DNA from: Candidatus Woesearchaeota archaeon
Lineage (GTDB): Archaea > Nanobdellota > Nanobdellia > Pacearchaeales > GW2011-AR1
Assembly: GCA_964408905.1 (NCBI GenBank)
Contig: CAYPBD010000001.1
Coordinates: 1 to 37,527 of the forward strand
Length of the DNA: 37,527 bases
Direction: 5' to 3'
Part shown: positions 1 through 37,527 of the stretch, in pieces
Layout: every line of letters starts with the position of its first letter
Position numbering within the stretch: the stretch's first letter is position 1
Position numbers and translations under genes: made by a program
Notes under the pieces: model-generated
The model's input: the letters and a program-made list of their open reading frames with translations, nothing else
Databases searched by the model: none
What the model was told of the DNA's origin: nothing

Positions 1-378
1 AAATGTAGTTAATCTGTAAGTCATTTTCTTAATCTTCACTTTACCTTTTCGTATAATTGACTGCGGAATCAGTTCTTTTATCCATGTTGCAAAATTTTCT
101 AAAGGAACTGTATGGGTGGCTACACTTTCTTTTAATTTTGAAGAAAGAACTTCTAATTCATTTAATTTTTGTTTATATCCAAGCAAACTTAGTAAAACAA
201 TATTCTTAGTTTTCTCTTTAGGACTTTCTCCAACGATGCGGGTTACAATAATTTTTCCATCTTGTTCTTCAAAGAGGGCATTTAAAGGAATTTCTTTTAT
301 TACCTCACCCCTGCTTTCAAGTATATCTAATCTCTTTTCTATCTTCTCAAATCTTTTTTTAATTTCCTCTTCATTCAT
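1..378 (-). CDS. hypothetical protein, truncated by the window edge (start present, 3' end outside window); paralog of the adjacent gene, probable winged-helix C-terminal part
   Basis: Not in the supplied track because no stop lies inside the window. A reverse-strand ATG at 378..376 opens a stop-free frame down to nt 1: MNEEEIKKRFEKIEKRLDILESRGEVIKEIPL...KVKIKKMTYRLTTF. The N-terminus parallels MEEEVKKEFEKVWKKIQELEGK of ORF 371..769. The start overlaps the last codons and stop (371..373) of that gene by 8 nt. Confidence 0.5.
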   Translation of the reverse strand, partial: MNEEEIKKRFEKIEKRLDILESRGEVIKEIPLNALFEEQDGKIIVTRIVGESPKEKTKNIVLLSLLGYKQKLNELEVLSSKLKESVATHTVPLENFATWIKELIPQSIIRKGKVKIKKMTYRLTTF

Positions 379-769
379 TTTTATTTTCTAAAAATTTAAT
401 TCCAGAATTTGTCAATTTCCAAAATTTTTGCTTTGTTTTTTTATCCGTAATCTCTACAGGCATAATGAACCCACTCTTATGAAGAGATTGGAATTTATCT
501 GCTATATTCTTGGGAACTTTTTCTCGTATTTCATGGAAACCTTCTTTTATCTCTTTAGTTGAGAATGCAAAAATATTTTTTAGTTTTTCCATTCCATGCA
601 TTATAAATAATGTCTTTTCAGGATCGCTTTTAAGATTGAATTCTAAGAACATTTCTCTTAACGACTTTTCACGAGTTTCTTGCTGGGAGACATTTTCAAT
701 TCTTTTCCCTTCTAACTCTTGAATTTTTTTCCAGACTTTTTCAAATTCTTTTTTTACTTCTTCTTCCAT
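371..769 (-). CDS. hypothetical protein, coiled-coil N-terminus plus winged-helix-like C-terminus
   Basis: Track ORF 371..805. I prefer the internal ATG at 769 (M13). It aligns with the N-terminus of the downstream paralog and lies 1 nt after the stop (771..773) of the upstream gene. The C-terminal stretch KNIADKFQSLHKSGFIMPVEITDKKTKQKFWKLTNSGIKFL has a helix-turn-helix plus wing pattern. Confidence 0.55.
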   Translation of the reverse strand: MEEEVKKEFEKVWKKIQELEGKRIENVSQQETREKSLREMFLEFNLKSDPEKTLFIMHGMEKLKNIFAFSTKEIKEGFHEIREKVPKNIADKFQSLHKSGFIMPVEITDKKTKQKFWKLTNSGIKFLENKNE

Positions 770-770
770 T

Positions 771-995
771 TTAATATTTTTTATATTCCCACCTTCCCCT
801 TTCATCTTTTCGCCTTTCTAATATTTCCTCTTGACATAAGAATGTTAAAAGTTGGGAAAGTAAACTGATTTTTTTACCCGAAATAGAGAATCCTTTTTGG
901 TCCAATTTTTCTACTACTTCTTCAATAGATTTGAATTCATCAAAGAAGCCCTCTTTATGTAACTTCTTGAGCATATCTTTATTTATCTTAACCAT
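771..995 (-). CDS. small winged-helix-like DNA-binding protein (hypothetical)
   Basis: 74-aa ORF. The segment GFSISGKKISLLSQLLTFLCQEEILERRKDERGRWEYKKY fits a wHTH recognition helix plus beta wing. It is the first of three back-to-back small genes on the minus strand. Confidence 0.5.
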   Translation of the reverse strand: MVKINKDMLKKLHKEGFFDEFKSIEEVVEKLDQKGFSISGKKISLLSQLLTFLCQEEILERRKDERGRWEYKKY

Positions 996-1105
996 AGAAA
1001 TACAATACCCGCATCTTTTATAAAACTTTTGGTACCAATCAATAAGAGCTATTATTGAATCATTTCTTGGATATTTCTTATTAGAAAGTGTTTATTAGAA
1101 AATAA

Positions 1106-1169
1106 TAAAATATCTTTTGTGGTAAACTTAGTAAAGATATCATTTTATGTCAAAAAGAAATTATTTGAA
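1106..1169. repeat. 64-bp direct repeat, copy 1
   Basis: taaaatatcttttgtggtaaacttagtaaagatatcattttatgtcaaaaagaaattatttgaa. It matches 1371..1434 at a 265-nt offset with 3 mismatches (1115, 1160, 1167). It contains an 8-bp inverted repeat, atatcttt (1110-1117) / aaagatat (1133-1140). Confidence 0.9.
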
Positions 1170-1370
1170 TTACAGGGGCTAATTTAAGAAATATAAAATA
1201 TTTCTCTTTGATGTTTTATCTTAAATGACATATCCAATTTATGCAGATATCTTATTTTATACAAAAAATGAAATAACATTAATTATTACCAAAATTACTA
1301 TTATATTTTCTTAATCTACTTTTTCAATATTTATGAGGGGATTGTGCTAAAAAATCTTAATTTATAGAAT

Positions 1371-1434
1371 TAAAATATCCTTTGTGGTAAACTTAGTAAA
1401 GATATCATTTTATGTCAAAAAGAACTTATTTAAA
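1371..1434. repeat. 64-bp direct repeat, copy 2
   Basis: taaaatatcctttgtggtaaacttagtaaagatatcattttatgtcaaaaagaacttatttaaa, 61/64 identical to 1106..1169. The two copies bracket 201 bp of very AT-rich DNA. Confidence 0.9.
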
Positions 1435-1490
1435 CCCCTCCATCCTAATAATATTACAAAATTCCTTTAGATAGAATCTGGAGGATGTCG

Positions 1491-1510
1491 CCTTGCTCTT
1501 CGGGGCAAGG
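1491..1510 (-). terminator. GC-rich stem-loop just downstream of the MazF-like gene stop
   Basis: ccttgctc-ttcg-gggcaagg forms an 8-bp stem (one G:U pair) with a tetraloop (UUCG on the plus strand, CGAA on the minus strand). It is the only GC-rich patch in the intergenic region and lies 10 nt 3' of the stop at 1520. No oligo-T tract follows on the minus strand, so a terminator role is uncertain. Confidence 0.3.
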
Positions 1511-1519
1511 TCTGAAAAA

Positions 1520-1915
1520 TTAAAGGGACAAAATCCCTTTTATTCTCTTTTTTATTTCATTAAAATCATTTACACTGACACGCCCCATTTTACGAATTAA
1601 TCTAGAAGAATCAATTACTCTGGATTGACTTAATAATGCGGTGCTAATAATTCCTGTTTTTCCATCAAAAGAATAATAAAATTTTCCTGTTTTAGTTGCT
1701 TTAGTAAGGGGGATAATATGACAAAGTTGTTTACTAAAAATTTTTAATATTAATACTGGACGAGTAAATTCAACATGTTTCCCATCCTCTTCCCAACCAA
1801 TATTCTCACCAACTTTACACATCCAAATTTCTCTTTGATTATACCACATAGGATAGAAACCATTGTTGTTTGTTGCTATTTTTACAGGAACCCACTTTCT
1901 ATAATCTTTTATCAT
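1520..1915 (-). CDS. MazF/PemK-family toxin-like protein (putative endoribonuclease)
   Basis: REIWMCKVGENIGWEEDGK..FTRPVLILKIF...IIPLTK...ALLSQSRVIDSSRLIRKMGRVSVNDFNEIKKRI. This aligns by eye with the MazF/EndoA signature GD[IV][WY]..L....G.E..G.RP.[LV][IV][LI] ... P.T ... LL.Q.R.ID..RL..K.G.L. The ATG overlaps the upstream stop (ATGA at 1912-1915). Confidence 0.75.
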   Translation of the reverse strand: MIKDYRKWVPVKIATNNNGFYPMWYNQREIWMCKVGENIGWEEDGKHVEFTRPVLILKIFSKQLCHIIPLTKATKTGKFYYSFDGKTGIISTALLSQSRVIDSSRLIRKMGRVSVNDFNEIKKRIKGILSL

Positions 1916-3375
1916 TTCACAACCTCCCCCAACTTCCTCAAAATCTCAACCTCTGCCATTGTATCCATCTCACAATATTTTTCCAAAGCATCACGAACTT
2001 TCTTTTTTTCTTCATCAGAAACATTCTCTAAAAAAGTAATTCTCTCCCACTCATAACTTGCAAAATCTCCTTTCTTAATATCCAAATCCTGATAAGACAA
2101 ATCACTCAAAACAGGCAGAACATACTTAATTGAAGCAGAACCTTTTTGTTTAGAATCATAATACCAAAAATTCCTAAAAACATCCCACAAATCTTTTACT
2201 CGAGGTTCAATATTTTTCTCAAACCAATCCTGAAATTCTGGAATCGCCTTTGCACACTCTCTCATAACTCCTTTTTCAAAACTCTGATTATAAACTAAAA
2301 CACTTCCCTTATCCCCTAAATTATCTTTCAAAGCCTGCATAAATTTAGGCCTCGGGTCATCAACACCATCTGCCAAAAAACTAATATGTTTTAATTCTCC
2401 ACCTTGCTTTTTCTGAATATGCAAACTAAACTGAAAAGGAATTCTTTGATATGGTTTCATTCCATCAAACTTCGGAATCACAGGATTAATTGTTTCAAAA
2501 TCAAGATAATAAATAGGATATTTCAAATTCTTTAAAAAATTCTTAATTTTTTTCTTATTAACATGCTCACCACCTTTTTCAGACAATGCTCTTTGAATCA
2601 TTTGCTTTTCATTTAATTTAATATCATCTGGCACTTCTTCAATTTTAACAATTCCAGAATCATATAACTCAAAACATTTTTTCTTTCTCATTCTATAAAA
2701 TTCAAAAATATTTCCTTCAGGAACATCTTTCCAACATTCTTTCACTAACGAACAATCATAAGGGTCAGAACAATAAACTCCAATACAAGTCTTCGGCTCT
2801 TCTTTAGAATCAACAATCTTCAACATATTCTCAATTCTTTTTTCAATTCCTTCTGAAAACTCTTCAACTTTCTCAGTTATATCTGTTTGAACAAATAATT
2901 CACTAGGTTCAATCTCCCCATCTCTAACATACTCATTATTAATATGCATCAAAAAACACTTTCTAATTTTCAAACCCGCTTTCTCACAAACATATTTCTG
3001 AAAACTAACATCTTCAAGATTAATATCTTTTATTTTAGTAGCACTTTTAACTTCAATAATATCCCACTCATCACCTACAGGAAATAAAATATCAGCTCTC
3101 AAATACAAATCATCAACTTTAAACGACGCCTCAAACAAAGGAACTTTCTCAGATAATAATTGCTTTGTCTTCTCTATTGTCTCATTAAAATCTTCTGTTG
3201 GAATTCTTTTTCCATCTGGAAAAACTTTAGTAGCCAACTCTCCAATCATAGAACCAACATCAAACTTTTGCTGTGCAATCACATCTGGCTCAGGAATTCT
3301 ATCTTTCTGATTTTTAGTAATCCAAAGTAATCTAGGACACTGCAAACCCAATAAGTAATTTGATTTTGTTAGCAT
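1912..3375 (-). CDS. DUF2779-type protein: N-terminal PD-(D/E)xK (Cas4/RecB-like, Cys cluster) nuclease plus C-terminal DEDD/RNase H-like exonuclease domain
   Basis: N-terminal half: RADILFPVGDEWDIIEVKS (D95, E108-x-K110), with cysteines C13, C197, C202, C208 and C214 (CIGVYCSDPYDCSLVKEC) arranged like a Cas4/AddB Fe-S cluster. C-terminal half: PIYYLDFETINPVIP...IPFQFSLH...VLVYNQSFE...YCEMDT, which is exonuclease-like and matches my memory of the DUF2779 architecture. Confidence 0.7.
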   Translation of the reverse strand: MLTKSNYLLGLQCPRLLWITKNQKDRIPEPDVIAQQKFDVGSMIGELATKVFPDGKRIPTEDFNETIEKTKQLLSEKVPLFEASFKVDDLYLRADILFPVGDEWDIIEVKSATKIKDINLEDVSFQKYVCEKAGLKIRKCFLMHINNEYVRDGEIEPSELFVQTDITEKVEEFSEGIEKRIENMLKIVDSKEEPKTCIGVYCSDPYDCSLVKECWKDVPEGNIFEFYRMRKKKCFELYDSGIVKIEEVPDDIKLNEKQMIQRALSEKGGEHVNKKKIKNFLKNLKYPIYYLDFETINPVIPKFDGMKPYQRIPFQFSLHIQKKQGGELKHISFLADGVDDPRPKFMQALKDNLGDKGSVLVYNQSFEKGVMRECAKAIPEFQDWFEKNIEPRVKDLWDVFRNFWYYDSKQKGSASIKYVLPVLSDLSYQDLDIKKGDFASYEWERITFLENVSDEEKKKVRDALEKYCEMDTMAEVEILRKLGEVVK

Positions 3376-3376
3376 T

Positions 3377-3919
3377 TTATTTCTTGTATAAATTACCTTT
3401 TCTATTTATTTTATCATACATAAACATTGCTTTATCTATTTGTCTTGGAGTAAAATCATAATCATTACTCAATTGTCTTATTATCTTAAGATATAATAAC
3501 CAATCTTTAATATTAAAAACATCTTTTCTATATTTTACTAATCCTAAATTGTATAAACTATGCCACGCTCTTATATCAATAACACCATATTTCTCAGGAT
3601 AAGTAATTGTTAATATAGCAGATGCCATTGGTATTGAAACTCCATTAAGTGAAGTTAAAACTCGCATCTTTATCTCTTCACTATCTACTTCAAATGCAAA
3701 TTTAGTAATTTTTTCAATAACTTCGTCAGAATTATCCTCAGCTTTCCTAATAGCTCTAACAGATTTCCATCTTACTATTTCAAGAAAATTATTCTTAGTC
3801 AAATACTTCCTATTTTTAATATCATTTCCAATTTTCTCAAATAATCTTTCTTCTTTACTTGCATAACTAATTTTTTTATACTTTTTTATTAAATTTAAAA
3901 TTTCTTCTTGATTTATCAT
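3377..3919 (-). CDS. OGG-fold / helix-hairpin-helix-like protein (uncharacterised family)
   Basis: FLEIVRWKSVRAIRK ... LNGVSIPMASAILTITYPEKYGVIDIRAWHSL matches the pattern I recall for proteins annotated '8-oxoguanine DNA glycosylase OGG fold protein' (WK..R ... L.GVG...ASAIL....P..YPI.D.RA). Its stop is 1 nt from the next gene's ATG. Confidence 0.5.
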   Translation of the reverse strand: MINQEEILNLIKKYKKISYASKEERLFEKIGNDIKNRKYLTKNNFLEIVRWKSVRAIRKAEDNSDEVIEKITKFAFEVDSEEIKMRVLTSLNGVSIPMASAILTITYPEKYGVIDIRAWHSLYNLGLVKYRKDVFNIKDWLLYLKIIRQLSNDYDFTPRQIDKAMFMYDKINRKGNLYKK

Positions 3920-3953
3920 TAAATCATTCAGAAAAAGAGGGATTTAAGTTTAT

Positions 3954-5132
3954 CTATTTCTTCCTCTGCATAATAACATTCTTCTTGCTTCTCTTTTCCA
4001 AGACCAAAACTTTTTCTCGTCCTGTTTTCATATCCTTAACTTTAAACTTTTTTTTCTTAACTTCCTGAGCTCCAACAAAAATAACTTGCTGAATATTATA
4101 TGAATTAGCATATTCAAGTGCTTTAGAAGGTTTACCAAAAAAGATTGAAACAAGATTATCTCTTTTTCTCAATTCATTTGCAATTTTAATAGCCTGTTTA
4201 TCTTCATTTAAAGAAACAACTAAAACACTTTTTTTATTTGTATTGAGATTTAATTTTGAAATAATTGATAATCTTTCTAATCCCGTCCCAAATCCAAAAC
4301 ATTGAGTTCCATTAATATTATAACTTCCTCCTCCACAAATAGTTTCTTTAATATTAGATTTAACTTCAAAAATAGTTCCTGAGTAATAACTCAATCCTCT
4401 AGCTAAAAAAGGAGCGAATTTTACTGAAAATCCAAATAATTTACAATACTTCATTAAAATTATTATTTCTTTATAACTTTCAAATTTATTAAAATATTTT
4501 TCACCTTCATTAATTGATTTTAATAATTTATCTGCTCCTAATTTTTTAAGTTCTATTTGTGTTTTTTGAACTCCTTGTTTATCAAGTTTATCCAATTCTC
4601 TAATAATTTTATCCTTATTTTTATTAATTTTTAAATCATCTAAGATTTCATTTAGCAATTTTCTGTTATTAATTAAAATTGTGAATTTCACATTTAATCT
4701 ATTCAAAATGTCATTTACTAATGCAAGAATTTCAACTTCATCTTTTACTGAACTTCCAATAATATCTGCATCACATGCAATAAATTGCCTCCCTCTATTT
4801 CCTTGAATAGGTTCATCTCTAAATACTGGTCCAATTTGATATCTTTTATAAGGTAATTTCTTATTCTTAGCCAACCTCTTTAATTGAAACGTAAATTCAT
4901 AACGTAAAGCCAATTTTCTTTTTCCCTTATCTCTCAACTTGAAAATATCACTAACTGCCTCATCTTCTTTATTCTCTCCTTTAACAAACTCTTCATTTTC
5001 TATAATTGGAGTTTCAGCAGGTTCAAAACCATATTTTTCGAAAGTTTCAACTAAAATTTTTCTTATTTCTGCTCTTTTCTGAGCTTCTACTCCAATATAA
5101 TCTCTAAATCCTTTTACTAAATCTGTTTTCAT
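3954..5132 (-). CDS. hisS: histidine--tRNA ligase (class II HisRS)
   Basis: VKGFRDYIGVEAQKR...YGFEPAETPIIENEEF gives the HisRS N-terminal motifs. LRYEFTFQLKRL...YQIGPVFRDEPIQGNRGRQFIACDADIIG is motif 2, and GGGSYNI...GFGTGLERL is motif 3. The C-terminal part VLVVSLNEDKQAIKIANELR...VIFVGAQE looks like an anticodon-binding domain. Confidence 0.85.
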   Translation of the reverse strand: MKTDLVKGFRDYIGVEAQKRAEIRKILVETFEKYGFEPAETPIIENEEFVKGENKEDEAVSDIFKLRDKGKRKLALRYEFTFQLKRLAKNKKLPYKRYQIGPVFRDEPIQGNRGRQFIACDADIIGSSVKDEVEILALVNDILNRLNVKFTILINNRKLLNEILDDLKINKNKDKIIRELDKLDKQGVQKTQIELKKLGADKLLKSINEGEKYFNKFESYKEIIILMKYCKLFGFSVKFAPFLARGLSYYSGTIFEVKSNIKETICGGGSYNINGTQCFGFGTGLERLSIISKLNLNTNKKSVLVVSLNEDKQAIKIANELRKRDNLVSIFFGKPSKALEYANSYNIQQVIFVGAQEVKKKKFKVKDMKTGREKVLVLEKRSKKNVIMQRKK

Positions 5133-5149
5133 TTCATCCTCTATTTAAG

Positions 5150-5221
5150 GGTGGAAGGAGAGAATCGAACTCTCGTTTTGCGGACCACAACCACACGTTC
5201 TGCCATTAAACTACATCCACC
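5150..5221 (-). tRNA. tRNA-His (anticodon GUG) with genomically encoded G-1
   Basis: Reverse complement: G(-1) GTGGATG TA GTTT AATGGCA GAAC G TGTGG TTGTGGT CCGCA AAAC GAGAG TTCGATT CTCTC CTTCCAC C. It folds as a cloverleaf with one U:U in the acceptor stem. The anticodon loop uuGUGgu gives His. The extra 5' G (nt 5221) pairs with discriminator C73, the tRNA-His hallmark. CCA is not encoded. Confidence 0.9.
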
Positions 5222-5380
5222 ATATTTAATTAAAGATAAATCTAATTTATAACTTTTTCCAGAATCCAAAGCACAGCTAAATAAATCTCTTCTTTTAGTA
5301 ATGGGGATAACTCCACATTTTAGCTGTCATAAAAATACATAAGAAAAAGGGTTTTTAAATTTAACTTTCATATATCTTCA

Positions 5381-6574
5381 ATGGGAATAGTATTCAAAAA
5401 ACAAAAAGATAATCTTGCTTTAACAAACATGGGCAAACTTTCTATAATTTTCTTCATTGTATCAATATCTTCTGCAATCGTAAGCACAATCTGGGCAGTT
5501 TACATGGATAGTTTTCTAAAAAGTGTAGTCATTGTAGGATTCATCTCAGCTGCATTAACATTAACTTCTTTTTTGTCTTATTTCTTTTTTATTCCTTTAA
5601 TACAAAAAGCAGACAAATCAAAAATTTATTTATTTTCTTTGCTTCTTTTTGCAGTAACTTATGCATTATTTGCAATAAATACTAAATTTTATTTTTTTAT
5701 AATTCTCGCTTTTATTATAACAATATTAGGAGCTTTGAGAGTTACAAGTTTTGGGATTATTGTCAAAGATAAATCAGGTGAAAGACAACTTTCAAGAAAT
5801 GAGGGATTAATATATACTTTCTCAAATATTGCTTGGGTTATTGGTCCATTAATAGCAGGTTATATCTCTGACAGATTTGGATTAAATTTAATTTTTAGTC
5901 TTGCTGCAATCTTTCTTCTCATAGCATTTTTGCTTTTCAAAGTATCAAAAATAAAAGATGGCAATATTCAAAAAAAGATTAATAAAAATGTAATCAAAAA
6001 TTTCTTAGATTTTTTTAAAGATAAAAAAAGATTTCATGCTTATTTACTCGGAGGAGGAGTTAATTTATGGTGGTCCCTAATATATCTTTTTATTCCTCTT
6101 TATATTATTAGAAATGGTTTGGAAACAATTTGGGTTGGTTATTTTCTTTTTGCTATAGCAGTTCCATTAATGATTTTTGAATTTTATTTTTCTAAATTAA
6201 CAGCAAAAATTGGTTTTAAAAAAATATTCAAAATTGGTTTTTTAATTCCCGCAGTTCTTGTTATAATATGTTTTTTTATAACTAATGTTTACATAGTTTT
6301 GGGTTTATTAGCTCTTGCAAGTGTAGGTCTTGCAATGCTTGAACCAACAACAGAAGCTTATTTCTTTGATGTAATAAAAAAGAAAGAGGTATGTAGATTC
6401 TACGGCCCATATAATACAACAGTAGAAGTCAATGATTTCTTAGGAAAAATTATCTCAGCCACCCTTTTAATTTTCCTCCCATTCAAATTCATTTTCTTAC
6501 TCTTCGGAGCATTTATGTTATTTTTTGTATTCTTATCTTTTAAAATAAAAGATATAATTGAAAGTAAAAAATGA
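5381..6574 (+). CDS. MFS-type transporter
   Basis: About 12 hydrophobic helices, with an MFS-like loop motif after TM2/TM3 and again around GPLIAGYISDRFG. The stop overlaps the start of the next gene (ATGA at 6571-6574). Confidence 0.7.
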   Translation: MGIVFKKQKDNLALTNMGKLSIIFFIVSISSAIVSTIWAVYMDSFLKSVVIVGFISAALTLTSFLSYFFFIPLIQKADKSKIYLFSLLLFAVTYALFAINTKFYFFIILAFIITILGALRVTSFGIIVKDKSGERQLSRNEGLIYTFSNIAWVIGPLIAGYISDRFGLNLIFSLAAIFLLIAFLLFKVSKIKDGNIQKKINKNVIKNFLDFFKDKKRFHAYLLGGGVNLWWSLIYLFIPLYIIRNGLETIWVGYFLFAIAVPLMIFEFYFSKLTAKIGFKKIFKIGFLIPAVLVIICFFITNVYIVLGLLALASVGLAMLEPTTEAYFFDVIKKKEVCRFYGPYNTTVEVNDFLGKIISATLLIFLPFKFIFLLFGAFMLFFVFLSFKIKDIIESKK

Positions 6575-7746
6575 AAACTTCACAATACGAGCTTTTAGCA
6601 CCAGTAGGAAATTTTCCGATGTTAATCACAGCAATAAATGCAGGAGCAGACGCAGTTTATTTCGGATTAAAAGAATTTTCTATGAGAACAAAAAACTTTT
6701 CAATAAAAGACATTCCAAAAATAGAAAAAATATGCAATCAAAAAAAAGTTAAAAAATATCTTACATTAAATACAATAATTTATGACAATGAATTAAACAA
6801 AATTGAAAAAATAATAAAAAAAGTTAAAGGAAAAGTTAATGCAATAATTTGTTGGGATTTGGCAGTTATTCAATTATGTAAAAAATATAAAATTCCTTTT
6901 CATATATCTACTCAGGCTTCTGTATCAAATATTAAGTCAGCACAATTTTATAAAAAATTAGGCGCAAAAAGAATTGTTTTGGCAAGAGAATTAACTTTAA
7001 AACAAATTAAAGAAATTTCAAAAATAATTGATGTTGAATGTTTTACTCATGGTGCAATGTGTGTTGCTGTTTCAGGAAGATGTTTTACTTCACAATTTCT
7101 TTTCAACAAATCAGCAAATAGAGGAAAGTGTCTTCATCCATGCAGAAGATCTTATTTTGTAAAAGATTCAGAAGGAAATGAATTAAAAGTTCAGAATAAT
7201 AAAATATTTTCTGCAAAAGATTTATGCACACTTCCATTTATTGAAAAAATGAAAAAAGCAGGAATAAAAAGTTTTAAAATAGAAGGAAGAAATCGTGACC
7301 CAAGATATGTAGATACAGTTGTAAAAGTTTATAGAAAAGCCTTAGACAAAAAACTTAATAAAAAAGAAATTGAAGAAGGAATAAAAAAATTAAAAAAAGT
7401 TTATCATAAAGGATTCTCTTCTGGTTTTTATTTAGGTCTTCCAACATCAGATGATTTTGCAAAGACAGAACATAGTTCTGCAATAGAGAAAAAACATTTT
7501 ATTGGGAAAATTATTCATTATTATGACAAAATAGGAGTTGCATCAATAAAACTTGTTTCTGATTTAAAAGTTGGAAATAAAATTGTGATAATAGGACAAA
7601 CAACAGGAATTGTCAATTCAAAAATTAATTCAATTGAAAAAAACAAAAAGAATATTAAAAGTGCAAAAAAAGGGGAAGAGATAGCAATAAAAGTCCCAAA
7701 AAAAGTTAGAAAAAATGATGAGATTTATGTTTTGAAAAAGAAATAA
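6571..7746 (+). CDS. peptidase U32 family protein (collagenase-like / RNA hydroxylation-associated family)
   Basis: ELLAPVGNF..L..AINAGADAVYFG ... ECFTHGAMCVAVSGRCFTSQFLFNKSANRGKCLHPCRRSY matches the U32 signature E.F.HGA.C...SG.C..S.....SANRG.C...CR..Y. Confidence 0.85.
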   Translation: MKTSQYELLAPVGNFPMLITAINAGADAVYFGLKEFSMRTKNFSIKDIPKIEKICNQKKVKKYLTLNTIIYDNELNKIEKIIKKVKGKVNAIICWDLAVIQLCKKYKIPFHISTQASVSNIKSAQFYKKLGAKRIVLARELTLKQIKEISKIIDVECFTHGAMCVAVSGRCFTSQFLFNKSANRGKCLHPCRRSYFVKDSEGNELKVQNNKIFSAKDLCTLPFIEKMKKAGIKSFKIEGRNRDPRYVDTVVKVYRKALDKKLNKKEIEEGIKKLKKVYHKGFSSGFYLGLPTSDDFAKTEHSSAIEKKHFIGKIIHYYDKIGVASIKLVSDLKVGNKIVIIGQTTGIVNSKINSIEKNKKNIKSAKKGEEIAIKVPKKVRKNDEIYVLKKK

Positions 7747-7751
7747 TAAAG

Positions 7752-8195
7752 TTAAAATTCAAAATGAAGTGTTGAACATAATCTTTCACTTCCAGAAGCA
7801 TCTTCAAAATAAGGGGTAAATTCTACTTTGTTAGCATCTTCTATTTCTCCGTCTACACTTATAGTAACTGTATCCAAAGTTGCTATATTCCCTTCAGAGT
7901 CTATAACATCACTTGTCTCACCATCTAAATTAAAGAAAACTAATTTAACACCTCCAATTTCATCAGTACTCGAGCCTGTTCTTGACATAGTAATATTATA
8001 ATTTGTTCCATCAGTATTTACTACAGCTTTTGTTCTTATATTAATCTCTAAACATTTAGTATTATAATCAACTTGTTCAACTCCTCCTTCAACAATACCT
8101 CTCACAACAACCCACACAATTCCTAAAGATACAAAAACCAAAACAACAATTATTAATGAAGTTACAACAAGTGAAAGACCTTTTTTATTAATCAT
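7752..8195 (-). CDS. archaeal type IV pilin-like protein (class III signal peptide)
   Basis: Track ORF 7752..8255. I prefer the start at M21 (ATG 8195): MINKKG/LSLVVTSLIIVVLVFVSLGIVWVVV. This is a short basic N-terminus, Gly at -1, then a long hydrophobic helix. The remainder is beta-rich and Thr/Ser/Asp-rich. Confidence 0.6.
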   Translation of the reverse strand: MINKKGLSLVVTSLIIVVLVFVSLGIVWVVVRGIVEGGVEQVDYNTKCLEINIRTKAVVNTDGTNYNITMSRTGSSTDEIGGVKLVFFNLDGETSDVIDSEGNIATLDTVTISVDGEIEDANKVEFTPYFEDASGSERLCSTLHFEF

Positions 8196-8288
8196 ATCAA
8201 TTTTAATCAAATCTGATTTAAAAATATTTTCTTTAATATACAAATTGTAATTCAATAATACTTATAATTAAAAGAATTATTAATTCTT

Positions 8289-8519
8289 ATGCCTATAGAG
8301 AAAGATTATCAAAAAGAACTTGGAGCAAAATTAGGAATAAATTGTTCAAAATTAGAGCGTTTTATTCCCATAAAAGGGAATTGCGCAGAAATAGATTCTT
8401 TAATGAATGAAAATATAATTTATAAAAAAATTTGTAAGTATTGTGAAAAAGTGAGTGTTCATTGTGGATTTTATGTAATAAAGTGTAGTCATCCAAAATT
8501 ATTTGCTGAAATTTTTTAA
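8289..8519 (+). CDS. small Cys-rich hypothetical protein
   Basis: 76-aa ORF with 7 Cys, including CKYCEK and HCGFYVIKCSH (a possible zinc-binding pattern). It fills the only gap between two minus-strand genes. Support is weak. Confidence 0.35.
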   Translation: MPIEKDYQKELGAKLGINCSKLERFIPIKGNCAEIDSLMNENIIYKKICKYCEKVSVHCGFYVIKCSHPKLFAEIF

Positions 8520-8523
8520 TAAT

Positions 8524-9030
8524 TTAATAAATATTACTCTTACTCAAAACATAATTCTTAAATGCAACAGAATTACTTGAAAAATCCAATAAATAATAAT
8601 TTTCCCCTTCATGTTTTTTAGTAAATGCATCAACAGCAATCAAAAACTTTTCTTTATCTACATCAACAGTTTTATCTGGATTTGGATTTTGTTCAAAATA
8701 ATTTTGTGTTGCTTTGCTCATGTCATCCATACTTCCTTTCAAAATTTTTATCTTGTTTTTTCCATCTTCACCTAAGACATAATGAAGTTCATAATAAATT
8801 CCTTTTCCATCTTCCAAAATCGGATGAACCCGCAATCCCCATGGAATATCATCCTTAAAAAAAGCCAATCCCCGATAATAAATTTTTATTATCTCACCTG
8901 ATTCATTATTACTATTTATTATTTTTTTATTTATATTAATCATAAAAGAAAGAATGATAAAGAATATTATAAAAGTTATTAAAACAAAACCTTTTTTAGA
9001 ATTCCTAGGAACCATTAAATTAATTAACAA
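8524..9030 (-). CDS. membrane-anchored hypothetical protein, possible class III signal peptide
   Basis: N-terminus (M6) MVPRNSKKG/FVLITFIIFFIILSF resembles a prepilin-type signal. A soluble domain of about 130 aa follows. The start may be at 9015. Confidence 0.5.
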   Translation of the reverse strand: MLINLMVPRNSKKGFVLITFIIFFIILSFMININKKIINSNNESGEIIKIYYRGLAFFKDDIPWGLRVHPILEDGKGIYYELHYVLGEDGKNKIKILKGSMDDMSKATQNYFEQNPNPDKTVDVDKEKFLIAVDAFTKKHEGENYYLLDFSSNSVAFKNYVLSKSNIY

Positions 9031-9045
9031 AAAATAATTATAAAT

Positions 9046-10242
9046 TTATCTATTAAAACTATCTAACAATCTAAAGAATTCTTTTTTATCAAAAGTCTTA
9101 TCAACTTCATTTAGTCCAATATGTTCTGCCATTTTCCAAAATGCTTCTGGTTTATATCCTCTTTTTTTCAATGCCTGTATTGTAAGCAATTTTTCATCAT
9201 CCCAGCCAGAATATTTCCCTTCTTTAATTCCCTTAGTAATTTCACTGGCAGATAATTTCATTCCTTTAAGATGAATCTTTCCAAGAAAAGCACACCATGG
9301 ATATTTCTTTCCCAAAACCTTGAACATCATTTTCTGCCTCTCAGCATTATCCCGATGCTCTTTTGCCCGAATAATATGAGTCATTTTTTCTTCAATATCA
9401 TCAGTTGTAACAGCCAAATTCATCAATGGCCAAACACGATATTTTTTTCCCTGACGAGGATGTGAAGTTTCATTAATTCTTGCCAAAGGAAAATCTCTCA
9501 TCGCAGGATTCTTATGGCTCATGCTCGACTTAAATCTCAAAACAGCTTCGCCAACAGCAAATCCTTTTTTATCAAACATTTTCTTCCATCTTTCTATATT
9601 TTCTTTAACACTTAATTTTCTGCAAGGACAATTCTTTTTTTCTTTAACATATTCTCTAAACTTATCACCAGAACAGGTGCAAATATATGCAAATCCTTTC
9701 TTAATCAATTTCTCTGCATACTTATAATACAATTCCATTCTGTCTGACTGAATAACAATCTTTGCATTTCCATTAAACAGCCACTTTGAATCATCTTTCA
9801 GCAATTTGTAAGCAGGTTTGTAAATATTATTTGGATTTGTGTCCTCAATTCTTACAATAAATTTTCCTCCATATTTCTTTACATAATCAAAAGATAAACA
9901 TGCAGTAATAGCATGACCAATATGCATTGCACCAGAAGCAGAAGGAGCAAATCTCATCACCACACTAGATTTCTTTACATCAGGAAGTTCAGGCAAACCC
10001 TCACGAATTTTTCTTTCACTAACAACTTCCTGTAATTTTTTAAATTCTTTTTTCTGTTCTTCAACTGATAAATTATTAATTCCTAAAATTATTTCAGAAA
10101 TTTTTTTTGAATATTTTTTCGCCTCGCTCCTTTTCAAACCCTCATTAAACAAAGCAGATATAACTGCACCAAGATGCGCTTTTCCATTATAATGAATAGC
10201 ATTTTTCAAAACATATGCTTTGATTTTTTTATCTGAAATCAT
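9046..10242 (-). CDS. gltX: glutamate--tRNA ligase, archaeal/eukaryal type, catalytic core only (no C-terminal anticodon-binding domain)
   Basis: MRFAPSASGAMHIGHA carries the HIGH motif at residues 107-110. Other matches are RIEDTNP, FPLARI, WPLMNLAVTTDD and THIIRAKEH, with LKGMKLSAS as the KMSKS equivalent. GWDDEKLLTIQALKKRGYKPEAFWKMAEHIGL matches GWDDPRMPTISGLRRRGYT..IREFCKRIGV of GlnRS/GluRS. The ORF stops at residue 398. Confidence 0.8.
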   Translation of the reverse strand: MISDKKIKAYVLKNAIHYNGKAHLGAVISALFNEGLKRSEAKKYSKKISEIILGINNLSVEEQKKEFKKLQEVVSERKIREGLPELPDVKKSSVVMRFAPSASGAMHIGHAITACLSFDYVKKYGGKFIVRIEDTNPNNIYKPAYKLLKDDSKWLFNGNAKIVIQSDRMELYYKYAEKLIKKGFAYICTCSGDKFREYVKEKKNCPCRKLSVKENIERWKKMFDKKGFAVGEAVLRFKSSMSHKNPAMRDFPLARINETSHPRQGKKYRVWPLMNLAVTTDDIEEKMTHIIRAKEHRDNAERQKMMFKVLGKKYPWCAFLGKIHLKGMKLSASEITKGIKEGKYSGWDDEKLLTIQALKKRGYKPEAFWKMAEHIGLNEVDKTFDKKEFFRLLDSFNR

Positions 10243-10273
10243 ATAAATTAAAAAGAATAAGTGTTAATAAAAC

Positions 10274-10714
10274 TTATCTAAAATATTTTGCTAAAGAACC
10301 ATAAACACTTCTTGTATCATTTTTATCTGCAGGATATTGAGGTTCAAATGCTCCCCAGCAAGAAAATAATTTACTTGCTTTTCTTGTAAGAGCTTTCAAC
10401 ACCTGTTTTCTTTTTATTTTATATAATTCATCCATTCCTTCTCTAGGAAGAAATCTCTCAATATTTGCTAATTTTTTATACCCTCCTTTTTCTCCTCTCC
10501 TTTTCGCTGTCCTCCTTATAGCCTCAGAAGTTTCATCAACAATAATATGACTTAAAAACTGATAAACATTATGTTGGTTGACATTATTTTCTTGTTCTAA
10601 TCTTTCAATTAAATTATCAAAAAATTTTCCATTAGGAATCCATCCAACTTTGTTTTTCTTATGTCTTCTTTTATAAAAATTTTCAACAATATCTCTTGCA
10701 CTTTCCCTATCCAT
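10274..10714 (-). CDS. hypothetical protein
   Basis: 146-aa ORF in a coherent minus-strand gene series, with no recognisable motif. Confidence 0.5.
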   Translation of the reverse strand: MDRESARDIVENFYKRRHKKNKVGWIPNGKFFDNLIERLEQENNVNQHNVYQFLSHIIVDETSEAIRRTAKRRGEKGGYKKLANIERFLPREGMDELYKIKRKQVLKALTRKASKLFSCWGAFEPQYPADKNDTRSVYGSLAKYFR

Positions 10715-10772
10715 AAAAATTAGTCTAAAATCAAATTAATAAATATTATTGTGTTTAGAAGTATTTATTCAA

Positions 10773-11075
10773 TTACCTCGTCTTCTTTTCTAAAAGTTCT
10801 ACTCTTTGTTGCAAATGATAAATTTGGTTTGAAATTTCTTCCATCTTATTAGTTAAATCTCTTAATCTTTTTGCAAGTTTTTTCTTTCTATCCTCAGAAA
10901 TATTTGGATTATCTTGAGATGAATTGCTTGAAGCTAAATTTCCTAAAAAACTAAAAGCATTTTGTGATGAATCTTCCTGCGAAGCATTTTCCTGAGCAAT
11001 TTTTTTCTGCTTTTTTCTATAATGTTCAGTTAAATCAAGCACCCTGTCTTTTTTTCCAAATTTAAAGAATTTCAT
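10773..11075 (-). CDS. hypothetical coiled-coil protein
   Basis: Track ORF 10773..11090; the start is more likely M6 (MKFFKFGKKDRV). It has a low-complexity Ser/Asn/Gln middle and a C-terminal heptad-like helix KKLAKRLRDLTNKMEEISNQIYHLQQRVELLEKK. Confidence 0.45.
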   Translation of the reverse strand: MKFFKFGKKDRVLDLTEHYRKKQKKIAQENASQEDSSQNAFSFLGNLASSNSSQDNPNISEDRKKKLAKRLRDLTNKMEEISNQIYHLQQRVELLEKKTR

Positions 11076-11158
11076 AAAATAAATAAGCATATACTATTTT
11101 TAAATTTAGTCATATTAGAAGATTTTTTAAAACAATCATTCCTTAATTTCAATATAAA

Positions 11159-12628
11159 ATGGTGGCAACAATTCAACAAATTATTGGGAAAGTTAGTCCT
11201 TTGCTTTATGCAAAAAATGGAAAAGAATTATTAAAAAAATATGGTTCTATAGATAAAATTCCAGCCGATGAAGTTGAACCTCAAGATTTAGGAGAACATA
11301 ATCTTGTCTATGATTCCTCGTCAGAAACTTTAGAGCCAATTTATTTTTTTATTCTTGATTTAATGAATGAATTTGGATTTGCTCCAGAAAAACTTGTTGA
11401 TTCTTTTATTTCTTCTCCAGGTTCAGGACATTTTTCAGAACTTGGGCAACGAGCATCAGTAATGCAACAACAAGGAGCTAAAATCTTAGCTGATGTAAAC
11501 ACTGTTCTAAGAAGTGTTCTAAATATCATTTATGATTTAAAAGAATTCAGAATGCGTTTACAATATTATAATGATTTAAAATCAAAAGATAAAAAAAATG
11601 CAGCAATACTTGCTCTTAAACAAATCTGGATGGATAAAGTAGATGTAATAAAAGGCAATTCAAGCATTAAAGCAATGGCTTTGGGTCAGATGGGTTTTCA
11701 GACATTAATTGATGCATTCTTGTCTGTAAATAATGTAGCGGATGTTAATAAAATTGATTTAAATGAAAGAGTTAAACGAATCTTGATTCCAAGAATTCAG
11801 GAATTTAATATTTGGTTAGAGCAATCTGGAAAAGAATTACAAAAAAGATATGAAATTGAAAAAACATATTTAAGAAGTCAGGTAAATAGTTTAAAACTTT
11901 ATTCACGATGGGCAAAGCCATATCTAAAAGCAGCCCAGCAACTTGAAACATCACAAATTGGAGGAGCTCGAAATCCCGCTTTAGTGAAGACATTTAATAC
12001 AATTCTCCTTGAATTAACTTTATTTGGAAAAAAAGCAGTTAAGGTAAAAGAATCTGCTCTTGAAGGAAAATTACCTTCAGATTTTACAAAAGAAAGTTTT
12101 CTAAAAACATTAAAAAGAAAATATTATTCCTGTGTATTAGTTGATTTTATGTTTAGAGGAATTCCACAAAAAACATCTGCTTACCAGCACCATTATGTTT
12201 TTGGAGGAAAGGCAGAAGTAACATTTAGGGCATATGCATTAAATGAAGATGAAATCAAAAAGATTAATGATGAACTTAAAGAATCAGATGTTGAAGATGT
12301 TCTTAAATTAATCGAGGGAACAACAACAGAAAGTTTAAAACAATTGCAAAAAGATATAAACTTTTTTTTAGAAGAAAAAACAGAAGAGAAAAAAGAAAAA
12401 CCTAAAGAAAATTATGCTAAAAAAATAAAAGAATTTTTCCCTAATATTAAAAAAGATTTAAAAGAAACATTTTTTGGTAAAACTAAATCAAAAAAAGAAG
12501 AGATAAAACTTGATAATTTTATTGAAAAAGAACATCTAAGACCTTTAGCAGAAGAAACCGCAACAGAAACTATCTTAAAATTATTTAATGTTTATAAAAA
12601 AGCTCATGGTATGCCAAGTTATGTTTAA
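11159..12628 (+). CDS. hypothetical protein (helical core, beta-rich region, Lys/Glu-rich tail); no family recognised
   Basis: 489-aa ORF with no Walker or other catalytic motifs seen. It is the first gene of a tightly spaced plus-strand block (gaps of 14, 30 and 1 nt). Confidence 0.65.
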   Translation: MVATIQQIIGKVSPLLYAKNGKELLKKYGSIDKIPADEVEPQDLGEHNLVYDSSSETLEPIYFFILDLMNEFGFAPEKLVDSFISSPGSGHFSELGQRASVMQQQGAKILADVNTVLRSVLNIIYDLKEFRMRLQYYNDLKSKDKKNAAILALKQIWMDKVDVIKGNSSIKAMALGQMGFQTLIDAFLSVNNVADVNKIDLNERVKRILIPRIQEFNIWLEQSGKELQKRYEIEKTYLRSQVNSLKLYSRWAKPYLKAAQQLETSQIGGARNPALVKTFNTILLELTLFGKKAVKVKESALEGKLPSDFTKESFLKTLKRKYYSCVLVDFMFRGIPQKTSAYQHHYVFGGKAEVTFRAYALNEDEIKKINDELKESDVEDVLKLIEGTTTESLKQLQKDINFFLEEKTEEKKEKPKENYAKKIKEFFPNIKKDLKETFFGKTKSKKEEIKLDNFIEKEHLRPLAEETATETILKLFNVYKKAHGMPSYV

Positions 12629-12642
12629 TTTTTAATTTTGAA

Positions 12643-13206
12643 ATGAAAGATAAAAAAAATTTAGATGAAAAAGAAGAATTAGAAGAAGATATTGAAGAAT
12701 CAAAATTAAAAAAAGTTGCAGAAGAAATAAATAATGAAAATCCTGAAGATATAGAGAAAATTGAAGACAATAATTTTCATGAATTTTTTGAAACTTCAAT
12801 TAAAACCCCAACAATTCAGAAAAGTTCTCCTTCTTTGGAAAAAATTAATATTTCTCAGGAAATTCCAGTTAGATTAGAACAAGGATTTACAGATTCTCAA
12901 TTTACAGAAAAAGAAAGTAAAGGAAGTCAATTCAAATATAATTTTACAAATCAGAAAGAAGAACCTAAATATCAAACTTCAGAAGAACAGACTTTTGCAC
13001 CACAAAGAACAAATATAGAATCCCTTGGAAAAACAGAGTTTCCTCAAAGACAAGAAGCAGGATTTATACATGCTCAAGAAAATAATCCAACACAAATTTA
13101 TGAAAAATATGTTTCTCCGTCCTCACAAGAAATAGAAGAATTGGGCAAGAAAGAAAATCTTTTTGAAAAAAAAGAAATAAAATATAAACCAAGCACTAAC
13201 CATTAA
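12643..13206 (+). CDS. acidic low-complexity (probably disordered) protein
   Basis: 187 aa, rich in E, K, Q, S and T, with no predicted hydrophobic core (MKDKKNLDEKEELEEDIEESK...). It sits between two larger co-oriented genes. Confidence 0.5.
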   Translation: MKDKKNLDEKEELEEDIEESKLKKVAEEINNENPEDIEKIEDNNFHEFFETSIKTPTIQKSSPSLEKINISQEIPVRLEQGFTDSQFTEKESKGSQFKYNFTNQKEEPKYQTSEEQTFAPQRTNIESLGKTEFPQRQEAGFIHAQENNPTQIYEKYVSPSSQEIEELGKKENLFEKKEIKYKPSTNH

Positions 13207-13236
13207 ATTAATAAATTCTTATTAAATATTTATATA

Positions 13237-15042
13237 ATGGGAGGTTATACAACTAATATTTATCAGGGAGGATATTCTACATTAGACCCTAATAAAAGTT
13301 ATGGTTCTGTTTTTTCCGGATATAATGTATCTTCAGGAAGTTTAGGATTAACAACAGATCCCCGAACTGCAAATATTATAAAAGATGTTTCTGACAAACT
13401 TTCATCAGGAGCAAAACACATTGAACTTGCATTGGTTAGTCCTGAAATATTTGATTCAATACCAAAACAACATTTAAAGGAAGTTAAAAGACATGCAAAA
13501 TTATTAAATGTTGATGTTTCTGTGCACGGACCTGTTGTAGATTCAGCAGGAATTACTCAGCAAGGATTTAGTGAATTAAACAGAGAAGCTTCTGAAAGAA
13601 AAATAGCTAATGTAATTGAAAGAAGTCATGAAATTAATCCAGAAGGAAATGTTCCTGTTGTTTTTCACTCATCAGAAGGTATTCCAGGAACAGAATGGAA
13701 AGAAATCCCCTGGGAAGAAAAAGGAATTAAAGGAAAAGCAAAACAATTAATTGCAGTAGATAGAGAATCAGGAAAAATGATTCCTCTTCGTGAAGAATTA
13801 AAATATTATCCAGGAAAAGAATTTAAAGAAAAAGGAGTTCCTTATTCTCCCGAAGAAAATTTAAGAATTGCAAATGATACAGAATGGGACAACAAAATAT
13901 CTCAATTATTTTTTAACAAAGAAAGAGCAGATGAAATATTAACTCAAAATGAAGTTCAAATAAAACATTTAATGGACTATCTTGAAGAGCAAAAAAAGAA
14001 AAAACAGAAGCCTGTTTTAACTCCTGTTCAGGAAGAAGCTTGGAATAAATTTCAGGATGCCCAAAATTATATACATGAAGTTCATAAAACAGCAAATGGA
14101 ATATTTAGCAGAGCATATGAATATGGAACTGAAAAACAGCAAAAAGAACTAAGAAAAATTAATGAAGAATATAAAGAAGATTTAAATAAATATGGAGATA
14201 CTATTTCTGGCCAGTCAAGAGCAATGCATAAACTTCTAAGTCAGTTGCAAGACCCAAAAAATGAACTTGCACCTCAAATGTTTGTTCCAATTGATAAATT
14301 TGCAGTAGATCAATCTTCAAAAACATTTGGAAATGCTGCTTTTAATGCTTTTAATAAATTTAAAGATCCAAATAAAACACCAATGATTGTCATTGAAAAT
14401 CCTCCAGTAGGTCATGCAATAAGCACAGGTGAGGATTTGAAAAATCTTGTAATAAAATCAAGAGAACAATTTGTTAAAAAAGCTGTAGAAGAAAAAAGGA
14501 TGAGTGAAAGTGAAGCAAAAAAAGTTGCAGAAAAATTAATTGGAGCAACCTGGGATGTAGGCCATATAAATATGTTGAGAAAACAGGGCTTTGGAAAAAA
14601 AGAAATTATTAAAGAAACAGAAAAAATAGCACCTTTTGTAAAACATGTTCATTTATCAGATAATTTTGGAATGGAGCATACAGAACTTCCAATGCAAATG
14701 GGAAATGTTCCGTTTAAAGAGATTATGGGAAAATTAGGCAAAGAAGGATTTGAAGCAAAAAAAATTATTGAAGCAGGTCAATGGTGGCAACACTTTAAAA
14801 CTTCTCCATTTCAAATAACAGCTGAAGGACTTGGTGCTCCTGTATATTCAACTGGAGCAGGCCCTTATTGGAATCAGGTTATAGGATTATATCAAGGGTA
14901 TTATGGAGGATTAGCAGGACAATGGCTTCCTCAAATGAATTATGAAACATTTGGTGCAGGTTTTGCCCAATTACCAGTTGAACTCGGAGGACAACGACAA
15001 GGAGCAGGTGGAAGCAGAATGTCCGGAAGACCAATGGAATAA
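13237..15042 (+). CDS. xylose isomerase-like TIM-barrel (AP endonuclease 2 / EndoIV-like fold) protein with large helical insertion and Gly/Tyr/Gln-rich termini
   Basis: The ordered motifs are typical of the fold: HIELAL, DVSVHGP, VVFHSSEG, MIVIENPP, GATWDVGH, VKHVHLSDN, KKIIEAG. About 230 aa (residues 150-381, nt 13690-14380) separate the FHSSEG and IENPP strands. The N-terminus is MGGYTTNIYQGGYST...GYNVSSGSLG and the C-terminus is GPYWNQVIGLYQGYYGGLAGQW...GGQRQGAGGS. Confidence 0.7.
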   Translation: MGGYTTNIYQGGYSTLDPNKSYGSVFSGYNVSSGSLGLTTDPRTANIIKDVSDKLSSGAKHIELALVSPEIFDSIPKQHLKEVKRHAKLLNVDVSVHGPVVDSAGITQQGFSELNREASERKIANVIERSHEINPEGNVPVVFHSSEGIPGTEWKEIPWEEKGIKGKAKQLIAVDRESGKMIPLREELKYYPGKEFKEKGVPYSPEENLRIANDTEWDNKISQLFFNKERADEILTQNEVQIKHLMDYLEEQKKKKQKPVLTPVQEEAWNKFQDAQNYIHEVHKTANGIFSRAYEYGTEKQQKELRKINEEYKEDLNKYGDTISGQSRAMHKLLSQLQDPKNELAPQMFVPIDKFAVDQSSKTFGNAAFNAFNKFKDPNKTPMIVIENPPVGHAISTGEDLKNLVIKSREQFVKKAVEEKRMSESEAKKVAEKLIGATWDVGHINMLRKQGFGKKEIIKETEKIAPFVKHVHLSDNFGMEHTELPMQMGNVPFKEIMGKLGKEGFEAKKIIEAGQWWQHFKTSPFQITAEGLGAPVYSTGAGPYWNQVIGLYQGYYGGLAGQWLPQMNYETFGAGFAQLPVELGGQRQGAGGSRMSGRPME

Positions 15043-15043
15043 A

Positions 15044-16768
15044 ATGAGTTCTATCAACAAATTTATAATAAAAAAACTAAAAGAAAATAAAAAAGAAGTA
15101 ATTACAATTTCATTAATTGCCACAATTGGTTCAGTTCTATCTGTCGCTACTCCTTACATTTATGGAAAATTATTTGACCTTGCAATAATTCCAAACACTG
15201 CTTTAACATTTCTTTTTTCATTAATTTTCATTTGGTTAGCTGCAAGTTTAATTTCAAACTATGCATCAAACAAAGCAGGTTACCGTGGAGGAATTCTTGG
15301 AGTAAAAATTGCCTGGACAGAGGAAGCAGATGCATACGGGCATTTCCTAACTCTTCCAGTAGCATTTCATAAAAATAGAAAAACAGGAGAAATCCTCAAT
15401 AAACTCTCAAGAGGTTCATGGCACATCGAAAGTTTAATTTCAAACTTATCAGGATTGTTCCCGCAAGCAATCGTTCTAATATTTTCAATAATAATCATTT
15501 TCATAATTCAATGGCAATTATCTATAATTCTGACAATATCTTTTATTGTCTATGTTCTCATAACAATAAAATCTTCAAAAGCAGTTGTTGAAGCACAGGA
15601 AAAAGTAAATAAAATAGCAAATAAACAATACGGAAAAGTCTACGATAAATTATACAATCCATTCTTAGTGAAAAACTTTGCAATGGAAAAAATAGAGAAA
15701 AAAAGAATATTAAATGACTTATTAAAAGTAATTCCTGTAGTAAAAAATTCCTCAAAAAAATATAACAAAGTATCACTTTATCAGGGAATTGTTTACACAT
15801 TAAGTTTTGTTGTTCTCTTAAGTTGTGCTATCTTTTTTCTGCGAAAAGGAAACATCACACAAGGTCAGTTCATAATGTTCTTTGGTTATATCAATTTAGT
15901 ATTTAGTCCATTATATATGATTACTGAATTTTACAAATCACTCAAAAGATCATCTGTTGCAATAAAAAGAATAACAAAATTCAAATCATTAATTCCTGAA
16001 TCAATGCAACATGGAGATAAAATTTTAGACCATGCCAAAGGAGAAATCAAATTCTCTGATGTTACATTTGGATATAAAAAAGACAAGCTTGTCTTGAACA
16101 AAATAAATCTCAAAATAAATGCAGGACAAAGTGTAGCATTAGTCGGACAAAGCGGAGTAGGAAAATCAACTCTTTCTGAATTAATAATGGGATATTACAA
16201 ACCTCAAAAAGGCAAAATATTCTTTGATGGAACTGAACTTTCAAGATTAGACTTGCAATGGCTAAGAGAACAAATTGCAATAGTTCCCCAAGATTTGAGT
16301 ATTTTAAATGACAAACTAATTAATAATATTAAATATGCAAAACCCAAAGCAACTTACAAAGAAGTAACAGAAGCAGCAAAAGCAGCAGGAGCACATACTT
16401 TCATTATGAAACTTCCAAAGAAATATAATACTCTCGTAGGTGAGAGAGGAATAAAACTCTCAATGGGGCAAAAACAAAGAATTGCACTAACAATGGCTTT
16501 TCTAAAAAATCCAAAAATCTTAATTTTGGACGAACCAACTTCTGCTCTTGATGCCGAGTCAGAAAGAATAGTTCAGGAAGGAATAAAAAAATTAATCAAA
16601 AACAGGACAACAATAATTATAGCACACAGATTCTCAACAGTAAAACATGCAGATAAAATAATTGTCCTAGATAAAGGAAAAATAATTGAAAAAGGAAACC
16701 ACCAGGAACTTATGAAAAACAAAGGAAAATATTATCATCTATACAATTTGCAAATAGGATTAGAATAA
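15044..16768 (+). CDS. ABC exporter, fused permease/ATPase (MsbA/ABCB-like half transporter)
   Basis: Track ORF starts at 14942, but its first 34 codons overlap the preceding gene. ATG 15044 (MSSINKFIIKK) lies 1 nt after that gene's stop. There are six TM helices, Walker A GQSGVGKST, signature LSMGQKQR (the second Gly is replaced by Met), Walker B ILILDEPTSALD and H-loop IIIAHR. Confidence 0.85.
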   Translation: MSSINKFIIKKLKENKKEVITISLIATIGSVLSVATPYIYGKLFDLAIIPNTALTFLFSLIFIWLAASLISNYASNKAGYRGGILGVKIAWTEEADAYGHFLTLPVAFHKNRKTGEILNKLSRGSWHIESLISNLSGLFPQAIVLIFSIIIIFIIQWQLSIILTISFIVYVLITIKSSKAVVEAQEKVNKIANKQYGKVYDKLYNPFLVKNFAMEKIEKKRILNDLLKVIPVVKNSSKKYNKVSLYQGIVYTLSFVVLLSCAIFFLRKGNITQGQFIMFFGYINLVFSPLYMITEFYKSLKRSSVAIKRITKFKSLIPESMQHGDKILDHAKGEIKFSDVTFGYKKDKLVLNKINLKINAGQSVALVGQSGVGKSTLSELIMGYYKPQKGKIFFDGTELSRLDLQWLREQIAIVPQDLSILNDKLINNIKYAKPKATYKEVTEAAKAAGAHTFIMKLPKKYNTLVGERGIKLSMGQKQRIALTMAFLKNPKILILDEPTSALDAESERIVQEGIKKLIKNRTTIIIAHRFSTVKHADKIIVLDKGKIIEKGNHQELMKNKGKYYHLYNLQIGLE

Positions 16769-16780
16769 ATAAAAATAAAA

Positions 16781-17245
16781 TTATCTCCTTAATTTTTTTT
16801 CTTGTTTAAGTTCTTTTGCAACTTCTGCTCTTGAAATTTTTGCAGATTTTTTCTTTGTTGAAACTTTCTTAGAACGCGATTTATTTTTTGTAACTATCTT
16901 CTTCTTTGCAGTTCTCAACATTACACTTGAAACCTTAGCAACAAAAACTTTAGGAGATTGATTTCCAACAAACTCTCTAATTCTCATTCCTAACTTATTT
17001 GATTTAGAAATTGCTTCTCTTATATTCTTATTAATTCTGCTGAACTCTTTATTAGATTTCTTAACAGAAGATTTCATTGTATCTTCAGAAATTCTCCCAC
17101 TCTTAAATCTAGAACGTTCTTTATCAAACTCATCTATCACTGCCTGCTTCTCTTCCTGTCGCGTCCGAATAAGTTCCCCAAGAGCATTCAGTTCCTTAAC
17201 CATCTTAGCAAAAGAAACTTCATTCATCATCTTAGCTTTAACCAT
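16781..17245 (-). CDS. hypothetical basic protein with Lys-rich C-terminal tail
   Basis: 154-aa ORF preceded by a strong SD (reverse strand AAAGGAGGTGATAAAATG at 17243-17260). The tail is TAKKKIVTKNKSRSKKVSTKKKSAKISR. Confidence 0.6.
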   Translation of the reverse strand: MVKAKMMNEVSFAKMVKELNALGELIRTRQEEKQAVIDEFDKERSRFKSGRISEDTMKSSVKKSNKEFSRINKNIREAISKSNKLGMRIREFVGNQSPKVFVAKVSSVMLRTAKKKIVTKNKSRSKKVSTKKKSAKISRAEVAKELKQEKKLRR

Positions 17246-17354
17246 TTTATCACCTCCTTTCAGGTACTACTCACATAAATTTCTTAGACTATAAAAACAT
17301 TTCTTTACTAAATTGCTAAAATTTAAAAACTAAAATGTATTATTAAATTAAAAG

Positions 17355-18212
17355 ATGGTGAATAAAAAAACTTCAGCAAAAAAAAGAAAATCTGTTAAAA
17401 AGAAATCTAAAATTGATAAAAAAAATATTCCAAGTTTGAAACTTAAAACTGCCCATGATATTGCAATGGACTTTGCAGATAAGGTTTATGAAAAATTTAA
17501 CAAAATGATTAAATCAATTGTATTATTTGGTTCAACTGCAAAAAAAACAAGAGCAGTAGGTTCTGACATAGATATTATAATTATAATAGATGATGCTTCA
17601 GTAAAATGGGATCAGGAATTAATTGCATGGTACAGAGAAGAACTTGATAAAATCTTAAGAGAAAATCCTTATCAAAGTGAACTTCATATTAATACAATAA
17701 AATTAAGTACATGGTGGCAGGATTTAATGAAAGGAGACCCTGTTGTTTTAAATGTTATAAGAAATGGTGAATCAATGATTGATTTTGGTGGTTTCTTTGA
17801 ACCCTTGAAATTCTTATTAGTTCAGGGGAAAATAAATGCAACACCCGAGGCAGTTTACAATTGTCTTCAAAGAGCTCCAATGCATATTGCAAGAAGCAAA
17901 GCTTCTGAATTAAATACAATCGAAGGTTTATATTGGGCAATGGTCGATTCTGCTCACGCTGCTTTAATTGCCTCAAAAGTTTTTCCTCCTTCTCCAGAAC
18001 ACATTCCAATATTCTTAAAAGAAAAATTTGTTAATAAGAAAAGATTAAAAATAAAATATGTTATCTGGTTTAGAGATTTGTTAATGCTTCACAAAAAAAT
18101 TGCCCATGGTGAAATAAAAGATTTGAAAGGTGTGGAAATTGATGACTGGCAGGCAAAAACAGAAGAATTTTTAGAGGTAATAGCACGATTAGTTAATGAA
18201 ATAATTAGTTAA
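17355..18212 (+). CDS. Pol-beta superfamily nucleotidyltransferase domain protein (short paralog)
   Basis: SIVLFGSTAKKTRAVGSDIDIIIIIDD carries the G[SG]...D.D NTase motif. A Lys-rich N-terminus and a helical C-terminal domain are present. It is clearly homologous to 22056..23606 (see findings). Confidence 0.75.
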   Translation: MVNKKTSAKKRKSVKKKSKIDKKNIPSLKLKTAHDIAMDFADKVYEKFNKMIKSIVLFGSTAKKTRAVGSDIDIIIIIDDASVKWDQELIAWYREELDKILRENPYQSELHINTIKLSTWWQDLMKGDPVVLNVIRNGESMIDFGGFFEPLKFLLVQGKINATPEAVYNCLQRAPMHIARSKASELNTIEGLYWAMVDSAHAALIASKVFPPSPEHIPIFLKEKFVNKKRLKIKYVIWFRDLLMLHKKIAHGEIKDLKGVEIDDWQAKTEEFLEVIARLVNEIIS

Positions 18213-18214
18213 AT

Positions 18215-18904
18215 TTAAGCTGTTGCTTTTTCTTCTTTCTTATATTTATCAGCAATTTGAGTTCCTGCTTTGTTAATGTCAGCAAAATAATTTGACTGAC
18301 TAACATTTAATGAAATAGCCCTTTCATAAGCTTTAGTTAATACACCATATATTCCTAAAGCATCTTTTTCTTGTTCAGATAATTTACTTTCATCAATTTT
18401 TCCATTCTCAGTCATTGCTTTTTGTGTTAATTCTGCTTTAATATAATTTTTCAATTCTTCTGGAACTTCAAAATCTAATTTAGCTCCAACAGCTTTTGCA
18501 TGTTCTTCTAACTCTCCAATCTTAGCAATACTTTGTACTTGCATAAGTTGTATTTTAAAACCTTTAGCAACATCATAATTTGTAGGATAAGCAGGATCTT
18601 CAGCTAAACCTAAAGCAGTTTTTTCTTTTATTCGGTCAGCATAAATTCTTTTTCTTTCTTTATCAGCTCCTTCACTTATCATAGCTTCTAAATAAGTTTG
18701 TTCTCCTCCTGAAACTCCTAATTGACCATAGAAAAAAGGATTAGCTTTAACATTATTACCTCCAACTATCTTTTGAAGTAATTTATATTCTAAAGTATTT
18801 TTTACATTTTCTGCTCTACCTTTTTCTTTCTCTTCTGGTGTAGATTCATTTGTCATAATATTTGTCAAGAATTCAACTTTATAAATCTTTCTGTTTGTTA
18901 TCAC
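18215..18904 (-). CDS. hypothetical protein
   Basis: 229-aa ORF; the start is possibly M17 (nt 18856, MTNESTPEEKEK). It is mostly helical with less biased composition than its neighbours, and no motif was recognised. Confidence 0.55.
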   Translation of the reverse strand: MITNRKIYKVEFLTNIMTNESTPEEKEKGRAENVKNTLEYKLLQKIVGGNNVKANPFFYGQLGVSGGEQTYLEAMISEGADKERKRIYADRIKEKTALGLAEDPAYPTNYDVAKGFKIQLMQVQSIAKIGELEEHAKAVGAKLDFEVPEELKNYIKAELTQKAMTENGKIDESKLSEQEKDALGIYGVLTKAYERAISLNVSQSNYFADINKAGTQIADKYKKEEKATA

Positions 18905-18921
18905 TTAGAAGTTAAACATAT

Positions 18922-19107
18922 TTAATCTTCTTTTTTAGGTCCTTTATAATTTGAATGCAGGTATAAACCATAAACAATTCCAGCACTCACACCTCCTGAA
19001 ACCCCTCCAGCATAAGTTATATATTTGTTATCAATAGCAATTCCTGTAAATGTAAGAATTAATCCACATAAGATTCCCACTTTTAATAAATTTTCTAGTT
19101 TTTTCAT
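18922..19107 (-). CDS. small two-helix membrane protein
   Basis: 61 aa with two hydrophobic or Gly-rich segments (VGILCGLILTFTGIAI, GGVSGGVSAGIVYGLYL). It lies 3 nt downstream of the uL16 gene. Confidence 0.45.
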   Translation of the reverse strand: MKKLENLLKVGILCGLILTFTGIAIDNKYITYAGGVSGGVSAGIVYGLYLHSNYKGPKKED

Positions 19108-19110
19108 AGA

Positions 19111-19650
19111 CTATTTCTTTAACTCATATAAAATTTTAGTTTTACAAGGAAGCTTTGCTTTTATCTGCTTGAATAATTTCCTGACAAGCTGAACGGCTTT
19201 TGGAGTCTGAACAGCAACAAAGAAAAGTCTTCCATCTTTTTTCAAAATTGCTGATTTATTCACTGCTTTTCCATAAGACAATTGCATTCCTGTCTGCATT
19301 CTGTCTGCCCCAGCTCCAGTAAGCATTTTATTCTCTCTCTGAATATGATGTGAAAAAGGAATAATCTTAAAGAAATATTGTCCTGAAAGTTCTTTATCTA
19401 ATTTTTTATTTAAATATTGTCTGCATGCTTCAAAAGCATTTTGTCTAATCTGAACTTTTTCTGCTGTAACAAGAGTCAACTGATAAGGAAGCTTTCCTCT
19501 TCTAAATAAAGATTCTTTACCCATATTAAATTTTACAACTTTCTGTTGTGGAACTGCTTTTACATAAGATTTTCCTTTTCTCTTACTCACTCTAGTATAA
19601 GGAACAACTTTTCTCTTTGAATACGCATTTGCTTTTCTTAATGATGCCAT
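19111..19650 (-). CDS. rpl10e: 50S ribosomal protein uL16 (L10e)
   Basis: From M6: MASLRKANAYSKRKVVPYTR...VTAEKVQIRQNAFEACRQYLNKKL...FKIIPFSHHIQRENKMLTGAGADRMQTGM...LPCKTKI. It aligns along its full length with archaeal L10e (e.g. ...TAEPVQIRQNALEAARQ...RENPMATGRKADR...). Confidence 0.9.
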   Translation of the reverse strand: MASLRKANAYSKRKVVPYTRVSKRKGKSYVKAVPQQKVVKFNMGKESLFRRGKLPYQLTLVTAEKVQIRQNAFEACRQYLNKKLDKELSGQYFFKIIPFSHHIQRENKMLTGAGADRMQTGMQLSYGKAVNKSAILKKDGRLFFVAVQTPKAVQLVRKLFKQIKAKLPCKTKILYELKK

Positions 19651-19651
19651 T

Positions 19652-19903
19652 TTAATTAAATTCACTAATTTTTATAAAATATGTACTATAATCGGGGGAT
19701 TTTATTTGTGATTTTTTAAATTCATTCAAAACTGTTTCTCGCAAAGAACTTTTTGGAACAGGATTCCATGCTCTTGTTAAAGGAATAAGTGAAACAACCC
19801 TATAATTTCTCTTTTGAGAACAAACGTCAATATCTTGAAGTCCTTCAAGTTCATCTAAACTAATTTCTCTATCCTTATATATAATTGTTAATTTTTTATT
19901 CAT
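19652..19903 (-). CDS. hypothetical 83-aa protein embedded in the r-protein operon
   Basis: The ORF start overlaps the eL33 stop (ATGA at 19900-19903). Its stop (19652-19654) lies 1 nt from the uL16 ATG (19650). No family was recognised. Confidence 0.55.
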   Translation of the reverse strand: MNKKLTIIYKDREISLDELEGLQDIDVCSQKRNYRVVSLIPLTRAWNPVPKSSLRETVLNEFKKSQIKSPDYSTYFIKISEFN

Positions 19904-20160
19904 TTTATCTCCACTTTAGTTGCAACAGCTTGTCCAGGAAGACCTTTCTCAAAGATAGCTCTCACAACACCTTTATTTCCATGAGCAGATGAAATCTTGC
20001 CTTTGATTATTTTCCCAGCAGGACTTTTCCATTCAACTTCTTTTCCAACAAATTTTTCAGCATCTTTTCTTTTTTTAACTCCGTCTATTTCTATCAAAAA
20101 ATGCTTTTCATGAATCGTATGTCTTCCACGTCTGAATTGAACAATTTTTCCATTAACCAT
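19900..20160 (-). CDS. rpl35ae: 50S ribosomal protein eL33 (L35Ae)
   Basis: From M5: MVNGKIVQFRRGRHT...AEKFVGKEVEWKSPAGKIIKGKISSAHGNKGVVRAIFEKGLPGQAVATKVEI. This closely matches the archaeal L35Ae pattern ...GR.V.WKSPSGK.L.GKI...HG.KG.VRA.FEKGLPGQA.G..VEI. Confidence 0.9.
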   Translation of the reverse strand: MVNGKIVQFRRGRHTIHEKHFLIEIDGVKKRKDAEKFVGKEVEWKSPAGKIIKGKISSAHGNKGVVRAIFEKGLPGQAVATKVEIK

Positions 20161-20198
20161 AAATATTATCAAGAAATTTAGTTTTTAAAAGTTTTGAG

Positions 20199-21986
20199 TT
20201 ACTTAATATAACCACCTTTCTGCAAATTCCATAGTTTTCTATACTCTCCTCTACGATTAATTAATTGCCTATGAGTTCCCATTTGAACAATTTTTCCTTT
20301 TTCTAAGACAACAATCTTATCTGCATGCATTATTGTGGACAATCTATGGGCAATTATTATTGAAGTTCTTCCTTTCATTAATTTATCCAAATCTCTTTTA
20401 ATATCATATTCTGTCTGAGAATCCAAAGAAGAAGTTGCTTCATCAAGAACAAGAATTTTCTTGTTAGCCAAAAGAGCTCTTGCAATAGAAACTCTTTGTT
20501 TTTCTCCACCAGAAAGTTTAACACCTCTTTCCCCAACAATTGTATTTTCTTTTTTTGGAAAATTGTCAATTATCTTTTCTAATTGTGCAAATCTAATTGC
20601 CTTCATAACTTCTTCTCTTGAAGCCCTTGGATTTGAAAATGCAATATTATTATAAATTGTATCATCAAATAAAATACATTCCTGAGGAACCATACTCATT
20701 TCACTTCTCAGAGATTCTTGTTTAACATCTTTTATATCTTTCCCATCAATCAATATCTTACCTTTATCAACATCATAAAATCGATAAAGTAATTTAATAA
20801 GAGTTGTCTTCCCACAACCAGAATGCCCAACTAATGCAACTTTCTTATCAGCAGGAATTTTCAAACTAAAATCTTCAAATATTTTTCTCTTTCCATAACT
20901 AAATGAAATATCTTTAAATTCAATTTCTCCTTTTCTAATTTTTAATTTTTTAGAACCAGGTTTATCTAAGATTTCTTTTTCCACTTTTCCATATTCAAAG
21001 AGTTCTTGAAAATCAGCCATTGCCCTATAATAATTTCTTAATCCATGAACAAAATTAAACATTTGCCCAAGTAATCCAACATAAACAGTATAAATAAAAG
21101 TCAAAGTTCCAAGAGTCATACTTCCATCTAATAATTGCATTAAAGGAAAATAAATTACAAAAAAAGTTCCTATTCCCAGGATAAGAACTTGTCCAAAGCG
21201 AAGCCATCTTGTATAATTCCAACAATAAATTAATTTTTCCTTGCTATTTTCTATTAGTTTTTTATATTTTGTTTTAATTGAATTCTCTTTTCCAAAATAT
21301 TTTATTGAACTTACATTTGTAAAAAAATCTGCAGTAATTCCTTTTTCCAAATCTTGAGTTTTGTTTAAATCTATCTTTGAACTCTCTTGGAGTTTCTGCA
21401 TAAAAAAGCTAAATAAAATAAATGCAAATGCTGTAACAAAAATTGTCAATGCAGAGACCCAATTAAAATAGACTATAGAAGTAGCTGCAATAATTGTCTG
21501 AAAGATAAATGGTGCAAAATTATACAAAATAACATCCGTCATCCTCTCAATAGCAGAAGAACCCCTCATTAATCTTGAAATCAAACTTCCTGTTTTATGA
21601 CTAATATGAAACTTTTGGTCTAAACTTATTATATGATTAAAAAATTTATATTTCAAATCTCTTATCAATCTTGATTCAAATAATGTTACTACATGATTTC
21701 TGATCCATGCAATAATCGCATTCAAAACCGTAGCCCCAATAAAAACTACCCCAACAATAATTAAAGCTTTGACAAAAAATTCTCTTGCTAAATTTCCTGC
21801 TACAAACTCTGTTCCTTTATCAATAATTACTTTAAATAAAAATTTATCTAAAATATCTTTCCCTTGACTCAAAAACATTAAGAACAAAAGAAATCCGAAC
21901 AATAATTTATACTTCTTCAAAAAACTCCAGAACACACTAAGATTATATTTAAAATCTATCTTATACTTTTTTCTTTTATCTGACAT
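20199..21986 (-). CDS. ABC exporter, fused permease/ATPase (MsbA/ABCB-like half transporter)
   Basis: Six TM helices, Walker A GHSGCGKTT, canonical signature LSGGEKQR, Walker B ILVLDEATSSLD, H-loop IIIAHR. Confidence 0.9.
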   Translation of the reverse strand: MSDKRKKYKIDFKYNLSVFWSFLKKYKLLFGFLLFLMFLSQGKDILDKFLFKVIIDKGTEFVAGNLAREFFVKALIIVGVVFIGATVLNAIIAWIRNHVVTLFESRLIRDLKYKFFNHIISLDQKFHISHKTGSLISRLMRGSSAIERMTDVILYNFAPFIFQTIIAATSIVYFNWVSALTIFVTAFAFILFSFFMQKLQESSKIDLNKTQDLEKGITADFFTNVSSIKYFGKENSIKTKYKKLIENSKEKLIYCWNYTRWLRFGQVLILGIGTFFVIYFPLMQLLDGSMTLGTLTFIYTVYVGLLGQMFNFVHGLRNYYRAMADFQELFEYGKVEKEILDKPGSKKLKIRKGEIEFKDISFSYGKRKIFEDFSLKIPADKKVALVGHSGCGKTTLIKLLYRFYDVDKGKILIDGKDIKDVKQESLRSEMSMVPQECILFDDTIYNNIAFSNPRASREEVMKAIRFAQLEKIIDNFPKKENTIVGERGVKLSGGEKQRVSIARALLANKKILVLDEATSSLDSQTEYDIKRDLDKLMKGRTSIIIAHRLSTIMHADKIVVLEKGKIVQMGTHRQLINRRGEYRKLWNLQKGGYIK

Positions 21987-22055
21987 AGTTACCTCTATTA
22001 TTAAATTAAATATTTAAATTAAAGAAAGATATTTTTTAAAAGTTTCTTAACAAAA

Positions 22056-23606
22056 TTATTTCTCATTTTTCTTTTGAACTAATTCACATCTCTGATTGTA
22101 TTCAATCAAATCATTAATTAAAATTGAAGCATTTTTTCTTGCCTCATCAACTTTATGAGAATTTAATTTTCCTTTCTTAAAATCAGCTCTTGCACTTACA
22201 ATATTTTTCAAGATTCTCAAATGTTGTGGAGCAAACTTTCCTTTTTTTACAAAATTTTTCTCAAACTCAGAAATAATCTTATCTTTTGATTTATTGCCAA
22301 TCATTGTTTTTAAAATACTAAAAGTATCTTTGTAAATTTGCTCTATTGTCTTTTCCTGAGCTCGTTTCTCTATTTCCTTTCTAAGTTCTTTTAACCTCTT
22401 CAAATAATCCTGAGTATCCTTAAGCAACTTATCAATTTCTTTTCCTGAAATTTCCTTAATTTTTTCATGTTCATAATCTCTCCAAATATTTACTATTTTT
22501 TCCATAAAATCAATATATTTTTTCTCAATCATTTTTTTATTATAAAATTCTCTCTTAAAATCAGAAACTAATTCTTTCTTAGCATTTGGAGGAGGTAATC
22601 CATTAAGCATCAAAAGTGCCTGTGCAGGAGTTGTAATACCCCAGAAAATATTTGTAAAAACATCAGACAAAAGAATTTTTTTACTTCTTGAAACAACCTT
22701 ATCTCCCATTGACATAAACATATCAATTGCTTCTGGAGAAGGCTTAAGCTTACCCATTTTCAATAAAGTTTTCCAAGGCATAAATGTTCCTCTGTCATAA
22801 AGAGGAACTCCATCTCTAATAAAAGTAAAAATAACAGGATGTGCATCTTTAACAGCTTCCCAAAAATCAGTCAATAAATAAATCTGTGGCTCAAGTTTGT
22901 TCTTCACACCAGCCAAAGAAGAAGCTTCAGCAACATATTGGTAAATTATTCCTCTTAATCTTTCTTTTAATTCAAGCCTCGGCATTCTTTTAACATCAGT
23001 ATCATTAATAACAACAAAAACATCAACATCAGAATCTTTAGAAGCCTCTCCCCTAACTAAACTACCTCCAATAACATAACTAACAACATATCTCTCAAAT
23101 TTTTGTAAGACTAATGACTTATGAATCTCAGCAACTCTCAATGCACCCAAAATTCCTTTATCATAAAGTGGAAAAGACATTGCAATTGCACTCACTAATT
23201 CAAACTTGCTGTCCAAACAATTTCCCCATACATCAACAGGAGTTTTAATCTGTATCCAAATTTTTTGCTTTCCAATTTGTTTAATAATTTCCTGTTTCAT
23301 CTTTGGAATTTCTTTAACCTTTTCTTCAGGAACAATAACATAAAGATGAACATATTTTTCAGTCTCTTTTGGAACTTCTTCTTCATCAATAAATTTCTTA
23401 ACAGATACCGGCGGTAAAATACTTACTGATTGAGTATAAGAATATTTTTTCACAATAAAAGATTTCAACTTTTCAAGTTCTTTTTTTGTTTTCTCCATAT
23501 CTTTTTTAATTTTATCAGAACTTTCAGGAATTACAGATTTTTTAGTAGAATATTTTCTGTCAATATTCATTTCAGGAATATCTTGATTTTTGTTGTCTTT
23601 ATTCAT
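22056..23606 (-). CDS. Pol-beta superfamily nucleotidyltransferase domain protein (long paralog with N- and C-terminal extensions)
   Basis: SYVIGGSLVRGEASKDSDVDVFVVINDTD is the NTase motif. The downstream blocks HPVIFTFIRDGVPLYDRGTFMPWKTLLKMGKLKPSPEAI align with DPVVLNVIRNGESMIDFGGFFEPLKFLLVQGKINATPEAV of 17355..18212. The start overlaps the GT2 stop (23603-23606). Confidence 0.75.
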   Translation of the reverse strand: MNKDNKNQDIPEMNIDRKYSTKKSVIPESSDKIKKDMEKTKKELEKLKSFIVKKYSYTQSVSILPPVSVKKFIDEEEVPKETEKYVHLYVIVPEEKVKEIPKMKQEIIKQIGKQKIWIQIKTPVDVWGNCLDSKFELVSAIAMSFPLYDKGILGALRVAEIHKSLVLQKFERYVVSYVIGGSLVRGEASKDSDVDVFVVINDTDVKRMPRLELKERLRGIIYQYVAEASSLAGVKNKLEPQIYLLTDFWEAVKDAHPVIFTFIRDGVPLYDRGTFMPWKTLLKMGKLKPSPEAIDMFMSMGDKVVSRSKKILLSDVFTNIFWGITTPAQALLMLNGLPPPNAKKELVSDFKREFYNKKMIEKKYIDFMEKIVNIWRDYEHEKIKEISGKEIDKLLKDTQDYLKRLKELRKEIEKRAQEKTIEQIYKDTFSILKTMIGNKSKDKIISEFEKNFVKKGKFAPQHLRILKNIVSARADFKKGKLNSHKVDEARKNASILINDLIEYNQRCELVQKKNEK

Positions 23607-24412
23607 AGTGAAAAAATAGATGTTATACTTATAAATGTTACTAATAATTTTTGTATAATTTGGTACTTAATTTTTTTTAATTTATTTTTAGCTAAAACTT
23701 TTTTCTTTTCAAAATTTGCAAATTCATAAACAATAAATCCTTCTTTTGTAATCTCACCAACAAATTTTCTATATAATTCTACTTTCAAATATTTCAAAGT
23801 TAAATTGACTCTTCCTTCTTTTTCCCATCGTCTTGTGCTTAAATAAAATTCTGTTGTTTTAAGAAATCTCAAAGGCCTAAAATTAGAGGCTCTTTTAATA
23901 AAATTGTTATCTTCTGCTAATTTTATTGATTCATCAAAACCTTTAACTCTTTCAAAAAGAATTTTAGAAACTAATATACAAAAACCCCCTGCATGAGGAT
24001 CATTTGAATTTTGATGAATTTTAAGATACCAATTTCCAAAATCATACATCATTTTATCAATTAATAAATCCGATAAGGGTTTGAATTTACAAGTAGCCAA
24101 TTTAAGACTTCTTTCTTGCATTTCATTATAAGCTTTTTCTAAAAAATCTTTAGGTAATATAATATCTGCATCAAAGAAAAATATAAATTTTCCCTTAGCT
24201 ACTCTCGCTCCATTATTTCTTCCAACAGCAGGCATCCCTCCCTTTACAATTCTAGCACCATATTTTCTTGCTATTTGAACAGTATCATCACTTGAATTAG
24301 AATCAGCAATAATTATTTCATAATCTCTAAAAGTTTGGTTATTTATACTCTTCAACAATTTTGGAAGATACTTCTCTTCATTTAATGTTGGAATGACAAT
24401 ACTTACTTCCAT
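23603..24412 (-). CDS. glycosyltransferase family 2
   Basis: VSIVIPTLNEEKYLPKLLKSINNQTFRDYEIIIADSNSSDDT...GRNNGARVAKGKFIFFFDADI shows the GT-A fold with a DxD-type (DAD) motif. Confidence 0.85.
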   Translation of the reverse strand: MEVSIVIPTLNEEKYLPKLLKSINNQTFRDYEIIIADSNSSDDTVQIARKYGARIVKGGMPAVGRNNGARVAKGKFIFFFDADIILPKDFLEKAYNEMQERSLKLATCKFKPLSDLLIDKMMYDFGNWYLKIHQNSNDPHAGGFCILVSKILFERVKGFDESIKLAEDNNFIKRASNFRPLRFLKTTEFYLSTRRWEKEGRVNLTLKYLKVELYRKFVGEITKEGFIVYEFANFEKKKVLAKNKLKKIKYQIIQKLLVTFISITSIFSL

Positions 24413-24446
24413 TATATTCTCTAAAATTTAAATTATTTAAATTTTT

Positions 24447-24656
24447 TCAATCAATAATTTCCAAAATTTTCTTTTTACTTTTCAATCCTCCAATAATCCT
24501 AACTTTTCCCTTAAACATTCTTGTAAAAAACTTTATTATTTCTTCATTAGCTTTATTATCTTGAGGTTGAGCCTTTACATTAACCTTCCAGACTTCCCCT
24601 TTTTCAATAACTTCTGTCTTTGGCTGATTAGTTTTAACTTTTATTTTCAATTTCAT
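24447..24656 (-). CDS. DUF167 / YggU-like small protein
   Basis: KIKVKTNQPKTEVIEK...WKVNVKAQPQDNKANEEIIKFFTRMF..KVRIIGGLKSKKKILEI fits the UPF0235 pattern V.P.A....I......V.V.A.P..GKAN..L..FL......V.I..G..S..K...I. Confidence 0.7.
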   Translation of the reverse strand: MKLKIKVKTNQPKTEVIEKGEVWKVNVKAQPQDNKANEEIIKFFTRMFKGKVRIIGGLKSKKKILEIID

Positions 24657-24709
24657 AAAATAACATCAATAATAAAATTTAAAAGCATTTAGTCTGTATA
24701 AATTTTAAC

Positions 24710-24780
24710 GGTCCATTAGTCTAATGGTAGAACAAGTCGTTTACACCGACTAAACCGAGGTTCGATTCCTCGATGGACCA
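24710..24780 (+). tRNA. tRNA-Val (anticodon UAC)
   Basis: GGTCCAT TA GTCT AATGGTA GAAC A AGTCG TTTACAC CGACT AAAC CGAGG TTCGATT CCTCG ATGGACC A. The acceptor stem is a perfect 7 bp and the anticodon and T stems are perfect 5 bp. There is one C:A mismatch in the D stem. CCA is not encoded. Confidence 0.85.
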
Positions 24781-24830
24781 TATTTTCTGTTTCAAATAAT
24801 TTTTAAATTAAGATTTCTAATAAGATTCAA

Positions 24831-24901
24831 GCGTGGATAGTTTATTGGTAGAATATCTCGTTGCCAACGAGGTGAGCCGGGTTCAATTCCCGGTCCGCGC
24901 A
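24831..24901 (+). tRNA. tRNA-Gly (anticodon GCC)
   Basis: GCGTGGA TA GTTT ATTGGTA GAAT A TCTCG TTGCCAA CGAGG TGAG CCGGG TTCAATT CCCGG TCCGCGC A. This is a complete cloverleaf with a few G:U pairs. Confidence 0.9.
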
Positions 24902-24962
24902 CTTTATTACAATAATTTTTTTAAATATCATCTTCTTAATTAAAATAAAAGAGGAAAATTTT

Positions 24963-25832
24963 ATGCTTTATTACATACCAATTCTCGGAGCAGTGGCATT
25001 AGCAACAGGAACAATTATCCAAAAAAAACTTTTAAGTAAAAAGAAAATAAAAATTGAATTTTACCACACTTTAGAATTCTTGGCAATTGTTATTGCTATG
25101 ATACCTTTTATTTGGTTTTTTTGGCAAGTTGATCCGCAGGCATTATCATTCAAAAATATTTTTATTTTCGGACTTGTAATCATCTTTGCAATAACTGCAA
25201 ATTTTTTTACATTTTATTCAATGAAATGGGAAAAAGTAACCAATCTGGAACCTGCAAAAATATTAGAGCCAATGTTTGTAATCATCCTCGCAATCTTTTT
25301 CAGTTTTTTTATTGATGCAGGATTATATGAAAGAAACCTACACATAATAATTCCTGCATTAATTGCCGGAGTAGCATTGATTTTTTCACATTTAAAAAAA
25401 TATCACTTAAAATTTAATAAATATTTTATTTCAGCAATTCTAGGAAGCTTTTTCTTTGCATTGGAACTTATAATATCTAGATTAATACTTAATTTCTACA
25501 ATCCAATTACTTTTTATTTCATAAGATGTTCTATTATTTTATTAATTAGTTCTATATTATTCAGATCAGAATTAAAAGCAAAAATAAAATCACTTGATAA
25601 AAAATCAATTTTATTGTTTTTAGCTGTAGGCGTTGTTTGGGTAATTTACAGATTAGTAATTTATTGGGGATACATAAACTTAGGAGTTATATTTACAACA
25701 CTCTTAATAATGCTGGGTCCAATATTTATTTATGCATTTGCATGGAAATTCCTAAAAGAAAAACTCAATTGGAAGAATATAATCGCTTCAATAATTATTG
25801 TTGCATGTATAGTTTATGCTATATTAGTATAA
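24963..25832 (+). CDS. EamA/DMT-superfamily transporter
   Basis: 289 aa with about 10 TM helices arranged as two similar halves, as expected for a drug/metabolite transporter. Confidence 0.65.
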   Translation: MLYYIPILGAVALATGTIIQKKLLSKKKIKIEFYHTLEFLAIVIAMIPFIWFFWQVDPQALSFKNIFIFGLVIIFAITANFFTFYSMKWEKVTNLEPAKILEPMFVIILAIFFSFFIDAGLYERNLHIIIPALIAGVALIFSHLKKYHLKFNKYFISAILGSFFFALELIISRLILNFYNPITFYFIRCSIILLISSILFRSELKAKIKSLDKKSILLFLAVGVVWVIYRLVIYWGYINLGVIFTTLLIMLGPIFIYAFAWKFLKEKLNWKNIIASIIIVACIVYAILV

Positions 25833-25834
25833 TA

Positions 25835-27445
25835 TTAATACATCCCACCCATTCCAGCAGGCATTGAAGGCATTTTGCTTCCTCCCTTAGATGAACCAGC
25901 AATTACATCATCAATTCTTAAAATCATTGTCGCAACTTCACTCGCAGAATTTATTGCCTGACTTTTCAAACTATAAGGTTCAATAATTCTTGACTCAAGA
26001 ACATTCTCAATTTTATTTTTAAAAAGATTCAACCCAGCACTTCTCTCACCAGAATCATGTCTTGACTTTAATTCAGTTAAAGCATCTATAGGATCCATTC
26101 CAGCATTTTCTGCAAGAGTTGTAGGAATAAATTCCAATGCAGAAGCAAATTCATCTACAGCAAGTTGTTCTCTACCATTTAAAGTCTGACCAAAACTTCT
26201 AAGTCTTTTTGCTAATTCAACCTCAACAGCACCTCCCCCAGGAACAACTAATCCATTCTTCAAAGAGGCAGCTATATCCCCAAGTGCATCTTTCAAAGAT
26301 CTCTCAATTTCATTAATAACATGTTCTGTCCCTCCATGAATTAAAATTGTTAATGCTTTAGGATTTTGACATCCTGTAACATAAGTTAAACTATCTCCAG
26401 AATGTTTTATCTCTTCAACAATTTGAGCACTTCCCAATTCAGAAGAACTCAATTCACTTAAATTACTAACAATTCTCGCACCAGTTGCTTTAGAAAGTTT
26501 CTCCATATCACTTCGAGCAACTCTCCTGCAAGCATAAATATTTTCTTTAGACAACAAATACTGCGCAAAATCATCAATTCCTTTCTGACAAAAAATAACA
26601 TTCGCACCAGATGATTTCACTTTTTCAATCATTTGTTTTATTGTACTTTCTTCTTGATTAATAAAATTCTGCAATTGTTCAGGTGAAGAAATAGAAATTT
26701 TAGTATCTATCTCAGGGTTCTTCAACTCCAAAGGAAAATCAATTAAAGCAATCTTGGGCTCCCTTACAACAGAAGGCATATCAACTGAAACTTTCTCTTT
26801 ATCTAAAACAACCCCAGAAATTAATTCAGTATCATTAAGTCCCTCACCTTTTGATTTTTCAATCTTAATGTTATTTAAATCAACCTTTCCATTTTCCTGA
26901 ACTTGCATCACTGATTTAACCACAATATTTGCAAATTTCTCTTTAAATCCTTCTGCACCTTTTCCAGTCATAGCAGTCATAGCAATCTGTCTAAGCACAT
27001 CTTCATCCCCAGAAGTAATTCGCAGCGAAATATCTTTAAGGATTTCCTGAGATTTCTCAGCTGCAATTCTATAACCCTTTGTAATAACCGTAGGATGAAT
27101 TTTCATATCAAGCAACTTTTCAGCATTTTCCAAAAGTTTCCCAGCAATCATAACCGCAGTAGTAGTTCCATCACCAACTTCATCTTCCTGTGTCTTAGCA
27201 ATCTCTACCATCATTTTCGCCGCAGGATGCTCAATCTGCATTTCATTAAGAATAGTAACCCCATCATTTGTAACAATAATGTCATTCATAGGAGAAACAA
27301 GCATCTTATCCATCCCCTTTGGTCCAAGTGTTGTCTTAACCATTTCAGAAACCATTCGCGCAGCAAGAATATTATTTCTCTGTGCATCTTTCCCCATAAT
27401 TCTTTGAATATCTTCTGGCATTAGAACAACTGGTTTTTCTGCCAT
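25835..27445 (-). CDS. ths: thermosome subunit (group II chaperonin)
   Basis: [48 protein letters not shown], plus a C-terminal GGM-type tail (PAGMGGMY). Confidence 0.95.
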
Positions 27446-27544
27446 ATTAATTTTTCTTCATCATCATATTTAAAGATTATTGTAATAAAGAAAATACGAC
27501 TTTTAATTAATAAAATTTATAAGTAAAAAGCTCATTATGCAAAT

Positions 27545-28105
27545 ATGAAGCAAATATTAGTTGCAGATGTAATGACAAGAGAACCTGTTACAATTAAGCC
27601 AGAGACAAATTTATTAGAATGTGCAAGAAAAATGGTAAGAAAAAGATTAGGAAGTTTATTAATTGTAAATAAAAAAAGACTTGTAGGATTTATTTCAAAC
27701 AGAGATATTTTATGGGCATTAATTAAAAAATCAAAAGAAGATTTATCAAAAATAAAAGCAATTGATATTTCTCCAAAAAAAATAGCAACAATCAAACCTT
27801 TTGCTACAATTGAAGAAGCTGTAAAGAAAATGAAGAAAGTTAAATTTTACAGGCTTCCAGTAATTAAAGACAAAGAACTTGTAGGAATGGTTACATTAAA
27901 AGATATTTTAAATTTTCATCCAGAATTATATGGAGAATTAAAAGAATCAGAACAAATTAGAGAAGAAGCAAAGAAATTAAAAAGAATAAAAAAAGCAAAA
28001 AAAAGAATCATTCGTGAAGGAATTTGTGAAGAATGTGGCCAGCAGGGTGCTATTTGTAAAATAGATGGGACATTAGTTTGTGAGTCCTGTATGAACTCAA
28101 CATAA
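27545..28105 (+). CDS. CBS-domain pair protein with C-terminal zinc ribbon
   Basis: There are two CBS repeats (VADVMTREPVTIKPETNLLECARKM...GSLLIV...GFISNRDIL, and IATIKPFATIEEAVKKM...RLPVI...GMVTLKDIL). A Lys-rich linker and CEECG...CKIDGTLVCESC follow. Confidence 0.8.
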   Translation: MKQILVADVMTREPVTIKPETNLLECARKMVRKRLGSLLIVNKKRLVGFISNRDILWALIKKSKEDLSKIKAIDISPKKIATIKPFATIEEAVKKMKKVKFYRLPVIKDKELVGMVTLKDILNFHPELYGELKESEQIREEAKKLKRIKKAKKRIIREGICEECGQQGAICKIDGTLVCESCMNST

Positions 28106-28163
28106 ATATTGATTCCGAAGAATATTTAAATAATCTTTCTGTTATTCCATAAAAGAGTATACT

Positions 28164-28667
28164 ATGGCAGAAAAAGAATTAATATTTTCAACAAAGATGA
28201 AATATACTGGAATCTTTTTATTTAAAGATTTCTACCAGTTTTGTTATGACTGGCTTACAGATGAAACAGGATTATTTATTATGGAAGATAAATATATAGA
28301 AAAATTAGAAGGCTCTGCAAAAAATATAGATGTTGGATGGACAGGAACAAAAAAAGTCACAGATTATTTTAAATTTAAAGTTGAGGTCGCTTTTAGAATA
28401 CTTGGATTAAAGAATATAGAAATAAGTAGAGATAACAAAAAAATAAAAACAAATAAAGGAAGCGTAGAGATTAAAGTTAAAGGAACTCTTATAAGAGATT
28501 ATCAGGGAAAATTTGAAAGAAGTTATATTCAAAAATTTTTAAGAAGTATTTATGAAAAATGGGTTATTCCTTCAAGAATCGACCAATTTGAAGACAAATT
28601 AGTTGAAGAATGTGATGAATTTCTAACAGAAGCTAAAGCTTACTTAGATTTAGAAGGAAAAAAGTAA
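28164..28667 (+). CDS. hypothetical protein
   Basis: 167-aa ORF, soluble, with no motif recognised. It is co-oriented with its neighbours. Confidence 0.5.
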   Translation: MAEKELIFSTKMKYTGIFLFKDFYQFCYDWLTDETGLFIMEDKYIEKLEGSAKNIDVGWTGTKKVTDYFKFKVEVAFRILGLKNIEISRDNKKIKTNKGSVEIKVKGTLIRDYQGKFERSYIQKFLRSIYEKWVIPSRIDQFEDKLVEECDEFLTEAKAYLDLEGKK

Positions 28668-28719
28668 ATATACTTAAATTAACAGAAATCTTTAAATAGA
28701 AATTACCTTTTATTTTCAA

Positions 28720-30099
28720 ATGAAAAAGACATTAATCTCAATAATCATAATTTTGTTAATTCTTCCATCAATTTTTGCAATAAATGTTAATATTGAAAAA
28801 CAAAGTTCAAATGAAGTTTTAATCAAAGGAATTAATATGCCTGCTGTTTTTGATATTAAAATAACTAATTTAGGAGAACCAGATAAATTTAAATTTTACA
28901 ATTTAGTAGGATTCATGATAAGTCCTGAAACTATTTCTCTTAATCATGGTGAAACAAAAGAAATAATGTTAAGAATTTTTCCTATAGGAGATTTAAAAAT
29001 TAATGGTCCTTACACTTTCGCATATACAATCAAAGGACAAGATAATTCTGAAATTGATCAACAATTAACAGTAAAAATAATGGATTTAAAAGATTCTTTT
29101 GAAATTGGCGCTGACGAATTTGATTCAAGTACAAGCTCTCTTAATATATATATTAATAATAAAGTAAATTTTGATTTTGACCAAATTAATGCAGAATTCA
29201 CATCACCTTTTTTTAATTTTGAAAAAACTTTTTCATTAGCACCAAATGAGAAAAAAAGTTTTGAGGTGCAATTAAACAAAGAGGATTTCAAAAAATTAAT
29301 GGCAGGATTTTATACTTTAAATGCTAAAATAACTGCAGGAGAAGAAAAAGCAGATGTGGAAGGAACGATAAAATTTGTTGAGAAAAATCTTGTTACAACA
29401 ACAGAAGATGATCTTGGTTTTATTATCACTACTAAAACAATTGAAAAAATTAATGAAGGAAATGTTTTAGAAAAATCACAAACAGTCATTAAAAAAAATA
29501 TCTTATCAAGATTATTTACAAGTTTTAATCTTCAGCCAGACATTGTTGAAAGAAAAGGTTTTATTATTTATTATACATGGAATAAAGAAATCAAACCAGG
29601 AGAAAACCTAAAAATAATTATAAAAACAAACTGGTTATTTCCTTTATTGGTAATATTATTTATTGTTACAATAGTTGCATTAGCAAAACAATATTCCAAA
29701 AAGAATTTGGTTTTAAAGAAAAAAGTTTCTTTTGTAAAAGCTAAAGGTGGGGAATTTGCATTAAAAATTTCAATTATTATAAATGCCAGAAAATATATTG
29801 AAAAAGTAAATATTATAGACAGACTTCCACCATTAGTTAAGATTCATGAAAGATTTGGAGGTGAACATCCTAAAAGAATAAATGAAAAAAGTAAAAGAAT
29901 TGAATGGGGATTTGAAAAATTAGAAGCAGGAGAAAATAGAATACTTTCATACATAATTTATTCTAAGATTGGTGTGCTTGGAAAATTTGCATTACCCACT
30001 GCAACTGCAATATATGAAAAAGAAGGCAAGATTCACGAAACACAATCAAACAGAGCTTTCTTCATGGCAGAACAAGGAAGAAAAGAAATTGATGATTAA
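28720..30099 (+). CDS. secreted/membrane-anchored surface protein (signal peptide, beta-rich ectodomain, one TM helix, C-terminal cytoplasmic domain)
   Basis: The Sec-type signal is MKKTLISIIIILLILPSIFA/INV. A TM helix WLFPLLVILFIVTIVALA lies at about residue 305, followed by about 135 aa. The overall layout resembles archaeal beta-sandwich surface proteins. Confidence 0.6.
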   Translation: MKKTLISIIIILLILPSIFAINVNIEKQSSNEVLIKGINMPAVFDIKITNLGEPDKFKFYNLVGFMISPETISLNHGETKEIMLRIFPIGDLKINGPYTFAYTIKGQDNSEIDQQLTVKIMDLKDSFEIGADEFDSSTSSLNIYINNKVNFDFDQINAEFTSPFFNFEKTFSLAPNEKKSFEVQLNKEDFKKLMAGFYTLNAKITAGEEKADVEGTIKFVEKNLVTTTEDDLGFIITTKTIEKINEGNVLEKSQTVIKKNILSRLFTSFNLQPDIVERKGFIIYYTWNKEIKPGENLKIIIKTNWLFPLLVILFIVTIVALAKQYSKKNLVLKKKVSFVKAKGGEFALKISIIINARKYIEKVNIIDRLPPLVKIHERFGGEHPKRINEKSKRIEWGFEKLEAGENRILSYIIYSKIGVLGKFALPTATAIYEKEGKIHETQSNRAFFMAEQGRKEIDD

Positions 30100-30227
30100 T
30101 TCTGCTAACAATTAATTTTATAAACTTCTTTTTTATTTCTTAAATATGCTTAATATGTCTCAGTATAAAGAATTTGAATTTTTCTTTTAGTTGAGACTTC
30201 GTTCTAATTAAATTTTAATGAGGTCAA

Positions 30228-30419
30228 ATGTCAGATAATAACTATTGCGGATACTATAAGGATAATCTATGTGTAGGACCAGATGGAAAAGTGAGAACTT
30301 GTTCTATTGATTTTGAAAGTATTTATGACAAATATACAAAGACAAACCGTGCAAATATGTGTGGAAGAAAACAGAAATGGGATAATGCAAAGAAAAGTTT
30401 AGAAACAAAAGTCCAATAA
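30228..30419 (+). CDS. small hypothetical protein (4 Cys)
   Basis: 63-aa ORF in an otherwise gene-free stretch upstream of tRNA-Tyr. Support is weak. Confidence 0.3.
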   Translation: MSDNNYCGYYKDNLCVGPDGKVRTCSIDFESIYDKYTKTNRANMCGRKQKWDNAKKSLETKVQ

Positions 30420-30510
30420 TAACTTTTAAAAATATCTTTGAATATCTTTTTTAGAGCCCTCTGCGTCAGATACAAAGTAAATGATGCACTGAGAGTAATA
30501 TAGGCATTAC

Positions 30511-30581
30511 CCCTCCATAGCTTAGTGGTAGAGCCGTCGGCTGTAGACCGACTCGTCCCAGTTCGATTCTGGGTGGGGGGA
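30511..30581 (+). tRNA. tRNA-Tyr (anticodon GUA), archaeal-type C1:G72
   Basis: CCCTCCA TA GCTT AGTGGTA GAGC C GTCGG CTGTAGA CCGAC TCGT CCCAG TTCGATT CTGGG TGGGGGG A. The short variable arm and the C1:G72 first pair are the archaeal/eukaryal Tyr identity features. Confidence 0.9.
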
Positions 30582-30587
30582 TTTTTT
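30582..30587 (+). terminator. oligo-T tract directly after tRNA-Tyr
   Basis: A T6 run immediately 3' of the discriminator base. Archaeal RNA polymerase terminates at oligo-T. Confidence 0.4.
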
Positions 30588-30773
30588 AAAAAATGAAAGG
30601 AATTCTAAAATTAATTCATAAGAAAAAAATTCAATAGAAAGTGCTAATGCAATTTTGAGAGGTTTGGGAAATTTATTATAATTTCATTACTAAACACCAA
30701 ACAATAAATAAATGTCCTTATGAATTAGCGACGGACTTAAAATTGAATAGCGAGAATAAATGGTTGGATTTGA

Positions 30774-31058
30774 TTAATCTTTCCTCTTAATTTTTCTCTC
30801 AAATAAACTATAAATTAAATAAGTTAATAGACAGAGAATTATATAGAGAAGAATAAAAAATTCAATATTATTATAAGCAATTTCAAATGCTGAACATTCA
30901 TGCTCCCAAGTTTCTATGCAAAGCATATCTCCTTTACAATCATGTCTCATAATACAAATTGGATTGCTTAATTCTATTATAATAAGAAAAATAAAGATAA
31001 TCAAAAGAGGAATGACTAAACTAATAATTACTTTCTTTTTTGTGGGTTTGAATTTCAT
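30774..31058 (-). CDS. small membrane protein with Cys-rich loop
   Basis: 94 aa with two TM helices flanking NPICIMRHDCKGDMLCIETWEHECSAF. Confidence 0.45.
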   Translation of the reverse strand: MKFKPTKKKVIISLVIPLLIIFIFLIIIELSNPICIMRHDCKGDMLCIETWEHECSAFEIAYNNIEFFILLYIILCLLTYLIYSLFERKIKRKD

Positions 31059-31200
31059 GATTCATTTAAAGATAAACTACTTAAAAATTTATCTATTAAA
31101 AAGACCAATTAACTTAACAATGTATATCCATAGAAATATTTAAAAACTAATTATCTTATTAAAAATAAAATAAAAAGAGCTGACCTAGCAGTTTAAAAAA

Positions 31201-31278
31201 ATGGAGGACGACTTAATCGCTGAAGAGGATTTTGATTTTCTTGACGAAGACATCGATGATTTAAATCTTGATGACTAA
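31201..31278 (+). CDS. candidate 25-aa hyper-acidic micro-protein
   Basis: Not in the track because it is under 60 aa. ATG 31201 to TAA 31276-31278 encodes MEDDLIAEEDFDFLDEDIDDLNLDD: 15 of 25 residues are acidic and none is basic. It forms a locally GC-richer patch in an AT-rich spacer. Confidence 0.3.
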   Translation: MEDDLIAEEDFDFLDEDIDDLNLDD

Positions 31279-31281
31279 TTT

Positions 31282-32193
31282 TTATTTATTTTTTATTTTT
31301 AATATAATTTTATTATTCTTTTTTTCTAATTCAGTAAGATTATAATCTATGAAAAATTCCAACTCTTCTACATTTATTTGCGAAACCCAAACATTTCCTA
31401 AACTTATTCTTCTTCCATATCCAATTTTCAAACTATCTAAATCAATTTCTTTCACAAATTTATCATCAGCAGAAATTATTATTCTAGATTTTTCAGAACT
31501 TCTTAACCCATTATTTCTAACACTCATATTCACATTGAGATATCTTCCATGCATTACAGCTGAAACATTTTCAAAAACAAGGTCCTCATAACTTGGAAAA
31601 GAATAAAGTTCATCTATTAATTGAAATATATCCTCTCCAATAGTTTGCCCACATTTTGTAATCGGATACATCACATTATTTTGATTCTCTGAGTGACCAA
31701 AACCAAGAGTGTGCAATAATTCATGTATAGCAATATTAGGGGTTTCACATTTAGAATCCCTAATTAATAAAATACTTCCATGAAGGATAACATTAAAATT
31801 TCCTGCCCGAGTTATATTCGTTGGACCACCTTCTCCTGCAATAAATAATCCCTCTTCCATTTTATTTTTACTATCACATGTCACAGAAATTTGTTCATCA
31901 GAATCCACAGGATAAAAATCAAGAATACTTCCTTCTGAAATTATTTCAAAAGCTCTTTCCATATCATTTTCCTTTTGTAAAGGGCAATCATAAATCTGAT
32001 AGGAAATTCTTGAATTAGGATATCTCATATTTTGATAAAATTGCATATTACTTGATTTATTATTTAAATTAAAATTAGAATTTCCTCCACTAACTCCAAA
32101 TTCTATTGTTTTAAATGGAATAAACCAATAAAAAATTAATAATGAACTAACAAGCAAGATAAAAATAAAACTGACAAATATTTTCCACCCCAT
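31282..32193 (-). CDS. membrane-anchored metzincin (matrixin-like) zinc metalloprotease with C-terminal beta-sandwich (CARDB-like) domain
   Basis: N-terminal TM helix. IAIHELLHTLGFGHSENQNNVMYP carries HExxHxxGxxH plus a Met-turn. The C-terminal part NVSAVMHGRYLNVNMSVRNNGLRSSEKSRIIIS... is CARDB-like. Confidence 0.8.
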   Translation of the reverse strand: MGWKIFVSFIFILLVSSLLIFYWFIPFKTIEFGVSGGNSNFNLNNKSSNMQFYQNMRYPNSRISYQIYDCPLQKENDMERAFEIISEGSILDFYPVDSDEQISVTCDSKNKMEEGLFIAGEGGPTNITRAGNFNVILHGSILLIRDSKCETPNIAIHELLHTLGFGHSENQNNVMYPITKCGQTIGEDIFQLIDELYSFPSYEDLVFENVSAVMHGRYLNVNMSVRNNGLRSSEKSRIIISADDKFVKEIDLDSLKIGYGRRISLGNVWVSQINVEELEFFIDYNLTELEKKNNKIILKIKNK

Positions 32194-32265
32194 AATTAAT
32201 ATTTCGCTTCAGATTATATAAAGTTGTTGTTAAAAAAAATAAAAAAAGAAAAAGTTTCAATTAAA

Positions 32266-32433
32266 TTATTCCGCCTTTTCTTCAGAACTTTCAGATTCTT
32301 TAGGCATTTCTTCTGCAGGCTTTTCATTGCCTTCAGGTTTCATTTCTTCTGAAGTTTCTTTAGAAGTTTCCTCAACAGGTGCTTCTTTTGACTCTTCTTC
32401 AGAATTTTGTTGTTTTTCCATTTCGTCTTCCAT
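32266..32433 (-). CDS. candidate 55-aa Glu-rich acidic protein
   Basis: Not in the track because it is under 60 aa. The reverse-strand ATG at 32433 encodes MEDEMEKQQNSEEESKEAPVEETSKETSEEMKPEGNEKPAEEMPKESESSEEKAE, ending at a stop at 32266-32268. It lies 72 nt upstream of, and co-oriented with, the metzincin gene. No obvious SD was seen. Confidence 0.35.
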   Translation of the reverse strand: MEDEMEKQQNSEEESKEAPVEETSKETSEEMKPEGNEKPAEEMPKESESSEEKAE

Positions 32434-32525
32434 ATATACTAAAAGAGAAAATATCTTTTAAAGTTTTTGATATAAAGGATTTCACGAAGGATTTATATAT
32501 TTAGATTTTTATATAATAAAAAGAG

Positions 32526-33851
32526 ATGCCAAAGAAGAATTCAACAAAAAAGATAGTGAAGATTATATTAATCACATTAGTAATAATCTCAGTATTAATA
32601 GGTGGAATTTCAAATTTAATAATTAAATCTAAAACAGAAACTGATGTTTTAGTATTTTATCACTGGTGGACATCTCCAGGAGAACAAGCAGCAATAGATG
32701 CACTTACAGATGTATTCTCAAAAAAATATCCTCAGACAACAGTTATACCAACACCTGTAATAAGCAGAAGTGAAGGAGGTGGAGGACTTACATTATTTGA
32801 ACTTGTTAAACCAATGGTTTTTTCAAAAGAAGCCCCTGATGCTTTTCAAATACATGCAGGTTATGAAACAAAAACTTTTGTGGATGCAAATTTATTAGAA
32901 AATGTAGATTCTATTTGGAGATTAGAAAAATTAATGCAAATAGTACCAAGAGTAGTACAAGCAATGTGCCAATTTAAAGGACATTATTATTCTGTTCCAG
33001 TAGATATTCATAGAACAAATGTTGTTTGGTATAATCAAAAAATTCTTGATAAATATGATATAAAACCCAATGAATTAAATACATGGGATAGTTTTTTTGA
33101 AGCATGTGATAAATTAAAACAAGCAGGAATAAAATACCCAATTCAAATGGGAACTACCTGGACAGCCCAACATGCTTTTGACCAAATTATAGCAAGCATT
33201 GGAATTGATTTTTATGAAGACTGGGTTAATGGAAGAGTAACTTATGCAGATGACCCAAGGCTTTTGGAAGCTTTTTATATATTTGAAAGATATCTAAGTT
33301 ATGTTAATCCTGATAATTTAAATGTAACATGGGACCAAGCAACAAGACGAATAATTTCAGGAGAGGGTGCATTTAATATTATGGGAGATTGGGCAAATGG
33401 AGAATTCAAAGCTTCAGAGCAAGTTTATCATCAAGACTATGGTTCATTTAAAGTTCCTGGAACAGAAGAGATGTATGGATTAGTAATAGATTCTTTCCAG
33501 CGTCCAAAAAATATTCAACATCCAAGAAATTCAGAAAGATGGCTTAAAGTTGTTGCATCAAAAGAAGGACAAGATGCTTTTAACCCCAAAAAAGGTTCTA
33601 TTTCAGCTCGTATTGATATGAACCTATCAAAATATGATGCATATCAGCAATCAGCAATATTGGATTTCTTAAAGATAAAGTATATGTTCCCTGCTGTTTC
33701 TAGTGGACTCCCAAAAGGATTTGAACAAAAAGAACAAGAAGTCATAGGACAATTTGTACAAGATTTAGATGAAGATAAAGCAGCTAAAGCAATTACAGAT
33801 TATACAAAACTCACATTTAGTGATTATACAATAACTTGGGAATTAGACTAA
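32526..33851 (+). CDS. ABC-transporter substrate-binding protein (family 1, sugar-type), membrane anchored
   Basis: N-terminal TM anchor. LVFYHWWTSPGEQAAIDALTDVFSKKYPQTTV, VVWYNQKILDKYDIKPNELNTWDSFFEACDKLKQAGI and MGDWANGEF are typical of sugar SBPs. Confidence 0.75.
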   Translation: MPKKNSTKKIVKIILITLVIISVLIGGISNLIIKSKTETDVLVFYHWWTSPGEQAAIDALTDVFSKKYPQTTVIPTPVISRSEGGGGLTLFELVKPMVFSKEAPDAFQIHAGYETKTFVDANLLENVDSIWRLEKLMQIVPRVVQAMCQFKGHYYSVPVDIHRTNVVWYNQKILDKYDIKPNELNTWDSFFEACDKLKQAGIKYPIQMGTTWTAQHAFDQIIASIGIDFYEDWVNGRVTYADDPRLLEAFYIFERYLSYVNPDNLNVTWDQATRRIISGEGAFNIMGDWANGEFKASEQVYHQDYGSFKVPGTEEMYGLVIDSFQRPKNIQHPRNSERWLKVVASKEGQDAFNPKKGSISARIDMNLSKYDAYQQSAILDFLKIKYMFPAVSSGLPKGFEQKEQEVIGQFVQDLDEDKAAKAITDYTKLTFSDYTITWELD

Positions 33852-33890
33852 TTTCTTAAAATTTATAAATGAAAGAATAAAGCCATCATT

Positions 33891-35303
33891 ATGAAAAAAC
33901 TTAAGTATTTACTATTAGCAGCAATATTAGCTTTAGTAGGTGCTTCATGCAACCTCAATCCAGAACAATGGCACCCTTCATGGTATACTCCAATAATGGA
34001 CCCAATAAAAATACATTTTAATAAAAAAGACCAAAAGAAAATTTTTGAAGATGAACAAGAATTAATACCTCTCATAAGACAGGCTCACGGCTCTGAATCA
34101 AATGTTATTCCTGATTTAGAAGGGCTTAATGATGATTCTTATCTTAAATCATTATATCAACCTCATCTCATTAATGTAGCAAATTATTCTTTTAATATGT
34201 GGAATACTTCTGCGATTAAACCAAGTTTAGATAAATTAGTTTATAGTTACATGTTAAGTGACTATGCATCCGGAGTTATGGAAAATAATACAACCTTATG
34301 GTTAAATGGTGTTCAGGGGGTGTTTGAAGACCCATATGAATATCCTTTCTTTTACAACGCAGGAAATGTATTCTCCCATGAAGTTACACATTTTCTCATG
34401 CATGACTGGGGATTAGAATCTGCTGGTCATGATGCATCTTATGAAGTACTTGATGGTAACAAGAAAATTAGAGAAAGAGTTGAAACTCATGCAAATTCCG
34501 CACAAATAAATTACGAACACATTGATTATTCTGCATTATATCAAATGGAAGGTTACGAAGACGCTTTTGACCAATCCGAAGATGTTTACATTGATAATCA
34601 AGAACCATTTGCACATACAACTAGTGGAATAGGGACAACAGTTGCATTTGATGATTTCTGGCATGTTAATTGTATTCCTGAAGAATTTATGGATATTTAT
34701 TTTGCAAAATTTATGAAGAAAAAAGAAAATAATCCTTTAGAAGGAAATGCTTATTATGTTCCTATGAGATATGATGATAAAGTAAAAATTGTGGAATATA
34801 ATAACAAAGGACAAGCAACTAAGAGAGTTAATCAGGAAAATGGAGTTCTGGATGCCACTGCAATAGAATTTGATGATTACAATTACTGTGTATATTTTAC
34901 AGATTTTAAATTTAATAATCCAGACAATTATTGGAATTCTGAAAATGCAAGTTCAGGAAACCTTGAACAAGTTGTATACCAGAGATTTGACAAAAATAAT
35001 TATGAAATACAACAGGAAGTTTTTGGCCAAGATTATTATACAGATAATGGTTTATTTGATTATTTAATTCTAACTGATTATGATGCAAATGGAAATTGGG
35101 AAAACATGAGACAAATTTATCCTCTTGATGCAGGAAAAGAAGTTTCTCCTCAGGAACTTAAAGAAATGCTTTATACAGGAGATTTCTCAAGTGTTGAATC
35201 TTCAAGTTCAAGATACACAACTAATAGAAATACTGCTAATGAAATTTATAATTATATACAGCCACAAGAATATCACATGAGAGATTTAGTTATTAATAAT
35301 TAA
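33891..35303 (+). CDS. putative lipoprotein with HExxH zinc-protease-like motif
   Basis: MKKLKYLLLAAILALVGASC is a lipobox-like signal with Cys at +1. FSHEVTHFLMHDWG contains HExxH. The rest is Asn/Tyr/Asp-rich with no family recognised. Confidence 0.6.
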   Translation: MKKLKYLLLAAILALVGASCNLNPEQWHPSWYTPIMDPIKIHFNKKDQKKIFEDEQELIPLIRQAHGSESNVIPDLEGLNDDSYLKSLYQPHLINVANYSFNMWNTSAIKPSLDKLVYSYMLSDYASGVMENNTTLWLNGVQGVFEDPYEYPFFYNAGNVFSHEVTHFLMHDWGLESAGHDASYEVLDGNKKIRERVETHANSAQINYEHIDYSALYQMEGYEDAFDQSEDVYIDNQEPFAHTTSGIGTTVAFDDFWHVNCIPEEFMDIYFAKFMKKKENNPLEGNAYYVPMRYDDKVKIVEYNNKGQATKRVNQENGVLDATAIEFDDYNYCVYFTDFKFNNPDNYWNSENASSGNLEQVVYQRFDKNNYEIQQEVFGQDYYTDNGLFDYLILTDYDANGNWENMRQIYPLDAGKEVSPQELKEMLYTGDFSSVESSSSRYTTNRNTANEIYNYIQPQEYHMRDLVINN

Positions 35304-36692
35304 TTACCAAAAACCATTTTCTCCAGTGCATTGATAATCATCAATATCATCTTCTGAAAAAGAACTAAAAGTTCCATCTTTAACATCTGTCAAATAATCT
35401 TCAAGAACAGAAATCGGAAATTTACAAGTACCTGAACTTCCTATAGTCTCTGCTAATGCATCATTTTGTTCTTGTTCCAAATCATCAATTTCTGAATCAT
35501 TCAAATCCTGGTCATCTTTTAATAATTGCCTTCCATCTTCAGTATAACTTCCATTTACACTCAACAACTCCTTATAAAATTCACATTTATTATCCTCCAA
35601 TCCTTTTATTTCATAATAATAAGAATGGTCTTGTATCCACCCAAGAATACTCATATCAATCGTAATATTATATTTCACCTTCGCAGGATGGCATGTTTCT
35701 GAGGCATTGATTAAGCAATCTATATCATCATTTTCACAAACAATAGTCTCAAGTTCAATCTCAATTTCTTCACACTCTCCTAGACAACAATCTCCCTCAG
35801 AAGAATTTATTGTAGTTCCATTACAAGTTTCTGTTCCAGAACAAATAGTTCCATTTTGCTCAGAACAACTAAGTATAATCTCACATTCTTGAATCTCATC
35901 AGGTTTATCATTTTCTGTTCCACATTCATTTAAATCAGTACACTCCCTTGTTTGTTCTTCATCTTCACATTCACTCCATTCAGTGCAGTTCCAATCTTCA
36001 ACACATTCCTCTGCTATTTTCTTTAATAAGAAATCTGCTTTTCCCTCAACAATATCATTTAATTTAATATAAAGGTCATATACTCCATCTTGTTCAAAAT
36101 CAATTTTTTTATTTTCACCAATTTTCAATGTTAAACTTACAGGATCACTTTGCACAGTCACACTAACAGAATCACCAGAAACTGAATCAACTGTCATAGA
36201 ATGCTGTTCATCATCTATCTTAAACTTGACTGCTTTATTTTCTTTTAAATCAAGTGAAATTCCTTGTGAAAGTTCTTCATCTGAAATTATTGAAGCATTT
36301 CTAATAATTAAAAAAACAATTAATCCAATCAAAAGAACTGCAAATATTCCTGCAAATACAAAAATTAAATTAATTTTTGGTTTAGCTTCCTTGTGTTTGC
36401 CCATAGTTGTCGCAGGATAACCTCCTTGAGAAGATATTGGTCTTTGCCTTGAAATTGGTTGTGAAGGTTGAATCGGTTGAACTGTTTTTCTTTGAACTGG
36501 TCTCCTCTGAACAGGTATTTGTCTTCTAGGTCTTTGAACAGGAGAGGGTTTTTTCTGAGTCACCAAATTAATTGCTTCATTTATATCAGAATTCTGCCAA
36601 CCTTTTGCAAATAAACTATTTTTTATTTGTGCAATAGGAATTTTCCTCGCTAAAGAAGCTTTAATATAATTTAAAAGTCTTGGGTCAGCCAT
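35304..36692 (-). CDS. single-pass membrane protein: small N-terminal cytoplasmic domain, Pro/Gln/Arg repeat linker, TM helix, acidic Cys-rich ectodomain
   Basis: An SD (GAGGTG) precedes the ATG at 36692. The linker is PVQRPRRQIPVQRRPVQRKTVQPIQPSQPISRQRPIS and the TM helix is INLIFVFAGIFAVLLIGLIVFLII. The ectodomain contains CVEDWNCTEWSECEDEEQTRECTDLNECG, a C..W.C..WS.C....Q.R.C.D.N.C module. Confidence 0.7.
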   Translation of the reverse strand: MADPRLLNYIKASLARKIPIAQIKNSLFAKGWQNSDINEAINLVTQKKPSPVQRPRRQIPVQRRPVQRKTVQPIQPSQPISRQRPISSQGGYPATTMGKHKEAKPKINLIFVFAGIFAVLLIGLIVFLIIRNASIISDEELSQGISLDLKENKAVKFKIDDEQHSMTVDSVSGDSVSVTVQSDPVSLTLKIGENKKIDFEQDGVYDLYIKLNDIVEGKADFLLKKIAEECVEDWNCTEWSECEDEEQTRECTDLNECGTENDKPDEIQECEIILSCSEQNGTICSGTETCNGTTINSSEGDCCLGECEEIEIELETIVCENDDIDCLINASETCHPAKVKYNITIDMSILGWIQDHSYYYEIKGLEDNKCEFYKELLSVNGSYTEDGRQLLKDDQDLNDSEIDDLEQEQNDALAETIGSSGTCKFPISVLEDYLTDVKDGTFSSFSEDDIDDYQCTGENGFW

Positions 36693-36783
36693 TTAACACC
36701 TCTCATTATTTTATTTAGAAAAACATCTTTTTAAGGATTTTGATATTAAGAAATTATTTAAATTAAAAAAACCTCAAATAAAA

Positions 36784-37092
36784 ATGCTACAAGGATATCA
36801 TCATAAAACTCCTCCTTTAACTAAAAAGGAAATTGAAGAAAGATATAAAGAAATTCAAGAAGAAATGCAAGAAGTTTTAAAATGGAAAAAAGAGGAAGAA
36901 GAAAAACTTAAAGATCCTAATTCATCTCCTCAAAAAAAAGGAGCAGCTAAAAGAGCTTTAGTAAAAATTGCTAGGAGAATTAATACAGTTAAAGGACAAA
37001 CAATTTATTGGGAACTTAGAGTAAAAGGAGAAAGCCATTTCAAAGCAAATTTAGAGAAAAATGAATTCTGGGCAAGTTGCAAAAAAGAATGA
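36784..37092 (+). CDS. hypothetical protein
   Basis: 102-aa ORF, Lys/Glu-rich and helical, with no motif recognised. Confidence 0.45.
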   Translation: MLQGYHHKTPPLTKKEIEERYKEIQEEMQEVLKWKKEEEEKLKDPNSSPQKKGAAKRALVKIARRINTVKGQTIYWELRVKGESHFKANLEKNEFWASCKKE

Positions 37093-37114
37093 TTTAATTC
37101 TTAAAAATATTAAT

Positions 37115-37146
37115 GGGAAGAAATAAACAGAAATTCATATCTTCCC
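37115..37146 (+). terminator. stem-loop downstream of ORF 36784..37092
   Basis: gggaaga (37115-37121) pairs with tcttccc (37140-37146), giving a 7-bp stem and an 18-nt loop. It begins 22 nt after the stop. Confidence 0.25.
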
Positions 37147-37253
37147 TTATCTAACCGAAGTCAGATAACCTTAACCGAAGTTAAGTAATATTATTAGAAG
37201 AATTTAGTTTAAATAGGTTCTGGTACGCCCTCAACAAAATGACTGAGGGAGTT

Positions 37254-37439
37254 TTATTTCTTTCTCTTTAAGAATAATACAGGAATTAATGTGCCCAAAG
37301 CTACAGCACCAATAAAAGCCCCAAGAACTTTTACCCAGATTTCTGGAGAAATTAATCCTCCAATATATGAACCTAAAAATCCTCCTATAGTTGCTGAAAT
37401 TATTGCAACTAAAATTCTTTTACCTAATTTTTTAGCCAT
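37254..37439 (-). CDS. small glycine-zipper membrane protein
   Basis: 61 aa with two TM segments carrying GxxxG-like spacing (IGGFLGSYIGGLI, LGAFIGAVALGTLI) and basic termini. Confidence 0.5.
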   Translation of the reverse strand: MAKKLGKRILVAIISATIGGFLGSYIGGLISPEIWVKVLGAFIGAVALGTLIPVLFLKRKK

Positions 37440-37473
37440 GTTTATGAAATGAATTACAAATTTTTAAATCTTA

Positions 37474-37527
37474 CGCCCACGCCGGGAGTCGAACCCGGGT
37501 TATGTCCGCGACAGGGACATGTCATAG
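37474..37527 (-). tRNA. tRNA-Asp (anticodon GUC), 5' part outside window
   Basis: Reverse complement: ...CTATGAC A TGTCC CTGTCGC GGACA TAAC CCGGG TTCGACT CCCGG CGTGGGC G. The anticodon loop is cuGUCgc, the T arm and 3' acceptor strand are intact, and the discriminator is G. The 5' acceptor strand and part of the D arm lie beyond nt 37527. Confidence 0.8.

Follow-up and report, generated by a model that had tools for sequence, protein, structure and literature searches.

Pairing of an OGG-like HhH-GPD-fold protein (g1) with a DUF2779 nuclease (g2 here) or another Cas4-like nuclease recurs in independent g1 lineages under changing flanks, whereas the trio that these two genes form here with a MazF-like gene (g3) does not recur and fails as a conserved system. 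The reading we favour, held with confidence that is about even, is that g1 and g2 constitute a two-gene module resembling the END nucleases, and that the solo MazF is a separate addition at the 3′ end of the operon. The probable target of the g1-g2 pair, whether for attack or for processing, is DNA that contains unusual bases.

Locus Organization

The ORF map of the 37,527-nt stretch of DNA analyzed here (the window) verified the three minus-strand genes at the sizes and coordinates that an initial sequence-only reading had given them (Table 1), along with the packing it had described: the spacer between g1 and g2 is a single base, nt 3376, and the stop codon of g2 and the start codon of g3 overlap in an ATGA at 1912-1915.

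Table 1. Genes and putative expression signals of the g1-g2-g3 locus.
Feature	Position	Strand	Description
Putative archaeal promoter	3943..3954	-	BRE-like GATAAA then TATA-like CTTAAA; read from sequence
g1	3377..3919	-	180 aa, OGG-like HhH-GPD-fold protein
g2	1912..3375	-	487 aa, DUF2779: Cas4-like PD-(D/E)xK + DEDDy exonuclease
GGAGG Shine-Dalgarno-like motif	1923..1927	-	within the g2 CDS, 7 nt 5′ of the g3 ATG
g3	1520..1915	-	131 aa, MazF/PemK-fold protein
Probable transcript end	1491..1519	-	T5 run (1515-1519) and GC-rich hairpin CCTTGC-N8-GCAAGG (1491-1510)

The putative promoter lies immediately 3′ of the hisS stop codon. Its YTTWAW motif begins at -29 relative to the g1 ATG, the usual promoter position in this genome, and no such motif precedes g2 or g3; across the window a YTTWAW box at -32 to -25 is found for 13 of 34 genes, against approximately 10% by chance. 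Judging by the position of this promoter, the g1 mRNA would be leaderless. Shine-Dalgarno-like motifs are rare in the window (6 of 34 genes), and the one before g3 is consistent with g3 being translated from an internal position on a polycistronic mRNA. The T5 run comes directly 3′ of the g3 stop codon and is followed by the hairpin, which is unique within the window; together they may act as a terminator. Because a TATA-like box is present at g1, none is present at g2 or g3, and a GGAGG precedes g3, we agree with the earlier suggestion that the three genes are probably one transcript.

Compact packing is common in this genome region, with 9 of 24 same-strand neighbour pairs lying no more than 5 nt apart and an unrelated MFS transporter/U32 peptidase pair also overlapping by 4 nt, so the tight spacing is weak evidence for a functional link. 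The surroundings are housekeeping in character (hisS, tRNA-His, the MFS transporter, the U32 peptidase and a thermosome gene). No restriction-modification (RM) genes are present in the window neighbourhood, no CRISPR array was found in the window, and no cas genes, including cas1 and cas2, were seen among the neighbour genes scanned. Neither hisS nor any other window flank was found near homologs elsewhere (0 matches in 145 loci).

Predicted Proteins

Searches of g1 against Pfam and NCBIfam returned no direct match, and its placement among the OGG-fold, HhH proteins, as proposed from sequence, comes from its structure prediction and family profile. The AF2 model (pLDDT 93) was compared to the PDB using Foldseek, and the best 50 matches were all HhH-GPD glycosylases, with Ogg2 first (3knt, probability 1.0); a broad g1-family profile also recovered the Ogg2 structure 3fhf at 8e-8. 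Residue D115, invariant among 32 and among 72 family members, aligns with the Ogg2 catalytic Asp. Pro97, invariant in the close family, occupies the position of the Ogg2 Schiff-base Lys (K129 in MjaOgg), and its presence there suggests that g1 is without bifunctional lyase chemistry. Since the Asp is retained, g1 may be a true monofunctional glycosylase and not an inactivated sensor; we predict that it is either a reader of non-canonical bases or such a glycosylase. The OGG-like protein family PF21790 is matched by 22 of 72 g1 relatives (best E 6e-5, mostly under the gathering score) and PRK01229 by 30 of the 72, and the window g1 itself gave no match to PF21790 at E<0.1. Most of the best 150 family representatives stand alone and are 170-200 aa long, and no fused nuclease domain was found in the longer relatives among them. 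No known defence-system model in PADLOC matched g1 or g3, and a check for viral origin gave no confirmed match of g1 in IMG/VR.

The second protein, g2, matches Pfam DUF2779 (PF11074) at 141.5 bits (E 2.2e-41), and its N-terminal half weakly matches Cas4 in PADLOC (4.5e-4), upholding the initial call of a Cas4/RecB-like nuclease joined to a DEDD exonuclease. The PD-(D/E)xK residues D95, E108, K110 and Q126 are found in the N-terminal half, with RecB-like motifs and a four-Cys cluster (Cys13/202/208/214) as in Cas4, while the C-terminal half has the residues of a DEDDy-type 3′-5′ exonuclease (D292, E294, E367, Y467 and D471), with YYLDFET beginning at residue 289. In an alignment of 57 homologs, D95, E108, K110, D292, E294, E367 and D471 are present in every member (57/57) and C13 is invariant; C202, C208 and C214 are ~90% conserved, and Y467 is invariant or ~90% conserved. 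Judging by these residues, both active sites are intact. The domain architecture of DUF2779 has been analyzed previously (PMC13621843, PMC3985635). The family is very common (>4,360 homologs) and occurs in nearly all reduced genomes of the DPANN, CPR and Mycoplasma type; it gave no match in PHROG.

For g3, the match to PemK_toxin (PF02452) covers residues 27-128 at 43.3 bits (cut-off 23.1, E 4.6e-11), and the best 50 Foldseek matches of its AF2 model (pLDDT 78) in the PDB are all MazF toxins (E ~1e-7, TM 0.63-0.77), so the MazF/PemK fold is well founded. R52 and T71 align with the catalytic R25 and T48 of B. subtilis MazF; within the clade alignment R52 is invariant, and almost every member has S or T at position 71. 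The clade, which has >400 metagenomic members, is further marked by a specific N-terminal extension of ~25 aa.

Recurrence of the g1-Nuclease Pair

A Cas4-like nuclease is paired with g1 in six of ten independent g1 lineages. In five of the ten, the window included, it is a DUF2779 gene downstream in the same directon: the two genes are 4 nt apart in L011-13, separated by a 160-aa gene in L016 and by a UDG gene in L022, and in L141/142, where g1 is 43% identical, DUF2779 lies four genes downstream. The sixth, L014, has g1 with a different, stand-alone Cas4-like PDDEXK_1 nuclease (8e-15). We considered whether L014 holds a split DUF2779 and rejected this, as the 217-aa protein is another Cas4-like nuclease that aligns only at the N-terminal Cys motif (E 0.006) and the 227-aa protein is unrelated. 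Among the remaining lineages, L019 has g1 with a PLD+SNF2 helicase, L140 is unpaired and has g1 beside BREX, and L009 and L020 are without a nuclease partner. Distant g1 relatives, 28-30% identical, are likewise unpaired on haloarchaeal plasmids and in a pleolipovirus. The papers that we found do not describe a g1-DUF2779 partnership.

The flanks of the pair are unlike in every case. The linked DUF2779s are scattered in the family tree with a mutual identity of 48-58%, and the g1 proteins that accompany them share 64-74% identity with that of the window. With a per-locus chance of 1%, pairing in five of ten lineages has a binomial probability of ~2e-8, a rough value given the few lineages and that kinship is ignored.

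The best-surviving alternative, though to us rather unlikely, is that the pair serves repair: g1 would be an active monofunctional glycosylase, DUF2779 would process the resulting abasic site or break, and the two would be a housekeeping pair of a reduced genome to which MazF is unrelated. The invariant HhH-GPD Asp and the closeness of g1 to the Ogg2 repair enzymes are consistent with this, as are the UDG gene between g1 and DUF2779 in L022, the housekeeping context of the window, and the near-universal presence of DUF2779 in reduced genomes, where it is quasi-essential in the Mycoplasma-derived JCVI-syn3. Since DUF2779 stands mostly alone and is quasi-essential there, its core role may be housekeeping DNA-end processing and not defence. 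Against repair as the role of the pair, g1 is rare and patchy, with ~18 close homologs compared to >120 for DUF2779 at similar identity, which would be unusual for a core repair enzyme. It is also more conserved than its nuclease partners, which suggests horizontal movement, and its neighbours elsewhere belong to other settings: MmeI-like RM genes in L016, L022 and L019, HinfI RM in L141, BREX PglZ/BrxL in L140, the PLD-helicase, and in L022 a mobile element with an integrase and a protein-primed PolB.

It is also conceivable that genome compaction simply squeezed three unrelated genes together, with no pairwise functional link. The dense packing of the window, the uniqueness of the trio and the mostly solitary occurrence of DUF2779 all fit such an accident, but the partnership of g1 with DUF2779 or another Cas4-like nuclease in six of ten lineages, between unrelated flanks and with partners 48-58% identical, is not readily explained by chance or inherited synteny, and we consider this explanation improbable.

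The MazF-Like Gene and the Fate of the Trio

The sequence-only reading had noted that no antitoxin accompanies g3, and this holds for the locus and for the whole window. A scan of all frames, with a minimum ORF length of 20 aa 3′ of g3 and 40 aa over the gene region, revealed no small ORF on the same strand that lies between the three genes or overlaps them. Pfam searches with the two proteins encoded downstream (74 and 144 aa) and with ten further window ORFs of 61-146 aa gave nothing antitoxin-like, and no small ORF of the 37.5-kb window carries an antitoxin-type domain. We also examined the 524-nt gap for an ncRNA or an RNA antitoxin of type III; it had no Rfam match, and its folding is unremarkable (z = -0.41). 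ToxIN-like tandem repeats 5′ of g3 are absent; the region upstream is g2 coding sequence. The only repeats, two 64-nt copies 265 nt apart, lie 3′ of g3; they do not form a tandem array, and other loci lack them.

The same absence extends to relatives of g3. A small ORF is found close upstream in just 10 of 70 distinct MazF-clade members, and none of these ten ORFs has a MazE, AbrB or RHH domain. All-vs-all clustering of the neighbours (±2 genes, ~85 loci) revealed no recurring family beyond single lineages. These MazF genes adjoin relaxases, terminases, RM genes and many unrelated genes without an antitoxin, plasmid and prophage relatives are likewise solo, and in H. suis there is a 4-nt overlap of the MazF gene with a relaxase gene; a search of IMG/VR gave one weak match. 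The window g3 is thus a member of a solo MazF-like clade that lacks a recognisable neighbouring antitoxin wherever it occurs. It had been suggested that the nuclease or the OGG-like protein restrains the toxin in place of an antitoxin. As the antitoxin is lacking throughout the clade, neither g2 nor g1 is indicated as a surrogate, and the explanation must be clade-wide.

Outside the window g1 and the MazF clade are never neighbours (0 of 70 distinct MazF loci), and neither g1 nor MazF adjoins DUF2779 at any of 33 DUF2779 loci from other species. When neighbour co-occurrence was checked as the initial reading had proposed, the g1-DUF2779 pair was therefore found to recur and the trio was not, and the trio does not stand as a named system. 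DUF2779 adjoins the MazF clade in one other lineage only (L002-7, L063 and L068), where the two are divergently transcribed and g1 is absent. Adjacency in two lineages is slightly above chance (p ~0.005-0.06), so MazF and DUF2779 may be loosely linked. An integrated defence or abortive-infection system, in which DNA sensing by g1 and g2 controls MazF or one of them is a non-canonical antitoxin, draws on the operon arrangement with its ATGA overlap and Shine-Dalgarno motif inside g2, the intact catalytic residues of g3, the window free of antitoxins and the second MazF-DUF2779 lineage, but its confinement to the window, the divergent and g1-less arrangement in that second lineage, the clade-wide and not locus-specific lack of an antitoxin and the 33 DUF2779 loci without MazF make it very improbable.

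Proposed Function

Under the reading we favour, two units of different origin, g1 with g2 and g3, would share one operon. We suggest that g1 recognises, and possibly excises, non-canonical DNA bases, and that DUF2779, as a Cas4-like endo/5′ nuclease and DEDDy 3′-5′ exonuclease, would then cut and resect that DNA, making the module a split counterpart of the END nucleases. We infer this hand-off from sensor to nuclease, and a role in defence instead of repair. Since DUF2779 functions without g1 in most genomes, g1 would be an accessory specificity factor and not an obligate partner. The MazF-like gene may be independently mobile, from a clade whose members insert 3′ of genes that are unrelated; here it would have become the Shine-Dalgarno-led final gene of the operon. 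A bolder version, in which a split archaeal END-type module is joined by an antitoxin-less MazF as a plug-in RNase effector silenced or triggered by DNA-nuclease modules, so that the trio is a working DNA-sensing and abortive-infection unit, strikes us as highly doubtful.

DUF2779 is among the most widespread uncharacterised nucleases of reduced genomes (DPANN archaea, CPR bacteria and Mycoplasma), and a recurrent OGG-like partner offers a testable lead to its substrate, DNA with non-canonical bases. Should the pair prove to restrict modified viral DNA, the END principle would also cover archaea and forms split over two genes, and if the split END-type module is true, it would be the first function for DUF2779. 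With its catalytic residues intact and no antitoxin recognisable beside it, the MazF clade prompts one to ask how cells tolerate or control such RNases.

Comparison with Known Systems

What g3 has in common with the toxins of type II mazEF/pemIK is the MazF fold, a score above the PemK_toxin threshold, and the catalytic Arg and Thr. It differs in that no MazE, AbrB or RHH gene lies beside it or beside 70 clade relatives, in the N-terminal extension of its clade, and in occurring solo in many contexts.

As in solo Cas4, the N-terminal half of g2 has RecB/Cas4 motifs and the four-Cys cluster with no CRISPR array nearby; unlike solo Cas4, g2 is fused to a DEDDy exonuclease and is a DUF2779 and not a Cas_Cas4 protein, with weak matches to Cas4 models. 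With DUF2779 itself (PF11074; MMSYN1_0389 of JCVI-syn3.0, the UU173 family), g2 shares the full length, both domains and the D-E-K and DEDD(y) residues. In the Mycoplasma protein the four-Cys cluster is partly lost, whereas the archaeal form keeps it.

The archaeal Ogg2 enzymes (MjaOgg 3knt/3fhf and SsoOgg 3fhg) share the HhH-GPD fold with g1 (probability 1.0, TM ~0.5), and the HhH motif and catalytic Asp align. Identity is only ~13%, however, with g1 at 180 aa compared to 207 aa, Pro97 in place of MjaOgg K129, and another gene context.

The END nucleases END-PaCF1 and END-Mag join an inactivated Ogg/EndoIII domain resembling PF21790 to a PLD or NucS-like PD-DExK nuclease in one fusion protein, and restrict phages with modified or hypermodified bases; their sensor domain is reported to be without both catalytic residues (bioRxiv 10.1101/2025.03.31.646159 / PMC12191111). 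The present pair differs from these in having g1 and g2 as separate ORFs with no fusion, a DUF2779 nuclease (Cas4-like and DEDDy) that is not PLD or NucS-like, and a retained catalytic Asp in g1; its host is a DPANN archaeon. The likeness lies in an HhH domain of OGG/EndoIII type that is akin to PF21790 and to the Ogg2 enzymes of archaea (3FHG/3FHF) and is without the lyase Lys, in its combination with a nuclease, the PD-DExK type included, and in the location of related loci in RM- or BREX-type islands.

Synteny of the three genes

The sequence-only reading had proposed that three adjacent genes form a possible defence or abortive-infection module: g1 (an OGG-like HhH-GPD-fold protein), g2 (a DUF2779 dual nuclease) and g3 (a MazF/PemK-fold protein). 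Three sets of loci were compared. For relatives of g3, the MazF clade, these were 80 metagenomic loci of 410 matches and another 8 found by exact-protein look-up; for DUF2779, 33 loci, each in a species-representative genome; and for g1, loci from 10 independent lineages. Nowhere in these sets, outside the window, did g1 lie near a MazF-clade gene, and neither g1 nor MazF stood beside DUF2779 in any of the 33 representative-genome loci. DUF2779 adjoins MazF in one other lineage only (L002-7, L063, L068), where the two are divergent, 95 nt apart and without g1. The window's flanking genes, hisS included, were found in none of the fetched loci. The three genes as a system are thus not supported, and the earlier interpretation holds only in part.

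Locus organization and transcription signals

Open reading frames confirmed the coordinates, strand, single-base spacer and ATGA overlap first described for the three genes.

Coordinates of features in the window and in fetched loci outside it
Feature	Sequence	Position	Strand	Description
g1	Window	3377-3919	-	180-aa ORF
g1/g2 spacer	Window	3376		Single base
g2	Window	1912-3375	-	487-aa ORF
ATGA	Window	1912-1915		g2 stop and g3 start, overlapping
g3	Window	1520-1915	-	131-aa ORF
hisS	Window	3954-5132	-	
tRNA-His(GTG)	Window	5149-5220	-	16 nt 5' of hisS
Hairpin	Window	1491-1510	-	CCTTGC-N8-GCAAGG
Direct repeat	Window	1106-1169 and 1371-1434		64 nt, 95% identical, 41-nt identical core, copies 265 nt apart
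Three small overlapping genes	Window	371-995 and 1-378	-	74 aa, 144 aa and partial 126 aa
Two full-length DUF2779 genes	L023	1343-2827 and 5992-7470		~3 kb apart
Putative integrated element	L022	1643-11354		All genes co-directional
Distant g1 relative	L145	4001-4441		Haloarcula hispanica pleomorphic virus 4

The source archaeon is AT-rich (GC ~28%). Thermosome and ribosomal protein L35Ae genes lie in the window, and the closest DUF2779 homologs of g2 are labelled Pacearchaeota, Woesearchaeota or Nanoarchaeota. Spacing of 5 nt or less occurs in 9 of the window's 24 same-strand neighbour pairs, and the MFS transporter and U32 peptidase genes also overlap by 4 nt, so tight packing by itself means little as evidence of a link. 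A YTTWAW TATA-like box starts 25-32 nt 5' of the ATG in 13 of 34 window genes (chance expectation ~10%), peaking at -30 to -27, as is typical of leaderless mRNAs in archaea. Most window genes appear leaderless, with an SD-like motif in just 6/34. The g1 box lies at -29, immediately past the hisS stop; in the 34-gene scan g2 and g3 have none at -25 to -32, while g3 has one of the six SD-like motifs (GGAGG, 7 nt ahead of its ATG) and a T5 run directly 3' of its stop. From these signals we infer that g1, g2 and g3 form one transcript from their own promoter, separate from hisS; the single transcript claimed earlier is supported by these promoter signals.

Past the g3 stop and T5 run lies a hairpin, GC-rich in 28%-GC DNA and single-copy in the window, which may be a transcript-end structure. 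On the other side, tRNA-His may be co-transcribed with its cognate synthetase gene on the same strand. The 64-nt repeat sits in a 524-nt gene-free stretch downstream of g3. The window has no third copy of it, 142 other loci lack it altogether, and it showed no Rfam match and unremarkable RNA folding. Beyond this gap are three small genes, one product of which (144 aa) has a weak DUF2513/winged-helix match; none of the three resembles an antitoxin or has a clear function.

A MazF clade without antitoxins

g3 passes the Pfam PemK_toxin threshold, its model (pLDDT 78) matches MazF toxins exclusively, and R52/T71 align to the catalytic R25/T48 of B. subtilis MazF, bearing out the MazF-fold call. 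Clade members have in common ~25 extra residues at the N-terminus (M-x-KDY-x2-W-x2-VK), modelled as a low-confidence helix. Among 70 distinct MazF-clade proteins, the upstream gene is divergent in 18, co-directional but more than 60 nt away in 21, and large, co-directional and within 60 nt in 15; six lie at a contig edge. The remaining ten have a small co-directional ORF within 60 nt. One of these encodes a GIY-YIG protein, another a RelE-like toxin, and the rest are without credible domain matches, with no MazE, AbrB or RHH protein among the ten. Neighbour clustering found no family common to several lineages. Annotated bacterial relatives follow suit: no antitoxin is annotated for the copy on a Nitratiruptor plasmid, the one on a Helicobacter suis plasmid overlaps a relaxase gene by 4 nt in the same geometry as g2 and g3, and a Campylobacter prophage copy lies between the large terminase and portal genes. 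In several metagenomic contigs (L056, L057, L106 and L109), two or three paralogs of the clade share a stretch of 1-2 kb.

The absent antitoxin is thus a property of the whole clade, plasmid and prophage copies included. It therefore gives no grounds for casting g1 or g2 as a stand-in antitoxin, and the suggestion that either restrains the toxin is unlikely. g3 is a MazF-family protein by sequence, fold and catalytic residues, but does not belong to a type II toxin-antitoxin module. Such an RNase may be tolerated because its specificity is narrow, because an inhibitor is encoded in trans or because it must first be activated.

The nuclease and the OGG-like protein

The DUF2779 model matches g2 at 2.2e-41, with weak Cas4-model matches in its N-terminal half. 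Across 57 aligned homologs from archaea and bacteria, the PD-(D/E)xK residues D95, E108, K110 and Q126 show little or no variation, C13 is invariant, C202, C208 and C214 are ~90% conserved, and the exonuclease residues D292, E294, E367, Y467 and D471 are conserved. Published domain analyses of DUF2779 (PMC3985635, PMC13621843) give the same picture, a protein of unknown function in which a Cas4-like nuclease is joined to a DEDD(h/y) exonuclease. Judged by its sequence, g2 is a plain DUF2779 member, as first called. One Woesearchaeota genome (L023) carries two full-length DUF2779 genes.

g1 has no direct match in Pfam, NCBIfam or PADLOC. Its AF2 model (pLDDT 93) matches only HhH-GPD glycosylases, archaeal Ogg2 best, and a 72-member family profile matches the Ogg2 structure 3fhf at 8e-8; individually, 22 of these members match PF21790 "OGG-like" and 30 match PRK01229. 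Together these matches bear out the OGG-like fold predicted earlier. D115 is invariant and aligned to the Ogg2 catalytic Asp, and Pro97 occupies the Schiff-base Lys position. g1 is an HhH-GPD superfamily member near Ogg2 and PF21790, not a bifunctional Ogg, in a family of 3,787 50%-identity clusters at E <= 1e-3. It also matches phrog_24538 (function unknown) at 5e-17. Distant relatives (~30% identity) occur in Haloarcula hispanica pleomorphic virus 4, HHPV3 and haloarchaeal megaplasmids (L143). These plasmid and temperate pleolipovirus relatives have no nuclease neighbour; linkage to a nuclease thus does not extend to the whole family.

Recurrence of g1 with a Cas4-like nuclease

Gene order around g1 homologs
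Locus	Arrangement
Window	g1 -> DUF2779 -> MazF
L011-13	g1 -> DUF2779, 4 nt apart
L016	Csa3-like -> g1 -> 160 aa -> DUF2779 -> MmeI-like RM
L022	Integrase … protein-primed PolB -> g1 -> UDG -> DUF2779 -> MmeI-like RM
L141/142	HinfI RM … g1 (only 43% identical) -> four genes -> DUF2779
L014	g1 -> different stand-alone Cas4-like PDDEXK_1 nuclease, methyltransferase adjacent
L019	g1 -> PLD+SNF2 helicase -> MmeI-like methyltransferase
L140	g1 immediately past BREX PglZ/BrxL
L009, L020	g1 without evident partner

g1 recurs with a Cas4-like nuclease, and defence-type neighbours are present in related loci. The g1 proteins of linked loci are 64-74% identical to that of the window, the flanks differ in each case, and the linked DUF2779s are scattered across the tree with mutual identities of only 48-58%. 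With the chance per locus set at 1%, a crude binomial that ignores kinship among lineages puts 5 of 10 at ~2e-8. Together these argue for a real link. The dependence is one-way, as DUF2779 is abundant and mostly alone while g1 is rare and mostly adjoins a nuclease.

The L022 region, running from a tyrosine integrase through small ORFs, a protein-primed family-B polymerase, g1, UDG and DUF2779 to an MmeI-like RM gene, looks like an integrated mobile element. In DPANN contigs (L004, L016, L019, L022, L023, L034, L061, L064-66, L124), MmeI-like type IIL/IIG RM genes are repeatedly found beside both DUF2779 and members of the MazF clade, suggesting that these genes occupy one variable or defence-island compartment. 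The window has no such RM gene.

Proposed function and comparison with END nucleases

We are fairly confident that the g1-g2 pair is real and the MazF protein independent of it. The main rival explanation of the pair is base-excision-like repair. Speaking for it are the pair's housekeeping surroundings in the window and the UDG of L022, as well as DUF2779 itself, which is near-universal in reduced genomes and quasi-essential in JCVI-syn3. Our best composite explanation, a split END-like pair beside an independent MazF, stands at about an even chance. In the split-pair explanation, g1 would flip out and recognize a non-canonical base, which it may also excise since D115 is retained, and the DUF2779 dual nuclease would then cut and resect the DNA. 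A defence-type mechanism of this kind is tentative, somewhat short of even.

END nucleases are the closest functional precedent for the pair. They carry an inactivated EndoIII/Ogg-like domain, with best HHpred matches to PF21790 and archaeal Ogg2, whose fusion partner is a PLD nuclease, a NucS-like PD-DExK nuclease or an McrB-like GTPase. The domain guides restriction against phages whose bases are hypermodified; fusions only are described (bioRxiv 10.1101/2025.03.31.646159). In the window, g1 and g2 are instead separate genes, which places them outside the END definition by fusion, and g1 retains its Asp whereas the END domain is inactivated. By analogy, the pair would work like an END nuclease, as a variant rather than a member of the END family.

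Follow-up and report, generated by a model that had tools for sequence, protein, structure and literature searches.

Closely spaced, co-oriented genes invite the question of whether they form one functional unit and what this unit does. In the window, i.e., the whole stretch of 37,527 nt that was analyzed, such a block on the plus strand comprises the genes for a 489-aa protein (A; 11159–12628), a 187-aa protein (B; 12643–13206), a 601-aa protein (C; 13237–15042) and an ABC half-transporter of 574 aa (15044–16768; an alternative longer start at 14942 is also open). An operon of all four genes had been suggested by a sequence-only reading, and the ORF coordinates confirmed that the genes are co-oriented with gaps of 14, 30 and 1 nt. 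Downstream, a basic coiled-coil protein of 154 aa is encoded on the minus strand (16781–17245), followed on the plus strand by the gene of a predicted nucleotidyltransferase of the Pol-beta superfamily (NTase; 17355–18212, 285 aa), which is the fourth conserved gene of the module described below.

Upstream of A, a small divergent gene for a 105-aa protein is located on the minus strand (10773–11090). Direct reading and a pattern scan of the 68-nt divergent spacer (11091–11158) revealed back-to-back A/T-rich TATA-like elements, with TTTTTAAA at position 11124, about 27–35 nt ahead of the ATG of A. These elements are putative promoters of the divergent genes. Between the genes, reading of promoter and terminator patterns was uninformative, since T5+ runs and TATA-like words were equally frequent within and between the ORFs of the window DNA (28% GC). 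As the ABC gene starts 1 nt past the stop codon of C, both are very probably co-transcribed in the source genome.

Conservation of the module across Nanoarchaeia

The unit formed by A, B and C is real, ancient and tightly coupled. The order A-B-C was retained far beyond the source genome, namely in some 15 of the 20 diverse families compared at class level, where an acidic ORF of 146–221 aa lies between A and C and where the junctions often overlap or measure 1–9 nt. In the deep-branching families, the order A-[B]-C-NTase was found in eight of eight, and the A-B, B-C, A-C and C-NTase junctions mostly ranged from -11 to +51 nt. NTase lies directly 3' of C in these families (gaps of -1 to 39 nt, mostly <20 nt), and it also directly follows C in many Woese- and Pace-type loci. 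B was missing from the A-C junction in five of the eight deep-branching families; thus, B is not essential to the core and is a variable member of the module. From gene order and spacing, A, (B), C and NTase are most likely one ancient operon of the class Nanoarchaeia.

Of the four-gene operon suggested earlier, the co-oriented unit of A, B and C stood, whereas the ABC exporter did not hold as its fourth member. Co-occurrence of the four families elsewhere had been set as the test, and the ABC gene did not co-occur: it was found after C in none of about 100 related loci. This includes 80 Pace-type loci (54 with a C match), where the next gene, if visible, was NTase, and 28 class-level loci, where the ABC gene was missing from the block. 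In the close relative L001, NTase begins 54 nt after C. By its ABC domains (Pfam/NCBIfam), the gene at 15044–16768 encodes an MsbA-like half-transporter, and ABC half-transporter genes recur nearby in some Pace-type loci, where they lie upstream in the opposite orientation. The segment 15044–17245, i.e., the ABC gene together with the opposite-strand 154-aa ORF, is a lineage-specific insertion between C and NTase.

The genes upstream of A differ between lineages. Of the 80 Pace-type loci, about 65 have the gene of the 105-aa protein there on the minus strand relative to A, as do L001 and L003 (55% and 46% identity of the encoded proteins, respectively), and it is a module associate in Pacearchaeales only. 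In Woese-type lineages its place is occupied by a YhbY/CRM RNA-binding gene, which lies directly upstream of A and co-directional with it in about 10 of 20 families. The likely true start of the 105-aa protein is a Met five codons in, giving MKFFKFGKK..., and behind its hydrophobic and basic N-terminus, a disordered linker leads to a coiled coil at the C-terminus. No family match was obtained for it in Pfam, NCBIfam or PADLOC, including Snf7 and PspA_IM30 of Pfam at E ≤ 0.1. MIM1-like or ESCRT-type motifs in B and the 105-aa protein were rejected, as their register misfits the consensus by eye and profile support is absent.

A, C and NTase were each present as a single copy or one orthologue in about 97–99% of the sampled Nanoarchaeia genomes. 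In a phylum sample, A and C were each detected in 199 of 201 genomes. In one of the two genomes lacking A, C was cut off at a contig start; thus, absences of A or C may be assembly gaps. An evenly drawn class sample gave A in 58 and NTase in 59 of 61 genomes, both being present in all 43 high-quality genomes, and C in about 59 of 61 (counted as AP_endonuc_2 matches in frames of 500–700 aa). A was nearly always single-copy. Compared to the same two genomes, A showed 71 and 63% identity, GluRS 72 and 67%, and uL16 77 and 75%. Conservation of A thus equals that of GluRS and comes close to that of uL16. NTase, with 73% (L001) and 69% (L003) identity to its orthologues, is likewise conserved at the level of GluRS. 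An all-library HMMER search with A returned 552 clusters, and the taxon-labelled homologues from the other protein and genome searches were all assigned to Pace-, Woese- or Nanoarchaeota or to Nanoarchaeia, with one Omnitrophota contig, probably a mis-bin, as the sole exception. The earlier suggestion of a lineage-specific system is supported by these labels.

In Nanoarchaeum equitans, the central, sugar, lipid and cofactor metabolism is almost completely absent. The N. equitans genome of 490,885 bp retains A (NEQ086), C (NEQ209) and NTase (NEQ362) as unlinked genes. All three proteins were detected at comparably modest levels by proteomics of purified cells, with normalized spectral counts (NSpC) of 20.6, 41.7 and 41.4, respectively, as compared to 120–970 for FEN-1 and ribosomal proteins (PMC3149612). 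In the text of the literature searched the three proteins were unnamed, and they were found only in the proteome supplement; the proteome table of 2011 lists no arCOG for NEQ086 and NEQ209, and NEQ362 is listed under arCOG01204 as 'predicted nucleotidyltransferase'. NEQ086 is located 7 nt upstream of FEN-1, NEQ209 between ProRS and uL13, and NEQ362 between uL2 and Alba. Together with YhbY/CRM, the neighbors FEN-1, ProRS, uL13, uL2 and Alba hint at a context of nucleic acids or translation; in N. equitans, the hints are weak because translation genes make up a large share of its scrambled genome.

The module is very likely essential, given that its genes are single-copy, retained in the 0.49-Mb genome of N. 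equitans and conserved at the level of tRNA synthetases. Few archaea are as abundant and as poorly understood as Nanoarchaeia (Pace-, Woese- and Nanoarchaeota), whose genomes of 0.5–1.5 Mb keep little beyond information processing. Solving the module would close one of the largest 'conserved unknown' gaps left in their minimal gene set, and it would also provide structural biology with a new fold and the lineage with a clean marker. It is directly testable, since co-cultures of N. equitans–Ignicoccus and of Nanobdella are available and all the proteins are soluble and ordinary in size.

Predicted properties of the encoded proteins

The sequence-only reading could place no motif in A, and sequence, profile and structure searches all came back empty. 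No family was found in Pfam (36 members, E ≤ 0.01), NCBIfam, PHROGs or PADLOC, and the best matches among PDB sequences, by phmmer and profile, were unrelated coiled coils (E of 0.013–0.018). A is no chance ORF, since it has more than 2500 homologues, the best 120 of which match over the full length with 61–82% identity. Pfam matches of A to DUF5752 and Gon7 (E of 0.02–0.04) were noise, as they were absent from all 36 family members. Membership of the ESCRT-III/PspA/Vipp1 group was rejected, neither Snf7 nor PspA_IM30 of Pfam being matched by the 36 members at E ≤ 0.01.

AlphaFold2 modeling of A with an alignment of 96 homologues yielded a pLDDT of 88.1 and a pTM of 0.73. A long helical core and a beta-rich segment had been proposed for A, and both were recovered in the model: two long helices (90–139 and 203–262) flank a small helical cap (146–198), and strands 282–293, 322–338 and 346–362 form the YYSC...FRAYAL segment. 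Two further strands were modeled towards the N-terminus (46–53 and 77–85). The proposed Lys/Glu-rich tail is present at about 406–450, with low confidence; it is a linker rather than a tail, because it is followed by a C-terminal helix (454–482) that had been missed, is strongly conserved and was modeled with a pLDDT above 95. In the model, the N- and C-terminal segments build an alpha/beta base carrying a stalk of about 170 residues, which consists of the two helices of 50–60 residues and the cap and whose surface is the most conserved portion of the protein. The term 'scaffold-like' used earlier for A is compatible with this model. Foldseek searches of PDB with the pLDDT-88 model gave no match at E ≤ 1e-3, just generic helical hairpins with TM ≤ 0.19 on the query and E of 0.013 or worse. 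A search of BFVD with the first, weaker model (pLDDT of 70) likewise gave no match at E ≤ 1e-3. A lipid-binding START/TULIP-like fold was dismissed, since it arose from noise matches of the first low-confidence model and vanished with the confident one. Thus, A founds an undescribed family, for which no known family or fold was detected.

A is basic in most lineages (pI 8–9.5), a further pointer to nucleic acids or translation, and B and C are acidic. B was described correctly as acidic: it has a pI of 4.83, a net charge of -14 and 19% Glu, and only 22% of its residues are hydrophobic. A disordered state of B, also proposed earlier, would be compatible with the model. B evolves fast, and 38 Pace-type copies share short conserved aromatic motifs (EF..F, P.LE.I, E.KY and FE..E.KY).

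C matches the Pfam family AP_endonuc_2 (PF01261) with an E-value of 9e-11 and 42.4 bits (cut-off 31.1), as did all 12 aligned members of its family (best E of 3.9e-16). C therefore belongs to the AP_endonuc_2/xylose-isomerase-like TIM-barrel superfamily. A helical insertion of about 240 aa interrupts its barrel between H144 and E387. Conserved aromatic tails are present at both termini, the C-terminal one ending P-M/L-E, and the Gly/Tyr-rich character noted earlier for them is real: the first 40 residues contain 8 Gly and 5 Tyr, and the last 72 contain 17 Gly, 6 Tyr and 7 Gln.

E. coli Nfo binds a trinuclear metal site through nine ligands (successively H, H, E, D, H, H, D, H, E). Alignment of 12 diverse C proteins showed eight invariant candidate positions, namely H97, H144, E387, D440, H443, H472, D475 and E512, and a largely conserved (E/D)-x-H motif at 480–481; the corresponding residues of NEQ209 were visible by eye. 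The metal motifs of C could be aligned both with MJ1311 and with the short N. equitans protein that resembles EndoIV. The register to EndoIV was obtained from a weak hhalign match of the C-terminal half with this short protein (probability 23%, E of 9e-4) and the HMMER alignment to MJ1311. On these alignments, C appears to keep a complete and intact metal site of the EndoIV/MJ1311 type.

C was rejected as an endonuclease IV (Nfo) proper. The Nfo models (TIGR00587/PRK01060) were not matched at E ≤ 1e-3 by C of the window, NEQ209 or one Woese-type C, whereas short proteins (about 265 aa) of this class match them below cut-off. Nor does C have the size of a compact single-domain barrel (about 280 aa). 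Among the NCBIfam models for Nfo, UvdE and epimerases, C reached no cut-off. Nor is C the missing AP endonuclease of these archaea, because most sampled genomes, N. equitans included, encode an EndoIV-like protein (about 260–290 aa) and/or ExoIII. Canonical EndoIV-like and/or ExoIII proteins are also present in the family of the window; in the source genome (85% complete), C was found without a second enzyme of the AP-endonuclease type.

NTase matches NTP_transf_2 (PF01909) of Pfam with an E-value of 7.8e-9 and 36.2 bits (cut-off 21), and Polbeta with 2.3e-7. Besides the core motif GS...DIDIII (GS...DxD), it has a helical domain of about 180 aa at the C-terminus. By these matches, it belongs to the minimal nucleotidyltransferases of the Pol-beta superfamily. 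Assignment to the type VII toxin–antitoxin system MntA/HepT was rejected, as MntA scored 24.9 bits against a cut-off of 60 and no HEPN gene adjoined NTase in the loci examined.

Possible functions of the module

With a probability of roughly 40%, the module encodes a cytoplasmic, A-scaffolded machine of several subunits that combines metallo-phosphoesterase and nucleotidyltransferase activities and acts on nucleic-acid ends. C would be its catalytic core, a metal-dependent phosphoesterase with a TIM barrel and a multi-metal site of the EndoIV/MJ1311 type. NTase would add nucleotidyl transfer as a second activity. A would be non-catalytic, its alpha/beta base bearing an antiparallel helical stalk, the length of which was estimated from helix lengths at 75–90 Å. 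This stalk may form a bundle with two partners, the N-terminal helix of B and the long insertion of helices in C, thereby building and positioning the complex. B would act as an adaptor or regulator, acidic and disordered, which docks via its short aromatic motifs and which some lineages can do without. Nucleic-acid ends would be the most likely substrate, i.e., 3'-blocked or damaged DNA or RNA termini that are cleaned before nucleotides are added. Gene conservation and linkage, expression in N. equitans and the absence of a known family or fold for A are shown; physical complex formation, scaffolding by A, docking by B and nucleic acid as substrate are inferred. Several findings speak against this reading: neither A nor B nor C contains a recognizable domain for binding nucleic acids (OB, KH, HhH, zinc finger), EndoIV-like and/or ExoIII enzymes co-exist with C, its weak NCBIfam matches are to sugar epimerases and its hhalign match to the short EndoIV-like protein is weak.

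A more specific version is put forward only tentatively, namely that A, C and NTase, with B varying between lineages, constitute a Nanoarchaeia-specific essential housekeeping complex of novel fold that heals and tails RNA or DNA ends. If so, it would replace or supplement a function that other archaea perform differently, one option being that it checks or repairs nucleic acids, or the 3' ends of tRNA or rRNA, for quality control. Such a role would concern cells that are unable to synthesize nucleotides and must conserve or import them.

A small-molecule enzyme complex is a rather unlikely alternative. C would be a sugar(-phosphate) isomerase or epimerase, or a phosphodiesterase acting on a host metabolite, cofactor or lipid head group, NTase would activate or tag the same molecule like KNTase or ANT, and A and B would be regulatory or oligomerizing. 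The sole NCBIfam matches of C, all weak, are to fructoselysine 3-epimerase and sugar epimerases, and its nearest solved relative, MJ1311, is an uncharacterized member of the sugar-isomerase-like superfamily. In addition, NTase weakly matches the aminoglycoside nucleotidyltransferases ANT(4')/ANT(9), a resemblance to the cobamide phosphodiesterase CbiR is also seen for the short EndoIV-like proteins found in this class, and these symbionts must remodel host-derived compounds. However, A, C and NTase are all retained in metabolism-poor N. equitans, and the genes are near-universal and single-copy in a class with very patchy metabolism. Moreover, H97 and H144, which are typical of the EndoIV-type multi-metal site, are invariant in C.

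Alternatively, A might be a self-assembling coiled-coil polymer of cytoskeletal or membrane-remodeling type that shapes the cell or the host contact site, with C, B and NTase as accessories. The very highly conserved helix surfaces of A are in favor of this, as are the weak Foldseek resemblance of its long antiparallel helices to hairpins of the BAR, dynein-stalk, SMC-arm and ClyA types and the divergent 105-aa protein with its amphipathic N-terminus and coiled coil. Yet these fold matches were insignificant, the abundance of NEQ086 is modest and unlike that of a structural polymer, and A, B and C contain neither a membrane-binding segment nor a TM helix or signal peptide. The polymer would also leave the tight coupling to two enzymes unexplained, and it is regarded as unlikely.

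It is still less likely that the module operates a protein nucleotidylylation switch, in which an MntA-like NTase adds AMP or NMP to Tyr residues of B (KY motifs) or of the C tails, C removes the nucleotide as a phosphodiesterase, and A serves as regulated target or platform. Among the NCBIfam models, NTase indeed matches the adenylyltransferase antitoxin MntA best (E of 1.5e-5), and short motifs bearing conserved Tyr residues are present in B and in the C tails. But every match fell below the family cut-offs, a HEPN partner is absent, B is missing in several lineages that keep the C-NTase coupling, and a de-AMPylase of the xylose-isomerase fold would be without precedent.

The system proposed by the sequence-only reading, in which scaffold, disordered protein and enzyme would make or modify cargo for the adjoining ABC exporter, is highly improbable. 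The probable co-transcription with C in the source genome and the recurrence of half-transporter genes in the wider neighborhood of some Pace-type loci speak for it; against it stand the absence of the ABC gene after C in all Pace-type and class-level loci, NTase in its place in close relatives, the retention of A, C and NTase without exporter linkage in N. equitans and the lack of signal peptides in A, B and C. A mobile, viral or defence-island origin, prompted by orphans adjoining an NTase whose domain alone matches PADLOC PDC-S09 and PDC-M05A, is effectively refuted by the phyletic pattern of near-universal single-copy genes, by conserved synteny with GluRS, uL16 and eL33, by a base composition equal to that of the surroundings, and by the failure of A, B and C to match PHROG and PADLOC and of A to match a BFVD fold.

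Comparison with known systems

The favored machine of phosphoesterase, nucleotidyltransferase and scaffold has parts that can be compared to known proteins. A shares with the periplasmic adaptor EmrA, the STAT core and chemoreceptor and dynein stalks, which were its best albeit insignificant Foldseek matches, the topology of strands, a long antiparallel helical hairpin and again strands. Unlike these proteins, A is cytoplasmic, has no signal peptide or lipobox and shows no sequence similarity to them; with a matchless base domain, its likeness to stalk-in-beta-domain proteins is an analogy of shape and not membership. NTase has the nucleotidyltransferase core and the helical C-terminal domain in common with KNTase/ANT(4') and MntA-like enzymes, but differs from KNTase, ANT and MntA in that a HEPN toxin partner and a resistance context are absent and its gene is coupled to that of a TIM-barrel protein.

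The nearest solved relative of C is MJ1311 from Methanocaldococcus jannaschii (PDB 3WQO; E of 7.6e-14 with the family profile). C and MJ1311/EndoIV appear to share the motifs ..HAP.., ..VVH(T/S)GE.., ..EN.., ..D.GH.., ..HVHL.DN.., ..(D/E)xHL..G.GN.. and ..E.G.. in the same order. However, C proteins comprise 500–850 aa, whereas MJ1311 and EndoIV are compact single-domain barrels of about 280–290 aa, and in C a helical insertion of 130–350 aa separates the His of the fourth strand from the next Glu. Unlike EndoIV, C in addition carries conserved aromatic tails ending PME or PLE and is always partnered with protein A.

Gene order and the conserved unit

The window (G+C content of about 28%) carries four ORFs in the same orientation (+), encoding protein A (489 aa; 11159-12628), protein B (187 aa; 12643-13206), protein C (601 aa; 13237-15042) and an ABC half-transporter (15044-16768), spaced by 14, 30 and 1 nt as described in the sequence-only reading, which had proposed a four-gene operon. 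For comparison, ORFs were called in 20 loci spread over different Nanoarchaeia families and in eight loci from deep-branching families, and labels were assigned by phmmer or hmmsearch. About 15 of the 20 loci showed the order A, acidic ORF (146-221 aa, pI 4.4-5.8) and C (590-735 aa), with junctions frequently of -7 to +9 nt. The deep-branching families (8/8) shared the order A, B or nothing, C and a Pol-beta-superfamily nucleotidyltransferase (NTase; 285 aa, 17355-18212 (+) in the window), with A-B, B-C, A-C and C-NTase junctions mostly of -11 to +51 nt; B was not found between A and C in five of these eight. Among 80 Pacearchaeales-type loci, the gene after C, where visible (13 loci), was that of the NTase, and an ABC gene followed C in none. 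In the close relative L001, the NTase gene starts 54 nt past C. Thus, the conserved block is A, (B), C and NTase (here called the module). The proposed operon held for A, B and C, which are linked across families, while the exporter gave way to the NTase as fourth member. The segment 15044-17245, comprising the ABC gene and an opposite-strand ORF of 154 aa, is an insertion that displaced the NTase gene to 17355.

The inserted half-transporter is MsbA-like and begins 1 nt past the stop of C; the 154-aa ORF after it encodes a basic, coiled-coil protein. Both look like a recent insertion at the C-NTase junction. In related genomes, ABC genes occur upstream of A but in the opposite orientation; one of them, in locus L003, is in two pieces (198 and 312 aa).

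Further genes accompany the module. A divergent small coiled-coil protein (10773-11090 in the window) is the associate in about 65 of 80 Pacearchaeales loci, and in about 10 of 20 Woesearchaeales-type families a YhbY/CRM RNA-binding gene lies immediately 5' of A in the same direction. This gene (74-103 aa, pI of about 10) is located about 25-250 nt upstream of A (loci L020, L025, L026, L028, L031, L033, L035) and itself often follows a gene for a Kef-type K+/H+ antiporter, NAD(P)HX dehydratase or NFACT-R protein. In three deep-branching loci with no B between A and C (L128, L129, L130), a divergent acidic ORF (111-179 aa, pI 4.4-5.5) was observed 62-76 nt upstream of A, which could be a candidate relocated B-like partner.

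Identities to L001 and L003 were 71 and 63% for A, 73 and 69% for the NTase, 50 and 46% for C, and 77 and 75% for uL16. B was too divergent to be detected by BLAST in either locus. The acidic character ascribed to B was borne out (pI 4.83, net charge -14, 19% Glu, only 22% hydrophobic residues). Pacearchaeales-type B proteins share only short motifs (EF..F, P.LE.I, E.KY, FE..E.KY), and those of the Woesearchaeales type have a helix at the N-terminus, L..L.PEERIKRLKELEE, and KY at the C-terminus. GluRS, encoded next to the module (9046-10242, -), comprises only 390-401 aa here and in related genomes (L001, L003, L032). This short form, conserved in L001 (72% identity) and L003 (67%), apparently stops at the boundary between catalytic core and anticodon-binding domain.

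Distribution and orthologues in Nanoarchaeum equitans

A and C were each matched in 199 of 201 genomes of a phylum sample (200 plus the window's own), A nearly always as a single copy. In a more even class sample, A was found in 58/61 and the NTase in 59/61 genomes, both being present in all 43 of high quality. Since C is truncated by a contig start in one of the two A-less genomes, the absences of A may be explained by assembly gaps. Most class-sample genomes also encode longer NTase paralogues, one to two per genome (window and loci of genomes G201, G205, G208, G209, G210 and G183). The long form has about 510-650 aa (516 aa at 22056-23606 in the window), and in many deep-branching genomes one of about 350-390 aa is encoded just 1-2 kb downstream of the module. 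Taxon labels of 80 named GTDB loci were Pacearchaeota, Woesearchaeota or Nanoarchaeota/Nanoarchaeia, except for one: L103 (DATJPO010000019.1), a contig of a MAG labelled 'Candidatus Omnitrophota bacterium', carries a full-length A copy (60% identity) and is almost certainly a nanoarchaeal contig placed in the wrong bin.

N. equitans Kin4-M, sampled as one 490,885-bp contig, encodes orthologues of A (NEQ086, 497 aa, locus L036, 8036-9529, named via the proteome table), C (NEQ209, 711 aa, metal-ligand motifs retained) and the NTase (NEQ362, 256 aa, arCOG01204). The three genes are scattered across the rearranged genome, yet all were kept. All three proteins were detected in the whole-cell proteome (Giannone et al. 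2011; PMC3149612, supplementary table), with normalised spectral counts in purified N. equitans of 20.6, 41.7 and 41.4, respectively, compared to about 120 for FEN-1 and about 970 for L13P. Detection at similar modest counts indicates that they are real, expressed proteins. The 2011 table lists NEQ086 (as 497 aa) and NEQ209 without an arCOG (PMC3149612), and a literature search found none of the three named in the text of a paper. An exact look-up of the NEQ086 translation returned no identical record, and a homologue search did not return NEQ086 as its own best match, probably because its K/E-rich words cut the list of candidates short or because the records differ in a residue.

Predicted structure of protein A

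The AlphaFold2 model of A, based on 96 homologues, reached a mean pLDDT of 88.1 and a pTM of 0.73; an earlier model from 34 close homologues was weaker (pLDDT 70). Two long helices (90-139 and 203-262), the most conserved surfaces of A, are linked via a small helical cap (146-198), and five strands were modelled (46-53, 77-85, 282-293, 322-338, 346-362). A Lys/Glu linker (about 406-450) has low confidence and precedes a C-terminal helix (454-482) that is strongly conserved and packs with high confidence. The helical core, beta segment and K/E stretch described previously were recovered, and the last helix had been missed. Over 2500 homologues were obtained by a word-indexed search; the 120 top matches (full-length identity 61-82%) are all unnamed or 'hypothetical'. 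When 1.84 billion cluster representatives were scanned exhaustively with HMMER, A matched 552 clusters, every one of about 420-600 aa, with identities down to about 25%.

As anticipated from sequence, A could be placed in no known family: Pfam gave no match for it or for any of 36 diverse members, nor did NCBIfam, PHROGs, PADLOC or PDB sequences (phmmer and profile). Foldseek with the confident model returned no PDB match at E<=1e-3; the highest-ranked entries, with TM-scores of at most 0.19 on the query, were generic helical hairpins from EmrA, STAT, a soluble chemoreceptor and the dynein stalk. A BFVD search with the first model was also negative. No catalytic motif, TM segment or known fold was found in A. 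On present evidence, A defines a new protein family and a new fold combination, in which an antiparallel helical stalk, estimated from helix lengths at 75-90 Å, projects from an alpha/beta base to which both the N- and the C-terminal segments contribute.

Protein C and the candidate function of the module

The Gly/Tyr tails noted for C were confirmed by counting (8 Gly and 5 Tyr in residues 1-40; 17 Gly, 6 Tyr and 7 Gln in the last 72). Class-wide conserved tails flank the barrel (M.F...Y...MDR.Y at the N-terminus and ...YFG...PP.F..G.Y.PS.DW.LWS..PME at the C-terminus), and the Gly/Tyr/Gln-rich composition is their Pacearchaeales version. In 12 diverse members, H97, H144, E387, D440, H443, H472, D475 and E512 are invariant, and (E/D)xH at 480-481 is conserved in most. 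They correspond in order to the established metal-ligand list of Nfo, and are the predicted ligand set of an EndoIV/MJ1311-type multi-metal site. By this alignment, the putative metal site of the TIM barrel appears intact. Between H144 and E387, C carries an insertion of about 240 aa that is charged and helical.

The module is conserved across Nanoarchaeia and forms an ancient, putatively translationally coupled operon of near-universal, single-copy members. Its products may form a single cytoplasmic complex, in which C would contribute metal-dependent phosphoesterase chemistry, the NTase nucleotidyl transfer and A a structural stalk and platform. The long helices of A could plausibly bundle with the helical insertion of C, and B may act as an acidic disordered adaptor, dispensable in some lineages.

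Nucleic-acid ends are the favoured substrate, with a probability of about 0.3-0.4. First, the genes for A, C and the NTase were all kept by N. equitans, an archaeon nearly devoid of small-molecule metabolism; a small-molecule enzyme complex is one rival reading. Second, C has an EndoIV-like site and a Pol-beta-fold NTase as partner, a pair that might alternatively serve a protein-nucleotidylylation cycle. Third, neighbouring genes encode YhbY, ribosomal proteins, aminoacyl-tRNA synthetases, Alba and FEN-1 (7 nt after NEQ086). Fourth, A is a basic protein and B an acidic one. A structural polymer is a further rival, but the modest N. equitans counts are enzyme-like, unlike those of a polymer. 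Exporter coupling is effectively excluded by the genes found after C; a mobile or defence origin is effectively excluded as well.

New here are the assignment of NEQ086, NEQ209 and NEQ362 as orthologues with their detection by proteomics, the coexisting canonical AP endonucleases, the variable presence of B and the recognition of the ABC gene as an insertion. Most genomes also encode a canonical EndoIV-like protein (about 260-290 aa) and/or ExoIII; since C is not the sole such enzyme, its assignment as a missing AP endonuclease was rejected. In the window's own assembly (85% complete), neither the short EndoIV-like gene nor an ExoIII gene was found. The former is present in 4/4 sampled genomes of the same family, so its lack is probably an assembly gap. 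In C, Pfam recognised an AP_endonuc_2 barrel by the C-terminal half of that barrel only, and C reached none of the curated Nfo, UvdE and epimerase models. The hhalign match between C and the short N. equitans EndoIV-like protein was weak, and the nearest solved relative of C is MJ1311 (PDB 3WQO).
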